Shown one piece after another: positions 1 to 64,000 of a stretch of DNA of 64,000 nucleotides. Under the pieces are notes generated by a model. It did not search any database, had not been told where the DNA came from, and saw only the letters and a program-made list of their open reading frames with translations. The DNA comes from Aquabacterium sp. A7-Y (GTDB lineage: Bacteria > Pseudomonadota > Gammaproteobacteria > Burkholderiales > Burkholderiaceae_C), in NCBI RefSeq assembly GCF_026153205.1, contig NZ_JAPFBW010000026.1:32315-96314 (forward strand), given 5' to 3'. The position numbers and the translations under genes were made by a program. Positions within the stretch are counted from its first letter, which is position 1. Each line of letters starts with the position of its first letter.

Positions 1-1
1 C

Positions 2-259
2 GGGCACTGCATGGGAGCGGCCGGGATCATGGAGGCCATCTGCACCGTGCTGACCCTGCAGAAGCAGATCGTCACGCCGACCGCCTTCACGCAGGGCAAC
101 GAGGAGGCCCTGGGCTTCGACCTGGTCTGGGGCCAGCCCCGGCCAGCGACGCTGGCGCACGGCATCTCCCAATCCTTCGGCTTCGGGGGCGCCTGCTCCT
201 GCGTGGTGATGAGCCGTTGGGACGCCTCGCAGCAGGCAGCAAGCGCAGGAGGACATTGA
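2..259 (+). CDS. beta-ketoacyl-ACP synthase (KS), C-terminal end; 5' partial
   Basis: The translation ends with the conserved KS C-terminus (GAAGIMEAI...SFGFGGACSCVV). The reading frame is open to the window start. Confidence 0.7.
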   Translation, partial: GHCMGAAGIMEAICTVLTLQKQIVTPTAFTQGNEEALGFDLVWGQPRPATLAHGISQSFGFGGACSCVVMSRWDASQQAASAGGH

Positions 260-260
260 G

Positions 261-1457
261 ATGGAACGCGTGGTGATCACCGGGCTCGGCGTCGTCGGCC
301 CTCATGGGGTCGGCCTGGCCCCCCTGCTCGATGCCGAGCGGGTGCAGGGCACCAGCTTCAGCGCCTGGCCGGCCAATGTGGCCCGGCCGCATGACGAGGC
401 CCTCGTGGCCCAGGTGTCGGACCTGCAGGCGCGGCGCTACTTCACCGAGCGCCAGATGCGCCTGGCGGACCGCGCCATGCTGCTGGCCTCCTCGGCCGCC
501 GGCCTGGCCATCGAGGACGCCGGCCTGCACGGGCAGGAGGCCCTGCTGCGCGAGGCCTGCACCTTCCTGGGCACGGCGCGCGCCGAGCTGCCCTCCTGCT
601 ACCAGTTCCTGCGCCCGCAGCTCAACGAGCCGCGCGAGCAGCTCAACGCGGCCGACTTCCCCAGGATCGCGCGCAACATCGCCTGCGGCCAGGTGGCCAT
701 CCGCTTCGGCCTGCAGGGTCCCAGCACGGTGCTGGCCTCCGGGCCGCTGTCCTCGCTGGAGGCGGCCACCCGGGCCGCGCGCTACATCCGCACCGGCCGT
801 GCCACGCATGCCCTGGTGGGCGGCTTCGAGGCCCTGTCACGCTTCGCGCTGTACCACTTCAGCCAGCACCAGCGCGCCCACCTGCAGGCGCGGCATCCCG
901 CCTTCTTCGGCACGGACCCGGGCCTGCTGGTGCCCTCCGAGGGTGCCTGCATGCTGATGCTGGAGTCGCTCAGCTCGGCGCGGGCCCGTGGCGCGCGCAT
1001 CCATGCCGAGATCGAGGGCTGGTGCGCCGGCCGGGTCGGTGATGACGAGAACGCGGCCGAGGTCCTGGCCGAGCGCTGGCAGGCCCTGTCGGCCGGGCAG
1101 GAGCCGCGGGTGCTCGCGCTGTCCTCCGGCGGCGCGACCCGCGCGCATGAGCGGGCCGAGAGCGCAGCGCTGCCGGCCTGGTGCCAGCGCCATCCGCAGG
1201 CCGCCGTGATGGCGCCGCGGGCGCTGGTGGGCGAGGGCGATGCCTGGGCCTCGGCCCTGCAGCTGGCCCTGGCCGCGAACCTGCTGGGCCAGCGCGAGTC
1301 GCTGCCCCTGCATTCGCTGGCCCCCTCGGCCGACGCCTCGGTGCAGCGTGCCGCGAGCGCCCGGCCCCTGCACGGCGACCTGGCTGTGGTCAGCGCGATG
1401 AACGAAACCCTGCACTACAGCATGCTGTCCCTGCGGCGCCCCCCCTCGGAGGCCTGA
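261..1457 (+). CDS. KS-like protein lacking the active-site Cys (chain-length-factor-like partner)
   Basis: KS fold (VVITGLGVV...). The catalytic-Cys position reads GPLSSLEA instead of ACSSSL, and the HGTGT motif is absent. It starts 2 nt after the upstream KS gene. Confidence 0.7.
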
Positions 1458-1461
1458 AGCC

Positions 1462-2247
1462 ATGACGAATTCAGCATCCACTCCCGCCGCCCCGGCGGAG
1501 CGCGCGGTCCTGGTGACCGGCGGCAGCCGCGGCATCGGCCGGGCGGCCTGCGTGGCGCTCGCCGACCTGGGGCAGGTCATCTACGTCAACTATGCGCGCG
1601 ACCGTGCCGCGGCCGACGCCACCTGCGCGCTGGTGGAGCAGGCGGGCGGACGCGCCCGTCCGCTGCAGGGCGCGGTCGAGGACCCGGCCGCCGTGCAGGC
1701 CATGTTCGAGCAGATCCGTGCCGACGGCCACTGGGTCCACACTCTGGTGAACAACGCCGGCATCGTGGCGGACAACATGGCCGCAATGATGACCCTGGAG
1801 CAGTGGCGCTCGGTGCTGTCCACCAACCTGGACGGCGCCTTCCACTGCACGCGGGCAGCGCTGTCGACCATGTCGGTGCGCAAAGCCGGCAGCATCGTCA
1901 ATGTGGCGTCGGTCAGCGGCCTGCGCGCCCAGCCAGGGCAGATCAACTACGCGGCCTCCAAGGCCGGCCTGATGGCCATGACCCGCGGCCTGGCCCGCGA
2001 GATGGGCCGCTACGGCGTGCGCGTCAACGCGGTGGCGCCGGGCTTCATCGAGACCGACATGCTGGAGAGCGTCAAGAGCAGCGAGCGCGGCCAGGCCATG
2101 CTCGACGAGGCCCTGAAACAGCAGGCCGCCCTGCGCCGCGCCGGCAAGCCCAAGGAGGTGGCCTCGGTCATCCGCTTCCTGTGCTCCCCCGCATCCAGCT
2201 ACGTCACCGGCCAGACGATCGTGGTCGATGGAGGTCTCAGTGTCTGA
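1462..2247 (+). CDS. fabG: 3-oxoacyl-ACP reductase (SDR family, FabG-like)
   Basis: [10 protein letters not shown] glycine-rich motif and NNAG; catalytic YAASKAG. About 260 aa. Confidence 0.85.
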
Positions 2248-4318
2248 TCTGCGCGATTTGCCCCTCGATATGCGGCCCCTGCTGCACCGGCTCTTCCAGC
2301 CCATCCGCATCAACCGCCTGGAGCTGCGCAACCGCAGCATGATGAGCTCCATCCACCTCAACCTGGAGGAGTTTCCGGACCAGTTCGAGCGCATGGCGCA
2401 TTTCTACCGGCTGCGCGCCCGCCATGGCGCCGGCCTGATCGTGACCTCGGGTTGCGCGCCCGACGTGGCCGGCGCCTTCGCCAAGGACGGCTTCTCGCTG
2501 AAGTCCGATGCCGAGCTGCCGGCGCACCGCCTGCTGACCGAGGCCGTGCATGCCGAGGGCGGCCACATCGCGCTGCAGATCATGCACTTCGGCCGCGAGG
2601 CCGTGCACGGGCACCTGGTCTCGGCCTCGCCGCTGAAGCTGGCCTCCAGCATCTTCTCGCCGCGCCAGATGGAGGAGGAGGAAATCCTGACCCTGATCGG
2701 CGCCTATGCCGACTGCGCACAGCGCGCCATCGAGGCGGGCTACGACGCCATCGAGCTGATCTACTCGCAGGGCTTCCTGATCCACCAGTTCCTGGCGCGC
2801 GGCACCAACCAGCGCGAGGACCGCTGGGGCGGCTCTCTGGAGAACCGCATGCGCCTGGCGATCGAGGTGGCCAAGGCCGTGCGGGAGCGGGTGGGGCCGG
2901 ACTATCCGGTGATCTTCCGCATCCCCTGCATGGACCTGTTCGAGGGCGGCCTGGACACCGAGGAGGCCTTGGCCCTGATCGAGGCCCTGCTGCCCTACGG
3001 CATCGACCTGCTCAGCGTCAGCATCGGCTGGCACGACTCCTACGTGCCCACGATCGCGATGACCGCGCCGCGGGCCGCCTTCGCCACCGCCACGCGTCTG
3101 GTGCGCCAGCGCTTCCCGGCGCTGAAGCTGTGCGCCAGCAACCGCATCAACGACCCGCGCGTGGCCGAGTCCCTGCTGCTGGACGGCAGCGCCGACATGG
3201 TGGCCATGGCACGCCCCTTCCTGGCGGATGCGGCCTTCATGGACAAGGCCCTGCGCAACGACTTCGACGGCATCAACCCCTGCATCGCCTGCAACCAGAA
3301 CTGCCTGGACTACGTCTTCGCGGGCCAGCCGGTGGGCTGCAGCACCAATCCGCAGTCGGTGCGTCCGGAGGAGGGCCACTACGCCCCCCTGGCGCAGGCG
3401 GTGGACGTGGCCGTGGTGGGCGGCGGCATCGGGGGCATGGCGGCCGCGCTGTTCCTGCGCCGCCGCGGGGCGCGCGTGACCCTGTTCGAGTCCTCGCAGG
3501 CCCTGGGCGGCCAGCTGCTGATGGCGGGCGAGATCCCGGACAAGCGCGAGTTCGCCGGCACCGTGCGCTACTACGGCCAGGCACTGCGGCGCGAGGGCGT
3601 GGAGGTGCTGCTGGGACGCGCCTTCCAGCCCGCCGACGCCCAGCGCTTCGGCCACGTGGTGGTGGCCACCGGCTGCGCGCCGCGCCTGCCCCAGGACCTG
3701 CCGGGCACCGACCTGCCTCATGTGCGCCAGTACAGCGATGTGCTGGCCCAGCAGCTGCCGGTGCTGCCGCCGGTGGTCATCATCGGCGGCGGCGGCGTGG
3801 CCTGCGACATGGCCAAGTACGTCAAGAAGCGCCACGACGAGCGCGAGCACGAGGCCTGGCAGTACCTGAGCAGCCGGGCCGAGCCCGGGAGCCTGCAGGC
3901 CTTCGCCGCCCCCGAGGCGTCCAGTGCCGCGCCGGTGACCCTGGTGCAGCGCAGCAGCCGCAAGTTCGCCATGCGCCTGGGCCGCACCACGCGCTGGATC
4001 CAGATCAAGGACCTGCAGCGTCTGGGCGTCGTGATGCGCAACCGGCTGGAGATCCAGGAGATCACCGCCGAGGGCGTGCGCATCCTGGACAAGAAGACCC
4101 AAGCCGTCGAGCTGCTGCCGGCCCGCACCGTGATCCTGGCCGCCGGCCACCAGCCGCGCAGCGAGCTGGTGCAGGCCCTGGTCGAGCGCGAGGTGCCGCA
4201 CAGCGTGATCGGCTCGACGGCGCTGGAGGCCGACGAGCGGGCAGTGACCAACATCAGCTCGGTCATCGCCTCCGCCTACGAGTTCGCGATGGCCTTCGGG
4301 AACGCCGCGCATGGATGA
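2228..4318 (+). CDS. 2,4-dienoyl-CoA reductase-like NADH:flavin oxidoreductase (OYE TIM barrel, 4Fe-4S motif, FAD/NAD(P)-binding domain)
   Basis: OYE-like N-terminus, [10 protein letters not shown] Fe-S motif and [14 protein letters not shown] dinucleotide fold. This is the FadH architecture. The start is uncertain (ATG 2228 overlapping fabG, or ATG 2273). Confidence 0.75.
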
Positions 4319-5231
4319 GACCCTGCCGCAGGGCCTGTGGCGCCTGCCATGGCCCCGCCTGCGCCGCGCGCTGACCGTGGCCGCCCTGCACCTGCACCAG
4401 TTCCTGTGGCTGGGGGTCTTCCTCGTCCCCTTCCAGCTGGGGCTGCTGCTGGCAGCCCTGGTGCTGGGCATGGTGCTGGTGATCGGCGTGGAGATGGGCC
4501 ACCACCGCTACTTCTCGCACCGCAGCTTCCGCGTCGGGCGCGGCTTCCAGTGCGTGATCGCGCTGTGGGCCTCGGCCTCCTTCGAGCGCGGCATCCTGTG
4601 GTGGGCCAGCATGCACCGCCTGCACCACCGCCATTCGGACACGCCCCTGGACCCGCACACGCCCCTGCGCCGCGCGGGCGGCGGCTTCCTGCATGCCTAC
4701 CTGCGCTGGGCTGTGCACCCGCGCAATGCCGAGCCGGACTACCGCCTCGTCAAGGACCTGCTGGCCTATCCCGAGCTGCGCTTCATCGGCCAGTTCCCCT
4801 ATCTGGTCAGCGCCGCCTATGCGGGTCTGGCCTGGGGCCTGGGCGCCGCGGGCTGGGTGGGCAGCTCGGGCCTGCAGACCTGGGTTTGGCTCTATGCCAT
4901 GCCGGTCACGCTGTGCCAGCAGATCATCTCCGCCCAGGCCACGCTGGCCCACGGCGTGCCGCGGCTGCCGGGGTCCTACCAGCCCCTGCCCTGCAAGGAC
5001 GCCTCGCTCAACCACCGCTGGCTGGGCCTGATCTCCACCGGCGGCGGCTTCCATAACAACCACCACCACTTTCCCAGCTCGGCACGGCTGGGTCTGCGGC
5101 CCGGCGAGTGGGACATCAGCTACGGCGCCATCCTGCTGTTCAAGCGCCTGGGCCTGGTGCACTCGATCAACGTGCCACAACGGGCGCTCGACTACGGCCG
5201 CACCGGCCGCATCGGCACCGACCGATCTTGA
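4311..5231 (+). CDS. membrane fatty-acid desaturase (histidine-box di-iron family)
   Basis: His boxes HRYFSH, HRLHHRHSD and HNNHHHFP, plus TM helices. ATGGATGA start/stop overlap with the upstream gene. Confidence 0.8.
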   Translation: MDETLPQGLWRLPWPRLRRALTVAALHLHQFLWLGVFLVPFQLGLLLAALVLGMVLVIGVEMGHHRYFSHRSFRVGRGFQCVIALWASASFERGILWWASMHRLHHRHSDTPLDPHTPLRRAGGGFLHAYLRWAVHPRNAEPDYRLVKDLLAYPELRFIGQFPYLVSAAYAGLAWGLGAAGWVGSSGLQTWVWLYAMPVTLCQQIISAQATLAHGVPRLPGSYQPLPCKDASLNHRWLGLISTGGGFHNNHHHFPSSARLGLRPGEWDISYGAILLFKRLGLVHSINVPQRALDYGRTGRIGTDRS

Positions 5232-5242
5232 GGAGCAGACAG

Positions 5243-6091
5243 ATGTACGAAGAAGGCCGCGCCTACCCGGTTCGCAAGCTGTCCCTGGATCTGCATGCGC
5301 CCGCCCGGCGCCTGTGGTTCGGCGGCGATGCGTTCCGGACCCACTGGTTCAACTCCCTCTCCCAGGGCCTGCCGCTGGCGGAACGTTATGCCTCGGACTG
5401 TGTCAAGGCAGCCATGGCCCATGTCGACGATCCCGAGCTGCTGGAGCGCAGCCGCGACTTCGTCGGCCAGGAGGCCACGCACAGCTTCCTGCACCGCCAG
5501 TGCAACGAGCAGCTGGAGGCCATGGGCCTGCACTACTGGCTCGACGGCTACACGGCCTGGCGCATGAGCAAGGCCCACTGGCTCAGCTGGCGCAGCGGCC
5601 TGGCCCTGACGGTGGCCTGGGAGCACTTCACCACCATCCTGTGCGAGCACACCCTGGCGCATTCCGGCATCGAGTCCGAGGCCGACGAGCCCTACCGGTC
5701 CCTGTGGATGTGGCACTGCGCCGAAGAACTGGAGCATTCGGCCCTCTCGCACGACCTCTACCTCGCCTGCCGAGGGTCCTATCTGCGCATGCTGCTGATC
5801 TACCTGTATGGATCCATGCTCTTCGTGACGGACTTCCTCACCCAGGCCTTCTTCAACATCTACCAGGACGGGCAGCTGTTCAAGCTGGCGACCTGGCGTG
5901 ACGTCGCGCGCTACTTCCTGGGCCGCAAGGGCCTGTTCTGGTATGCGCTGCCGCGCTGGCTGGGATTCCTGCGCCCGGGCTTCCGGACGCCGCGCGGCCA
6001 GCATGCCGCCCTGATCGATGCGGCGCTGGGCGCGCTCAAGGAGCGCCTGCGCATCATCCCCAAGGCCCATGCACAGCGCAGCGCCGCTTGA
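5243..6091 (+). CDS. PF10118-type predicted metal-dependent hydrolase
   Basis: Matches my recollection of the family pattern (FRTHWFNSLS...GQEATHS...WHCAEELEHS). GAGGAG RBS 6 nt upstream of ATG 5243. Confidence 0.65.
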   Translation: MYEEGRAYPVRKLSLDLHAPARRLWFGGDAFRTHWFNSLSQGLPLAERYASDCVKAAMAHVDDPELLERSRDFVGQEATHSFLHRQCNEQLEAMGLHYWLDGYTAWRMSKAHWLSWRSGLALTVAWEHFTTILCEHTLAHSGIESEADEPYRSLWMWHCAEELEHSALSHDLYLACRGSYLRMLLIYLYGSMLFVTDFLTQAFFNIYQDGQLFKLATWRDVARYFLGRKGLFWYALPRWLGFLRPGFRTPRGQHAALIDAALGALKERLRIIPKAHAQRSAA

Positions 6092-6695
6092 GCCGGGCTG
6101 CCTGGCCGTGCATGTGCTGCCGCGCGGGGCCGAGCCCCGGCGCCGGCCAGCCGGCAGCGGGCGCGCCGACCCGCGGGTGAGGGCGCTGCTCGCGGCCTAT
6201 GGCGGCCCGCACCACAACCTCTCGCACAGCGGCGGCTGGCTCTACCTGGCGGTCTCCGGCAGTCCGGTGGGCGTGGACCTGGAAGGCTTTGCCCGCCGTC
6301 GGCATGGCGAGGCCTTCCGCCGCTTCCTGCTGGAGCGGGAGGACCCGCGGGCGGAGCGCGCGCCGGTCGCGCCGGGCTCCCTGGACGAGCAGGCGCTGGC
6401 GGTGCGAGTGTGGTCCCGGCTGGAGGCCCTGACCAAGTGCGAGGGCCAGGGCCTCGACGGCGCGCTGGACCACCTGCGCGTGCCCGCCGGGCCGCTGCCA
6501 GAGCCCTGGTGCGTCGACACCGCACAGGGCCCGCGCTGGCTGCTGGACCTGCCCAGCCCTGCGGGCATGGTGGCCAGCCTGGCCAGCCCGGTCCGCCCCC
6601 GGCATGTCCGCCTGCATGGCCCCGACGACGCGGCGGGCGACACGCCGGGACTGGCCCCCTTTCCTGCCAATGGCATTGATGACTTTCAACAGTGA
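6069..6695 (+). CDS. 4'-phosphopantetheinyl transferase (Sfp/EntD type)
   Basis: LSHSGGW...GVDLE and W..LEALTKCEGQGL motifs. The start overlaps the upstream gene by 23 nt. Confidence 0.7.
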   Translation: MHSAAPLEPGCLAVHVLPRGAEPRRRPAGSGRADPRVRALLAAYGGPHHNLSHSGGWLYLAVSGSPVGVDLEGFARRRHGEAFRRFLLEREDPRAERAPVAPGSLDEQALAVRVWSRLEALTKCEGQGLDGALDHLRVPAGPLPEPWCVDTAQGPRWLLDLPSPAGMVASLASPVRPRHVRLHGPDDAAGDTPGLAPFPANGIDDFQQ

Positions 6696-6700
6696 AAACG

Positions 6701-7867
6701 ATGCAAGCTGAGCGTGATTCCGCAGCCGGCCACTGGCCGCCTCCCGCCCTGCTATGGATGAGCGGGCTGACTGTACCCATGACCGTGGTGGCGTCCTTCC
6801 TCTGGGCGGCCCATGCGCGCCAGCCCGGCTGGGTCTGGCTGGTGCCGGCGCTGATCTACATCGTCATCCCGCTGGGCGACTGGCTGGTGGGCGTGAACCG
6901 GCGCAATCCGACGGCGGCGCAGAAGCAGTCGCGGAGCGCCGAGCGCTGGAGCCGCTGGGCGGTCGAGCTCTTCGTGCCCCTGCAGCTGGCCAGCGTGCTG
7001 GCCGGGGCCTGGCTGGTCTCCGTGCTGGAGCTGCCGCTCTGGGCGCTGCTGGGCGCCGGCCTGGCCGTGGGCAGCGTCAATGGCGTGGGCTTCATCGCCT
7101 CGCACGAGCTGCTGCATCGCCGCTCGCGCTGGGCGCAGTGGGGCGCGCGCTGGGCGCTGGCACCCACCTTGTACGGCCACTTCATGGCCGAGCATGTGCG
7201 CGGCCACCACAAGGCCGTGTGCACCCCGCCCGATCCCACCAGCTCGCGCATGGGCGAGAACTATTGGCGTTATCTCGTGCGCGCCCTGGTCACGGGCTTC
7301 CAGTCGGCCTGGCACATCGAGGCGCAGCGCCTGGGCAAGAAGGGCAAGCCGGTGTGGTCGCTGGAGAACGAGAACTTCCTGGCCTGGTCCGCCTCGCTGC
7401 TGCTGTTCGGAGGCCTGCTCCTGGCCTTCGGCTGGAGCATCCTGCCCTTCCTGCTGCTGCAGGCCGCCTATGGCGTCGTGCTGCTGGAGGTCACCAACTA
7501 CATCGAGCACTACGGCATGCTGCGCAAGAAGCTGCCCAACGGCGAGTACGAGCGCTTCACCCACGCCCATGCCTGGGACAGCAACCACCTGGTCTGCTCG
7601 CTCTTCATCTACCAGCTGCAGCGCCATGCGGACCACCATGTGAATCCCAACCGGCCCTACCACCTGCTGCAGTCCGAGGCCCAGACCCCGCAGCTGCCGG
7701 CCAGCTACGTCACCCTGATGCTGGTGGCCTATGTGCCGCCGCTGTGGTTCCGCCTGATGAACCCCATGGTCATCCGTCACCATGGCGGCGACCTCAGCCT
7801 CGCCAATGTGGACCCGCGCAAGCGCGAGCAGATGATGGCCCTGGCGGCCCGCTGGGAGCAGGCATGA
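6701..7867 (+). CDS. AlkB-like integral-membrane di-iron hydroxylase/desaturase
   Basis: HELLHR, EHVRGHH, NYIEHYG and LQRHADHH motifs. The ORF track starts at GTG 6692; ATG 6701 is more likely. Confidence 0.75.
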   Translation: MQAERDSAAGHWPPPALLWMSGLTVPMTVVASFLWAAHARQPGWVWLVPALIYIVIPLGDWLVGVNRRNPTAAQKQSRSAERWSRWAVELFVPLQLASVLAGAWLVSVLELPLWALLGAGLAVGSVNGVGFIASHELLHRRSRWAQWGARWALAPTLYGHFMAEHVRGHHKAVCTPPDPTSSRMGENYWRYLVRALVTGFQSAWHIEAQRLGKKGKPVWSLENENFLAWSASLLLFGGLLLAFGWSILPFLLLQAAYGVVLLEVTNYIEHYGMLRKKLPNGEYERFTHAHAWDSNHLVCSLFIYQLQRHADHHVNPNRPYHLLQSEAQTPQLPASYVTLMLVAYVPPLWFRLMNPMVIRHHGGDLSLANVDPRKREQMMALAARWEQA

Positions 7868-7870
7868 GAC

Positions 7871-8114
7871 CCGCCAGGCCGCCCCGAAGGCGCTCGCACC
7901 GCAGTGCGCAGCACGGAGGTTACCCAATGAGCCCCGCCCGGCCGCCCCGAAGGGGCTCGCACCGCAGTGCGCAGCACGGAGGTTACCCAATGAGCCCCGC
8001 CCGGCCGCCCCGAAGGGGCTCGCACCGCAGTGCGCAGCACGGAGGTTACCCAATGAGCCCCGCCCGGCCGCCCGAAGGGGCTCGCATCGCAGTGCGAAGC
8101 ACGGAGGTTACCCA
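7871..8114. repeat. tandem repeat, 4 copies of a 62-63-bp unit, each containing GGAGG plus ATGAGC (the ribosome-binding site and start codon of the downstream gene)
   Basis: Direct reading: ATG at 7927, 7990, 8053 and 8115 with identical preceding ...gcaccgcagtgcgcagcacggaggttacccaATGagc. The last copy is 62 nt. Confidence 0.9.
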
Positions 8115-10241
8115 ATGAGCCGCGCCACCCTCAGCCAGCAGTGCCGCGATGCCGGCGACGCCTACTTTATGGCCATGGAGGCCCTGGGGCATGACGTGGG
8201 CATCGAGCTGCGCTGCACCCTGCGCCAGCCCGTGGATCTGGACCTGGCGCTGGCGGCCTTCGAGGCGCTGCTGCGCCGCTATCCGGCGCTGCGCGTGCGG
8301 CGCCAGCCCGACGCGCACGGCGAGGGCTGGTCCTGGCAGGCCCTGGACGAGGCCGGCGCGCTGGCGCTGTGGGAGCGCCAGGCCCGTGCCCTGCGCGATG
8401 GCCAGGCCGGTCCGGCCCTGGGCGAGGGCCTACCCTTGCTGCTGGTGGACCTGCAGGAGCGCACCCTGGTGTTCCGGTCCGACCACACCTTTGCCAATGG
8501 CCGCGCGGCCTTTGCCTGGATCGCCCGCTTCCTCGAACTGCTGCATGGCGAGCAGCCGGCAGCCCTGGCCGGCGCGCCGGCGGCCCGCGGGCCCGTGGCC
8601 TCGCTGCCGCGGGCGCTGGCGCAGTTCATGCGCCAGTCCTGGGCCCGGCGCAGCCTGGGGGCCCATCGGCGCGACCCCGGTGCGCGGCTGCGTCCGGCCG
8701 GGCCGCAGGAGGCCGGCTGGGTGAGCCGCGAATGGACCGTGCCCCTGGCCTCGCTGGAGGCCCTGCTGCAGGGTCATGGCCTGGGCAAGGGCGCGGGCTG
8801 GACGCAGGCGCTCAGCGAGGCGCTGTCCCAGCACCTGCTGGCCAGCCTGCCCGAGCTGCCGGGGCTGCCGCTGCAATGGGCCATCGATCTGCACGAGGCC
8901 TGCGGAGAACCCGTGACAGCCCAGGGCAACTACACGGCCCTGGTCAGCGCCTATGTGGGACGCGAGCACAGCCAGGCACAGCTGGAGCGCCTGATGCAGG
9001 ACGTGCGCCAGGGCCTGGGGCCCGCGCAGGCGCGGCTGATCCAGTTGCAGGCCGCCCGGCGGCCGGCCATGATCCGCTGGTTCTGCCAGAACCTGTGGCC
9101 GCGGCCGGACGGCGCGCCCCGGGCCGCGGCCATGGATCCCGTGCTGACCCTGTCCAATGTGGGCCAGCTGCAGGAGCCGGCCTTCGAGCAGTGGGTGGAC
9201 AAGGCCTCGTTGTGGACCCGCACGCCCTCCGTCTACCTCTCCTGCACGACGGTGGGCGCCCAGGCGACGCTGGCCCTGAGCTTCCCGCGCCAGCTCTTTG
9301 ACGAGGCCCGCCTCTGTGCCAGCCTGGAGGCCTGGGTGGCCCTTGTGCAGCAGCGCAGGGGAGCTGACGAGCATCCGGCCACGGCCCTTGCCGAGGAGCA
9401 TCCGCTGATGCCCCGCCACTTCCAGCTGGACCTGCAGCGCGGCCTGCCGCTGCACTGGAACGGCAGCCCCTTCCGCAGCCAGTTCTTCAATTCCGTGTCC
9501 CTGCTGCTGCCGGCCGGGGAGCGCTGGATCATCGACACGGTACGGCGCACCATCGAGACCCTGCCCGAGCCCCTGCGCAGCGAATGGAGCAGCTACGGGC
9601 GCGACTTTATCGCCCAGGAGTCCATCCACCGGGCCCTGCACCGCAAGTACAACGAGCAGACCACGGCCCAGGGGCTGCAGGACTGGATAGGCGGCAAGGT
9701 GGAGGAGCGCATCACCTGGGGCGAGAAGGGCACGCCCATCAACCAGCTGGCCTCCTCGGTGACCTTCGAGTACATCACGACGCTGTTCTGCACCCGCGTG
9801 ATCCGCGACCCGTCCTGGCTGGACGGGGCCGACCCGCAGATGGCCCGCCTGTGGCTGTGGCATGTCTGCGAGGAGCTGGAGCACAAGCATTTCGTGCTGG
9901 ACCTGTTCCGGGCCGCGGGCGGCGGCGAGTTGCGCCGTATCGCCTGGTTCATCTGGTTCTCCAGCTCCTTCATGAAGGACCTGCACTACCAGCTCTACCT
10001 GTCCCTGCGCGGCAGCGGCCTGCTGTGGCGCTGGCGCACCTGGCGCGATGCCGCGGTCTTCTACTTCGGCCGGCGCGGCATGACCTGGCTCTTCATAGGC
10101 GGCAGCCTGCGATTCCTCAGTCCCTGGTTCCGCCATCCCGAGGGTCCCGAGGACAGGCTGGCGCGGCAGTGGTTCCAGAGCAATCCGACGGCCTTCGTGG
10201 AAGGGCGCGCGGTCCCCTCGGCCGCAGGCAGCCGGGCATGA
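8115..10241 (+). CDS. two-domain protein: condensation/WS-DGAT-like acyltransferase N-domain (HxxxNG variant) fused to a PF10118 metal-dependent hydrolase domain
   Basis: N-domain has SDHTFANG in place of HHxxxDG. The C-domain is clearly paralogous to the 5243-6091 product (FFNSVSLLLP...GQESIHRALH...WHVCEELEHKHF). Confidence 0.65.
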   Translation: MSRATLSQQCRDAGDAYFMAMEALGHDVGIELRCTLRQPVDLDLALAAFEALLRRYPALRVRRQPDAHGEGWSWQALDEAGALALWERQARALRDGQAGPALGEGLPLLLVDLQERTLVFRSDHTFANGRAAFAWIARFLELLHGEQPAALAGAPAARGPVASLPRALAQFMRQSWARRSLGAHRRDPGARLRPAGPQEAGWVSREWTVPLASLEALLQGHGLGKGAGWTQALSEALSQHLLASLPELPGLPLQWAIDLHEACGEPVTAQGNYTALVSAYVGREHSQAQLERLMQDVRQGLGPAQARLIQLQAARRPAMIRWFCQNLWPRPDGAPRAAAMDPVLTLSNVGQLQEPAFEQWVDKASLWTRTPSVYLSCTTVGAQATLALSFPRQLFDEARLCASLEAWVALVQQRRGADEHPATALAEEHPLMPRHFQLDLQRGLPLHWNGSPFRSQFFNSVSLLLPAGERWIIDTVRRTIETLPEPLRSEWSSYGRDFIAQESIHRALHRKYNEQTTAQGLQDWIGGKVEERITWGEKGTPINQLASSVTFEYITTLFCTRVIRDPSWLDGADPQMARLWLWHVCEELEHKHFVLDLFRAAGGGELRRIAWFIWFSSSFMKDLHYQLYLSLRGSGLLWRWRTWRDAAVFYFGRRGMTWLFIGGSLRFLSPWFRHPEGPEDRLARQWFQSNPTAFVEGRAVPSAAGSRA

Positions 10242-11563
10242 GCGAGGCCGCGCACTGGCAGGCGCCGCCGCACGCCCCGCAGGCCATGGGCTGGCGGGAC
10301 GTGACCTGGCTGCGCATGGACGCGCCCTGCAACCGCATGGTCATCCACTGGGTGGCCTTCCTGGAGCAGTCCCCCAGCCTGGCCCAGTTGCACGAGCTGG
10401 TGGGCCGGCGCCTGCTGGCCTATCCCCGCTTCGCGCAGCGGGTCCGGCGCGGCCTGCTGGGCTACCGCTGGGAGCCCGTGGCGAGCCTGGATCCCGCCTA
10501 CCACCTGCAGGAGCGCGTGCTGCCGCAGGCCGTGGATGCCGCGGCGGTGGAGGCCAGCCTCGCCGACTGGGTGCCGGAGGCGTTGGACCCGCAGCGGCCA
10601 CTGTGGCAGTGGCGGCTGCTCCGATCCAGTACGGACGGGACGGCGGCACTGATCGTCCGACACCACCACTGCATGACGGACGGCGACGGCCTGGTGCATA
10701 TGCTGCGCCACCTCAGTGACGGCGCCCGGCAGGCCGTGGGCCACCCGCGCCTGGAGGACCCCGTCCGCGGTCGCTGCCGCCATGTACCGCCGCCATCGGC
10801 CCTGGGTTCGGCCCTGTCGCGCTGGCTGGGCACGGCCTGGCAGGTGCTGCGCCTGAGTCTGCTGCGACGGGACTCCAGGATGCACTACAGAGGTCGACCC
10901 GGGCGACAGAAGTGCCTGATGAGCAGCCCTTCGTTGCCTTTGGACCAGTTCAGGCAGGTGGCCCGTCGTCACGGCGTTACCATCAACGACGTTTGGCTGG
11001 GCGTGGTGGCCGGCGCGCTGCGTCGGCACGCGCAAACGCTTGGCTGGAGTGTCGACGACACGCAGCTGCGCGCTGCCGTCACCTACAACCTGAGGCAGCG
11101 CGAAGATGCCGCCATGATGGGCAACCACTTCACGCTGACGGCCCTCGCCCTGCCGACACACTTGGCAGAGGCCGGGCAGCGGCTGAGAGCGGTGAGTCAG
11201 GGCATGCAGGCAATCAAGACGTCCTGTCACCCCTATGCCACTCTGGCGCTCATGACGTGCATGGGCTGTTTGCCGCGCTTTCTGCAGAGCCTGGCAATGG
11301 GACTCTTCACGAGCAAGGGCTCCCTGGTGTCGACGAACTTGCAGGGGCCAGCCGAGCACCGCTACCTAGCGGGCGCTCGGATCCGCGAGTTTCACTGTTG
11401 GGTTCCTCAGACTGGGCACACGGCGCTGGGTCTGATGCTGAGCACCTATGCCGGTCAGGCAGTGATGAGCGTGTCCTGCGACGCGAAGCTGGTGCCTCAG
11501 CCAGGACTGCTGCTGTCGGCGCTCCAGGAAGAGCTACGGTTGCTGCTGGTCGCGGCGACATAA
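10238..11563 (+). CDS. wax ester synthase / diacylglycerol acyltransferase family (WS/DGAT)
   Basis: HHHCMTDGDG (HHxxxDG) motif. About 440 aa. ATGA overlap with the upstream gene. Confidence 0.75.
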   Translation: MSEAAHWQAPPHAPQAMGWRDVTWLRMDAPCNRMVIHWVAFLEQSPSLAQLHELVGRRLLAYPRFAQRVRRGLLGYRWEPVASLDPAYHLQERVLPQAVDAAAVEASLADWVPEALDPQRPLWQWRLLRSSTDGTAALIVRHHHCMTDGDGLVHMLRHLSDGARQAVGHPRLEDPVRGRCRHVPPPSALGSALSRWLGTAWQVLRLSLLRRDSRMHYRGRPGRQKCLMSSPSLPLDQFRQVARRHGVTINDVWLGVVAGALRRHAQTLGWSVDDTQLRAAVTYNLRQREDAAMMGNHFTLTALALPTHLAEAGQRLRAVSQGMQAIKTSCHPYATLALMTCMGCLPRFLQSLAMGLFTSKGSLVSTNLQGPAEHRYLAGARIREFHCWVPQTGHTALGLMLSTYAGQAVMSVSCDAKLVPQPGLLLSALQEELRLLLVAAT

Positions 11564-11755
11564 GTTGCGCAGCCTGGTATACGTCCTTGCGGAAAGCGTC
11601 CAAGCGGCCCACGTTGCCCGGCATCGCGTCGTCGTTGAAGCAGCCCTGGACCACGGGCCGCAGCCAGCGGCCAACCAAAGGGATCGGCCCGTGCATGCGA
11701 GACAGCAGCGCCTGTCGAATCGCCTCGAGGCTGGCGCGCCGTTGCGAGTCTGTCC

Positions 11756-12346
11756 TCAGCGCACGCGCTGCCGGCGGCGGGCCGCGAGGCCGACGCCCGC
11801 CAGGCCGGCCAGCATCAGCGCATAGGTCTCGGGCTCCGGCACGGCAGCCGTGACCTTGATCGACGAATAGTCGCCCAGTTCTGTCACACCCTGCAGGTGC
11901 AGCATCATGGTGCCGTCGAAGGACGCGGCGGTCACGCCCGAGCCGGTGATGGTCCACACCGCCTGGTCTGTCGACAGGAAGCGGTCGGAACCCGGCTTGT
12001 TGCTGGTCGGAAAGGCGATTTCCCAGTCGAAGTCATAGGACGCGTTGACATGCGCGCCATAGACCGGGGCTTTCTTCACCGCGTTGCCGCTGACGGCGCC
12101 GACGCTACCTTGCGGACCGTTGAATTCGATCCGGCTCAGAAAACTGGCGTTGCCCAGGCTGGCGAAGTCGCCCTGCAAGGTGAACCGAGCGCCGCCGGCG
12201 ACGTCTTCAACCGTCAGGGTCGCGAGCGGCTGGACCTGCTCGCCGCCCACCAGTTGGGTAAAGCTATAGGTGTAGCTGGCGGCCTGGGAAGTACCGGCCG
12301 CGGTGAGGGCCAAAGCCGAAACCGCAGCGTAAAGCATTGCCTTCAT
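11756..12346 (-). CDS. PEP-CTERM sorting-domain secreted protein
   Basis: N-terminal signal peptide. C-terminal VPEPETYALMLAGLAGVGLAARRRQ. GGAAGGA RBS. Confidence 0.75.
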   Translation of the reverse strand: MKAMLYAAVSALALTAAGTSQAASYTYSFTQLVGGEQVQPLATLTVEDVAGGARFTLQGDFASLGNASFLSRIEFNGPQGSVGAVSGNAVKKAPVYGAHVNASYDFDWEIAFPTSNKPGSDRFLSTDQAVWTITGSGVTAASFDGTMMLHLQGVTELGDYSSIKVTAAVPEPETYALMLAGLAGVGLAARRRQRVR

Positions 12347-12625
12347 CGGGGATCCTTCCTGAGGAAACATGGGAAATGGTCCCGACAATTATCGGGGCGA
12401 GCAACACGCCCTCATCGTAAGAATCCGTGGCGAACCGCAACTGTTGGCAGGAGCCGACAGCGTGGGGCAGGCCCGTACTCCCTCGATCTGCACTCCTAGG
12501 GATGGCTTCGCCTCAAGGCCCTCCGGCATGCTGCGGCCTTGCACGTGCAGCTTCGATGTTTCCCGAGCGCCGGCTTCGGCGCCGGCGTGGCTCCTTCATT
12601 TCGACACTTTCCTTTTCAAGAAGTC

Positions 12626-13801
12626 ATGATGAGAAATCATTACCAGGGAAAAACGATTCTGATCACCGGCGCGACCGGCTTTATCGGTTCGGTGCTGCTG
12701 CAGACCCTGCTGACGAAGCTGCCGGGGCTCAGGAAGGTGTACTGCCTCTACCGAAACGCTCCGAGTCTTCAGGACCCGCGCGTCACCTGGATCCGGGGCA
12801 ACACCTCGGAGCCTGCGTGGGGCCTCGGCGAAGACACGCTGAACCGCCTTCGTGAAGAGGTGCACTTCATCTTTCATCTTGCGGCCCACACGCGCTGGGA
12901 CCTCGGGCTGCGCGACCAGGTGCTTGCGAACACCCTCCCCAGCCTGTACGCGGCCGAGCTTGCCGCCAGCTGCAAGCAGCTGGAAAGCTGCGTGATCACG
13001 TCGAGCTATTGGGCCGCCTGCCACATCAAGGGCAGCTCGCAGATCGCCGAGACGGTGTTCCAGGACTATCGCGGCGAAGCGGAACTGGCCGAGATCCTGT
13101 CCAGCCCGTCCAAGGCCCGCCTCGCGGAATGGCCCAATGCCTACTCCTATGCGAAGAACCTCGCGGAGCGGCTGGTCCATCAGCGCTATCCGCAGCTGCC
13201 GGTCGTCATGGCGCGCGTCACGTCGGCCTGCGGAGCGTGGCAGTTCCCGTTCCGTGGCGCGTGCCGCTACGACAATGCCTTGCCGGCCTTCTTGCGGTCG
13301 ATCGCGCTGGGCGGGGTGCGCGCCTTCCCCGAAAGCATGCGCTTGGCGATCAATGACGCCATTCCGGTCGACCTGTGCGTCAATCTTCTACTGGCGAACG
13401 CCATCGAGCATGCCGGCGGCAGTTTCACGGTCATCCACTGCTCGTCCGCCAAGCAGAACCTGCCGCGCCTGGGTGCCATCGCGGAGATGGCCGGGCCGAT
13501 CGACTATCACCCGACTTATGACGACCTCTATGCCGCCTTGTCGGAACTGGACAACCCGCGGGTGGCCAAGCTCAACCGGCTGATCGTGGACACCTACCGG
13601 TTGGCGCTGGAGGAAAAGTACGTCTTTCTCGACAGCCATGCCAGGCGCCCCTTGCGCTGGATGAGCGCCGAGGACCAGGCGCTCTTCCCGATCGACGTGA
13701 ACGGCGTGGACTGGTCCGAGCTGATCGTCAGCATGATCGATCGCATGAAAGCCGCGACCCGGGAGGTCCCGACCGGCCCGCGGCAAGGTATCGCCGCCTG
13801 A
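12626..13801 (+). CDS. fatty acyl-CoA/ACP reductase-like NAD(P)-binding protein (male-sterility/FAR domain)
   Basis: ILITGATGFIGSVLL Rossmann motif and FAR-like layout. Confidence 0.7.
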   Translation: MMRNHYQGKTILITGATGFIGSVLLQTLLTKLPGLRKVYCLYRNAPSLQDPRVTWIRGNTSEPAWGLGEDTLNRLREEVHFIFHLAAHTRWDLGLRDQVLANTLPSLYAAELAASCKQLESCVITSSYWAACHIKGSSQIAETVFQDYRGEAELAEILSSPSKARLAEWPNAYSYAKNLAERLVHQRYPQLPVVMARVTSACGAWQFPFRGACRYDNALPAFLRSIALGGVRAFPESMRLAINDAIPVDLCVNLLLANAIEHAGGSFTVIHCSSAKQNLPRLGAIAEMAGPIDYHPTYDDLYAALSELDNPRVAKLNRLIVDTYRLALEEKYVFLDSHARRPLRWMSAEDQALFPIDVNGVDWSELIVSMIDRMKAATREVPTGPRQGIAA

Positions 13802-13846
13802 AGCGGGGATGGCGCCGCAGTACCGGGCCACGCCGGCGCCCCCCGG

Positions 13847-15127
13847 TCAACGGGCCGGCCGCCGCTGCTCGGCGAGCAGCGCCCGCTCCGTCTCCAGCGC
13901 CCGGGCCAGGGCGGCCTGTCCGCTGGACCGGGCAGCGGCGATCAGTGTCTGGTCGAGCAGGTCGCGCTGCGCATGGCTGCCGCCGAAGCGGTGCGCGCGG
14001 TGGCGAATCGGGCGCAGCAGCTCCACCGTGCGCGCGGGCTGTCCCGCCACGAACGCGAGGACGGCCTGCGTCGCCGGCGCACCGACCTCGCGAAGGAAAC
14101 CCGCATTGTCGTCGTCCCGCTGCAGCGCTTCGGCTTGCGTCCGCAGCAACGTGTTCACCGCGTCTTCGCGGCCAGCGCAGGCGAAGGCCATCGCTGCATG
14201 CAGGTCGTTGAAGGCGTAGTTGCCGCTCGCCGCTGCCGGCGCCCAGCGCTCGGCCAGCGATTGCCAGCGAGTGCCGACGTCCACACCGCGCAGCTGCAGC
14301 CGCCAAAGCAGTGCACAGCCGTCGAGCAGCTCCATCACCAGTGTCGGCTGGTGCCCGTCGATGGGGCCATCGAAGATCTCCAGCACCGCATCGTGGTCGC
14401 CCTGCTCCAGGTGGTACAGCGCGAGGTGCCACCAGTTGTGGACGGCGAGAAAGCTGTCTCGCTGCCAGGCCGGGTTGCCGCGCATCCACGCGATGCCTTC
14501 GTCGCGCCGGCCCTGCATCTCCATCACGTGCGCCACCGCATGCTGCGCCCAGGCGTCCGCCGCCTCGAGCGCTACCGCCTCGCGACCCAGGCGCTCGGCA
14601 CGCGGGTAGTCGCCGGTTTCCTCCAGGCCGAAGGCGTACATGCCGAGCACCGCGTGGTAGCCCGGCAAGCTCGGGCTCCACTCGGGGAAGGCCCGGGCGA
14701 TGCGGTCGCGCAGCATGCGCGAGTCGCCGGTGAAGAAGTCCAGCTGCTGGCCCACCTGCAGCGCGAGCGCGTCGCGCGGACAGTCGACGCTCAGGTCCTC
14801 CAGCGTGCGCGCGGCGCCGCGCCACTGCCCGTTACAAAGCAGCTCGATGGCGCGCAGGTGGTACGCCTCGCGCTCGTTGTGCGGCAAGGCCAGGGCCGTC
14901 GCACAGGCGTCGCGGGCTACGGGCAGCGCAGCGGCCTCGGTGCCCAGCAGGTGCAGCCAGGCACGCAGCACATGTCCCATGACCAGCTCGGGGGACGCCG
15001 CAAGGGCGGCATCGACCGTCGCGACAGGATCGCCGGAAAAGCAGCGCAGTTCGTGCTGCCCGCGTTCGAGCAGGTCCAGTGCCTTGGTGTTGCAGCCGGA
15101 CAGTTCATGGTCGGTGGCGTCTTTCAT
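13847..15127 (-). CDS. TTC38-like tetratricopeptide repeat protein
   Basis: TPR-like helical repeats over 426 aa. GGAGGG RBS. The 581-aa ORF in the track is an N-terminal over-extension. Confidence 0.6.
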   Translation of the reverse strand: MKDATDHELSGCNTKALDLLERGQHELRCFSGDPVATVDAALAASPELVMGHVLRAWLHLLGTEAAALPVARDACATALALPHNEREAYHLRAIELLCNGQWRGAARTLEDLSVDCPRDALALQVGQQLDFFTGDSRMLRDRIARAFPEWSPSLPGYHAVLGMYAFGLEETGDYPRAERLGREAVALEAADAWAQHAVAHVMEMQGRRDEGIAWMRGNPAWQRDSFLAVHNWWHLALYHLEQGDHDAVLEIFDGPIDGHQPTLVMELLDGCALLWRLQLRGVDVGTRWQSLAERWAPAAASGNYAFNDLHAAMAFACAGREDAVNTLLRTQAEALQRDDDNAGFLREVGAPATQAVLAFVAGQPARTVELLRPIRHRAHRFGGSHAQRDLLDQTLIAAARSSGQAALARALETERALLAEQRRPAR

Positions 15128-15238
15128 GTCTCTTGCCCTCCAAGGTTCAAGCGCGGGTCGCGCCCAGACAGTGACATGATGCGGAGGGCGCAGCGATGCA
15201 CTAAAGTCATCTCGGCAAGAAACCGGACATTTCCGCCA

Positions 15239-16306
15239 ATGCCGACCCCATCTGCCCTCGTTTCGGACGCCCCCCTCACGGTGGCGCTGCTCGCGGTACC
15301 GGATAGCACCGCGTCGACCTTGTTCGGCCTGTATGACCTCTTGATCAGCGCGCGGCGCGACTGGCAGATGCTGATGCACCGCGTCGAGGCCGCGGCGCCG
15401 CTGCGGCCGCTGATCGTGAGCCGCGACGGACAGCCGCTGCAGGCGGCGAACGGCGTCAACATCCATCCGCATGCCGGCTTCGATGACGGCATCCAGCCCG
15501 AGGTGGTCGTCATCACGGACCTGATGGTCCCGCCCTGGCAAACACTGGGCGACCGGTACGAGGTGGAGGCGCAGTGGATGCGCCGCCAGCACGCACGCGG
15601 CGCGACGCTCGCCTCGGCCTGTTCGGGTGCCGTGCTGCTGGCGCGCACGGGCCTGCTGGCCGGACAGGAGGCGACCTCACACTGGGGCTACTGCGATGCC
15701 CTCGCGCGCGAACATCCCGACACCCGCTGGCTGCCCGACAAGGCGCTGGTGACGAGCGGTGTCGGCCAGCGCCTGGTGATGGCGGGCAGCGGCACCAGCT
15801 GGCATGCCTTGGCGCTGTTCCTGATCGCGCGCTACGTCGGCGCCGAAGAAGCGATGCAGGTGGCCCGCCTCAACCTGCTGGACTGGGACACGACAAGCCC
15901 GCTCGCTTATGCCGCCATGGCGCGCACGACCCAGTTGGCCGACCCGGCCATCGGCCGCTGCCAGGAATGGGCGGCGCAGCACTACGACAGCGAGGCGCCA
16001 GTGGCAGCCATGGTGCAGATGAGCGGACTGCCGGAGCGGACCTTCCAGCGGCGTTTCGTGCAGGCCACCGGGCTGACGCCGCTCGACTATGTGCACACCT
16101 TGCGGCTCGAAGAGGCCAAGCAGATGCTGGAAGCCGGGGACTTGGCCATCGAGTCGATCGCGCTGGAGGTGGGCTACCAGGATGCGAGCTTTTTCGGCCG
16201 GCTGTTCCGGCGCAAGCTCGGTCTGACGCCGGCGCAGTACCGGCGGCGTTTCGGAGCGCTGGCGCGCCGGCTGGCGAGGGCGGCGCGGGCACAAGGCCCG
16301 GGTTGA
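15239..16306 (+). CDS. GlxA-family transcriptional regulator (DJ-1/PfpI domain plus AraC HTH)
   Basis: DJ-1-like N-domain with nucleophile Cys (ASACSGA). AraC-type HTH at the C-terminus. The 777-aa track ORF is an artefact. Confidence 0.8.
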   Translation: MPTPSALVSDAPLTVALLAVPDSTASTLFGLYDLLISARRDWQMLMHRVEAAAPLRPLIVSRDGQPLQAANGVNIHPHAGFDDGIQPEVVVITDLMVPPWQTLGDRYEVEAQWMRRQHARGATLASACSGAVLLARTGLLAGQEATSHWGYCDALAREHPDTRWLPDKALVTSGVGQRLVMAGSGTSWHALALFLIARYVGAEEAMQVARLNLLDWDTTSPLAYAAMARTTQLADPAIGRCQEWAAQHYDSEAPVAAMVQMSGLPERTFQRRFVQATGLTPLDYVHTLRLEEAKQMLEAGDLAIESIALEVGYQDASFFGRLFRRKLGLTPAQYRRRFGALARRLARAARAQGPG

Positions 16307-16411
16307 AAAGCCTGGATGGTCCGCAGCGGTTCCGCCAGTGGGCACTGGTTGCGTCAGAATGATGGCCCCGCGCTCTACGCACGGGACTGAAAAACTCGCG
16401 GTAGTGAAAAC

Positions 16412-16747
16412 ATGAAGTACTTCGGACACAACGCCCTCACGGCGGTCCTTGTCACCGTCCTGGCCGGCTGCGCAAGCGCGCCCCCGTTGAGTGAGGCCGG
16501 CGCGAGGGTCCGCGCCGTCACCGCCGAACAAGCGAAACAATGCAAGTTCGTGAAAACCGTCCAGTACACCGATCGGATTCTGGGCATGGGCAAGGACCCG
16601 ACCGTGATGCGAGCCATCGGCGAGACCAACCTTCGCAACGAAGTCGGTTTGACGGGCGCCAACGCCTTCGTGGTCACCAAAAACGACAGCAACTGGTTCC
16701 TTGGGAACGTCGACTATCAGGCCGAAGCCTTCACCTGTCCTTCCTGA
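16412..16747 (+). CDS. small lipoprotein (DUF4156-like)
   Basis: Signal peptide with LAGC lipobox. 111 aa. Confidence 0.6.
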   Translation: MKYFGHNALTAVLVTVLAGCASAPPLSEAGARVRAVTAEQAKQCKFVKTVQYTDRILGMGKDPTVMRAIGETNLRNEVGLTGANAFVVTKNDSNWFLGNVDYQAEAFTCPS

Positions 16748-16789
16748 GTCTGCTCGTGCCGCGCCTGTTCGAGGGCGAAATCGGCGCGC

Positions 16790-18529
16790 TCACGGCATGC
16801 CGAACCCGACCAGCAAGCTGACGAAGAGCGCGATCGCCAGGATGGCGGACAGGCTCTTCCAGAACAGCACAGGGTGCCGCTCGATCAAGGGCGGACGCGC
16901 CCTGCTGAAGAAGGTCTTGTTGGGATGGCGCAGGTCGTAAACAAACTCCGACAAGGCCTCGTAGCGCCTGAGCGGGTCGGGGTGCACGGCTTTTCTGAGG
17001 ACGGCGTCGATCCAGACCGGGATCTCGCGGTTTTCGTCCAGCACCGACTCGTAGTGCAGTTTCCTCTGCGCGGACAGTGTCCGGGCCTTCGCGACCTCGA
17101 CGCCGTACGGCAGCCGGCCCGACAGCATCTGGTAGGTCATCACGCCCAGTGAGAACAGGTCGGAACGGGCGCTCCCGGCTTCTCCCAGGAAGTACTCGGG
17201 CGCCGTGTATTGGGCGGTCCCGAGGATCTGGGTCCGCTCGAGCGGACTGGCCATCTCGGTGATGCCCGCCACGCTGGTCGCGCCGAAGTCGATGATCTTC
17301 ACCGTGCCGGTCTTGTCGATCACGATGTTCTCCGGCCTCAGGTCTTGGTGCAGCATCTCGAGGCGATGGAAGGCCTGCAGCCCTTTGGCGATCTGCTCCA
17401 CGATCCCGCGCACGGTTTCGAGGTCGGGCCGGGGGTTGTCGATCATCCACTGCGCCAAGGTCTGGCCATCGATGAACTCGGTCGCGACATACAGACAGCT
17501 GCGTTCCCGCGTGGGCCGGCACGGCTTCAACACATGCGCGCTGTTGATGCGCCGCGCGACCCACTCCTCCATCAGGAAACGCTCGAGGTAGGCCGGGTCG
17601 GCCTGGAGATCCACCGAGGGGGTCTTGAGGATGACCAGCCCATCGGTCTCGATGTCGACCGCGAGATAGATGTGGCTGCGGCTGCTGCCATGCACCTCTC
17701 TGACGATCCGGTACCCGTCGACGACCGTCCGCGCCTCCAGGATCGGCGGAAGGGGCAGTTCCGACAATTGACGATGGATCTCCCTGGCATCCTGGCTGCT
17801 GGGCAACTCGTCGATGACGACAATCTGGACGGTCAGGTTGTCGGCGCTGCCTCGCTGATAGGCCTCCTCGACGAGGCTGCGGGCAGCCCGGTCGAGGTCG
17901 CCTCGCCCGCCTTGCACCGCAGCGGCCAGGAAGGCCGCGTCGAGATGTTCGTACACGCCGTCTGAGGCGAGCAGGAACACGTCGCCCTTCTCGACCTGCA
18001 GCGCCTGGTAGTCGATCTCGATCTGCGGCTTGAAGCCCACCGCGCGGCTCAGGTAGCTTCGCCCCTCGGCAACACGCACCCGGTGATCCTGCGTGAGCTG
18101 TTCGAGCGCGCCGCCGTGCAGGCGGTAGATGCGCGTGTCGCCCACATGGAACACATGGGCGGTGGTGGACTTGAGGACCAGCGCGCTCAGGGCACAGACA
18201 TAGCCCCTGTCCTGGTCGTAGCGGTAAGGGCTTTGCTGAGTCCGCGAATGCAGCCAGGAATTGGTCGCGGTCAGTACACGCTCGACCGCCTTCTTGACCG
18301 ACCAGGCGTCCGAGGTGCAGTAGTAGTCGTCCAGAAAACCCATGACCGCGAACTCGCTGGCGATCTGGCTGACCGAGCTGCTGCCGATGCCGTCGGCCAG
18401 CGCGATGGCGATGCCTTTGGAGCTCAGCAGCGGCTCCTTCGGCACCGAGACGCCATAAAAGTCCTGGTTGACCTCCTTGCGGCCCTTGTCGGAATGTTGA
18501 CCGACCGAGATCCTCAGCTTGTTGCTCAT
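16790..18529 (-). CDS. bifunctional PP2C-type Ser/Thr phosphatase plus Ser/Thr protein kinase with C-terminal TM anchor
   Basis: PP2C motifs (NQDF, ALADGIGS, VGDTR, ASDGV). Kinase motifs (ILKT, HQDLRPENI, DFG, APE). C-terminal hydrophobic helix. An alternative start at 18604 adds 25 aa. Confidence 0.75.
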   Translation of the reverse strand: MSNKLRISVGQHSDKGRKEVNQDFYGVSVPKEPLLSSKGIAIALADGIGSSSVSQIASEFAVMGFLDDYYCTSDAWSVKKAVERVLTATNSWLHSRTQQSPYRYDQDRGYVCALSALVLKSTTAHVFHVGDTRIYRLHGGALEQLTQDHRVRVAEGRSYLSRAVGFKPQIEIDYQALQVEKGDVFLLASDGVYEHLDAAFLAAAVQGGRGDLDRAARSLVEEAYQRGSADNLTVQIVVIDELPSSQDAREIHRQLSELPLPPILEARTVVDGYRIVREVHGSSRSHIYLAVDIETDGLVILKTPSVDLQADPAYLERFLMEEWVARRINSAHVLKPCRPTRERSCLYVATEFIDGQTLAQWMIDNPRPDLETVRGIVEQIAKGLQAFHRLEMLHQDLRPENIVIDKTGTVKIIDFGATSVAGITEMASPLERTQILGTAQYTAPEYFLGEAGSARSDLFSLGVMTYQMLSGRLPYGVEVAKARTLSAQRKLHYESVLDENREIPVWIDAVLRKAVHPDPLRRYEALSEFVYDLRHPNKTFFSRARPPLIERHPVLFWKSLSAILAIALFVSLLVGFGMP

Positions 18530-18539
18530 GTCGCTATCG

Positions 18540-18560
18540 AAAAAAAAAGGCCGTGCGGCC
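18540..18560 (-). promoter_or_regulatory. GC hairpin (GGCCGCACGGCC) followed by a T9 tract 10 nt upstream of the phosphatase-kinase ATG (terminator-like or slippage-prone homopolymer)
   Basis: Read directly. The A9/T9 run is conspicuous in a 67%-GC genome. Confidence 0.4.
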
Positions 18561-18653
18561 TCGCGGAGTGTCAGCATGCCGGGCGCCTTATCGCGCGTGT
18601 CCATTTACAGTAAATAGGATATTCGTCAGGAAGCCCCGGACAGAGTTTTGTTC

Positions 18654-18671
18654 TGCATTTATTCAAATGCA
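18654..18671. promoter_or_regulatory. perfect 7-4-7 palindrome TGCATTTattcAAATGCA in an AT-rich divergent promoter region
   Basis: Read directly in the 18605-18878 intergenic region. Confidence 0.35.
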
Positions 18672-18878
18672 AACCAGCCCGCCTCTGTTGCAGGCGCGCT
18701 GAGCGGGTTCCCTACCGGGCCGCGGAAGGCACGCTTCGGCGGGCTCCGCCGGCTTGTGTTGATTCGGTCACGATATATTGGCGCGCGGCAAAACGGTTCC
18801 CGGCGGAAGGCGGCGCCGTCCCCAGCGACGTTTCAGGATTCGTAGCAGAATAGAGCCCGTGTCCCCACGGAGCGCACG

Positions 18879-19142
18879 ATGAGCAGCATCCCTCCCATCA
18901 GCGAAGCGAGCATGCAGGCGGTCGAGGACCGGTTTCCCGAGCTGGCGGCCATGGCCGGCCGAGCAGCGCATGAGCGCGCGTTGACCCAGACCGGTCGTGT
19001 GGTGATGAAGTCGGCCAACGGCATGCTGGTGGAAGCACGTGCGAACGGCGCGATCCGGGTCATCAAGCCGCTGCCTGCCACCACGCCGGTGGCGCGAGGG
19101 CTGGTCCTGACGCGCAAGAAGGCCGGTCACGGCGCCCGGTGA
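18879..19142 (+). CDS. small protein upstream of, and translationally coupled to, a zeta-toxin-like ATPase (putative antitoxin)
   Basis: 87 aa. Its stop overlaps the GTG start of the next gene (GTGA). Confidence 0.4.
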   Translation: MSSIPPISEASMQAVEDRFPELAAMAGRAAHERALTQTGRVVMKSANGMLVEARANGAIRVIKPLPATTPVARGLVLTRKKAGHGAR

Positions 19143-19918
19143 CCCAGGCCCAAGCCAGGTTGCGGGTTTTCGCCGGGCCCAACGGCTCCGGCAAGAGCAC
19201 GATCCACAGTGTGCTGCGCAAGGAGTGGATCGGCATTTACGTCAACGCCGACGACATCGAGAGGACCCTCAAACGGCAAGGTCGGCTCGACCTCGGTGAG
19301 TTCGATCTCGAGACCCAGGCATCCGACCTGATGCTGCCACTGCAGGCCTACCTTCGAACCTCGGCCCTGCTGACCCAACACGGACTCGACGGCATCGCGG
19401 AGCGGCTTCATCTCGAAGGATCGGCGCTGCATCTGCCAGCGGGAGAAATGAATTCCTATGTCGCCGCGGTGCTGGCCGACTTCATCCGGCGCGAACTGCT
19501 GCGGCAGGGCCTGTCCTTCACCTTTGAAACGGTGATGTCCTCGCCGGACAAGATCGACTTCATGCACGAGGCGCAGGCGCACGGCTACCGCACCTATCTG
19601 TACTTTGTCGCCACCGACGACCCCGCCATCAACATCGAGCGAGTGCGCCTGAGGGTGAGCCAGGGTGGACACGCCGTGCCGGACGACAAGGTGCTCCAGC
19701 GATACCAGCGCTCCATCGGCCTCCTCGACCGAGCCTGCAGCGCCGCCAACAGGGCCTACATCTTCGACAACTCCGGCGAGGCGCATGAGCTGATCGCCGA
19801 AGTGACCGACGGCGAGACCTTGACGGTACACGTGGACGCCCTGCCCGCCTGGTTCACCCGCACCACCTTGTGGCAGTCGTTCGAGCCGACCAGCGACACC
19901 CGGTCCGAGGCCGGCTGA
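19139..19918 (+). CDS. zeta-toxin-family P-loop ATPase/kinase-like protein
   Basis: FAGPNGSGKST Walker A followed by YVNADDI. 259 aa. Confidence 0.6.
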   Translation: MTQAQARLRVFAGPNGSGKSTIHSVLRKEWIGIYVNADDIERTLKRQGRLDLGEFDLETQASDLMLPLQAYLRTSALLTQHGLDGIAERLHLEGSALHLPAGEMNSYVAAVLADFIRRELLRQGLSFTFETVMSSPDKIDFMHEAQAHGYRTYLYFVATDDPAINIERVRLRVSQGGHAVPDDKVLQRYQRSIGLLDRACSAANRAYIFDNSGEAHELIAEVTDGETLTVHVDALPAWFTRTTLWQSFEPTSDTRSEAG

Positions 19919-20218
19919 TCTCGCGCAAACCTGAGCTGTGGGTCGGGCCAGTTCCTCAAGCAGAAAGTCGATGAAGACGCGCACCCGGTGCGGCTTGCCC
20001 GCGCACGGGTCGCGCGCACGCCCGAGGACCCGGCATACCCCGCAGTCGCGGGGGGCGGGAACGCAGGCACACACCTAGATTGGAACGGTACGAGGTGCAG
20101 GGCTGCAAGAAGCCCGTACCACGCTCTTCTCCGCGTCGAATAGCGGCCGGCGAATGATAGCTCTGCACCTCAACAGGACGTCGCACTCGCCTCCGTGTCG
20201 ACCGAGAGAGGAACCGAC

Positions 20219-22357
20219 ATGCCATCGCCGAAGCACTTCCTGCACCGGTTTGCATGGACCGGCTGCGCACACCCCGCGTCGAGCGCCTGCGCCTGTCTGC
20301 TGCTGGCAGCCACCCCCAGCTGGGCCCAGGATGTCTACATCGGCCCCGGCGAGCAGTACATCGACGAGGTTCCCGAAGGCAGCACCATTTTCCAGAGCCT
20401 CTATCTCTTCGAGAACGACGGCCGCTACCTCAAGCAGGGCGGCGGCACGATGGAGTACCAGGGCGTCGGCGGAACGCAGTTCATCAACCGTGGCCACTTG
20501 CGAGTGGCTCAGGGCACGCTCGGCTTCTTGCTCAATACCGGCAGCGCGACCTGGGACAACCGCGGCCTGGTCGAACTGGCGCCCGGCAGCCAACTCGACA
20601 TCCAGGTCGAACGCTACAACCATGTGTACCAGCGCGGCACCGTACGTATCGGCCCGAACGCCCGGTTCTCGATCTCGATGTTCGCCTCTCCGCTGGAAAG
20701 CAGCGGCACCTGGGAGATCGCACGCGGCGGCCGGCTCGATATCACCGGCTGGAGCGACTACTACCACAGCCCCTACCCCGGAGACAGCTACACCGGCACG
20801 CTGCACAACCAGGGCCGGGTGTCCTTCCTGAGGGGCACGGCGACGTTTTCAGCCGGCGCGACCATAGCTGGCGGTGAGGTGCAGGTGCTGCATGGGTCCA
20901 AGCTGTTGGTGGAGGCGGACCTTCGCCTGGGCGCCCTGCGCGTCGATGAAGCGATGCCCCACGAGTACGCACCGCCCATTGCCAGCGTCGTCCAGGCGGG
21001 CGGCGCGGTCCACGTGGGCGAGCTGAGGTGGGGCCAGGGCCTGCTGTCGGCCAGCGGCCCCATCACCGTGAGCGGCCTCGCCCATCTTTCGGCCGGCGCC
21101 TACCGTCCCGGCCCCAACGGCAGCGACCTCTACGACAAACGCCTGGACACGGAGCTGCGCATGGACGGCGGCGGCCGCTGGGACGGCGATGCCGACATCA
21201 CCGGCACCGGCAGCATGCACGTGGCCGCCGGCGCGGTGTTCGAAGACCTGCACACAGCGGACGGACGCGACGACGGCGGCGGGCCGGTGCCGCTGCGTGT
21301 CGCCCTCGGCAGCTTCGACAACCGCGGCACCTTCCTCAAGACGGGCGCGGCGGCGACCCGCATGGCCACCCCGTTCTCCAACACCGGCACGGTGCGGGTG
21401 CAAGACGCCGGCACCCTCACCTTCACCCGCCAGCTCGACAACCCCGGAACGCTGGAGGCCGTGCGCTCGCGTATCGTGGTATGGGGCGGCTTGGTGCAAT
21501 TGCGCCACACCGCCTTCGAGGGAGGCGTGTCCACCGAGTTGACCGGCGGACGCCTGAGGGCCGACGGCGGCACCATCCTGCTGAATGTCGGCGAGGCGTC
21601 CAACGACCCCGACTGGCGTCCGCGACTCGGGTACAACGCCGGTGCACTGGTCTACAAAGGCGCGGCCAGCCGGATCACCACCTCCTGGCTGGGCGACGAA
21701 GTCGACTTGCTGTTTCGCTCGCTGCACAACGACGGCCAGCTGAGCGTTCTCGATGACGCCCGACTGCCGGAGGGCTTGCATTTGAGGAATACCGGGCGGG
21801 TCGAGATCGATGAGCGCAGCCACGTGCACGTCAGCTCCTACGATCAGGGCAGCTACATCAACCAGCACGACATCCGCACCCTGGTGGCCGGCACGCTGGC
21901 CGCCACCTACAGCATGAGCTTCAGCCAAGGCACGCTGGGTGCCGGACTGGGCGAGGACATCGGCATCGCCCGCCTGCTCGGCGCCGACGTCTGGCTGTCT
22001 GCCAGCTCCGTGCTGGATCTCGACATCGCCTCGGCCGTCAGCTTCGACCGCTTCCTGCTGGACCATGCACTGCGCCTCTCGGAGGAAGCCAGCCTGTTTG
22101 CCGAGTTCGACCTCACTGGCCCGGTCGTCGGCCGATACCGCATCGTCGAAGCGGCGGGAGGTGTGATCGGCAGTTTTGCCTCGCTGCGGACCAATCTGGA
22201 CGCGAGCGTCTATCACTGGAGCGTGGTCTATGGCGACGACTACGTCGAGCTGGCGGTGTCCACCGCGCCTGAGCCCGGCACCTCTGCCTTGCTGGCGGTA
22301 GGCCTGCTCGGCGTGGCCGCGCTCAGCCGCCGGCGAACGCCTTTGGTAAAGCGCTGA
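20219..22357 (+). CDS. large PEP-CTERM protein with beta-helix-like Gly-rich repeats
   Basis: Signal peptide. Repetitive G/T/A-rich body. C-terminal VSTAPEPGTSALLAVGLLGVAALSRRRT. GAGAGGAA RBS. Confidence 0.7.
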   Translation: MPSPKHFLHRFAWTGCAHPASSACACLLLAATPSWAQDVYIGPGEQYIDEVPEGSTIFQSLYLFENDGRYLKQGGGTMEYQGVGGTQFINRGHLRVAQGTLGFLLNTGSATWDNRGLVELAPGSQLDIQVERYNHVYQRGTVRIGPNARFSISMFASPLESSGTWEIARGGRLDITGWSDYYHSPYPGDSYTGTLHNQGRVSFLRGTATFSAGATIAGGEVQVLHGSKLLVEADLRLGALRVDEAMPHEYAPPIASVVQAGGAVHVGELRWGQGLLSASGPITVSGLAHLSAGAYRPGPNGSDLYDKRLDTELRMDGGGRWDGDADITGTGSMHVAAGAVFEDLHTADGRDDGGGPVPLRVALGSFDNRGTFLKTGAAATRMATPFSNTGTVRVQDAGTLTFTRQLDNPGTLEAVRSRIVVWGGLVQLRHTAFEGGVSTELTGGRLRADGGTILLNVGEASNDPDWRPRLGYNAGALVYKGAASRITTSWLGDEVDLLFRSLHNDGQLSVLDDARLPEGLHLRNTGRVEIDERSHVHVSSYDQGSYINQHDIRTLVAGTLAATYSMSFSQGTLGAGLGEDIGIARLLGADVWLSASSVLDLDIASAVSFDRFLLDHALRLSEEASLFAEFDLTGPVVGRYRIVEAAGGVIGSFASLRTNLDASVYHWSVVYGDDYVELAVSTAPEPGTSALLAVGLLGVAALSRRRTPLVKR

Positions 22358-23550
22358 AAGGGTTGAACAAGGCGATGCATCCGCGCGGTCCGCAAGCACA
22401 ACAGCGCGGCAAGCGCGACCGCCGCAAGCAACTCGGCCGAGGGCCAATCGGCGTAGGACGGATAGGCCGCGCGGTGGGCCAGTTGGTACAGCCCAATGAA
22501 CCCGGGGATGCTGAGTGCGAACCCGCACACCCGCCACCCCGTTTTGCCGTCTCGTCGTCTGGCGGGCGGGGAAACCAGGGGCTGCGGCGCGACGGCGAGG
22601 ATCAAAAGCCCGACCACCAGGGGCAAGTGCCCGATCGCGTCCAGGGGGCCGGCAAGCGGAATGGCGCCGAGCAACAAGGCCAGCAGGACGATCGACGAAA
22701 CCTGCGACGACACGCGACCGAAGACGACGAGGAAGGCCAGACAGAACTCGACGAAACCGGCGGCCATCACGAAAAAGCGATGGTCGATACCGACGGCAAT
22801 TTGCCTCAGCTCGTGATTGAGGACGTCATAGGACCAGGCTGGATAGACCCATTTCTCGACGCCGACCCACATCAGGCTGAAGCCGACGGACAGCCGAAGG
22901 ACCGCGGGTGCGACCGTGCTTCGCCGAGACGAGCCGAACGCATGCAGTGCAAGATGGACCGAGATGCCCAGGAAGTAGAGGTAGTCGAGCAGGTGGAACC
23001 ATCCATAGATCCACGCCGAGTAGGCATAAAGCAGGAGCAGGCCGGACAGTCCGATGCACACGGTGCGGCCCCACAACACGGTCAGCGCTATCACGAGCTG
23101 GACAGCGGGCACCCAGGGCGCCCCACTGAAGAGCTCCGGAGTCAGGATGAAGGGACGGTACGCCGCATACCAGGCAACAGACGCAAAGTAGACCGCGACA
23201 CCCCCGCGCAGGAAAAGCGCCGCCCCCGACGCGTCGGCCAGCGCAAGCGGCCCCCTGCCCCGAAAGTCGTAACGCGCCACCGCGCGATCGATCCAGAAGA
23301 CCCCGGCCATGACGACCAGCGCTGACAGGTACAAGCCCATGAACAGGGGCATCGCAAGGACATCGGACATCTCCAGCGGCGTCGTGACGCAATTGACGAC
23401 CTTGGAGAACCACTTGACGTGCGCCTCCGCTCCAAGAGGCACCGCTGCGAGAGCACCAGCCGCTCCCCATGGCAGAACGCGCGGGACCCGGCGCAAGCTG
23501 GATTCGCTCTGCATTCGAACACTCCTTTGCGCGAGGCCGAGCGGCGCCAC
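22240..23550 (-). CDS. polytopic integral membrane protein, function unknown
   Basis: At least 9 hydrophobic segments. Its 3' end overlaps the convergent PEP-CTERM gene by about 118 nt. Start uncertain. Confidence 0.45.
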   Translation of the reverse strand: MAPLGLAQRSVRMQSESSLRRVPRVLPWGAAGALAAVPLGAEAHVKWFSKVVNCVTTPLEMSDVLAMPLFMGLYLSALVVMAGVFWIDRAVARYDFRGRGPLALADASGAALFLRGGVAVYFASVAWYAAYRPFILTPELFSGAPWVPAVQLVIALTVLWGRTVCIGLSGLLLLYAYSAWIYGWFHLLDYLYFLGISVHLALHAFGSSRRSTVAPAVLRLSVGFSLMWVGVEKWVYPAWSYDVLNHELRQIAVGIDHRFFVMAAGFVEFCLAFLVVFGRVSSQVSSIVLLALLLGAIPLAGPLDAIGHLPLVVGLLILAVAPQPLVSPPARRRDGKTGWRVCGFALSIPGFIGLYQLAHRAAYPSYADWPSAELLAAVALAALLCLRTARMHRLVQPFQRFTKGVRRRLSAATPSRPTASKAEVPGSGAVDTASST

Positions 23551-23917
23551 CGACCCGAGACGAGCCGCTTCTTTTCACCCAGTTCCAGTTGGCTCTCGTC
23601 GCTGCCCCTGTACCGAGAGCGGCACACCGGCAGTTGCTCAGGAAGATCTGCAGCCGGTCCTTGCGAAGTGACTGAAGCATGAACCTGAGGAGACCCAGTG
23701 ACAATGATCCCTGTCGGAAGCGGTTCAAGGCACCAGACGCGTAAATCACCGCGCCACGGACACCAGGGCGGGATGGCGGCGCTGTGGAGCAGCGCGGGCG
23801 CGGAAACTGCCGGAGCGCATGGTGTGACTTCGGATCGCTGTACGAAGATGCGCCTCACGGCGACCGCGCCAGGCCGGCCGCGGTGATCCTGCAAGGCATT
23901 TTGGACAAGCGCAGCGC

Positions 23918-24826
23918 ATGAAGATCCAACTCCAGGTCCGAAGCGGCCCGACCACCGGTACAGGGGAACCGGCGACCGGCACGTTCACGTCCCGCCCCTA
24001 TGGCTCTGCCCCACCACGCCCGTCGGCGGCGCAGCAGGAGATGCCGACGCGCACCTCGTCCTCGGCCCAACTCGCGCCACGCGGGGCGCTGCCGGCGGCA
24101 TCGTCCCGGGACGCCGGTGCTGCTGCTGAGCGCTCCGCGACCTCGCCGTCGGCACTCATCGATCAGGAGTCGAAGCTGGAAAAAAAGCAGCGCGAGAAAG
24201 TGGCGACCACGGCCAATGACATCGCGTTGTGGCAGGCGGGTGACTGGTCGCCCAACGGTTGCGTTCCCGTCGGTGCATGGCTCAGCCAACGCAAGGTGGC
24301 GAAGGCTGATGAAGAGCTGAGGACGGATGCCCTCGACTGCAAGCAGTCCACGCGCAACATCGCGGTGGCTGGCGGCCTGTTGAGCCGCGACGAGCTCAGG
24401 GCCTACGAAGGGCTGGCTGGCGAACGCGATCTCAGGAGAACCGGGCGCGACCTGGTGCCCGAAAACAGTCCGCAGATCAAGGGCCCCGAGGCGTTCAGGA
24501 ACTTGCCGCCAGGCTTTGCCATCAGTTTCGAGCCGCCCAGGGGGGTAGACGGCCCCTCGCGCACGAAACACTCGATGCTCAGTCTGGGCGAGGGTTATGC
24601 GGTCGGCAGCAACAACGGCTGCATCGACCCGCCGTCCGGCACCCCCGGCTTCTACAGCAAGATCGATCTCGCGCAGCCCGAGCTGTGGCTGCCGGACGGT
24701 CGTTTCAAGGGCGGCAAGAGCGCGGAGCATGTCGCCCAACATCCGGAAGACAGCTTCCAGGTGCACGTCAGCCCCATCAGTCAGTTCGCGACGCGGGTGA
24801 AGACCCAGGTGAAGGCCGAGCGCTAA
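23918..24826 (+). CDS. hypothetical protein with a Ser/Ala/Pro-rich disordered N-terminus
   Basis: ORF only. No recognisable domain. No clear RBS. Confidence 0.35.
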   Translation: MKIQLQVRSGPTTGTGEPATGTFTSRPYGSAPPRPSAAQQEMPTRTSSSAQLAPRGALPAASSRDAGAAAERSATSPSALIDQESKLEKKQREKVATTANDIALWQAGDWSPNGCVPVGAWLSQRKVAKADEELRTDALDCKQSTRNIAVAGGLLSRDELRAYEGLAGERDLRRTGRDLVPENSPQIKGPEAFRNLPPGFAISFEPPRGVDGPSRTKHSMLSLGEGYAVGSNNGCIDPPSGTPGFYSKIDLAQPELWLPDGRFKGGKSAEHVAQHPEDSFQVHVSPISQFATRVKTQVKAER

Positions 24827-24855
24827 GCGGCCTCCGACGGGCGGTCTGGCTCGCT

Positions 24856-24886
24856 GCAGTGAAGGCAACACCTGTTGCTTCACTGC
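24856..24886. terminator. long GC hairpin between convergent genes (possible bidirectional terminator, no U-tract)
   Basis: GCAGTGAAGGCAACAcctgTTGCTTCACTGC. Confidence 0.3.
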
Positions 24887-24921
24887 TGAACCTCGAGTAT
24901 CAGAGGTAGGTCAACAAGCTG

Positions 24922-26118
24922 CTAGAGCTGCAAGAGATCGGGGATCCGCACATCGGGATTCACATCGGCGTCATAGTCGACACCGCTCATCTCGAATCCG
25001 AAGAGGCGCAGGAACTCGGTCTTGTAGCCCGCGAAATCAGTCAGCTCATAGAGCCTGTCGGTGCTGACCTGATTCCACAGCTCGCGCACTCGCGCCTGGG
25101 TTCCCGGATCGAGCTCCTTGTAGTCTGTCCGAAAGCGCCCTTCTTCGTCGATGCAGGGTGACTTGCCGCTCAAGCTGTCGTGGTACAGGGCGTGGATCTG
25201 CTCGATACAGCCCTCATGAGTTCCTTGCTCCTTCATGACCTTGAACAGCAAGGACAGGTACAGCGGCATGATGGGGATCGCCGAGCTGGCTTGGGTCACC
25301 ACGGCCTTGAGCACGGAGACCCGGGCGTCTCCGCCCTTCACCGCCAAGCTGTCCCGGATGGCAAGTGCGGCCCGGTCGAGATCTTTCTTGGCGGCTCCGA
25401 TCGAGCCGTTCCAGTAGAGATCGCGTGTGGTGTCTTCGCCGAGGTAGGTGAATGCGGTGGTGGTGGCGCCGTCGGACAACACGCCGGCCGCGAGAAGCGC
25501 ATCCATCCACATCTGCCAGTCTTCACCGCCCATGACCGCCACGGTGCCGTCGATTTCCTCTTGCGTGGCGGGCTGCAACGTCGTCTCGTTCACCACTTCC
25601 TTGTCCGTGTCGATACCGCGCACGGTGATCGCTCGTCCTATCGGTTTCAGGGTCGAGCTGAACACCTTTCCTGTTCGGGGGTGGGTCCGCCTCGGCGCGG
25701 CGAGGCTGTAAACCACCTGATCCACCTGACCGAGATCTCGCTGGATGAGATCGATGGTCCTTTGCTTGGTCTCGTCGGAAAAGGCGTCCCCGTTGATGCT
25801 CTTGGCGTACAGGCCCTCATCGGCCGCGTACTCGTGGAAGGCCGCCGTGTTGTACCAGCCGGCGGTGGCGGGTTTGCTGTCGGTCCCCGGGCGTTCGAAG
25901 AACACCCCCAAGGTAGCGGCACGGCAGTTGAACGCTGCCGTGATCCGAGCCGCCAGCCCATACCCGGTGGACGCGCCTACCACCAGAACCTTCTTCGGGC
26001 CGCAGGGGATGGTGTCCTTGGCTTTGACGTATTCGATCTGCTGCTTGACGTTGGTCCTGCAGCCAAGGGGGTGGGCAGTCACGCAGATGAAGCCGCGGAC
26101 GCGCGGTTTGATGATCAT
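24922..26118 (-). CDS. fabV: trans-2-enoyl-CoA/ACP reductase FabV
   Basis: Characteristic [21 protein letters not shown]-terminus and about 398 aa length. Confidence 0.85.
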
Positions 26119-26465
26119 GAAGACCTCGATCGTCTGATTTTTTCGGCGACGCCCACGTCAACCTGTGGTGCGAACGCATGGAGCAGAAGCCCCTGGCAGT
26201 GTAAGCGCCGGGGAACAGGTGCCAGGCCGACCTGGCGCAGCCGCTTCTGCCCCCCGATGATGCGTCGCTGGCGGCTCGCATCCAGCGCGAGTACCGTCCT
26301 CTCCTGCGCTCTACAAACTGCACGGAGACATTGCGATCCAGCTGCATCTGCGGCCCATCGACTACCGCGCTTCGCGCCGGCAAGTTCGTGGGCCTGCCCG
26401 CCTTCCCCTGCCGCCGCGCTCGGTCGTATCCTTACCCCCCACAAGGATCAGTACAAAACCAACCC

Positions 26466-27173
26466 ATGCCCCGCACCCCTACCCCACCCGATGCAGACGC
26501 CCGTATCGGCAAGAAGATCGAATACGTCGCCCGTCGCCTGGGCGATCACCTGCAGGCCGAAGGCTTCGAGCGGCATGGCCGCACCCTGGTGCGGACGCGC
26601 GGCGAGGGGCACGGGCTGCACCGGCAGATCCTCCACCTGCAGGGCAGCAAGTGGAACGAGGGCAGCTACGGGGGCTTCTACGTTGCGCTGTCGGTGCTTT
26701 TCCCCAAAGTGAACGCCAGCGTCGCGACCATGCCCTCCCAGGCATGGCGGGCCGATGGCGCCGACTCGATCGACGAGGCAGCGGGGCAGGTGCGCGAGCG
26801 CCTGCACGAGGTGTTGCCGCCCGAAGGCCGGGCCTGGCCGGGCTGGCACGACTTCGGCGAGGTGCGCATCGAGAAGCACTGCGACCTTGACGCCCTGGCG
26901 TCCGACCTGCACGGGCTCCTCATGCAGGGCGCACTGCCCTGGTTCGAACGCCACGGCCGGCTCGAAGCGGTCCGCGATGGCGCCGGCATGCTGGGTGGCA
27001 ACATGCTGGACGTCCTGTGCGCCGCCGCATGGCTGGGGCCTGACGGCGACGCTGAACGTCTGCTGGCGCAGTTTGCGCCGAGGCTGAAGGAAGGCCGTAT
27101 TGCACCGGTCAACGAGCTGGCCGCGTGGCTGCGCTCGCTGGCGTTGGACCCGGCGCCGCTGCTCGGCGCCTAA
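26466..27173 (+). CDS. DUF4304 domain protein
   Basis: Family-like pattern (IGKKIEYVARRL...GFERHGRTL...). The ORF track begins 45 codons too early. Confidence 0.55.
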   Translation: MPRTPTPPDADARIGKKIEYVARRLGDHLQAEGFERHGRTLVRTRGEGHGLHRQILHLQGSKWNEGSYGGFYVALSVLFPKVNASVATMPSQAWRADGADSIDEAAGQVRERLHEVLPPEGRAWPGWHDFGEVRIEKHCDLDALASDLHGLLMQGALPWFERHGRLEAVRDGAGMLGGNMLDVLCAAAWLGPDGDAERLLAQFAPRLKEGRIAPVNELAAWLRSLALDPAPLLGA

Positions 27174-27278
27174 GGATTCACCGGTTCGCACCTCTCTCCG
27201 GGAGGCCGAGATGCGTTCGGCGTCCCCCAACTTGAGGCCTGACCCAGGTCGCAAGCACAGATACAAGGCCCTGAAGCT

Positions 27279-28181
27279 TCACAAGGGCCCGCGCATCAGC
27301 GAAACCACCACCTCCCGAAGCCAGCGATGACCCGCGTGGCCGTGGCTGCGCTCGTGCCAGACCATTCCCACCGGAAAACCCTCCACCGGAATCGGAGGAG
27401 CGACGCTCTTCAGCTTGCCGGAGCGGCCGGCGACCAGCCGCTCTGGAACGAGGGCCACGAAGTCGGACTGCGACACGATCTCGGGCACGGACAGGAAGGA
27501 CGCCGCGGACAGCACCACCTTGCGACGCAGGCCCAGGGCCGCGAGCGTCTCATCCACAGGCGTGGTGAAACCTCCGGCCAAGGAAACGATCACGTGCTCC
27601 AGTCGGACAAACTCCCGGGCCGTCATCCGCTCCTTGAGCGCAGGATGGTTGCGACGGCCGATCAACACGTACCGTTCGTCGAACAGATGCCTGCTGCGCA
27701 GACTCCGCGGGGCAGCGTCGGGGGTCATCAGCACAAGGTCGACATCCCCGCGCACCATCTGGGCCTCCAGCTGCTGCAGATCCAGGTGGCGCAAGGCCAC
27801 CCGCACCCCCGGCGCCTTCTTTCTGAGCGCGATCGCCAGCGGCTTGACCACCGCGACCTGGAGATAGTCGGTGCACGCGATCGTGACCGTCAACTCGGCC
27901 TTCGATGGCTCGAAGCGTTTGTGCTCCTCGACGGCGGCGCGCACCTGATCGAGCGCCAGGCGAAGCGGGCCGAGCAGGTCGAGCGCCTTTGCGGTCGGCG
28001 TCATGCCCCGCTGCGCCGGGATCAGCAGCGTGTCCTCGAAGAGGTCGCGCAACCGGCTCAGTTGAGCGCTCACCGCCGGTTGGCTCAAGTGCAGACGGGC
28101 GGCCGCCTTGGTGACGTTCTGCTCCACGAGCAAGGCCTCCAGCGTCACGAGGAGGTTGAGGTCAAGCCGCTTGCTATCCAT
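27279..28181 (-). CDS. LysR-family transcriptional regulator
   Basis: N-terminal HTH (LNLLVTLEALLVEQNVTKAAARLHLSQPAVSAQLSRLR) plus substrate-binding domain. Divergent from the quinone reductase gene. Confidence 0.85.
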   Translation of the reverse strand: MDSKRLDLNLLVTLEALLVEQNVTKAAARLHLSQPAVSAQLSRLRDLFEDTLLIPAQRGMTPTAKALDLLGPLRLALDQVRAAVEEHKRFEPSKAELTVTIACTDYLQVAVVKPLAIALRKKAPGVRVALRHLDLQQLEAQMVRGDVDLVLMTPDAAPRSLRSRHLFDERYVLIGRRNHPALKERMTAREFVRLEHVIVSLAGGFTTPVDETLAALGLRRKVVLSAASFLSVPEIVSQSDFVALVPERLVAGRSGKLKSVAPPIPVEGFPVGMVWHERSHGHAGHRWLREVVVSLMRGPL

Positions 28182-28291
28182 GCGATGGATAGTAGCCAAT
28201 CCATCTTCCGATTTCACCAATGGGCGGCTGCCGGCCAGACTGGCGCCATGGATCACCTGCTTCTATCAGGAGCGCCTCAGGAGAGTTGTCG

Positions 28292-29098
28292 ATGAAAAAG
28301 GTCTTGATCGTTTTTGCCCATCCGGAGCCCACATCCTTGAACCACCAGCTGGTGGAAACGGCCGTACATGTCTTGCAGCAAGATGGACACGAGGTGCTGC
28401 TGTCCGACCTTTACAGCATGGGCTGGAAAGCCGTCTTCGACGAGCAGGACTTCCCCCTTCGGGCTCATCCGCAGCGACTGTCGTTCATCGAGGAGTCGGG
28501 CCACTCGTACGCGGTGGGACGGCAGGCGCCCGACATCGCCGCGGAGCAGCAGAAGGTGCTGGCCGCCGACGCATTGATCCTCCAGTTCCCGCTGTGGTGG
28601 TTCGGCATGCCGGCCATCCTCAAGGGCTGGATCGATCGCGTCTGGGCCCGCGGGCTGGCCTACGGCTACGAGGGCGCGGGCAACCGCTACCGCTATGGCG
28701 ACGGCGCATTCAAGGGCAAGCGGGCCCTGGTGTCTGTCACGGTCGGCGGCCCCGCGGTGGACTACTCGCCGCGCGGCATCAACGGTCCGCTAGAGCAATT
28801 GCTCTTCCCGATCACCCACGGCACGCTCTTCTACCCCGGGATGGACGTGCTGCCTGTCCACGCCGTCTATGGCGCCGCGCAGCTGAGCGCTCAGGGAGCC
28901 GAGGTGGCCAAGGCGCAATGGGCAGCGCGACTCGAGCGGATTTTCGATGACACGCCGACCCCGTTCCGCCGCCAGAACGGCGGCGACTATCCGGACGGCC
29001 ATGTGCTCGCCCCCGATATCGCGAGCGGACGGAGCGGCTTGCTCGCCCACGTCGCAGACCAGGGGGCCTTGGCGCCAATGAAGCCTGCCGGCACCTGA
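28292..29098 (+). CDS. flavodoxin-like NAD(P)H dehydrogenase (quinone), NQO1/MdaB-like
   Basis: MKKVLIVFAHPEP... and LWWFGMPAILKGWIDRV motifs. AGGAGAG RBS. Confidence 0.8.
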   Translation: MKKVLIVFAHPEPTSLNHQLVETAVHVLQQDGHEVLLSDLYSMGWKAVFDEQDFPLRAHPQRLSFIEESGHSYAVGRQAPDIAAEQQKVLAADALILQFPLWWFGMPAILKGWIDRVWARGLAYGYEGAGNRYRYGDGAFKGKRALVSVTVGGPAVDYSPRGINGPLEQLLFPITHGTLFYPGMDVLPVHAVYGAAQLSAQGAEVAKAQWAARLERIFDDTPTPFRRQNGGDYPDGHVLAPDIASGRSGLLAHVADQGALAPMKPAGT

Positions 29099-29181
29099 AC
29101 GAGCCGCGCCAGAGCGGACATCCGTCCTCATCCTTGAGCCGAGCGCCTTGGCAGACAACAAATCCGACATACGGCCCGGCT

Positions 29182-29790
29182 TCACCGCGGCTCGGAGAAT
29201 CGGACCGACGAGAAGAAGACATCGAACGCGCCTTCGTTCTGCCTGTACGCTGCCGTTGCCTTCGCAGCGCCGCGCGTAGAGGCAGAACCGCATTGGACGT
29301 TCCAGGCATAGCCCGGGGTTTGGGAAAGGTAAGTCTTCGAGACGTAGTCGGCCGTGCTTGCACCCGTTCTTTCCGATGAAGTCGAAGCGGCCCAGTAGGC
29401 AAGGCTGTCCCCCAGCATCGCCTGACCATGGGCCGTTATAGCGACGGGAACCCCTGTGTGGCTGCCGAGGCGGTCGGCAAAGCCTGCTGCGTCGAGAGGC
29501 CGGCTGGCATAGGCGTCGTTCAGCTCCTGCTGGGTGTACTTGCGGAAACGCGCAGGCAGTTCATGTCTGTCGATGCGACACCGCACGGCCACAGTAGCGT
29601 CGCTGTCACTTGCCGGCCTGATGGACACGCCAACACGCCCCGGCTCCTCCTTGACGTGATGTTTCCAGCGGTCAGGAACCGAGAACGCGACACCGACAGC
29701 GGGAAGCGATACATCCCCTGCATCGGCATGAGCGTGAGCAAAGAGGGCGACGACGATCGCGAAGGCGTGATGGCAGGTGGGGGGAGGCAC
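29182..29790 (-). CDS. hypothetical secreted protein
   Basis: N-terminal signal-peptide-like segment. No recognised domain. Confidence 0.4.
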   Translation of the reverse strand: MPPPTCHHAFAIVVALFAHAHADAGDVSLPAVGVAFSVPDRWKHHVKEEPGRVGVSIRPASDSDATVAVRCRIDRHELPARFRKYTQQELNDAYASRPLDAAGFADRLGSHTGVPVAITAHGQAMLGDSLAYWAASTSSERTGASTADYVSKTYLSQTPGYAWNVQCGSASTRGAAKATAAYRQNEGAFDVFFSSVRFSEPR

Positions 29791-29981
29791 AGCAAACTCT
29801 CCGGTGGGGCGTCTCCGTCAATAGGCTGACGCCAAAGCCGTTGATTCTGCTCGGCCCAAGGCCAGTGCGCAAACGCCGAGCCCATTCCCTTGAGCGGAAC
29901 ACTGGCGGCATCAGGTCTTGGTCGGGTCAGCGGTGTGTGTGGTCAGGCTGATACGCATCGAAAAAGGATGGCCGCACCTGC

Positions 29982-30010
29982 TTGACGTAAAAGTGAAGAG
30001 TCTTTACAGT
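29982..30010 (+). promoter_or_regulatory. sigma70-like promoter TTGACG-N17-TACAGT
   Basis: Read directly. There is no annotated gene downstream other than a 63-codon GTG ORF. Confidence 0.4.
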
Positions 30011-30290
30011 TCGCCTTCTCGCTGCAGTGAATGCGGCGAGGACGACTTCAAAACATCCCAACACCGAAGAGTTCATCGTGCACCGCCAAGGCCACATCGC
30101 AAACAGCTCACTGCCCCTGCAGGGCCAGTGCCGGTTCGTGCGCGCCGCCTCTGGCAAGGCCAAGGCGGTCCTCACGTTGAACGAAAAACGGCATCCGCTC
30201 CAGAGCCAGCGAGCGACTTGGTCGCTGGGCGACGAGGATGGGAAACATCCGGGCGAGGGAGGCGCGTAAGGCGCACACCCTCCACTCGAT

Positions 30291-30324
30291 CACAGGTCGA
30301 GGCCCGGATTCCGAAAGGATCCGG
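30291..30324 (+). terminator. rho-independent terminator (GGCCCGGATtccgaaaggATCCGGGCC plus T6)
   Basis: Strong GC stem followed by TTTTTTG. Confidence 0.65.
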
Positions 30325-30474
30325 GCCTTTTTTGCTTTTCCGAGCCGGTCGGCAACCGGCTCACTGCCGCGTCCCACGCAGGACGCACCGGTGCGCCATG
30401 GCGCACCGGACTGCTCTTTGACAAGTTGCCGCGAACACGCCTGCACCACTGGGTGCGGCCCGTGTTCGCACTCA

Positions 30475-30550
30475 GCGGATATAGCTCAGCAGGCAGCGCC
30501 CGGTCACGCCATGGCCGAGGCCCCGAGTTCGATGCCCGGTATCCGCTCCA
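30475..30550 (+). tRNA. degenerate tRNA-like element (cloverleaf with GCC anticodon, C33, one mismatch in the D stem and one in the T stem, CCA encoded); probable tRNA pseudogene
   Basis: Hand-folded: acceptor GCGGATA/TATCCGC, D arm GCTC..GCGC, anticodon stem CGGTC/GGCCG with loop ACGCCAT, T loop TTCGATG. Confidence 0.4.
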
Positions 30551-30644
30551 TGACATCTCATTGCGGGTGTGTTCCGGTGCGCTTGCGCAGCGAGAGCACT
30601 TCACGGCCGGGAACCGCGGTCGTGCTGGAGCACAGCCGCAATGA

Positions 30645-30848
30645 AATCGCGACCCCCACGTCGACGAGCACGTGTTCCGCTTCGCGCAGCACTGGGCGGA
30701 CACCTGGTGCTCGAACCCGGCGTTCTGGCTCGAGGTGGCCGACACGCCAAACGGATTGAAGCTTCTGGAGATCAACGCCATCAACTCCAGTGGCTTCTAC
30801 GCCTGCGACATGGGGAAGTTCGTGAACGCCATCAATGCCCTGGTCTGA
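30645..30848 (+). pseudogene. C-terminal gene remnant (about 67 codons, no start), ATP-grasp-like C-terminus
   Basis: Frame-0 translation ...FWLEVADTPNGLKLLEINAINSSGFYACDMGKFVNAINALV* with an in-frame stop immediately upstream. Confidence 0.3.
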
Positions 30849-31061
30849 AGGAGCCGTCCGTGCGCTCTTTCCTGCCTGCGGCGGGTATGCCGAAGGAATC
30901 GCGCCTCAGTGGATGCACTGCAGGCGCTCATGAATCTGCTGTGGAAGGCGATCGCTCACAGGCCAGGGGCTCGGGCTGATGCTCTGCCCCGCCGGTGTGC
31001 GGTGTCCGGACCGCAAGTCTGTCGTCGCCGCACATGCCGCGCCGCCGGAAGCAGCCGATAC

Positions 31062-31113
31062 GGGTCATCGAGGGTTCGCACTGCAAGGTGCCGGGTTCGA
31101 CTCCCGGATGACC
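31062..31113 (+). other. tRNA 3'-half-like fragment (T arm GCCGGGTTCGACTCCCGG flanked by GGTCATC/GATGACC)
   Basis: Read directly. Does not form a complete cloverleaf. Confidence 0.3.
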
Positions 31114-31117
31114 GAAA

Positions 31118-31190
31118 GCTTGGATAGCTCAGTGGGTAGAGCAACGCACACCTCATGCGTCTGTCACGGGTTCGACTCCCGTTCCAAACC
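31118..31190 (+). tRNA. degenerate tRNA-like element (perfect D and T arms; anticodon loop CACCTCA with A33; acceptor mismatch; no CCA); probable pseudogene
   Basis: Hand-folded: GCTTGGA-TA-GCTCAGTGGGTAGAGC-A-ACGCA/CACCTCA/TGCGT-CTGTC-ACGGGTTCGACTCCCGT-TCCAAAC. Confidence 0.4.
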
Positions 31191-31432
31191 AGCAAGGGCC
31201 GCAAGGCCACCCGCCGAACGTGGGCCGCAGGATGGGCCCATCAGCGGCGGCCGCTCCGCACGACGGGCAAGCGGGGCTCCGCGTCCAGGGCCAGCCGAGG
31301 CGGTCTCGATCGGGAGGGAGACCGCCGACGCGCACCCTGGCACCCGGGCCCTGGCATTCGTCGTCCGCGGCCGCTGCTGTAACGGCACCCATTTCATAAC
31401 AACCGACACGCCAGACCACAAGGAGAACCGAC

Positions 31433-32569
31433 ATGAAGATCAAGCGTGTGACCGTCAAGAAAAACGAGCGCGGCCTGCTGCTGCGCAACGGAGATTTCGA
31501 GCGCGTGCTGCAGCCGGGCACGCACTGGCTGTTCGACGGCATGGACCAGCTGCGCGTGGAACTGTTCGCACAGGAACAGCCCGCGTTCACCCATGCGCTG
31601 GTGGACTACCTGATGGCCAAGGAGCCCGAGGTGGTCACCGCCGAGTTCGTGCGCGTGGAGCTCAACGAACACCAGGTGGGCCTGCGCAGCGAGAACGGCG
31701 TGCTGGTCGAAGTGCTGCCGCCGGCGACCCGCAAGCTGTACTGGAAGGGGTTGGTGGATGTTCGGGTGGAGGTGATCGACATCGCCGACTCGGCCGAAGC
31801 GCCGGCGTCGGTGGTGGCGCGCCTGGTGCAGACCCAGCTGCGTCAGCGTGCCGTGCAAGGACTGGCCGGCGTGCTGCAGGTGCAGGTGCCCGAGTACGGC
31901 GCCGGCATCGTGTGGATCGACGGCAAGATCGCCCGCGTGCTGGGGCCCGGCTCGTACGCCTTCTGGAAGTTCAACCGCAACGTCGTGGTGGAGCTGGTGG
32001 ACCTGCGACTGCAGGCGGTGGAGGTGTCGGGCCAGGAGATCCTGACCCGAGACAAGGTGGCCCTGCGCCTGAACCTCTCGGCCACCTGGCGCTTCACCGA
32101 CGTGCTCGCCGCCTACACCCGGCTGGCCAAGCCCGCGGAGCACCTGTACCGCGAGCTGCAGCTCGGCCTGCGTGCGGCCGTCGGCACGCGTTCGCTCGAC
32201 GACTTGCTGGAGAACAAGCGGGTGATCGACGAGGTCGTGACCGCCCAGGTACGCAGCAAGCTCTCGGCTTATGGGCTGGAGCTGGACGGCGTCGGCGTGA
32301 AGGACATCGTGCTGCCTGGCGAGATGAAGACCATCCTCGCCCAGGTGGTCGAGGCCGGGAAGTCGGCCGAAGCCAACGTCATCCGTCGCCGTGAAGAAAC
32401 CGCCGCGACCCGCTCGCTGCTCAACACGGCCAAGGTGATGGAGGACAACCCCGTCGCCCTGCGCCTGAAGGAGCTGGAGACGCTGGAACGCGTGGCCGAG
32501 CGCATCGACAAGATCTCGGTCTTCGGCGGTCTGGACCAGGTGCTCAACGGTCTGGTGAAGCTGCGTTGA
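31433..32569 (+). CDS. SPFH/band-7 (stomatin/prohibitin-like) domain protein
   Basis: 378 aa with SPFH-like core and coiled-coil C-terminus. AGGAGA RBS. Confidence 0.75.
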   Translation: MKIKRVTVKKNERGLLLRNGDFERVLQPGTHWLFDGMDQLRVELFAQEQPAFTHALVDYLMAKEPEVVTAEFVRVELNEHQVGLRSENGVLVEVLPPATRKLYWKGLVDVRVEVIDIADSAEAPASVVARLVQTQLRQRAVQGLAGVLQVQVPEYGAGIVWIDGKIARVLGPGSYAFWKFNRNVVVELVDLRLQAVEVSGQEILTRDKVALRLNLSATWRFTDVLAAYTRLAKPAEHLYRELQLGLRAAVGTRSLDDLLENKRVIDEVVTAQVRSKLSAYGLELDGVGVKDIVLPGEMKTILAQVVEAGKSAEANVIRRREETAATRSLLNTAKVMEDNPVALRLKELETLERVAERIDKISVFGGLDQVLNGLVKLR

Positions 32570-32593
32570 GCACGCTCCGGGATGCAGCTTGCA

Positions 32594-32619
32594 GGGCGCC
32601 GGAAGGCGCCCTTTTTTTC
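32594..32619 (+). terminator. rho-independent terminator GGGCGCCggaaGGCGCCC plus T7
   Basis: Immediately after the SPFH gene stop. Confidence 0.7.
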
Positions 32620-32685
32620 TTGTTGGCTCGGGGCGCCTCTACACTGCCGGTATCCAGGAACATCGAGACAGGGAGAAACCTCGCG

Positions 32686-32910
32686 ATGCAGGCGCCAAAT
32701 GTCCCGCCGGGCCGCTACCGGCACTACAAGGGCCAGTTCTACGAAGTCATCGGCGTTGCGCGCCATTCCGAAACCGAGGAGTGGCACGTGGTCTACCGAA
32801 CGCTCTATGGCGACATGAGCCTGTGGCTCAGGCCGGCCTCGATGTTCACGGAATCGGTCGAGGTGGACGGCCGGCAAATCCCCCGCTTCGAGCGCGTGGA
32901 CGACCGGTAG
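32686..32910 (+). CDS. DUF1653 domain protein
   Basis: YRHYKGQFYEVIGVARHSETEEWHVVYRTLYGD pattern. GGGAGA RBS. The track ORF over-extends the N-terminus. Confidence 0.6.
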   Translation: MQAPNVPPGRYRHYKGQFYEVIGVARHSETEEWHVVYRTLYGDMSLWLRPASMFTESVEVDGRQIPRFERVDDR

Positions 32911-32983
32911 CTGGCGCGCTTCCCTGCAATGGCACACCAGTCCCCCTGTCATCAGCCCGCGCCACGCCCCGCCGCCCCTTGCC

Positions 32984-33583
32984 ATGATGCCCGTGTCCGC
33001 CTTGCTCGCCGCCCTTCGGTCGGCGGGCCTCCCCACCGCTGACGCCGCCGCCGCGGCACTCGCCCCCCGTTTCGTGCCGCAGGATCTGGCCCGGTCCACG
33101 CCCTTGTTGCGCCAAGGGGAGGTCTGGCGCTTCGCCTTGGTCGTCGAGACCGGCCTGGTGCGCATGCACTTCCTGCGCCGTGACGGCCGCGAGTTCAACA
33201 AGAACTTTTTTGCCGAAGGCGCCTTGGTGTGCCCGGTGACACCCGCGATGTGGACCGGGCCTTCGCTGTTCGGCATCACCACCATCGAAGCCACGCGCAT
33301 CTGGCGCTGCGACGCCGAGGAGTTTCGCGAGGGTTTGGCCGCACACGGCCAGTGGTCGCCCTTGCAAAGCGAACTGCTGGTGAAGCTGCTGACGGGCAAG
33401 CTGCAGCGTGAACACGACCTGTTGGCGCTGGACGGCCGGCGGCGCTACGAGACCTTCTGCCAGCGCTTCCCGCATCTCGCCGCCCGCGTGCCGCTGGTGC
33501 ATCTGGCCACCTACCTGGGACTGACCGACGTGTCGCTGTCGCGCCTGCGTCGCGCTCAGCGCGAGAGCGCGCCCGTGGCCTGA
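32984..33583 (+). CDS. Crp/Fnr-family transcriptional regulator
   Basis: cNMP-binding-like domain plus C-terminal HTH (VPLVHLATYLGLTDVSLSRLRR). Confidence 0.7.
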   Translation: MMPVSALLAALRSAGLPTADAAAAALAPRFVPQDLARSTPLLRQGEVWRFALVVETGLVRMHFLRRDGREFNKNFFAEGALVCPVTPAMWTGPSLFGITTIEATRIWRCDAEEFREGLAAHGQWSPLQSELLVKLLTGKLQREHDLLALDGRRRYETFCQRFPHLAARVPLVHLATYLGLTDVSLSRLRRAQRESAPVA

Positions 33584-33664
33584 CCTGATCATTTGTTAAG
33601 GCACGGTCGGCCCGCTGCCACGAAGCTCTCGCTCAGCGCGCTGACGCTGAAAAAGGAGTGAACC

Positions 33665-34522
33665 GTGAAGCATCCAAGGACCGTCGCAGCCACCCTGGGC
33701 ACGGCCGCCGCCGTCGCCACCATCGCCGTGTGGGCGCTGTCAGCGCGTACCGAGGCGGACATCGCCGCGCACCGAAACGGTCTGGAGAAGCAGGGAGCGG
33801 CCGCGGCCAGCCGGCCGCCGAGCGCCGACCAGGTATCGGCCCTGCCGGCGCCGGTGCAGCGTTTTGTCCGATTCACCTTCCCCGGGCCCGTGCCCTCGTT
33901 CACACATGTCGAACTCGACATGGAGGGACGCTTCCGCCGCCCCAAGACGACCGATTTCATGCCGACGACGGCGAGCCAGTCGGTGGCAGTCGCCACGCCG
34001 GCCCTGGTGTTCGCGGCCACCACGCCTATCCTGCCTGGTGTGTGGGCGCGGGCCTACGACGCGTATGTCGACGGCAGGATGGAGATGAAAGCCAAGATCA
34101 TGTCGGCCGTCGCGGTGGTCGACGAGGTCTCGACGCCGGAGCTGGACCGCATTTCGCTGCGCCGCTGGCTGCTGGAGAGCCCGCTATATCCGATGGCCCT
34201 GTTGCCCGGCGGCCCGGTGCGCTGGGAGCCGGTGGACGAGCATCGCGCCCGTGCCGTGGTCGAGTACCGCGGCATGACGGCGTCCCTGATCGCGACCTTT
34301 GGGGCGGACGGCCGGCTGACGCGCTTCGACGCCGAAGCCGATGGCGACCTCGACACGCCGTATCACGGCTCGGGCGAGCATGTGGCACGCGACGACTACC
34401 AGCCGGTCGAGGGCATGATGATCCCGATGAAGTTTGTCATCGCGCGGGCAGCCGGCGGGCAGGTGTACCCGTTCTGGGAGGGCCGGGTCACGCGCATTCG
34501 TTTTGCCAAGGCCGGCGCCTGA
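33665..34522 (+). CDS. hypothetical membrane-anchored or secreted protein
   Basis: GTG start with AAGGAG RBS. N-terminal hydrophobic segment. Confidence 0.45.
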   Translation: MKHPRTVAATLGTAAAVATIAVWALSARTEADIAAHRNGLEKQGAAAASRPPSADQVSALPAPVQRFVRFTFPGPVPSFTHVELDMEGRFRRPKTTDFMPTTASQSVAVATPALVFAATTPILPGVWARAYDAYVDGRMEMKAKIMSAVAVVDEVSTPELDRISLRRWLLESPLYPMALLPGGPVRWEPVDEHRARAVVEYRGMTASLIATFGADGRLTRFDAEADGDLDTPYHGSGEHVARDDYQPVEGMMIPMKFVIARAAGGQVYPFWEGRVTRIRFAKAGA

Positions 34523-34609
34523 TCGCCGCGGGCGCCCTCGCGAGCGCCGCCGCGCTGAGAGGGCCGCCGCCCCCCCCCGTTCGCTCCGTGAGTGACCTCG
34601 GGCGATCCT

Positions 34610-35167
34610 TCAGGCGCGCTGCCTGCCTTGCGCCCTGCGACGAGCCAGCAAGGCAACGACGCCACCGAGCATCAGGGCATAGGTGCTGGGCTCCGGCACG
34701 GGCCCCAGCGGCGTGAAGACGTACCAGGCACCGCCGCCATAGTCACAGCCAAACTGGCAGGGTGTGGCAGTGACTCCGAGCGTATACGTCGTGTTCGCCT
34801 CCAGCAGCAGCCTCACCTGCCCCTCCGCGCGTTGACTTCCTGTCGTCGAATCCCTGTGCCCGATACCAGGGACGTAGCTGTCCCAGCTGATCTTCGCGCC
34901 GTTGAGCGTGAGCACTTCGAAGTTGTCGCCCGGGAAACCGATGTCCTCCAGCTTGAGCTGGACCCATTGTTGCTGCGCTCCGGTGACCAGACGCCAGGTG
35001 TCAATGTAAGGGTCACCCGGATAGATGGGGTCCCACCCCCATGTGATATAGCCGGCACCTCCGGCATAAGGGTCGACGTCGATCACGTCGCCGGTGAACT
35101 CCTGCGCAACCGCAGGAAGCATGAACACGGCGGCAGCAGCAGCCGCGATGATTTTTCTCACTGCCAT
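34610..35167 (-). CDS. PEP-CTERM sorting-domain secreted protein
   Basis: Signal peptide. C-terminal VPEPSTYALMLGGVVALLARRRAQ. AGAGAGGA RBS. Confidence 0.7.
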   Translation of the reverse strand: MAVRKIIAAAAAAVFMLPAVAQEFTGDVIDVDPYAGGAGYITWGWDPIYPGDPYIDTWRLVTGAQQQWVQLKLEDIGFPGDNFEVLTLNGAKISWDSYVPGIGHRDSTTGSQRAEGQVRLLLEANTTYTLGVTATPCQFGCDYGGGAWYVFTPLGPVPEPSTYALMLGGVVALLARRRAQGRQRA

Positions 35168-35332
35168 GGCATCCTCTCTGTTCGTTGGGGTTCATAGGCT
35201 GCGGGACTTTGACCGCGCAGCCGAAGCGACTATAGAGAGGAAGCGGAAAAAGGACTGTAAAGACTTACGCCCCCAGGGAGCCACGAGCCTTTGCAGCCCG
35301 CACTGGTCATGTAGTTCCTATTGCCAGCGATC

Positions 35333-35352
35333 ATTTCTGTATTGACAGAAAT
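35333..35352. promoter_or_regulatory. operator-like palindrome ATTTCTGT-attg-ACAGAAAT overlapping a TTGACA -35 box upstream of the GbsR-type repressor gene
   Basis: Read directly. A second copy lies at 35957-35976. Confidence 0.5.
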
Positions 35353-35376
35353 ACCAGAAAGGTTAAGCTCAAGGCC

Positions 35377-35928
35377 ATGGAACTGACTGACACCGGACGT
35401 CGCTTCGTCCTGCATTGGGGCGAGATGGGTACCGCATGGGGCGTGAACCGGACAGTTGCGCAGATTCATGCCCTGCTGTTCTTTCACGGCCGGCCCTTGA
35501 ATGCCGAAGAGATCTCGGCGACCCTCGGTGCGGCACGCTCCAACGTGAGCACCAGCTTGAAGGAGCTGCAGAACTGGAACCTGGTGCGGGTGACCCATGT
35601 GCTGGGCGACCGACGCGACTTCTTCGAAACGTCGCATGACGTATGGGAGCTGTTCCGAACCGTGGTGCGCGAGAGAAAGCTGCGCGAGTTCGACCCCACC
35701 GTCCGGTTGCTTCAACAGCTCACTGCCCAGCCGGGCTTCGAGAATGAGCCGGCCGATGTACAGGACCGCATCCGAGAGACCCTGCGTTTCATGGAGGCGC
35801 TCGAGTCTTGGAGCAGTGAGATGTTGCGGCTCTCTCCTGGCACCCTTGAAAAGATGCTTCGGATGGGCGCCGCGGTGCAGCGCTTCCTGCGTCCCTCTGA
35901 AAGCATGGGCGCCGACACGACTCCCTAA
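35377..35928 (+). CDS. GbsR/MarR-type winged-helix transcriptional regulator
   Basis: GbsR-like N-terminus (GEMGTAWGVNRTVAQIHALLFF...PLNAEEISATLGAARSNVSTSLKEL...GDRRDFF). Confidence 0.7.
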   Translation: MELTDTGRRFVLHWGEMGTAWGVNRTVAQIHALLFFHGRPLNAEEISATLGAARSNVSTSLKELQNWNLVRVTHVLGDRRDFFETSHDVWELFRTVVRERKLREFDPTVRLLQQLTAQPGFENEPADVQDRIRETLRFMEALESWSSEMLRLSPGTLEKMLRMGAAVQRFLRPSESMGADTTP

Positions 35929-35956
35929 GAACACGTCAACCTTTTTTTGCCCCACC

Positions 35957-35976
35957 ATTTCTGTTGAGACAGAAAA
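35957..35976. promoter_or_regulatory. second copy of the palindrome ATTTCTGT-tgag-ACAGAAAa, upstream of the membrane-protein gene
   Basis: Read directly. Confidence 0.5.
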
Positions 35977-36102
35977 TTCAGAAGGAAGGAATAAACGATC
36001 CCTAAGCCGCGCCTCCGTCTCGTCCTTCACCCTTAATTTCGCCCGTCGGGCAGCACGGCAGAGGTCCCTGCTCGACGCCACTCACCCTGCCCGAGCATTG
36101 CC

Positions 36103-36474
36103 ATGGACACCCTTGTGTTTCTTCTGTCCCTCTTCCTTGCGGTCGTCGGTCCCATCATCGCCATCACCTACATGCGCCCCATCCTCTTGAAGGTGCTGCG
36201 AGGCTTGTGCCCCGCCGACTGCGGCGCCGAATTCTGGGTCCGATCCGCCTATCTGCTCGCCGTCTCCGGCACGCTGCTCCTGCTGCTCAGCTTCGGCCTG
36301 TTCGAACCCGGGACGGCGTGGGTCGAGTCGCTGCGTCGAACCCTCTGGTTGATCCTCACAGGCGTGTTCCTGACCATTGCCTTCATCGCACAGAAGGTCT
36401 GGTCTCAAGTCCAGGTGCAAGCCCCGAATGTGGACCAGGCGGCCGGCCAGGGACCGGCAGGAAACGAAGCATGA
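36103..36474 (+). CDS. small integral membrane protein
   Basis: Three hydrophobic helices. Downstream of the second operator copy. Confidence 0.5.
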   Translation: MDTLVFLLSLFLAVVGPIIAITYMRPILLKVLRGLCPADCGAEFWVRSAYLLAVSGTLLLLLSFGLFEPGTAWVESLRRTLWLILTGVFLTIAFIAQKVWSQVQVQAPNVDQAAGQGPAGNEA

Positions 36475-36498
36475 GAGTCTGAACACCAAGGTGCCGTG

Positions 36499-36972
36499 AT
36501 GCAGACCTACCTGATCCTCAAATGGGTGCACATCGTCTCCAGTGTGCTGATGGTCGGCACCGGGCTGGGCTCGGCGTTTTACATGTTCTTCACGAATCGC
36601 AGCGGCGATGTGCGTGCCCAGGCTATCGTCAGCCGCCTCGTCGTCAGGGCAGACTGGTGGTTCACAGCGCCGACTGCGCTCATCCAGCCGGCCACCGGCA
36701 TCGCCATGGCGCATCTGGCGGGCTGGCCTCTCGGCACGCCCTGGCTCGCCACCTCCATCGCTTTGTACGTCGTCGCGGGCGCGTGCTGGCTGCCGGTGGT
36801 CTGGCTGCAGATCCGGATGGCTTCGCTGGCCCAGGAGGCGGCCCGATCCGGCACGCCGCTGCCCACCCAATACGGGCGATACGCCACGTGGTGGGAGGGA
36901 CTCGGGTATCCGGCCTTCTTCGCGATGGCAATCGTCTTCTTTCTGATGGTCAACAAGCCGGCTCTCTGGTGA
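36499..36972 (+). CDS. DUF2269-family membrane protein
   Basis: Four TM helices and family-like pattern (LKWVHIVSSVLMVGTGLGSAFYM). Confidence 0.55.
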   Translation: MQTYLILKWVHIVSSVLMVGTGLGSAFYMFFTNRSGDVRAQAIVSRLVVRADWWFTAPTALIQPATGIAMAHLAGWPLGTPWLATSIALYVVAGACWLPVVWLQIRMASLAQEAARSGTPLPTQYGRYATWWEGLGYPAFFAMAIVFFLMVNKPALW

Positions 36973-37023
36973 ACGCAAAGAGGGCGGCGATGAATCGGCC
37001 GAGTTGCCGACCGAAAGGCTGAA

Positions 37024-37566
37024 ATGCGAAACCACCTCCATCGTGCAAGGTCCGTCGCCTTACCGGCAGACAGCGGCATTGCCCACTTGTATGAGGATGC
37101 CCATCTGGCGGATGCGTTCGCCATCGCACTGCCGCCGTCGGCGACCGAGGACATTGAAGCATTGGCTCGCTCCGCGCTCGGCAATCCGGCACCCTGGTCC
37201 CGTGTGCTCCTGGCGCTGCGCGACGCAGCAATGACAAGATTCGGTGTGAAGACCTCCGAGCAGATCCGCGCCAAGCTGAGTCAAGATGGCGTCGAATGCA
37301 TCGACTTCTTCCGGATCTGCAGCCGGTCGAGCCGTGAGTTGGTCCTCGGCGAAGACGACGTGCACCTGGACTTCAGAGCGTCCGTGCTGCTACAGCCCCG
37401 GCACGGCGGGCCGGGCCATGAACTGGTGGCGACGACCGTCGTGCACTGTCACAACCGACTGGGCCGCGCCTATCTGGCGCTGATCGCGCCGTTTCATCGC
37501 CTCATCGTTCGGTCCACCCTGTCCAGGGCGGCAAGTCGGGGGTGGCCCGTCCGCGTCGACCGCTGA
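37024..37566 (+). CDS. DUF2867 domain protein
   Basis: ORF with family-like architecture. Low certainty on the family name. Confidence 0.5.
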
Positions 37567-37670
37567 TGCGCCATCGCGTCGGGCGGCCAGGCGCCAAGTT
37601 GCCTCGCTCGATGAATTCGCGCACCATGGCGCGCTGACGCGAAGCACAACCTGAGCCCAACTTCATCAAG

Positions 37671-37943
37671 ATGACCATCGAAATCTCCAAGGAAGCTCGC
37701 AAGGAGGCCATTGCCTCGATCGAGCGATACTTTCTCGAGAACATGGAGGAGAAGATCGGGAACATCGCCGCCGGGGCGCTTCTCGGCTTTTTCCTCGAGG
37801 AAATTGGTCCGATCGTCTACAACAAGGCCGTCGCAGACGTGCAGGAACGCCTGCAAACGAGGATCATGGAACTGGATATCGAAGTCCACGAAGACGAGTT
37901 CCAGTACTGGCGCAAGTTCGATCGACAGGCCAAGAAAAAGTGA
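37671..37943 (+). CDS. DUF2164 domain protein
   Basis: 90 aa with the EIxKEARKEAIxxIxRYF family pattern. Confidence 0.55.
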   Translation: MTIEISKEARKEAIASIERYFLENMEEKIGNIAAGALLGFFLEEIGPIVYNKAVADVQERLQTRIMELDIEVHEDEFQYWRKFDRQAKKK

Positions 37944-38144
37944 ACGATCGCTGGCACACCACCGAGCAGCAGGTTCGGCGCGTTCATCGGACGTGAGGAC
38001 GGCGGCAGTGGTGGCGGCGCCGCCGACTTCATTCTGACTTCACAAGGCGCCGGCAGACTTCGCCTGCGGTCCTGCTCTCCGAAGCACCTTTCTTTCGTGA
38101 TACAAGGGTCGGGACCTTTCCTCCGGATTGCCGATCGTCACGCC

Positions 38145-39164
38145 ATGCTGCGCCTTCTCTCTTGTGTTGCCTCGAGTTTGTTCGCTACCGCCTCCTTCGC
38201 GCAGACGACCGTCGCGTTTCCCGCTGGCGAGAAAACCGTTGGGAACGGTGCCAAAGCAGTTCCTGGGCAAGCCTCCAGCTGCAGTTTCGTCGGAGCCGAT
38301 CTGCCGAAAGACACGATCGTGATCGCGGCCGGCAGCTATTCGGGGCGGCAGCTCGACTTCCAGATCGACCAGAGCGGTCACGAGGCGACGCAGTTCGATG
38401 TGGCCGTGCACTCCGACAAACCCGTGGCGCTTCTTTTAGGCGCCTACGAGCCCACCATCTGGTCAATTGGCTGGAGCAAGGGCACCCGCGTGGTGGCCGT
38501 CTTCGCCACGGGGTATCACCGACAAGTGGTGGCAGGCCTGCCGAAAGGCACGCCGGTGATCACGTCGAGCTACGAAGAGAAGAGCCCATGCGGCTACAAC
38601 TACATCGGCAGCGAGCAGGGCCTGGCCTGGGTCAATCCGAAGGCGCGCAGCGTGTTCGGCACCGAAGCCGCTCGCGTTTACAACCAGGCGCCCGGCGGAC
38701 TCCTGGACATTGTCGAGTCGACGCGGTCCAAGACGGCCTATGTGACGTCGCCTGACACTCCGCCGCAGTCTTTCAGGGACACCGCGGCTCCGAAGGCCGG
38801 GACGGCCGGACTGGAGGACGCTGTCGCCAAGGGACTGCTGCGTCCCATCACCACGGCGGACCTTGACATGGTGCGAGAGCACTACCGGGCCATGGCATCG
38901 AAGACACCGACCGGCAAGCCCGACATTCCGCCAGTCGCGGGAGCCTCTTCGTCATCACCGCCCGAGGTTCGAATTCCCTCCATCTGGATGCACAGAGGAT
39001 ATGTCGTCCAGAAGCCGTTCGTGTATCCCGCGGGTCTGTATGGCGCCAACTCCGCATCGTTCGTTGTGCCCAAGGGCGTCGCGTCGCCGACCGGGAATCC
39101 CGGGCACAGCACGGTCATCGATTTGAACCGGAGCAACCCTTGCGTGAGTGCCATGTGTCGCTGA
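38145..39164 (+). CDS. hypothetical secreted protein
   Basis: Signal peptide MLRLLSCVASSLFATASFAQ. The track ORF starts 16 codons upstream at GTG. Confidence 0.5.
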   Translation: MLRLLSCVASSLFATASFAQTTVAFPAGEKTVGNGAKAVPGQASSCSFVGADLPKDTIVIAAGSYSGRQLDFQIDQSGHEATQFDVAVHSDKPVALLLGAYEPTIWSIGWSKGTRVVAVFATGYHRQVVAGLPKGTPVITSSYEEKSPCGYNYIGSEQGLAWVNPKARSVFGTEAARVYNQAPGGLLDIVESTRSKTAYVTSPDTPPQSFRDTAAPKAGTAGLEDAVAKGLLRPITTADLDMVREHYRAMASKTPTGKPDIPPVAGASSSSPPEVRIPSIWMHRGYVVQKPFVYPAGLYGANSASFVVPKGVASPTGNPGHSTVIDLNRSNPCVSAMCR

Positions 39165-39311
39165 CCAATTCATCGCCCCGACGCCGTCCGTCACGCCCCG
39201 CAGCAAGCCCGAGGTGAACGCCAACGTCGCCACAACACGAGCTTTGTCGATCGCCTTCGGCTGCCCCTCTTTTTTACCCGCCTGCCCCCAAACCTTCGCC
39301 CGGAAGCCGGC

Positions 39312-40655
39312 TCATCGCAAGGTCAAGCTCAAGAACTCGACCCCTTGCTTCCGGGACGATGCCATGTCGAAACGGGACAGGGTCGACTGCCCCAGTAGCG
39401 AGGCACAGTCCTCGCACACCACGGCGGCAACGTTCTTCAGCTCGAAGGGCCCCAGCCGGACCGACTCGAGCACCACCGCGTCCGCAGTCACCTTGCGACC
39501 ATCGGCCGTCCGCATTTCGACACGTGGCCTCGAGACCCGCCACACCACGTCCGCAGCCTCCAGGTCGGCCGTGCTGAACGTTGTCGTGGTCGCCCCGGTA
39601 TCCACCATGAAGGGTTTGGGCCGGGAGCGGCCCAGACTGAGCGGCGCGAAATAGTGGCCGGCATGGATGGGCAATCGAAGCACCGGCTGCTCGGCGGTGT
39701 CGGTCGGCGCCTCACGCTCCAACAGGCTTTCAATACCGAGTCGCTGGGCCGCGAAGTAGCCGGGCCGCCCTTTGGCTTCTCTGGCGGCATCGAAGGCCTG
39801 CAGGAGAGACAGTGCTTCGTAGTGCCGCTTCCGTGAAACCAGCAGTTTGGCAAGCTGACCCCTGACATCGACCAGGGTCGGCGCCACGGAAAGCGTCTTG
39901 TAGGACCAGTCGATCGCCTCGTCCGTGCGGCCCGACTTCGCGAGGCTGTCGGCGTAGTACGCGAACAGCTGCGGCGCCCCTTCCCCGAGTTCCAGCGCGC
40001 GCTCGAACTCGGCGGTGGCCTCGCCATACCGGTTCAGCCTGCTTAGCGCGACACCAAGGCGGAACCGGCCGGCACCGTCTTGCGGGTGGGTGGCGGCATA
40101 GCGCCGCCACAAGCTTTCCACGCATTCCGCATCACCGTGCCGCCAGCACTCCTGGGCCCGCTCGTCCAGCTCGTCGAAGCTCAGCCGCTCGGCGTTCGCC
40201 TGGACCACATAGTGTGCATAACCCCGCACGCCCACATAGGTCAGAGTCGGCAGCAGGAGCAGAGCCAGGCAGGTGAAGAGGAACACCTTGAACCGTCCCC
40301 TCTGGGTCGGTCGCGAGCTCCACAAGCTGTATGCACCGGCCAGAAGCATCGGCCAGATGAAGCTGCCGACCACCGCACCGGCGGCCTCCGCCCCTCCTCC
40401 GCCGCGTTGCAGGACAAGGGCGGCATTGACGCCGGCGCAGGCAAGGAAGGCCAGTAAAGCGCCGCCGCGGAGCCACGGTCCGGCGCGGGTCTCTTCGGGA
40501 CTGCTTCCGCGCAGGAAGCTGATGTCCCGGGCAGCAAAGTCGGAGGGATCAGCGGCGAAGCCGACAGGTTCTTGTCGCTCGTACGACAGCTGGTGGACCT
40601 TTGTGATGGACCAGGGCGTCCGAGATGCACCGACTGCCGCACCCGCCGCTTTCAT
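39312..40655 (-). CDS. TPR-repeat protein with C-terminal retropepsin-like (clan AA) aspartic protease domain and N-terminal TM
   Basis: DTGATTT active-site motif in the C-domain. TPR-like helices in the middle. AGAGGG RBS. Confidence 0.6.
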   Translation of the reverse strand: MKAAGAAVGASRTPWSITKVHQLSYERQEPVGFAADPSDFAARDISFLRGSSPEETRAGPWLRGGALLAFLACAGVNAALVLQRGGGGAEAAGAVVGSFIWPMLLAGAYSLWSSRPTQRGRFKVFLFTCLALLLLPTLTYVGVRGYAHYVVQANAERLSFDELDERAQECWRHGDAECVESLWRRYAATHPQDGAGRFRLGVALSRLNRYGEATAEFERALELGEGAPQLFAYYADSLAKSGRTDEAIDWSYKTLSVAPTLVDVRGQLAKLLVSRKRHYEALSLLQAFDAAREAKGRPGYFAAQRLGIESLLEREAPTDTAEQPVLRLPIHAGHYFAPLSLGRSRPKPFMVDTGATTTTFSTADLEAADVVWRVSRPRVEMRTADGRKVTADAVVLESVRLGPFELKNVAAVVCEDCASLLGQSTLSRFDMASSRKQGVEFLSLTLR

Positions 40656-40969
40656 TTGTGCCCGACACCCTCTTGTCTTGGAGAGTTTAAGGCTCGGCGC
40701 TCGTCCGGCGGACGGCATCGCGAGAGGGTTGCCGGGCGCTGTCTACTTTTCCTCGCTGGCGACGCTGCCCCCACCGAGATTCGCCTGCCGGCGGGCGCCT
40801 TTGGCCCCCCTCCAAACGGGGGAGTCGCCCCTCGGGCGAGATACCTGTTCGCTAAACTGCCCTCGGGACGATGTCTCCATGCACCCGCACTCGTCAGTAC
40901 AAACAGCGCGGTGAGGCTAACGGGTCAGGTCCCTCGACCAAACAATAATTTCGTGGAAAGGGAGTCAGC

Positions 40970-41710
40970 ATGTCGATACAGGCACCAACCAGGACAGGTT
41001 TCGAAAAATGGCAGGACGGCCTCGCGCGCGCCGTCGGCGACGCCAAGTGGAATGCGTACGACTGTGAAGTCGAGATGGCCGTCGGCGAGTTCAACCGGCA
41101 TCTCGGCGGCACATCGGGCTACCGCCCTCTGGATTGGCAGCTGATCAAAGCGATGTTATGGACCGAGAGCGGTGCCGAGCACGCGGAGTGGAAAGTCAAA
41201 CCGATGCAGATCGGCGTAGCCGGCGATCCCGGCCTGATGGCGCTTCTCTCGGGGAAAGAAGGTGGCGAGCTGATCATCCCGCCGACTTGGAGCGGGCTCC
41301 TCACCGCCGGCTCGGTGAGATCGATGCCTTCCCACAATATCCGCGCCGGGATCGCCTACCTGCTCATGCGCATGGCGAACTTCGAGCACAAGAGCGTCGC
41401 TGCTGAAGACGGGCAGATCCACGAAGTCACGGTCAAAGCAGGCGACAGTTTCGACAAGATCGCCAAGGCCCAGGGGACCACGATCGACGTACTGAAACAG
41501 TTGAACCCTTCCGGCAGTGTCCTTCGGGTGGGCCAGGTTCTGAAGTACAAGAAGGCATCGGTCCGGCGCGTCATCACCGGGTGGCGGCATATCAACACGG
41601 CCTCCATTGCACAACGGTATAACGGCGGCGGCGACCCCAACTACGCTAAGAAACTGGACTACGCATTGACTCTGATCCGGAAAGGAAAAGCTGCAGCATG
41701 TCCCCAATGA
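40970..41710 (+). CDS. lytic-transglycosylase/lysozyme-like domain plus LysM peptidoglycan-binding domain protein
   Basis: MLWTESG catalytic-Glu context. LysM motif (VTVKAGDSFDKIAKAQGTTIDVLKQLNP...VGQVLKY). Confidence 0.55.
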   Translation: MSIQAPTRTGFEKWQDGLARAVGDAKWNAYDCEVEMAVGEFNRHLGGTSGYRPLDWQLIKAMLWTESGAEHAEWKVKPMQIGVAGDPGLMALLSGKEGGELIIPPTWSGLLTAGSVRSMPSHNIRAGIAYLLMRMANFEHKSVAAEDGQIHEVTVKAGDSFDKIAKAQGTTIDVLKQLNPSGSVLRVGQVLKYKKASVRRVITGWRHINTASIAQRYNGGGDPNYAKKLDYALTLIRKGKAAACPQ

Positions 41711-42144
41711 AATCTCTCACGCTGGCCTTTTTTCTCGGCATGCCGGTGCTCGGAACCGCGTTTGCGGGGGAGCGCCAGGAGGCTTCCGCAGCACTTGAGG
41801 AATGCGGCGCCCATCCTCAGGCGGGCATGCGTGAATGCCTGCAGCAGAAGGCCCGTGACAGTGAAGCAGCGTTGAAACGGGCCGAGGAAAACGCGTCCCA
41901 GACCATTTCCAAATGGGACGAAGACGCGAAGTATGTCGCCAAGGCCAGGAGCACCTTGAAGGCGTCGAACAAGGCCTTTTCTCAATACCGGGAAGCGCAC
42001 TGTGCCCACGTCGCGACGCTCGCCGGAGGGGCCGCCGGCAACGCGCTTGAGATGCGCCGCCTCGCTTGCGTGTTGGAGCTGAACGGCGGCAGGGCCCGGC
42101 AGCTCTCTGACACGACAAGCGAATTGCCGTTGAAAGGGCAATAG
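41698..42144 (+). CDS. LprI-family (DUF1311) lysozyme-inhibitor-like periplasmic protein
   Basis: Signal peptide. Conserved Cys pairs and the W...AQ..W..YR.A.C pattern. Overlaps the upstream gene by 13 nt. Confidence 0.55.
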   Translation: MSPMKSLTLAFFLGMPVLGTAFAGERQEASAALEECGAHPQAGMRECLQQKARDSEAALKRAEENASQTISKWDEDAKYVAKARSTLKASNKAFSQYREAHCAHVATLAGGAAGNALEMRRLACVLELNGGRARQLSDTTSELPLKGQ

Positions 42145-42163
42145 AAAAAGCTCGGCGGGCCGT

Positions 42164-42463
42164 TCAGGCCTCCTGACCCTGCACGGCCAGGCGTCGCTCG
42201 TTGGCGGCGGCGATCATTTTCTGCACGCCGAACACCCCGATCAAGCCGACGGGTACAAACACACCGAAGCCGATGAAGGCCATCACAGCGAACAGCTTCA
42301 TGCGGGTGGCTGCATAGCCCAGCGTGCCGATCAGGCTCAGCAACAGAAAGCCAAGCAATACCACCATCAAGCCGCCCCGAAAGCTGTCTGAAATGTCGTT
42401 CCGTGCCAAAAACGACGCCGATACCATGAGGTTGATGATGACGGAGACGATGGCTTGAGTCAT
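42164..42463 (-). CDS. small membrane protein
   Basis: Three hydrophobic helices. Internal Met chosen as start. Confidence 0.35.
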   Translation of the reverse strand: MTQAIVSVIINLMVSASFLARNDISDSFRGGLMVVLLGFLLLSLIGTLGYAATRMKLFAVMAFIGFGVFVPVGLIGVFGVQKMIAAANERRLAVQGQEA

Positions 42464-42649
42464 GGCGATCTGCTGCGGCTTACGGTTGGGCAGGTGTGGG
42501 TCGGTGCGGGCTGCTCGTAGGAGCAACCCTTCTGTAGAGGCCGCATTGTCTGGGGCTGGATCGCGGTTCGACACCACCTATTGAAGGGGCTTCCCCCTGT
42601 TTGGGGGCTTCAGCGCCGGGTCGCTGCGTGCCGGGAACACGGTCGGAGA

Positions 42650-43396
42650 TCAGTGCGGCCGTATCAGGCCCCGGGCACGGAGCTCGGCAAGCACGGAGGC
42701 GACGACAGCATCGCAACGACCGCCGGCGAACGCATACAGTTCCGTCGCCACGCGGCCCACGTCGGCCCCGAGCAGGTTCCGCAGCATCGAGCGGACGCGC
42801 AGGTAGCGGGTCTTTACGACGTCCGGACTCACCTGCAGCGCCGACGCCGTTTCCTCCACGGTCATTTCCTGCACGGCGCGCAGCATGAACAGGCTCCGGT
42901 AGAGCGCCGGCAGCTGGTCGATGGCACGCTGCAGGAACTCGCGAGCTTGCGCCTGGGAGGCCGGGGTTTCCGGCGATGAAGTGTCGGAAGGAAGTTCTGC
43001 CATCGGGTCCTCCGCCAGATGTTCTGCGTCGAGCGGCGCCTCTGTCTCGTCGAGTTGCACCAGCCGGCTCTGCTTGCGCTGCAGGCTCAAGGCCCCATTG
43101 ATCGCGATGCGCGCCACCCAGGTCGACAAGGCCGCCTCGCCCCGGTAGGTCTGCATCGAGGCGAAGGCACGCAGGTAGGCTTCCTGCACCACGTCCTGCG
43201 CGTCGGCGTCGTCATTGACGATGCCGCGTGCCGTCCTGAACATCAGGCGGTTGTAGCGCCGCATGATCGCTTCGAAGGCAGAGGCGTCGCCGGTCAAGAC
43301 GGCCGCCACGAGGTCGAGGTCGCTGCGAGCATCGGGGATGCGCCGGGCCGCCACGCCGGCGGCCGGGTCCATCCTGGGGTACAACTGTTCTGACAT
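42650..43396 (-). CDS. ECF-type sigma-70 family RNA polymerase sigma factor with C-terminal extension
   Basis: Region 2 (DVVQEAYLRAF) and region 4 (MTVEETASALQVSPDVVKTRYLRVR) are both present. Confidence 0.8.
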   Translation of the reverse strand: MSEQLYPRMDPAAGVAARRIPDARSDLDLVAAVLTGDASAFEAIMRRYNRLMFRTARGIVNDDADAQDVVQEAYLRAFASMQTYRGEAALSTWVARIAINGALSLQRKQSRLVQLDETEAPLDAEHLAEDPMAELPSDTSSPETPASQAQAREFLQRAIDQLPALYRSLFMLRAVQEMTVEETASALQVSPDVVKTRYLRVRSMLRNLLGADVGRVATELYAFAGGRCDAVVASVLAELRARGLIRPH

Positions 43397-43472
43397 GAAC
43401 GAAAGGCTCTAGGTATCTCTGCTTGAGCGCAGGCGGCACGAAAAGGTGACAAGGGCCGCACTGGCGTGTCCG

Positions 43473-45056
43473 TCAATAGCCGTGGAAGCCCTCGGTGTGG
43501 ATGTCGGCGCTCGCGATGCCGATCCGACCCAATGCATTCTGCACGTCCGCCACCATCGCAGGCGAGCCGACGATGTAGAAAACCGGCGAGGACAGAGGTC
43601 CGCACAGCCGTTCGAGCAAACGTTCGTCGACGCGACCCGACAGTCCCTGCCATCCGTCCTGCAGCGCCGACGGATCGGACATCGTGGCGAACAAGCGGAA
43701 GTCGGGGCACCTGGCTTGCAGTGCTTGCAACTCGTCCAGGAAGGCGGCGTCCTCGGGCCTTCGGCTGGCGTAGATCAGGGTCACCGGAGAGGCCGGGCGC
43801 TCCAGCTGGGCCTGCCGCAACATGCTGACGAAGGGTGCGATGCCGATCCCGCCCGCGATGAACACCGTCTGGCGGGCCTCCGGGTCGCGCAGGGTGAGCC
43901 CGCCGAACGGGCCTTCGAGGCTCACTGAGCGACCGACAGGCAAGGCAGCGAGCGCGCGCTTGAACGGCGTCTCGCGCATCCGGGTGGCGATGACCAGCTC
44001 GGACTCGTGCGGGGCGCTGACCAGCGAGAAGGCGTGCCGCATCGCCGCCTGGCCGTCGCCGCTCGCAGGGGGCAGGACCAGGTTGATGGCCTGTCCGGCC
44101 ACGAAGTGGAATTCGTGCGGCCGCTCGAAGTGGAAGGCCAGCGTGTCCCGCGCGACAGCTTCCTTGCGGAGCAGACGGACCGCCTGCGCGCCGGTCCTGA
44201 GGGCTGTCGCGGCGCTGCTGGTGCTGCGGGACGGCGAGCGATGTGCAGCGTGCGGGTCGCCGGGACGGACGATGCGGGCGTAGGCGGAGTGGTTGTGGAT
44301 GGACTCGAAGTTCTCCACTTCGACTGTGTAGGCCCCGATGCGCAGATCCTGGTTGAGCGCCAAGGCCAGGTCGCGGACGATGTCCTCGGCGAACTTCGGG
44401 TTCTCGTAGGCCCGTTCGGTGACATGCTTTTCGTCGACCCGCTTCAGCAGCCCGTAGACCTCGCAGGAGGCGCTTCGCTCGGCGATGAGGATCAACTCTT
44501 CGATGAACATCGGCCCGTGCAGCTCGACGTCCAGCGTGAGGTGCGAACGCTGGTTGTGGGCCCCGTAGGCCGAGATCTCCTTGGAGCAGGGGCACAAGCT
44601 CGTTGCCGGCACCACCACACGCATCGAGAAGCGGTAGTCCCCTGAAGGCGCGAGCCGGCCCCGCCATGCCACCTGGTAGTCCAGGCGACTCTGCACGCCG
44701 GACACCGGTGCGGCCTTGGTCACGAAATACGGAAAGCGAAGCTCCACTTCGCCGCCCGGAGCATCGAGCCGGCCGAGCATGTCCCGCACCAGCATCTCGA
44801 AGGACGCCGGGTCCAGCACCTCGGGCCCGGCCTCCAGCAGCTCCAGAAACCGGGACATGTGGGTACCCTTGGTGGACGCCCCGAGCGCGACCGCCATCGA
44901 GAACTCGCCAACCGTCGGCTGGGCCGTACCGCCCCGGCTGGCGATCCGCAGCGGGTAACGCACGCCTTTGACGCCCACGGCATCGATGGGCAAGCTGCGC
45001 TTGTCCGGGCTGGCTTGAATGTCTGGCAGGAGGGTGAGGCGCTCGGGGGCGTTCAT
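43473..45056 (-). CDS. fusion protein: GTP cyclohydrolase FolE2/MptA domain plus ferredoxin-NADP-reductase-like FAD/NAD(P)-binding oxidoreductase domain
   Basis: N-half resembles FolE2 (…LCPCSKEIS…). C-half has RHAFSLVS (RxYS-like) and GGIGIAPF motifs. Confidence 0.65.
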   Translation of the reverse strand: MNAPERLTLLPDIQASPDKRSLPIDAVGVKGVRYPLRIASRGGTAQPTVGEFSMAVALGASTKGTHMSRFLELLEAGPEVLDPASFEMLVRDMLGRLDAPGGEVELRFPYFVTKAAPVSGVQSRLDYQVAWRGRLAPSGDYRFSMRVVVPATSLCPCSKEISAYGAHNQRSHLTLDVELHGPMFIEELILIAERSASCEVYGLLKRVDEKHVTERAYENPKFAEDIVRDLALALNQDLRIGAYTVEVENFESIHNHSAYARIVRPGDPHAAHRSPSRSTSSAATALRTGAQAVRLLRKEAVARDTLAFHFERPHEFHFVAGQAINLVLPPASGDGQAAMRHAFSLVSAPHESELVIATRMRETPFKRALAALPVGRSVSLEGPFGGLTLRDPEARQTVFIAGGIGIAPFVSMLRQAQLERPASPVTLIYASRRPEDAAFLDELQALQARCPDFRLFATMSDPSALQDGWQGLSGRVDERLLERLCGPLSSPVFYIVGSPAMVADVQNALGRIGIASADIHTEGFHGY

Positions 45057-45597
45057 GACGGCTGTGTCCTGGGTTCAGTGAAGGGCTTGTCCTCCTGTTA
45101 GACGCGGTGGCCGGCAAAAGGTGACAGGGGTCGGCGTGTAGGCTGCGGTGGCCCGGGCTGCCGTCTACAACGAGCTGCTATAGGTCCGGGCATGAACCTG
45201 CAGCATGAACGCATCGTCAGCCGATGCGGCGCAAACGTCCATCGAAGCGGCGGCTTCTCTTCCAGAACTTCCGCAGCGAGTACGAGCAAAGGGATGCACT
45301 CTCGCGGTGGTGGCACAACAATCAGCTGGAAGGCTCGGCTCGATTCGGCGGAGGTCCGAGCCGAGTTCTCGAAGACGGTTGGGCAGCTGATGATAAGCAG
45401 CGTCCTTCAGTCGATGGCCTGACTCAAGCCACCCTTTCCTATCTGGCTGAGCTCCTTGTCAATATCTGCGCGACCCGCACTATGCTCGTTTGCGGCACCG
45501 CCCGTAAGCCCGCCTTACAACATGCACGCACTCAGGGGGTGGCGGGGTGCGACCGCGCCGTTAGCATGCGCACACATAACAGCCCTGGGAGGGCGCC

Positions 45598-46079
45598 ATG
45601 TCGGACTACGAACACGAAGCAGCGAAGCCAGCCGTGCCTCATTGCAAGGGCGCAGCGCTGTCGCTCCGCTTCAACGGCGACTACCTGATGCTGAGCGGCA
45701 AGAAGACCTACATCTTCCCCGCCGTCTCAGGCAAGCCGGACAAGGCCGGTCACTTTTCGAACACTGTTGAGCGCCAGAAGCAGAAGGGCATCGGCCTCAC
45801 CCCAAGGGGGAATGCTGGGTCAATTTCCAGGAGCTGTGGGAGAACGCCTGATACAAGCGCGGGCCATACGCCGGGTGGGGCAACTTCCGCATCACAATCC
45901 ACAAGTTCCCCGCCACCGAGACGTATGGCCGCGGTGGCTTCTTCCTTCATGGGGGCGCCGTTCCTGGGAGCGCCGGCTGCATCGACTTGAACAACCGGAT
46001 CGACGATTTCGTCGCGGCAATGCGCGAAGAACTGGAAGGCGAGAAGCAGTGCTACATCTCCCTCTCCGTCTACTACTGA
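45598..46079 (+). pseudogene. tlde1/DUF2778-like (T6SS L,D-transpeptidase effector family) gene with a frameshift and an in-frame TGA
   Basis: N-part in frame 1 (…YIFPAVSGKPDKAGH…). C-part in frame 0 (…GGFFLHGGAVPGSAGCIDLN…). The frame switches near a C4/G5 run around 45800-45810. TGA at about 45849. Confidence 0.55.
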
Positions 46080-46085
46080 GCAAAG

Positions 46086-46337
46086 ATGGGTAGCAAGATT
46101 ATTGCCGCTATTGCCGCCATTGCCGCCCTAGGGGTCGCCGGCTTCGACGTGTACGTCACCTACATCAACCTGGTGGAAGCCTATGGCAGTGGCCCGCCCT
46201 ACTACGGCATGACGGAGAACATGGACAAGTGGGCCAGCCCGGTTGGCTTCTTGCTCATGTTCAACGCAGTCGCGCTCGTTCTCGTGTACGTGCTCGGCCG
46301 TTTGGCCTGGAAGCTGTGGAAGAAGCAGCCGTCGTAA
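46086..46337 (+). CDS. small two-TM membrane protein
   Basis: 83 aa ORF immediately after the tlde1-like pseudogene. Confidence 0.4.
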   Translation: MGSKIIAAIAAIAALGVAGFDVYVTYINLVEAYGSGPPYYGMTENMDKWASPVGFLLMFNAVALVLVYVLGRLAWKLWKKQPS

Positions 46338-46535
46338 GCCCGGCTATCTGCGCCATGTCACAACGACAGGTCGAGGACTCGTTCGACAAGATCGAGAACA
46401 AGACCGGCATCATCTTCCTGAAGGACTACTACGGTCCCGGGCTTTCCGGTGACACATTGACTTCTTTAACGGGTCGCGGATGACTGACTTGTCGTCCTGG
46501 TTCCGGATTGCTATCGGCTTCTCTATCCAGGGATA

Positions 46536-47024
46536 CTGGAGCGACTACAGGAAAGCCAAGGCCATCCGGTTTTGGCAGTTGGCATGAAACGGTTGCTCTA
46601 CACCGTCGCTGGCGGTGCCCTGTTTGCGGTGTTGTCCTACTTCCTGGTCGAGCTGTTCGCCCAGTGGTACGGCCCGAGGTACATCAAGTCGGACTCGGAC
46701 ATCGGCGACATCTACATGATCTCGCTCGGGTTCATGCTGGTGTGCCTGATCATCGGCGCGGTCTTTGGCTTCAAACTGGCGGGAAAGCGACCGAGCACCA
46801 CGAACAGCTAAGGACGCGCTGAACAACGGGCCCCTTGCCCCGAGCTGAGTCGAGCGAGCGTCACGGCAACGGAGCAAACGCCTTTGTCGGCGGCGCAAGA
46901 GGCCCCCTCGAACGCGGTCTGAGGCCTCGTTCGAGGCCTGCGTACCACTGCGGCAGACAGTACGTGCGCAGCATCTTGGGCACACCGATCCGTTGCCGGC
47001 CCACGCGACCACTCTTCGTATACA
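46536..47024. repeat. 489-bp direct repeat, copy A (about 99% identical to 53140-53628)
   Basis: Aligned by eye. The single amino-acid difference in the embedded ORF is D/N. Confidence 0.85.
46572..46811 (+). CDS. 79-aa two-TM membrane protein (copy A)
   Basis: Duplicate of the 53166-53405 ORF. Confidence 0.5.
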   Translation: MAVGMKRLLYTVAGGALFAVLSYFLVELFAQWYGPRYIKSDSDIGDIYMISLGFMLVCLIIGAVFGFKLAGKRPSTTNS

Positions 47025-48271
<1,247 letters not shown>

Positions 48272-48677
48272 GGCCGCGTCCACCGCCGGCCCATTAGAGG
48301 CAGGCCGAGGAGGAGGAGGAGCAGGACGGAAGCGGGTTCCAGAACGACCCGAGCGCTCCCCGTCACATAAAGCTCGTTCAACTCCGGCTGAATCCACGCC
48401 TGTTGAGCGTCGAGAAATGGCAGGGTCCCGAGGTTTTCAATGACCTGCGGGACAAGGGGCTTGAAGTAAGCCGTCACGGTGAAACTCGTGGCAGCCCCGA
48501 CCTGCTGCGCCGGGACCACCGTCGTGAAATTCATGGAGCAATGGCCGAGGAGAAAAGATCCGCGCAAAGGACTCAGCAACCGTGCGAGAAGCCCTGGGGA
48601 TCTGCCTGGCGGAACCAGGTGCGAAGGCGTGCAAACCCGGTCTCAAGTTGGCGTGCCAGCGGCCGTAAATAACGCTG

Positions 48678-50657
48678 GTGAGCCGTCTCTCCCGGTACCG
48701 TGCCGATTGCGGCGCGACGACACGCCTTGTTTTTATGCACCTGCCAGCCGCTGTCCGGACCTGCCACCGCGTGGCGATCCGCCTTACACGTTCGCATGCG
48801 GGCAAGCCGCATCCGGCCATCGCCAGCCTGCGCGCTGCGCTGCTGTGGCTGCTGGCCTGGCTCGCGACCGTGGCCGTCTCGGCGGCCTGCGCCCAACCGG
48901 TGGAGCTGTCGGCCTCCCGGGTCGGGACGCTGCTCGGCCAGGAGCTGCGCTACCTGGAGGACCCGGACGGGCGGCTCGACCTGGCGGCGGTCCGGGCCCG
49001 CGCCGACAGCATGCGGCCCAGCGAGCAGGCGGTGCCCAACTTCGGATACACCCGGACGACCTACTGGTTCCATGTGCGCTTGGTCAACCGCGACCCCCTG
49101 GTGACGCGCTGGTTGCTGGAAGCCCAGTACCCGCAGCTGGACGACGTGAGCTTCTACGCGCTGCGTGGCGACACGGTGGTCACCGCGTCGCGGGCCGGGC
49201 GGCTGTTTCCCTTCGGCCAACGCCAGGTCGAACACCGCAACCTGATCTACCCGCTCGAACTGGCCGAGGGCGAGGCGGTCGACATCTACCTGCGAGTCCA
49301 TACCCAGAGCTCGCTGCAGCTGCCGCTGCTGCTGAGCACGCCCGCCGCCTTGTTCACGCGCGACCTGAAAGTGCAACTCGCCCTCGGGCTCCTCTACGGC
49401 GTGCTGGTCGCGATGCTGGTGTTCAACCTGCTGGCCTACGTGCAGATCCGCCACCGGAGCTATCTGCACTACATGCAGTTCACCGGGAGCTATATGTTCT
49501 GCCAGCTGGCCATCAACGGGCTGGCGTTCCAATACCTGTGGCCCGACGCGCCGCGCTGGGCCGCCACGGCGCTGCCGGTTTTCGTCTGCATGTCGCTCGT
49601 GGGCATGCTCAACTTCAGCCGCTCCTTCCTCGATCTCGCGCATTGCCTGCCGAGGACGGACCGGCTGATGCGCGCGTATGCGCTCGCGCTGCTGCTGCTG
49701 GCCCTGGCGGCGCTGGTCACGCCTTACCGCATCGCCATCACGCTGGCGACGGTCAACGCCTTTTTCGTGTCCCTCGGCGTGTTCGCCGTCGCCGTCGTCG
49801 CCGTGTCGCGCGGCCTCAAGCAGGCGCGCTATTTCATGCTCGCGTGGGCCGCGCCGCTCGTCGGCATCGGGCTGTACCCGCTCAAGACCTTCGGCCTGCT
49901 GCCCAGCAACGTCCTGACCGAGTACGGGCTGCAGATCGGCTCCGCGGTCGAGGCGCTGCTGCTGTCGGCCGCCCTGCTGGACCGCATGAAGATCCTGAAG
50001 GAACAGAACGAACGCATCGAGGCCGATGCGCGACGCGACCTGGAGCAACGCGTGGCACAGCGCACCGAAGAGCTGAACGGCGCGCTGCGCGAGCTGTCGG
50101 ATGCCAACGCCGTGCTGCAGCAGATGAACGTGCTCGACGGTTTGACCGGGGTGAAGAACCGCAAGCATTTCGACGAGCGGCTGGACAGCGAATTGAAGAG
50201 CCAGGCCCGGACGGGCCGGCCGCTGTCGCTGCTACTGATCGACATCGACCACTTCAAGTCCGTCAACGACACGCACGGCCACCTGGCCGGAGATGCTTGC
50301 CTGCGCGCGGTCGCCGGGGCCATTGCGGCCTCTTTGTTCCGCCCGGGCGACGAGGTCTCGCGCTATGGTGGCGAGGAATTCGCGGTGGTGCTCCCCGAGA
50401 CGCCGGCGCCGGGCGCGGCGGCTCTGGCAGAGCGGATCCGCTCTGCGGTCGAGCAACTGCAGCTGCACTGGGAGCAGGGAGAGCGGATTCCGCTGACGGT
50501 CAGCATCGGCGTCGCCCAAGCGAAGCCCGGACAAGGCGCGGTCCCGCTGATCGCGACGGCTGACGCCCAGCTCTATCGCGCCAAGCACGAGGGCCGCAAC
50601 TGCGTCCGGACGGCGTCGGGCGAGGCGGGCGGCGTGGTGGTGCCGCTGCCGCGTTGA
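48678..50657 (+). CDS. diguanylate cyclase with 7TMR-DISM extracellular and 7TM sensor domains (GGDEF)
   Basis: Periplasmic domain, 7 TM helices, coiled coil, GGDEF domain with GGEEF. Start uncertain (48678 or 48735). Confidence 0.8.
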   Translation: MSRLSRYRADCGATTRLVFMHLPAAVRTCHRVAIRLTRSHAGKPHPAIASLRAALLWLLAWLATVAVSAACAQPVELSASRVGTLLGQELRYLEDPDGRLDLAAVRARADSMRPSEQAVPNFGYTRTTYWFHVRLVNRDPLVTRWLLEAQYPQLDDVSFYALRGDTVVTASRAGRLFPFGQRQVEHRNLIYPLELAEGEAVDIYLRVHTQSSLQLPLLLSTPAALFTRDLKVQLALGLLYGVLVAMLVFNLLAYVQIRHRSYLHYMQFTGSYMFCQLAINGLAFQYLWPDAPRWAATALPVFVCMSLVGMLNFSRSFLDLAHCLPRTDRLMRAYALALLLLALAALVTPYRIAITLATVNAFFVSLGVFAVAVVAVSRGLKQARYFMLAWAAPLVGIGLYPLKTFGLLPSNVLTEYGLQIGSAVEALLLSAALLDRMKILKEQNERIEADARRDLEQRVAQRTEELNGALRELSDANAVLQQMNVLDGLTGVKNRKHFDERLDSELKSQARTGRPLSLLLIDIDHFKSVNDTHGHLAGDACLRAVAGAIAASLFRPGDEVSRYGGEEFAVVLPETPAPGAAALAERIRSAVEQLQLHWEQGERIPLTVSIGVAQAKPGQGAVPLIATADAQLYRAKHEGRNCVRTASGEAGGVVVPLPR

Positions 50658-50993
50658 AGGCGGCCCGGCGCGACGCCTGTCGGCACGTGCCGCTGGTCAT
50701 GCGCCGAGGCAGCTTCTATGGTGAAGAGGGCTGCGCCTTCGATCACCCCATGCCTCCGATCCCGAGTGGCGACGGGTCTCAACGCAACAAGGCCCGGGCC
50801 AGGTGGCTGGAGCGCGTCGGGCTGGCGGAGCGAGCGGGCCCTGGCCGAGGGGGCCCGCCTGACCGCCGCGCATCCGCGGAGTGCGGTGCTGCGCATACAA
50901 TTCAGCCGCGCCCGCGGCGAGGACGGGCTGGGTCCGGTGCAGCGTGCAGGCGCTCAAGGCCTGCCTGGAGCAGGTGGGTAGGGAGTCTTCGAT

Positions 50994-51686
50994 ATGAATT
51001 ACACCCGCGCGGACCTGGCCGACCGACTAGCGGCCGAATACGTGCTCGGCACGCTCCACGGTCCGGCCCGCCACCGTTTCGAGGTGCTGTTGCCGGCCCA
51101 TCCGGTGTTGCGGCAGGCGGTGCGAGGCTGGGAGGCGCAGCTCGCACCGCTGATGCAAGCGGTGCCACCGGTCGAGCCTTCGCCCGAGGTGTGGCAACGT
51201 ATCGAGGCCGCGCTCGCGCGTCGGCACGCGGTCACCTCACCGGCGCGAGCGCCAGCGCAGCGGCGTTGGAACTCACTGGTGCTGTGGCGCGGCTGGGCGC
51301 TGTTCGCCAGTGCGGTGACAGCCTGCCTGACCTTGCTGCTGACCCGACCGCCGCCGTCGCGCCCCCCGCTCGTGGTCGTGCTGACGGCGCCGGAGGGCGC
51401 GCAGTCTTTTGTCGCGGGCATCAATGCCGACCGCCGCAGCATGGAAGTGCGGCCATTGGTGCACGTGACCCCGCCCTCCGGCCGCGATTTGCAGCTGTGG
51501 GTGCTGCCGCCGGGCGGTGCACCGCGCTCGCTGGGCCTGATCTCGCCGGACCGTGCCACCGTGCTGCGGCATCCCCCGCCGCCTCGCGGCGCCGACACGC
51601 TCGCGGTGACGCTGGAACCCGCAGGGGGCTCCCCGAGCGGCGCGCCGACCGGGCCCGTCCTCTACAGCGGAAGGCTGCAGCTCTGA
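50994..51686 (+). CDS. anti-sigma factor (RskA-like), orphan
   Basis: N-terminal anti-sigma helix (LAAEYVLGTL), central TM, periplasmic C-domain. No sigma factor gene is adjacent. Confidence 0.55.
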   Translation: MNYTRADLADRLAAEYVLGTLHGPARHRFEVLLPAHPVLRQAVRGWEAQLAPLMQAVPPVEPSPEVWQRIEAALARRHAVTSPARAPAQRRWNSLVLWRGWALFASAVTACLTLLLTRPPPSRPPLVVVLTAPEGAQSFVAGINADRRSMEVRPLVHVTPPSGRDLQLWVLPPGGAPRSLGLISPDRATVLRHPPPPRGADTLAVTLEPAGGSPSGAPTGPVLYSGRLQL

Positions 51687-51704
51687 GGGGTCGCGCGAAA
51701 AAGC

Positions 51705-51727
51705 AAACCCGCCAGGGGCGGGTTTCT
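51705..51727 (+). terminator. terminator-like hairpin AAACCCGCCaggGGCGGGTTT with weak U-tract
   Basis: Read directly after the anti-sigma gene stop. Confidence 0.4.
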
Positions 51728-51845
51728 CAGAGAGACGGGGTCACTCAGAGAGACGGGGTCAGGCCTTAAATTAAATCTTAACTGCTACGCCTTGCGAGGA
51801 CACCCGCCGGGATCGATGGGATGCGGGACTTCAAATTTAAGGCCT

Positions 51846-53100
51846 CGTATCTTGACCAAGCCGACCCGGAATGCATCGATGGCAAGATGGAGTCGGCCGG
51901 CCAGGGTGATGCCGATTAGGCTTTGGGCCATGAGTTGAACAACTCGGGAGCCCGTGGGTCAGATAGGACAGCCTTGGCCGTTCTTCGTTCACGAGACCGA
52001 ACGGTAACTTGAGCCGGCGTCGACGGCAGTGCGACCAGAGCTCGCATACGAGGATGGTCGGCAATGGAGAACTCGATTCAGTTCTGGCTGGGCATCGACG
52101 TGTCCAAGCGCAAGTTGGATGTAGCGCTGCTGGATGCGCGCGGCAAGTTCAGGTCGCGCAGCGTTCCAAACGACGCCAGTGGCTTTGCTCAATTGATGAA
52201 GTGGCTGCAAGAACGGGCGGCGACGCCTGGCACGTGTCATGTCTGCATGGAGGCCACCGGCCCCTATAGCGAAGCCTGTGCCACGTCGCTGAGCGATGCA
52301 GGCTGGCTCGTCAGTGTCGTCAATCCACTGCGCGTCAAAGGCTTCGCGCAAAGTGAGCTCCTGCGCAACAAGAACGACCGCGCGGACGCGCAGTTGCTCG
52401 CGCGCTTCTGCTCCAAGCATGCGCCTGAGCGCTGGGTCGCGGCGCCTGCACACGTGCGTCATTTGCGGGCCCTGGTTGATCGCCTGCAAGTCCTCAAAGA
52501 CATGGTGCAGCAGGAATCGAATCGACTCGAGGCACTCGATAACGATGCCATGTTGCGACAGTCGATCGGCGAGCACATTCAGTGGCTCAAGCGCTGCATG
52601 GCCGATCTGCAGCGGCAGATCGACGATCACATCGATGGGAATCCCGATCTGCGCGAGGACGCGGCGCTGATGCAAAGCATCCCGGGATTGGGACCTGTGA
52701 CGGCTGCCAAGGTCCTCGCCTACCTCGGCGATGTGCGCCGCTTCGGCAATGCCAAAGCGCTGGCCGCGTTCCTGGGGGTGACACCAAGGCAGCGGCAGTC
52801 GGGCACATCGATCAACGGGCGAACGATGCTGAGTCGCAGCGGTCATGCGGCGATGCGCACCGCGCTGTACATGCCGGCAGTCGTCGCGATGCAGCACAAC
52901 CGGGCGGTCAAGGCTTTCGGCGACCGTCTGCGTTCTCAGGGGATGGCACCTAAAGCCGTCATCGGCGCTTGTATGCACAAGCTCGCGCTGCTGATCTTCG
53001 GTGTCGTTCGCTCGGGCAAGGCTTTCGATGTCAGTTTGGCAATGCCCAAGCTTGACTTTCAAGACGGTATCTGACCCCGATGCCCGCCGATGCCCGATGC
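51846..53100 (+). mobile_element. IS110-family insertion sequence (ends approximate)
   Basis: Intact IS110-type transposase gene with a roughly 200-bp 5' leader. Confidence 0.5.
52064..53074 (+). CDS. IS110-family transposase
   Basis: N-terminal DEDD-type domain (WLGIDVSKRKLDVAL) and C-terminal IS110 domain. 336 aa. Confidence 0.85.
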   Translation: MENSIQFWLGIDVSKRKLDVALLDARGKFRSRSVPNDASGFAQLMKWLQERAATPGTCHVCMEATGPYSEACATSLSDAGWLVSVVNPLRVKGFAQSELLRNKNDRADAQLLARFCSKHAPERWVAAPAHVRHLRALVDRLQVLKDMVQQESNRLEALDNDAMLRQSIGEHIQWLKRCMADLQRQIDDHIDGNPDLREDAALMQSIPGLGPVTAAKVLAYLGDVRRFGNAKALAAFLGVTPRQRQSGTSINGRTMLSRSGHAAMRTALYMPAVVAMQHNRAVKAFGDRLRSQGMAPKAVIGACMHKLALLIFGVVRSGKAFDVSLAMPKLDFQDGI

Positions 53101-53139
53101 CGATGCTGACCTGACCCCGATGCTGACCCCTGGAGCGAC

Positions 53140-53628
53140 TACAGGAAAGCCAAGGCCATCCGGTTTTGGCAGTTGGCATGAAACGGTTGCTCTACACCGT
53201 CGCTGGCGGTGCCCTGTTTGCGGTGTTGTCCTACTTCCTGGTCGAGCTGTTCGCCCAGTGGTACGGCCCGAGGTACATCAAGTCGGACTCGGACATCGGC
53301 AACATCTACATGATCTCGCTCGGGTTCATGCTGGTGTGCCTGATCATCGGCGCGGTCTTTGGCTTCAAACTGGCGGGAAAGCGACCGAGCACCACGAACA
53401 GCTAAGGACGCGCTGAACAACGGGCCCCTTGCCCCGAGCTGAGTCGAGCGAGCGTCACGGCAACGGAGCAAACGCCTTTGTCGGCGGCGCAAGAGGCCCC
53501 CTCGAACGCGGTCTGAGGCCTCGTTCGAGGCCTGCGTACCACTGCGGCAGACAGTACGTGCGCAGCATCTTGGGCACACCGATCCGTTGCCGGCCCACAC
53601 GACCACTCTTCGTATACAGCGGCTCGAT
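53140..53628. repeat. 489-bp direct repeat, copy B
   Basis: See copy A. Confidence 0.85.
53166..53405 (+). CDS. 79-aa two-TM membrane protein (copy B)
   Basis: Differs from copy A by one residue. Confidence 0.5.
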   Translation: MAVGMKRLLYTVAGGALFAVLSYFLVELFAQWYGPRYIKSDSDIGNIYMISLGFMLVCLIIGAVFGFKLAGKRPSTTNS

Positions 53629-53710
53629 CCCCGCCATCAGCCGCGCCCCATGGCACGATGCGCTCCATCTCGGCGAGAAACTTCTCGCACCGCGTGCGCT
53701 TTTTCTTCAT
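53629..53710 (-). pseudogene. IS5/IS1182-family transposase, first ~27 codons only (truncated at the repeat B boundary)
   Basis: MKKKRTRCEKFLAEMERIVPW matches the characteristic IS5-family N-terminus (R.RFL.EME..VPW). Confidence 0.45.
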
Positions 53711-54149
53711 CGCATAGTCGGCGCTGGCAAAGCTACGTTGGCTCGTGGTCGTTCAGGACTGCACTTCGAGGCGCTCACGCATGCATGTGTCATGCCGGCT
53801 GCGGCGGATTGATGAGCGTCTCCTTGACGATCCTGTGGCGGCGGGCGCACCCACGTCCCGGGATCCAGGCGGGACGCGCCTGCCCTCAGTTCCTGCCGTC
53901 GCAATCAGTGATCTACCGGGCGACACAGCGCCTCGACGCCGAGAGCTGGCTGATGAAGCGGACGTAGAGAACGGCCCACCACCGGACGTGAGCACACGCA
54001 GCGCGCATGCCATCCTTGGAGCTTGAGGACATCGACTTCATGAGCAAATCTTTCTCAGTCCCGCCTCACAGCCGCCCCCGTTTCGTTTGTGCGCTTTTCG
54101 TTTGTTTCGATTAGAATGCGTGACCATCGAACCTGCCCCGGAACACGTC

Positions 54150-54617
54150 ATGACCCAGGCTCCGACCCTCGAAACCTCGCTGCCCGTCGAACGCGAGGTC
54201 GCGGCGGCCATGGAGAGCCAGCGCGCGCTGGCCGCCTACCTCAGCACCCAATTCGAGACCCAGCGCATCCAGATCTTCGATGAGAAGAACCAGGCTCATC
54301 AGGTCGAACTGCCAACGTCTGCCCTGCGCCTGCTGGTCGACATCCTGTCGGAGCTGGCTGATGGCAATGCCGTGAAGGTCGTGCCGATCCACGCTGAGCT
54401 GACGACCCAGGAGGCCGCCGACATGCTGAACGTGTCGCGCCCGCACCTTGTGAAGCTGCTGGAGAGCGGAGCGCTGCCGTTTCACAAGGCCGGAAAGCAT
54501 CGGCGCATCCGCTTTGCCGATCTGATGGCCTTCAAGGCCGAGCGTGACCATGCCAGCGCTGACGCGATGGAAGAACTGGCGAAGCAAGCCCAGGAGTTCC
54601 GACTGGGCTACGAATGA
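54150..54617 (+). CDS. excisionase/MerR-like HTH domain protein (putative antitoxin)
   Basis: HTH_17-like segment LTTQEAADMLNVSRPHLVKLLESGALPFHKAGKHRRIRFADL. ATGA overlap with the PIN gene. Confidence 0.6.
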   Translation: MTQAPTLETSLPVEREVAAAMESQRALAAYLSTQFETQRIQIFDEKNQAHQVELPTSALRLLVDILSELADGNAVKVVPIHAELTTQEAADMLNVSRPHLVKLLESGALPFHKAGKHRRIRFADLMAFKAERDHASADAMEELAKQAQEFRLGYE

Positions 54618-55189
54618 GGAACTCGTCGTTTACCGCGGTCTACGACGCCTGCGTGCTCTATCCTGCGCCACTGAGGGACTTCCTAATGTGGCTCGGCTTG
54701 TCTGGGCGATTTCGTGCGCGCTGGAGCACGCAGATCCACGACGAGTGGAAGCGCAACCTGCTGAAGAACCGCCCGGACCTCACGGCCGAGCAACTCGATC
54801 GGACCTCTAACTTGATGGACCGGGCAATCGCCGACGCGCCAGTCACAGGGTACGAGCCCCTGGTCGCCAGCCTCACCCTTCCCGACCCCGATGATCGGCA
54901 TGTTCTCGCAGCCGCGATTCGCTGCCACGCCAGCGTGATCGTGACCTTCAACGAGAAGGACTTTCCGGCCGACGTGCTGGAGTCGTTCGGGCTCGAGGCC
55001 CAGCACCCCGACGTGTTCGTCGAGAACCTCTTCGATCTCGATCAAGCTGCCGTCGTCGCTGCTGCCCAACGACAGCGGCAGCAGCTCAAGAACCCGCCGA
55101 TGGATGTCGACCGCTATCTCGACGTCCTGCTCAAGCAGGGTCTTGCCCAGACCGTGAAGGGGCTCTCAGCGTTTCGAGGTGTGCTTTGA
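54614..55189 (+). CDS. PIN-domain protein (putative toxin)
   Basis: PIN-like acidic residues (YDACVLYPA..., D...). 191 aa. Confidence 0.6.
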   Translation: MRNSSFTAVYDACVLYPAPLRDFLMWLGLSGRFRARWSTQIHDEWKRNLLKNRPDLTAEQLDRTSNLMDRAIADAPVTGYEPLVASLTLPDPDDRHVLAAAIRCHASVIVTFNEKDFPADVLESFGLEAQHPDVFVENLFDLDQAAVVAAAQRQRQQLKNPPMDVDRYLDVLLKQGLAQTVKGLSAFRGVL

Positions 55190-55438
55190 ACCGATGCAAG
55201 GCCACTACCAGGACAAGGCTCAGTGAGAACGAACGTCGCCTTTGTGTTGATAAGAAGAGTTAACGTCGCACGCTATACGAAACCCTGAGTTCCGCCAACA
55301 GATCGGTCAGCGGCTGCTTGAAGAGCGGACGCGGCTCGGTGACCCGTCCTGAATGGCGTTGACACCCAAGACGGTTGAAGACGACCAGACTAGCTGGTCA
55401 AGGACGCCCGGTGGACTGCGGGGCAAGCCCAAGGGGAG

Positions 55439-55690
55439 CTACTTCGCCTTCGATGCGCGACGCCCGGTGGTCACGTGATCCTCCACCATCCCGATGAGCG
55501 TGCGCGGAGGGATCTCCAGGGCGTTCGCAAGCGCAAAGATGGTGACCAGACTGGGCACCGACTCCCCTCGCTCCACGCGACTGAGGTGTCTCCAATTCAT
55601 CCCGGATCGCAGCGCCAGGTCACTGAGCGTGAGGCCTTGCTGCTGACGCTCAGCGCGAACGACGGCGCCAAATGCCTCGGTGACGTTCAT
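55439..55690 (-). CDS. XRE-family HTH regulator (Cro/CI-like)
   Basis: HTH (LTLSDLALRSGMNWRHLSRVERGE). Confidence 0.7.
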   Translation of the reverse strand: MNVTEAFGAVVRAERQQQGLTLSDLALRSGMNWRHLSRVERGESVPSLVTIFALANALEIPPRTLIGMVEDHVTTGRRASKAK

Positions 55691-55772
55691 GACCTTGCCA
55701 GCAAAAAAGTGCTGGCCATTCTGTTGGGACTGGCGCTACCATCTTCCACATCCATGTGGAGCACGTCCAGCG

Positions 55773-56147
55773 ATGAGCACGACCGAACAGCGCCCCTCCT
55801 CGGCCGCCGGCCGAGCCCTGCCCGACGTCGATGTCGACGCAGTGATACAAGTGATCGACAACTGGGCGGGGGGCCAACTCTCCTGGCCCTCCGTTGCGAA
55901 GGCTGTCGAAAGGCAGACCGGCAAGCGATACAGCCGAGTCGCCTTGCAGCGGCACAAGCGGGTACAACTTGCGTTCGCGATCAAGACGGCGACGATGCTG
56001 GAACGGCCCACAGGAAAGTCTCGCCTTGAGTCGGAGCTGGCGACAGCGAAGGAGCGTATCGCCAAGCAGGAAATGGCCATCGCGCGCCTCTTGCTCGAAA
56101 ACTGCAGGTTGAGGGAGCAGGTGCGGCGCCAGTTGGGGTTGAACTGA
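55773..56147 (+). CDS. hypothetical protein with C-terminal coiled coil
   Basis: ORF divergent from the XRE gene. Internal Met chosen as start. Confidence 0.35.
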   Translation: MSTTEQRPSSAAGRALPDVDVDAVIQVIDNWAGGQLSWPSVAKAVERQTGKRYSRVALQRHKRVQLAFAIKTATMLERPTGKSRLESELATAKERIAKQEMAIARLLLENCRLREQVRRQLGLN

Positions 56148-56203
56148 CCGTTGCGTTGAAAGGCGTCTCGAAGACGAAACACGTGCCGTGACCCTTGTTG
56201 CGA

Positions 56204-56506
56204 CTACTTGACGTCCTCCGGCGCGCAACGCCCGGCGGCCACCTGATCCTCGACCATCCCGATGAGCGTGTCCAAGGGCCGTTCAAGGGCCGCCGCGAGA
56301 GCGGTGATAGTGGGCAGGCCGGGCACGCACTCGCCTCGCTCCAACCGACCGAGGTATCTTGGCTTCATTCCAGAACGGACGGCAAGGTCAAGCCGGGTCA
56401 TACCTTGCCGCTGGCGTTCATTGCGAACAACGGCACCGAACGCCTTAGCGAGGGCCGTGGGTTTCCAGGTCTGGAGCGATGGCAACTCTTTTGAGCGAGC
56501 GGGCAT
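56204..56506 (-). CDS. XRE-family HTH regulator, paralog of the 55439-55690 product
   Basis: AFGAVVRNERQRQGMTRLDLAVRSGM...TLIGMVEDQV is nearly co-linear with the paralog. Confidence 0.7.
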   Translation of the reverse strand: MPARSKELPSLQTWKPTALAKAFGAVVRNERQRQGMTRLDLAVRSGMKPRYLGRLERGECVPGLPTITALAAALERPLDTLIGMVEDQVAAGRCAPEDVK

Positions 56507-56964
56507 TGCCTATCACCTTCGCGCGATGCAGGGACGGGGAACGAGCCACAACCAGATTGGCGAGGCTGTCGAGGACAGACCCGGGGAGAAGTGTGTCACG
56601 GCGCGAGGAATGCACTACATGCAGTGCAGTACTGCGAGCTACTTCGTACCGGTTAGAGAAGCCTCAAGATTCGGGCACCGCCATACGCGACGATACGGCC
56701 GACGGCAGTACAGCTGTTGCGGCTCCAAAGCAGACGCTCAACGTTCGACATAGGGGCGAACGCAAGTGAGCGAAGCCCGCTTGTGGACGTCCCCTCGATG
56801 GAGGGGTTCGGCCTCGGGTCCCTTTCTCGTACGAACGAGCGCATTCAGTGCTCGCACGCCACGTTCCCAAATCTCGGGAAGGGGAGGTGACGCGCCCGGA
56901 GGGCACGCATACATTCCAGGCGTCTACTCCTGAGTCGCGGGTCAACTCCCGCGACGAAGACGAG

Positions 56965-56999
56965 CGCCACCAGGCTTGCCGGCCTCGGTGGCGTTTTTG
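56965..56999 (+). terminator. rho-independent terminator CGCCACCAGGCttgccgGCCTCGGTGGCG plus T5
   Basis: Read directly. No annotated gene upstream on the same strand. Confidence 0.45.
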
Positions 57000-57175
57000 T
57001 TGGTGCGATGCTTTCCTGTGGTCCGACCGTGCCACTCGCGCAAACTCGGGACGACAGCCGGTGACGCTGCGCTCACGCCTCTCAGGAAATCTCTCCCGTT
57101 AGCTCCGCCCGCGGCGGGGTGAACCGCTTTAAACTACACACCAATGCTTGATAAGAACAGTTAACGTCGCACGCT

Positions 57176-57571
57176 ATGCGAAACCCCGAGGTCCGACAAC
57201 AGATCGGCCAGCGCCTGCTTGAAGAGCGGGCGCGGCTGGGTCTCACGCAACAGGCGCTCGCGGATGCGATTGGCGCGCCGCGTGTGAGCTTCGTGAAGTA
57301 CGAGTCGGGGCAGTCATCGCCCGCAGCTGAAACGCTCGCTGCGCTTGAGGTTGCCGGCGTCGACGTTCGATACGTCCTCACGGGGTTTCGAACCGCTCCC
57401 TCCGGCGTCGACCGTGACCGGTTCCGGCAAGCTTTTCTCGAAGTTGAGCGGCAGGTGAAGACGAACAAGGAGCGGTTGTCCACCGACGATCGTTTGAGCC
57501 TGGCCTGGCGCATCTACGATGCTCTCAGCCAGGTTCGACCTAGCAGACAAGCGCAGCCTAGCTCCAGATAA
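57176..57571 (+). CDS. XRE-family HTH regulator
   Basis: HTH (LTQQALADAIGAPRVSFVKYESGQ). Confidence 0.7.
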   Translation: MRNPEVRQQIGQRLLEERARLGLTQQALADAIGAPRVSFVKYESGQSSPAAETLAALEVAGVDVRYVLTGFRTAPSGVDRDRFRQAFLEVERQVKTNKERLSTDDRLSLAWRIYDALSQVRPSRQAQPSSR

Positions 57572-57595
57572 ACACTCTGTACACACCCGTCGCCA

Positions 57596-60118
57596 ATGCC
57601 TCTGACCCTTCCCCAACTCGAACGCCACCTGTTCAAAGCCGCCGACATCCTGCGCGGCAAGATGGACGCATCTGAGTACAAGGAATACATCTTCGGGATG
57701 CTGTTCCTCAAGCGCTGCTCGGACGTGTTCGAGCAGCGACGAGAAGAAGTCATCAAGCTTGAGTTGGAGACCGGCAAGAGCCTGGTCGACGCGTCAAAGT
57801 CAGCCGAGAACCCGCGGTGGTACAGGAAGGAGGGCTCATTCTGGGTGCCACCGCACTCTCGGTACATGTATCTGCTCAACGACGCCCACCAGAACGTCGG
57901 CGATTACCTCAACAAGGCGCTCACCGGCATCGAGACGGCTAACACCAGCCTCTACGATGTGCTGGAGCATATCGACTTCACGCGCAAGGTCGGCCAGAGC
58001 AAGATCCCCGACATCAAGCTGCGCCAGCTGATCACGCACTTCGGCATCCACCGCCTGCGCAACGAAGACTTCGAATTCCCCGACCTGCTGGGTGCCGCCT
58101 ACGAGTACCTGATCGGCGAGTTCGCCGACTCGGCCGGCAAAAAGGGAGGCGAGTTCTACACCCCGCGCTCGGTGGTGCGGATGATGGTGCGGCTGATCAA
58201 GCCCGAACTGAAGCACGACATCTATGACCCCTGCTGCGGCTCCGGCGGCATGCTGATCGCGGCCAAGGAGTACATCGACGAGCACGGCGAAGACGGCCGC
58301 AAGGCCAACCTCTTCGGGCAGGAGTTCAACGGCACGGTGTGGTCCATTGCCAAGATGAACATGCTGCTGCACGGCATCAGCACCGCCAACCTGCAGAACG
58401 AGGACACGCTGGCCGAGCCGCAGCACGTTGAAGGTGGGGAGCTGATGCGCTTCGACCGCGTGCTCACCAACCCGCCGTTCTCGATCAACTGGGGCAACAC
58501 CGAGAAGAACGCCGACGACACGCCCGCCTGGGCACCGAAGTTCCCCGAGCGCTTCCGCTTCGGCCAGGTGCCGCTGGGCGCCAAGAAGGCCGACTTGATG
58601 TTCCTGCAGCACATGCTGGCGGTCACCCGCGACCGCGGCATGATCGCCACCGTCATGCCGCACGGCGTGCTCTTCCGCGGCGGCGAAGAGAAGACCATTC
58701 GCGCTGGCGTCATCGATGCCGACCTGCTCGAAGCCGTGGTCGGCGTCGCGCCCAACCTGTTCTACGGCACCGGCATTCCCGCCTGCATTCTGGTGTTGCG
58801 CCAGCAGGTGCAAAGCGGTGCCCGCCGCGTCAGCGGCAAGCCGCCCGAGCGCCAAGGCAAGGTGCTGTTCATCAACGCTGACCGCGAGTTCTTCGAAGGC
58901 CGGGCGCAGAACCACCTGCTGCCCGAGCACATCGAGAAGATCGTCACCACCTTCGACGAGTTCCAGGCCGTGCCCGGGTTTTCGGCCATCGTCGACAACG
59001 CCACGCTGAAGGCCAACGACTACAACCTGAACATCCGCCGCTACGCCGACAACGCCCCGCCACCCGAACCGCACGACGTGCGCGCCCATTTGGTGGGCGG
59101 CGTGCCCAAAGCGGAAGTCGACGCGAAGGCCTCGCTGTTCGCTGCGCACGGTCTGAACCCGCTGGACCTGCTCGTAGAGCGCCCGAACGACCCTACTGGC
59201 AAGTACTTCGACTTCCGCCCTGAGCTCACGAAGCGTCAGGACCTCAAGCCCGCCATCGAAGGCAACGCCGGGCTCGTTGCCAAGGAGGCGGCCATCCGCG
59301 CAGCCTTCGAGCAGTGGTGGCAAGCCCACAGCGCCCGCATCACGGCGCTGGCCGGGCAAATGGACAACGCGGCCAGCCTCGTCGCCCTGCGCAACGACCT
59401 GCTGGCCAGCTTCAGCGAATCGCTCGAAGCCATCGGCCTGCTCGATCCCTTCCAGGTGCGCGGCATCGTGGCCGGCTTTTGGTACCAGACCAAGTACGAG
59501 TTCCTCACCCTGATGGCGCGCGGCGCCAAGGGGGTGGCCGACGCCTGGCGCACCAGCATCGTCACCGCGCTGGAAGACAAGGCCAGCAAGGAAAGCCCGC
59601 TGGAGCACAAGCTTGTCAAGTTCCTGATGAGCGACTTCGTCGAGGCGATCAACGAACTGGAGGCGAAGAAGGCCGAGTTGGACAGCCAGATCAAGGCGGC
59701 CAGCCCCAAAGACGCCGAAGGTGAGGACGGTGCCGATGCGGCGACTGGTGACGAGGCCGCGGATGGGGATGGCGACGAGGAGAACCCGGTCGAGGAAGCC
59801 CAACTCAAGACCTGGAAGAAGGAACTCGCCGCCGTCAAGAAGCAGCTCAAGGCCAAGAACGACAGCTTCAAGCAGCATATCAACGCCGCCGTCGATGGCC
59901 TCTCACCCGAGCAGGCGGCCAATCTGCTGCTGACCATCCTGCACAACGACATGCGTGCGATCGTCGAGCGCTACATCGCCGCTCAACGCAAAGCCATCGT
60001 CGTCGCGTTCGACAACTGGTGGGCCAAATACCGCGTGACGCTGACCGAGATCAAGGACAAGCGCGATGCGGCGGCGCAAGCGCTGCAGGGATTTTTGAAG
60101 GGGTTGCGGTATGTCTGA
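57596..60118 (+). CDS. hsdM: type I restriction-modification N6-adenine DNA methyltransferase subunit HsdM with long C-terminal extension
   Basis: HsdM N-domain, NPPF motif ([11 protein letters not shown]). 840 aa. Confidence 0.85.
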
Positions 60119-61409
60119 GCCCTGGAAAGAAGCCACGATTGCTCAATGTCTTGCCACGTCATTTGCGGGCGAATGGGGTACCGAACCGAAACCCGGCAAC
60201 GCGCTGGTGTTCCGGGCTACCGACATCGACGACGAGGGGCGAATTGTTGGCAATGGTGCTGAGAGGCGATTGCCGATTGGCAAGCTGACCGCAAAGCGGC
60301 TACAGGATGGCGACATACTGCTGGAAGGCTCTGGCGGTGGGCCAGACAAGCCCGTGGGTCGCGTGGCGTACTTTGCTGGCGACGACAGCGCTGGTCCCGC
60401 TGTCTGCTCGAACTTCTTCAAGACCCTTCGACCTGCTCGCGATCGAGTCGACTCTCGGTTTCTGCTTAGGAAGTTGGCGTGGTTCTACAAGCAAGCGCCG
60501 ATTCTTGCGCTCCAGCAGCAGACCACTGGCATCATCAATCTGAAGTTTGAGGAGTACCTTGCGTCGCCGATCACGGTGCCGCTCTCGATCGCAGAGCAAA
60601 GCACGATCGCGCACGTCCTCGACACCCTTGACACCGCCATCCACGAAACCGAGGCGATCATCGCCAAGCTCAAGGCTGTTAAGCAGGGCCTACTGCACGA
60701 TCTGCTGACGCGCGGCATCGATGCCAACGGCGAACTGCGTCCGCCCCAGGCTGAGGCGCCGCATCTCTACAAGCCGTCGCCGCTAGGGTGGATTCCGAAG
60801 GAGTGGGATGTTGTCTTGCTAGACCGTGTCGCAGTTCGGGGCAGCGGTCACACGCCGAGCAAGAGCATTCCGTCGTATTGGAATGGAGGCATCAAGTGGG
60901 TTTCTTTGGCCGACTCCCATCGTCTGGACAACATCTACATTGACGAGACGGACAAGGAGATCAGCGTTCTTGGTATCGCCAACTCTTCGGCTGTCTTGCA
61001 TACCGCGGGAACTGTGGTTCTTTCGCGAGACGCTGGGGTAGGAAAAAGCGCGGTGCTTGCACGTGACATGGCTGTAAGCCAGCACTTCATGGCATGGCGA
61101 TGCGGAGACCAACTGAACAATCTGTTCTTGTACTTCTATCTGCAACGTGAGAAACCTAGGTTCGAGGCGATTGCACTTGGGAGCACAGTCAAGACGATTG
61201 GCTTGTCTTTCTTCAAGAGCTATATGGTGGCGCTCCCAAGCCGCGCTGAGCAGGACCAAGCGGTCACCTCATTGATGTCCATGGAACGAAACTTGTCCGA
61301 CCATCTTGCAGAAGTCGACAAGCTCCGCGACTTCAAACTCGGCATCATGGACGACCTCCTCACCGGACGCGTCCGCGTCACGCCGCTGCTGGAAGCCACC
61401 GCCGCATGA
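60111..61409 (+). CDS. hsdS: type I restriction-modification specificity subunit HsdS
   Basis: Two target-recognition domains separated by conserved coiled regions. Overlaps hsdM by 8 nt. Confidence 0.8.
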
Positions 61410-63061
61410 ACCACCTCCTGCCGCCCGCCGAATCCCTGACGGTCGAGTTCAAGAGCGACCGGAGGCGCCTGCCTGACCACGAACTGGTCGAGGCGGTGGT
61501 GTGCCTCGCCAACACCGAGGGCGGCGAGCTGTGGCTGGGGGTGGAGGACGACGGCACTCCCACTGGGCTACACCCCGATCACCAGATGCTGATCGGCTTG
61601 CCCGGCCTGATTGCGGCGCGCACCTCGCCCTCGCTCAACGTGACGGTCGACACGGTGGAAGTGAACGGGCTGCCTGTCGCCCGCATCGCGGTGCCCAAGG
61701 CGCGCGCGGTCGTGGCGACGGCTAGCGGTGTCTATGTGCGGCGGCGGCTCAAACACGACGGCAAGCCCGAATGCACGCCGATGCTGCCGCACGAGCGCGA
61801 GAGCCGCGCCGCCAGCCTGGGGCTGACGGATGTGTCCTCGCAGCCGGTGGCCGGCGCCACGCTGGCCGACCTGGACCCGCTGGAGCGCGAACGCCTGCGC
61901 CAGGCGGTGCAGCAGTATGGCGGCGACCGCGTGCTGCTGGAGCTGGACGACGAGGCGCTGGACGGCGCGTTGGGGCTCACGGTGCGCGAGCCCGATGGCA
62001 GCCGCCTGCCCACTTTGACGGGCCTGCTGCTCGTGGGCCGCGAGAGCGCCTTGCGCGAACGCGTGCCCACGCACGAGTTCGCCTTTCAGGTGCTGGCGCA
62101 ACAGGCCGTGCGCTTCAACGAGTTCCGCCGCTTTCCGCTGCTGAAGGCGCTGGACTGGCTGGAGACCAACTTCCGCCCCTACAACCCGGAAGAGGAGTTG
62201 CAGGTGGGCCTGTTCCGCGTGCCGGTGCCGATGGTGGACATGGCGGCCTTTCGCGAGGCGGTGGCCAATGCGCTGATCCACCGCGATTACCACCGCCTGG
62301 GCGCGGTGCACGTGCGGCTGGAGGACGACGCCCTGGTGATCAGCAACCCGGGCGGGCTGGTGGAGGGCGTGACGCTGGCCAACCTGCTGGTGACCGAGCC
62401 GCGCCCGCGCAACCGCACGCTGGCCGATGCCATGAAGCGCATCGGCGTGGTCGAGCGCTCGGGCCGCGGCGTGGACACCATCTACCGCGGCATGCTGAAG
62501 TTCGGCCGGCCGGCGCCGGACTATTCGCGCACGGATGCGCACGGCGTGGTGGTGCGCCTGCCCACCGAGCCGGCCGATCTGGACTTTCGCCGCCTGGTGG
62601 TCGAAGAAGAACGTCGCCGCAGCGCCGAGTTACCGATTGACAGCCTGATCGCGCTGGCGGCGGTGCGGGAGTTGAAACGCATGACGGCTGACGAACTGGC
62701 CCAGCGCATCCAGCGGGACGCCGCGAGCGCGAAGCGCACGCTGGAGGCCTTGACCGAGGTCGGGTTGGTGGAGGCGCACGGCAACACGCGCGGGCGCAGC
62801 TACACGCTCTCAGCCGCGGTGTACCGGCAGGCGGGCGACAAGGCCGGCTACGTTCGGCAGGCCGGGTTCACCCCGCTGCAGAACGAGCAGATGGTGTTGA
62901 GCTACGTGCGACAGCATGGGCAGATCCGGCGCGCGGAGGTGATGGCGCTGTGCCGGCTCAGCGAGGGGCAGGCCAAGGAGCTGATTCGCAAGCTGAAGGA
63001 GCGCGGCGAGTTGGTACAACATGGCGAGCGCCGCGCGGCCTACTACACGGCCAGCCCCTGA
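61406..63061 (+). CDS. AlbA_2 (Schlafen-like) divergent-AAA / HATPase-like putative DNA-binding protein embedded in the hsd operon
   Basis: N-terminal ESLTVEFK...LANTEGGELWLGVEDDG (AlbA_2 signature). C-terminal winged-helix-like region. ATGA overlap with hsdS. Confidence 0.65.
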   Translation: MNHLLPPAESLTVEFKSDRRRLPDHELVEAVVCLANTEGGELWLGVEDDGTPTGLHPDHQMLIGLPGLIAARTSPSLNVTVDTVEVNGLPVARIAVPKARAVVATASGVYVRRRLKHDGKPECTPMLPHERESRAASLGLTDVSSQPVAGATLADLDPLERERLRQAVQQYGGDRVLLELDDEALDGALGLTVREPDGSRLPTLTGLLLVGRESALRERVPTHEFAFQVLAQQAVRFNEFRRFPLLKALDWLETNFRPYNPEEELQVGLFRVPVPMVDMAAFREAVANALIHRDYHRLGAVHVRLEDDALVISNPGGLVEGVTLANLLVTEPRPRNRTLADAMKRIGVVERSGRGVDTIYRGMLKFGRPAPDYSRTDAHGVVVRLPTEPADLDFRRLVVEEERRRSAELPIDSLIALAAVRELKRMTADELAQRIQRDAASAKRTLEALTEVGLVEAHGNTRGRSYTLSAAVYRQAGDKAGYVRQAGFTPLQNEQMVLSYVRQHGQIRRAEVMALCRLSEGQAKELIRKLKERGELVQHGERRAAYYTASP

Positions 63062-63151
63062 TCGGGCCGCCGGTTTGGACGGAAACGGGCGGTTTTGGAT
63101 GGTTATGGATGGCTTTGGATGGAGCCATCCAATCGGGAAGGAGCGTCGCTG

Positions 63152-64000
63152 ATGGGCAGGGAACTCGAAGACGTCGAAAAGCCGTTCGTCGCGCAATTGC
63201 AGGGGCTGGGCTGGACGCACGTCGAAGGCAGCCTGGACCAGCCGGCCGCCACCCGTCGCGGCAGCTTCGCCGAGGTGATCCAGAACGGCGTGCTGCGCGA
63301 GCGCCTGCGCGCCCTGAACCCCGGCCCCGACGGCCAGCCCTGGCTGGACGATGATCGCCTGTCGGAGGCGGTGGCCGCCGTCACCCGCTTGGGCACCCAC
63401 AAGCTGATGGAGGCCAACCAGAAGGCCACCGAGCTGCTGATCAAGGGCCTGACCGTCGAAGGCCTGCCGGGCTGGGACGGCGGCCGGGGTCAGACCCTGC
63501 GCTACATCGACTGGGACACGCCGGGCAACAACCGCTTCACCGTCGTGAACCAGTTCCGCGTCGATTGCCCGCCGGGCTTCAACAGCGCCAAGGCGTTCAT
63601 CGTGCCCGACCTGGTGCTGCTGGTGAACGGCATCCCGCTGGTGGTGGTGGAATGCAAGAGCCCGTCCATCCCTGAGCCCTTGGCGGAGGCCGTCGACCAG
63701 CTGCGCCGCTACAGCAACCAGCGCAAAGCGGCCTTCGAGATCGACGACAACGAAGGCAACGAGGCGCTGTTCTCCACCAACCAGCTGCTCATCGCCAGTT
63801 GCGTGGATGAGGCGCGGGTGGGCTGCATCGGCACCGGCTTCGAGCACTTCGCGCAGTGGAAGACCGTGGTCGGCCCGGACGGCAGCGGGTCCGAGGCCGA
63901 GGTGGCCCACGCGCTGCGCAAGACCCGGCTCAACGAGCAGGAGCGCCTGATCGCCGGCCTGCTGGCGCCCGCTCATCTGCTGGACGTGGTGAAGAACTTC
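63152..64000 (+). CDS. hsdR: type I restriction enzyme R subunit HsdR, N-terminal part (3' partial)
   Basis: HSDR_N-like domain (…VPDLVLLVNGIPLVVVECKSP…). GGGAAGGAG RBS. The frame is open to the window end. Confidence 0.75.
   Translation, partial: MGRELEDVEKPFVAQLQGLGWTHVEGSLDQPAATRRGSFAEVIQNGVLRERLRALNPGPDGQPWLDDDRLSEAVAAVTRLGTHKLMEANQKATELLIKGLTVEGLPGWDGGRGQTLRYIDWDTPGNNRFTVVNQFRVDCPPGFNSAKAFIVPDLVLLVNGIPLVVVECKSPSIPEPLAEAVDQLRRYSNQRKAAFEIDDNEGNEALFSTNQLLIASCVDEARVGCIGTGFEHFAQWKTVVGPDGSGSEAEVAHALRKTRLNEQERLIAGLLAPAHLLDVVKNF

Follow-up and report, generated by a model that had tools for sequence, protein, structure and literature searches.

Until now, FolE2 (GTP cyclohydrolase IB) has been seen as an antibiotic target and as a metal-flexible enzyme that stands alone and can substitute for FolE. 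Known FolE2 enzymes are single-domain proteins of ~260-300 amino acids and are usually regarded as zinc-independent back-up enzymes under Zur control. In the enzyme from Burkholderia pseudomallei the residues Cys154, His166 and Glu208 bind the metal, and in solved FolE2 the metal-binding Cys was found as a sulfinate and the neighboring conserved Cys as an S-nitrosothiol (PMC11573665). A stress-inducible second cyclohydrolase together with a reductase for its pterin is described for the tetrahydromonapterin route of P. mendocina and P. putida: the folM-folE-folX operon of Pseudomonas is light-inducible and encodes a GTP cyclohydrolase I paralog and a pterin reductase (PMC9758184). FolM is a short-chain dehydrogenase and FolX an epimerase, and the operon is under LitR/LOV control with a sigma-70 promoter. 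ECF sigma factors which carry a C-terminal extension and have no anti-sigma factor, namely those of the ECF41/42 type and the Cys-rich CorE-like ones, are covered by two further reports (PMC3426412, PMC8999054).

The locus described here derives from Aquabacterium sp. A7-Y; the whole stretch of DNA analyzed, 64,000 nucleotides in length, is referred to as the window. On the minus strand, positions 43473-45056 form a single uninterrupted ORF of 527 amino acids. As the initial annotation had proposed, this ORF encodes a complete FolE2 followed by an FNR-type FAD/NAD(P)H module that is likewise complete. The in-frame fusion is what is rare; the pairing of a GTP cyclohydrolase with this type of reductase recurs in related loci.

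The FolE2 domain comprises aa 1-265 (44262-45056, minus strand). Pfam model PF02649 (GCHY-1) matched aa 10-260 with an E-value of 1.2e-87 and 294 bits (cut-off 25), covering profile positions 1-260 of 260, and the NCBIfam FolE2 equivalog NF010200 scored 264.3 bits (cut-off 215). With the archaeal models MptA and GCH-IV, this half stayed below the respective cut-offs. The stand-alone enzymes from Nitrosomonas europaea (PDB 2r5r), B. pseudomallei (8g6c) and Neisseria gonorrhoeae (3d2o) were matched with E-values of 1e-93 to 5e-83 and align end to end with the N-terminal 265 amino acids. Predicted metal ligands of the fusion protein are C155, H167 and E209, and further conserved residues are C157, E251 and H254; at an offset of +1 these correspond to Cys154, His166, Glu208, Cys156, Glu250 and His253 of B. 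pseudomallei. With the equivalog cut-off passed, solved structures matched and ligands kept, the N-terminal domain is FolE2 and no other T-fold protein. As all metal-binding and catalytic residues are present, it is expected to convert GTP to 7,8-dihydroneopterin triphosphate. The view that FolE2 normally stands alone also holds: nearly all of the best 120 matches are single-domain proteins of ~290 amino acids. Compared with these stand-alone enzymes, the window protein carries an additional flavoprotein module of 240 amino acids and lies behind a putative ECF promoter. Upstream of the fusion gene, a search of Rfam for riboswitches or other RNAs gave no match.

The reductase half is composed of a flavin-binding beta-barrel subdomain (aa 290-392; 43881-44189, minus strand) and an NAD(P)H-binding subdomain (aa 393-527 with the stop codon; 43473-43880, minus strand). 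In Pfam, FAD_binding_6 matched aa 293-386 with 26.3 bits (cut-off 21.1) and NAD_binding_1 matched aa 399-506 with an E-value of 8.5e-20. The NAD(P)H subdomain contains the motifs GGIGIAPF, which had been recognized before, Y-A-S-R-R-P, G-S-P-A-M and a C-terminal F-H-G-Y. The flavin motif had been read as RxFS and has to be corrected. The beta-barrel carries R-H-A-F-S-L-V-S-A-P, in which H-A-F-S pairs with R-S-Y-S of the MMOR FAD domain in the profile alignment; Arg is thus replaced by His, and the R-x-Y-S position is occupied by an HxF[ST] variant as is typical of NOX/FRE. An AF2 model of the reductase half (mean pLDDT 89.5, pTM 0.88) matched solved structures of the FNR family in Foldseek with TM scores of 0.74-0.86 and E-values of 1e-17 to 5e-19, including NqrF, cytochrome b5 reductase, flavohaemoglobin, BenC and FNR. 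The domain thus retains the motifs for flavin and for NAD(P)H and is modeled as a canonical FNR module. FNR reductases such as flavohaemoglobin, cytochrome b5 reductase, NqrF, BenC/MMOR, Fre and NOX/SpNOX have a beta-barrel and Rossmann fold in common and share with the window protein the GGxGxxP motif and the C-terminal aromatic residue. The window reductase differs from the solved FNR structures in its low identity (≤27%) and in having no Fe-S, haem or membrane partner domain.

In an alignment of 71 family members, the residues F61, S62, G120, G121, G123 and P126 are invariant (71/71), and the window reductase retained all 35 family-invariant columns. It deviates at eight of the 88 columns with a conservation of ≥90% (median 2), sits on a long branch and is ≤56% identical to any relative. 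From motifs and model, the reductase half is predicted to be an FNR-type flavoprotein which takes its electrons from NAD(P)H. The pterin reductases FolM/PTR1 and DHPR have an SDR fold with Tyr-x3-Lys; the C-terminal domain does not belong to this group, so that pterin reduction, if it takes place at all, would be a functional analogy and not a matter of family membership. The family of ~240-aa reductases is uncharacterized and is named by annotation pipelines only as ferredoxin--NADP reductase or FAD-dependent oxidoreductase.

The two halves are connected by a linker (aa 266-289; 44190-44261, minus strand), which represents a former low-complexity C-terminal tail of FolE2 merging into the N-terminus of the reductase. 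It was defined by aligning the tails of stand-alone FolE2 proteins and the N-termini of reductases, and by comparison of the junction DNA with the closest relative, locus L167, which shows an identical layout of FolE2 followed by the sigma gene and lacks the reductase. The stand-alone FolE2 of L167 is 82% identical to the window protein over 284 amino acids; the BLASTP alignment ends at window residue 284, one residue before the L167 stop, and where L167 reads CTC-TGA (stop) the window reads CTC-AGG. At the junction, no internal start codon with a ribosome-binding site was found from which the reductase could plausibly be translated by itself. The FolE2 stop codon would thus have been lost in A7-Y and the reductase would have no start of its own, so that the pair would be made as one polypeptide. 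In the NCBI annotation only the reductase half appears, as a protein of 266 amino acids with an ATC within the ORF as its start codon, and no FolE2 protein is listed for Aquabacterium sp. A7-Y. Homology-driven annotation has split the fusion gene and made the fusion invisible in protein databases. IS21 remnants and a truncated LysR gene are located 2 kb from the fusion locus.

These features could also be read as signs of a non-functional fusion, caused by an assembly or sequencing error or by read-through that has recently inactivated the gene in this draft genome. The reductase-only NCBI protein with its ATC start, the missing FolE2 entry, the nearby IS21 and LysR remnants and a related copy that has decayed (L002, see below) would fit this explanation. 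Against it, the frame is open over 1,581 nt in a genome of 66% GC, and GC3 is alike and high in both halves in the same frame (0.87 and 0.86). Moreover, both halves retain every catalytic and invariant residue of their families, the clean in-frame junction aligns to the L167 stop, and the reductase has no plausible internal start of its own. In unfused relatives FolE2 and reductase are mostly in different frames, so that one missing base would give a frame-shifted tail. We consider a non-functional fusion very unlikely.

Among the matches listed in a word-indexed search of 5.8 billion proteins only two, P0001 and P0014, had both domains, which is not a clean count since this search missed the 82% identical FolE2 of L167. 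When 1.84 billion cluster representatives were scanned exhaustively, none proved to be a fusion; P0001 did not appear among them either, so that clusters of unfused proteins can conceal fused members. P0001, encoded at locus L001, was not relied on as an independent second fusion. An assembly frameshift is possible there because the adjoining RoxA-like gene is split; the contig resembles a long-read assembly, and the fused frame retains the reductase's own ATG. In trees P0001 is placed beside the unfused pair of locus L086 (75% and 79% identity), apart from the window protein. P0014 (L002) was rejected as an ancestral fusion. It is a chimera in which an in-frame deletion has brought residue ~245 of FolE2 next to residue ~65 of the reductase. 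The ligand Cys is mutated and catalytic residues are missing; the locus represents a decayed gene pair rather than a working fusion. The fusion is therefore nearly unique and may be restricted to strain A7-Y. A literature search yielded nothing on FolE2 fusions or on FolE2 in connection with ECF sigma factors.

The comparison of reductase-family loci placed the fusion in a wider context. FolE2 lies directly upstream of the reductase in 16 of 133 informative loci, which represent 10 distinct loci, and in seven of these 10 the stop and start codons overlap as ATGA. A canonical FolE (PF01227, E-value 1e-40), which is unrelated to FolE2, precedes the reductase gene in its stead in Thiomonas bhubaneswarensis (L023) and Comamonas phosphati (L038). 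This replacement suggests that the shared product or the GTP cyclohydrolase I activity matters and not one particular protein. The Zn-dependent FolE at this position also contradicts a zinc-sparing (Zur-type) reason for the use of FolE2. FolE2 and the reductase probably work together, and the recurring pair and the FolE swap lend real comparative support to the suggestion that a redox step is coupled to pterin formation. Genes for PTPS, PCD, FolX and FolB were not enriched near the reductase loci. About 115 of the 133 loci have no adjoining GTP cyclohydrolase, so that the role of the reductase needs no dedicated partner.

One explanation for the pair would be that the reductase services the cyclohydrolase, keeping its Cys-ligated Mn/Fe site reduced or supplying reduced metal under stress; GTP cyclohydrolase I would then stay active under oxidative or nitrosative stress. 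The Cys pair found modified in solved FolE2 structures (PMC11573665) is conserved as C155 and C157, and a dedicated partner of this kind would be expected to be fused. The reductase family also pairs with FolE, whose fold differs and whose metal site holds Zn, so action on the shared product is likelier than repair of two unrelated active sites. The many reductase genes with no cyclohydrolase nearby also speak against a service function, and FNR-type flavoproteins are not known to act on sulfinates or nitrosothiols. Altogether, servicing of the cyclohydrolase appears quite improbable.

Downstream of the fusion gene, 42650-43396 (minus strand) encode an ECF sigma factor of 248 amino acids, which belongs to the NF008888/PRK11922 family and is 100% identical to a protein of Aquabacterium sp. 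A7-Y. The intergenic gap measures 76 nt (43397-43472) instead of the 78 nt given previously. The protein consists of Sigma70_r2, a disordered linker, r4_2 and a conserved C-terminal tail (aa ~214-248), and scored 256.5 bits with NF008888 (cut-off 204); the match spans profile positions 11-228 of 231 and takes in the tail. Within the tail the pattern F-x-G-x-R-C-D (F223, G225, R227, C228, D229) is invariant and kept across both sigma subfamilies. AF2 predicts a helix at residues 226-241, with a pTM of 0.51 that renders the domain arrangement unreliable. In accordance with the initial annotation, Pfam and NCBIfam revealed no recognizable anti-sigma factor beside the sigma gene in the window, and neighbor clustering found none among the conserved neighbors of related sigma loci, where a periplasmic DUF4439 protein and cytochrome c recur. 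A neighboring anti-sigma factor is lacking throughout the sigma family. The invariant Cys-containing tail is likely an on-board control element. Like the window sigma factor, the ECF41/42 and CorE-like sigma factors combine a sigma-2/sigma-4 core with a C-terminal extension and an autoregulatory promoter, which in the window is a putative one. The extension in the window differs from theirs in being short (~35 aa) with a single invariant Cys, and is not a SnoaL/NTF2-like or Cys-rich metal-binding domain. In its main text, the ECF re-classification paper does not mention the neighbors of this sigma family, and no numbered group for it was found there or in other searches. EcfQ and EcfF of Bradyrhizobium belong to other groups.

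The next ORF on the minus strand (42164-42577) encodes a small predicted membrane protein of 137 amino acids, or 99 if started from the ATG at 42463. It gave only sub-threshold Pfam matches (DUF5690, DUF7010) and no NCBIfam match, and shares no cluster with any related locus, and it is doubtful whether it forms part of the unit. As a candidate for the missing anti-sigma factor it was dismissed for want of an anti-sigma domain and of conservation at other loci.

Both genes are preceded by a shared sequence element. The putative ECF-type promoter of the fusion gene (45098-45126, minus strand) consists of TGTCACCTTTT (45126-45116), a spacer of 11 nt and CGTCTAA (45104-45098). A second copy (43423-43451, minus strand) lies in the 76-nt gap before the sigma gene and consists of the same 11-mer (43451-43441), 11 nt and CGCTCAA (43429-43423); its -10 element is degenerate and the weaker of the two. 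The exact 11-mer occurs twice in the 64-kb window, once upstream of each gene, and GTCAC-N15-19-TCTAA occurs once against 0.06 expected occurrences. A motif resembling TGTCACCTTTT-N11-CGTCTAA also precedes both FolE2 and the sigma gene in L167, and the sigma gene in L169-L172. The window motif thus matches what appears to be an autoregulatory promoter conserved before the closest sigma homologs, and from this conservation we infer that the sigma factor recognizes the promoter of the fusion gene. Co-transcription of the sigma gene with the fusion gene had been suggested. No intrinsic terminator-like site was found between the two genes; a simple dependence on read-through is not supported, as each gene has its own promoter copy.

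In the sister sigma subfamily the corresponding motif is GGAACG-N16-CATCTAA. The pattern GGAACG-N14-18-CATC[TC]AA was found 110 times, compared with 12-20 occurrences in shuffles, and the sister motif precedes genes encoding the sigma factor, FolE2, FolE, the reductase, a RoxA-like cytochrome c, a C92 amidase-like protein and DUF4439. The window itself contains no more promoter copies and no homologs of RoxA-like proteins, DUF4439, cytochrome c, SOD or FolE.

The composition of this regulon also bears on the explanation that the two enzymes are co-regulated and chemically independent. The reductase would then be a general stress enzyme with a flavin, ferric iron, a quinone or a protein as acceptor, GTP cyclohydrolase I would be co-induced only for folate or pterin supply, and the fusion would be a neutral accident in which the stop codon between overlapping genes was lost and the product was tolerated as both halves fold. 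SOD, a UDG-superfamily protein, DUF488, 5-formyl-THF cyclo-ligase, VIT1, haem and ferritin-like proteins give the regulon a general stress look, the cyclo-ligase, present in three loci, suggests a link with folate instead of free pterin, most reductase loci have no GTP cyclohydrolase, and no close relative of the nearly unique fusion is fused. The translational coupling by ATGA in seven distinct loci and the FolE swap in place exceed what loose co-regulation would predict, and in several loci the promoter drives the two-gene unit alone. We regard independent enzymes as unlikely.

The explanation to which we give an even chance is a sigma-induced module in which dihydroneopterin triphosphate is made and a pterin is reduced with NAD(P)H. 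The sigma factor whose gene lies 76 nt downstream would direct transcription of the fusion gene from its ECF-type promoter; it would also drive its own promoter copy and thus be autoregulated. Activation of the sigma factor, probably by oxidative or redox stress, would provide extra GTP cyclohydrolase I, and the reductase would be made 1:1 with the cyclohydrolase as one chain. Via flavin and NAD(P)H the reductase could then hold the pterin product or a derived pterin reduced, as a redox-active pool or as a cofactor. FNR-type enzymes usually hand electrons to proteins, flavins or metals, and those 7,8-dihydropterin reductases that are known belong to the SDR or DHFR type; both points argue against a pterin reductase. 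The closest functional analogy to such a sigma-induced module is the folM-folE-folX operon. In the window an FNR-type flavoprotein takes the place of the short-chain dehydrogenase, there is no epimerase and the candidate regulator is an ECF sigma factor; pterin reduction is only proposed here.

More tentatively, the cyclohydrolase (FolE2 or FolE) and the ~240-aa FNR reductase may constitute an undescribed bacterial pterin redox system, turned on by the ECF sigma factor without anti-sigma factor, which would sense the stress via the single invariant Cys of its tail. The reductase would then act as an FNR-fold NAD(P)H:pterin reductase dedicated to what the stress-induced cyclohydrolase produces. 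If this is true, the Aquabacterium fusion would be the Rosetta-stone form that exposes the link.

The relatives outline an uncharacterized ECF regulon comprising the sigma factor, a periplasmic DUF4439 ferritin-like protein, cytochrome c, a RoxA-like dihaem cytochrome and the reductase with or without GTP cyclohydrolase, together with two promoter consensuses and a candidate on-board cysteine sensor. The fusion provides a first lead to the function of the ~240-aa "ferredoxin-NADP reductase-like" proteins, a widespread family that has no name. The conserved, translationally coupled partnership with a flavin reductase, which in A7-Y appears hard-wired in one polypeptide under a dedicated ECF sigma factor, suggests that GTP cyclohydrolase I has a second physiological role in the stress response.

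The initial annotation had proposed that FolE2 (GTP cyclohydrolase IB) is fused to an FNR-type FAD/NAD(P)H reductase module, which was borne out by a single open frame of 527 codons on the minus strand (43473-45056) together with its Pfam and NCBIfam domain matches. The entire 260-position GCHY-1 profile (PF02649) is matched by residues 10-260 (Pfam, E 1.2e-87), followed on the same strand by the Pfam domains FAD_binding_6 (residues 293-386) and NAD_binding_1 (residues 399-506). The N-terminal domain is FolE2 and not another T-fold protein: it passes the cut-off of the NCBIfam FolE2 equivalog (264 bits, cut-off 215), scores under both cut-offs of the NCBIfam models for archaeal MptA and GCH-IV, and can be aligned over its entire length with three solved structures of FolE2 (E 1e-93 to 5e-83). 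In FolE2 of B. pseudomallei the metal ligands are Cys154, His166 and Glu208, and further named residues are Cys156, conserved and neighboring, as well as Glu250 and His253 (PMC11573665). All six are kept at an offset of +1 (C155, H167, E209, C157, E251 and H254). The fused reductase might serve to maintain a redox-sensitive cysteine/metal site of the cyclohydrolase, a reading which we consider rather unlikely.

The reductase half, modeled from a 71-sequence alignment (mean pLDDT 89.5, pTM 0.88), is predicted to form a canonical FNR module, a beta-barrel followed by a Rossmann domain. The model superimposes on flavohaemoglobin, cytochrome b5 reductase, NqrF, BenC, bacterial FNR and the SpNOX dehydrogenase domain with TM scores of 0.74-0.86 at sequence identities of at most 27%. 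All 35 invariant columns of the family are kept, including F61, S62, GGIG, P126 and the C-terminal F-x-G-Y, so that together with the modeled fold the flavin-binding residues were confirmed. The flavin motif, given as RxFS in the initial annotation, had to be corrected: it reads R-H-A-F-S, with H-A-F-S aligning with the classical R-x-Y-S. Deviations, mostly conservative, occur at eight of the 88 columns with at least 90% conservation, which is the upper end of the range within the family (median 2). The two halves have GC3 values of 0.87 and 0.86. Judged from sequence and model, the fusion is a real in-frame joining of two intact enzymes, a new architecture made from two known enzyme families; that it represents an artefact or an inactive read-through is very improbable.

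The NCBI entry for the locus holds only a 266-aa 'FAD-dependent oxidoreductase' (43473-44273), starting with MVRPGD at an ATC codon, which is residue 262 within the 527-aa ORF. The reductase part and the sigma factor each have a 100% identical counterpart among the proteins of Aquabacterium sp. A7-Y, but no FolE2 protein of this strain was found in a protein database search. As the reductase part is listed alone, the fusion goes unrecognized in public annotation; homology-guided annotation has split or hidden it.

The origin of the fusion can be traced by comparison with the closest related locus, L167. The closest homolog of the adjoining sigma factor (P0393, 76% identity) is encoded in L167 and L168 directly downstream of a stand-alone FolE2 of 285 aa, and the L167 FolE2 shares 82% identity with the window domain across 284 residues. 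It stops exactly where the linker of the window protein continues, with CTC-TGA in L167 versus CTC-AGG in the window at the junction. Four codons past the junction the window protein matches the N-terminus of stand-alone reductases, whose Met is absent. By this comparison the window gene consists of a complete FolE2 with tail and a complete reductase. Close relatives of the reductase half are lacking (identity 56% at most), and it may have been either inserted in the window locus or lost in L167. In L167 (2086-5879) FolE2 is preceded on the same strand by a JmjC/Cupin_8 protein and by two di-iron enzymes, membrane fatty-acid desaturases of PF00487.

Upstream of the fusion gene (45224-46337) lie overlapping ORFs without Pfam match (45224-45688, followed by 45598-45990 and 45767-46093, possibly a single frameshifted gene) and then an 83-aa hydrophobic ORF (46086-46337); no resemblance of this region to neighbors found in related loci was seen. 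Beyond it, two overlapping minus-strand ORFs (47104-47823 and 47145-47636), each covering part of PF01695, represent a frameshifted IS21 IstB remnant, which is abutted by a truncated LysR gene retaining the substrate-binding domain alone (47627-48271, plus strand). These remnants place the fusion-sigma unit about 2 kb from a mobile-element scar. A 7TMR-DISM/GGDEF diguanylate cyclase is encoded at 48678-50657. On the other side, a membrane TPR protein with a retropepsin-like aspartyl protease domain (39312-40718, minus strand), a LysM protein (40970-41710, plus strand) and an LprI-family lysozyme-inhibitor-like protein (41698-42144, plus strand) appear unrelated to the unit. Genes for tRNA-Gly(GCC) and tRNA-Arg(CCT), about 570 nt apart, lie within 30475-31190.

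Among the best 120 matches from 5.8 billion proteins both domains were found in only P0001 (locus L001) and P0014 (loci L002 and L003), and no fused representative was present among 1.84 billion cluster representatives; both counts are soft, because the 82%-identical FolE2 was missed by the former search and P0001 was hidden under an unfused representative in the latter. The L001 ORF comprises 526 aa, and each half has its nearest relative in the unfused pair of L086 (75% and 79%) and not in the window protein, which would mean an independent fusion. On the L001 contig a neighboring gene is split and the reductase's own ATG is in frame, and the fusion may be a frameshift error. P0014 was rejected as a working fusion. 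This in-frame chimera of 361 aa (L002 8522-9607, L003 5041-6126) joins FolE2 residue ~245 to reductase residue ~65, with Tyr in place of the ligand Cys and the reductase part starting at the S-A-P motif; it is flanked by a RoxA-like cytochrome and a sigma-DUF4439-cytochrome c operon and is a decayed deletion copy of a FolE2-reductase gene pair. This leaves the window as the sole secure fused example, and the fusion as such is almost certainly strain-specific.

The pairing of the two enzymes is conserved beyond this strain. Reductase-domain scans of species-representative genomes and metagenomes yielded 166 loci, in which the reductase is a widespread stand-alone protein of about 240 aa with 40-56% identity to the window domain. 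Of the 133 loci whose upstream sequence is long enough, 16 have FolE2 directly upstream in the same orientation. Ten of them are distinct, among them Noviherbaspirillum massiliense and several MAGs of Burkholderiales and Chromatiales, and seven distinct loci show an ATGA overlap between the stop codon of FolE2 and the start codon of the reductase. In Thiomonas bhubaneswarensis (L023) and Comamonas phosphati (L038), canonical FolE (PF01227, E 1e-40) takes the place of FolE2. FolE and FolE2 have unrelated folds and share only the catalyzed reaction, and their exchange beside one reductase family argues most strongly for a tie of the reductase to GTP cyclohydrolase I activity or its product. The gene pair is thus conserved, often translationally coupled, and subject to analogous-enzyme displacement. 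Genes recurring nearby encode Fe/Mn SOD, DUF488, UDG-superfamily proteins, 5-formyltetrahydrofolate cyclo-ligase, nitronate monooxygenase and VIT1, and no PTPS, PCD, FolX or FolB was seen among the neighbors of the pairs. The cyclo-ligase occurs in the FolE2-reductase clusters of L086 (3050-3643), L096 (3235-4020) and L101 (1724-2500), which also hold genes for SOD, DUF488 and UDG-superfamily proteins, a hint that the regulon also concerns folate or DNA damage.

The ECF sigma factor encoded downstream of the fusion gene (42650-43396, minus strand, 248 aa) is a full-length match to NCBIfam NF008888 (PRK11922). A literature search yielded no numbered ECF group for this family. The gap between the genes is 76 nt, not 78 nt as initially given, and contains no sigma-70-like promoter or terminator. 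The absence of an adjacent anti-sigma gene was upheld at family level, since no anti-sigma-like gene recurs among the neighbors of the sigma loci. The usual operon comprises the sigma gene, a periplasmic ferritin-like DUF4439 protein and cytochrome c, in this order, and in some cases ends with a RoxA-like cytochrome. Every member carries a C-terminal tail of about 35 aa with invariant F-x-G-x-R-C-D, for which AF2 predicts a helix (226-241) within an unreliable domain arrangement (pTM 0.51). Outside the window, a 242-kb contig of A7-Y encodes a second sigma paralog (P0392), which shares 80% identity and the RCD tail. Judging from the relatives L167, linked to FolE2, and L172, linked to DUF4439/cytochrome c, paralog pairs of this kind are apparently usual in the clade.

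Two exact copies of the 11-mer TGTCACCTTTT are present in the window, both on the minus strand. The copy at 45116-45126, with CGTCTAA 11 nt further on, marks a candidate ECF promoter of the fusion gene, and the copy at 43441-43451, with CGCTCAA 11 nt further on, marks one of the sigma gene. GTCAC-N15-19-TCTAA was found once versus 0.06 expected. The same element precedes both FolE2 and sigma in L167 as well as the sigma gene in L169-L172, four further homologs with 58-77% identity, and its retention points to an autoregulatory promoter of this subfamily. From these sequences we infer that the promoters are recognized by the sigma factor. A sister subfamily (about 43% identical), which adjoins most reductase loci, has the putative promoter GGAACG-N14-18-CATC[TC]AA, with 110 matches in 1.84 Mb versus 12-20 in shuffles. 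This motif lies upstream of FolE2 in six loci (L006, L084, L098, L099, L111 and L112), of FolE in L023, of the reductase alone in many loci, and also of sigma, the RoxA-like dihaem cytochrome c, a C92 amidase-like gene and DUF4439. There are two conserved ECF promoter types, and the fusion points to an uncharacterized ECF regulon.

An active sigma factor would lead to co-production of GTP cyclohydrolase I and the reductase, and the latter would pass NAD(P)H electrons via its flavin to the pterin made by the cyclohydrolase or a pterin derived from it. We give about even chances to such a pterin-linked redox step of the fusion and the pair. Distinctly less probable is that the two enzymes share their regulation but act independently in chemical terms, the fusion being neutral. 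Regarding the pterin-linked step, the highest TM score of the reductase model was obtained with the reductase domain of E. coli flavohaemoglobin. This protein was first purified as dihydropteridine reductase, which by analogy may serve as a lead for a pterin activity of the window enzyme. The nearest precedent for the pairing is the light-inducible folM-folE-folX operon of Pseudomonas, in which the partner of a second GTP cyclohydrolase I is a pterin reductase of the SDR type (PMC9758184). The fusion points to a conserved, undescribed functional pairing of cyclohydrolase and reductase, and the finding would gain interest should the reductase prove to be a pterin reductase of FNR type, or the sigma tail to sense through its cysteine.
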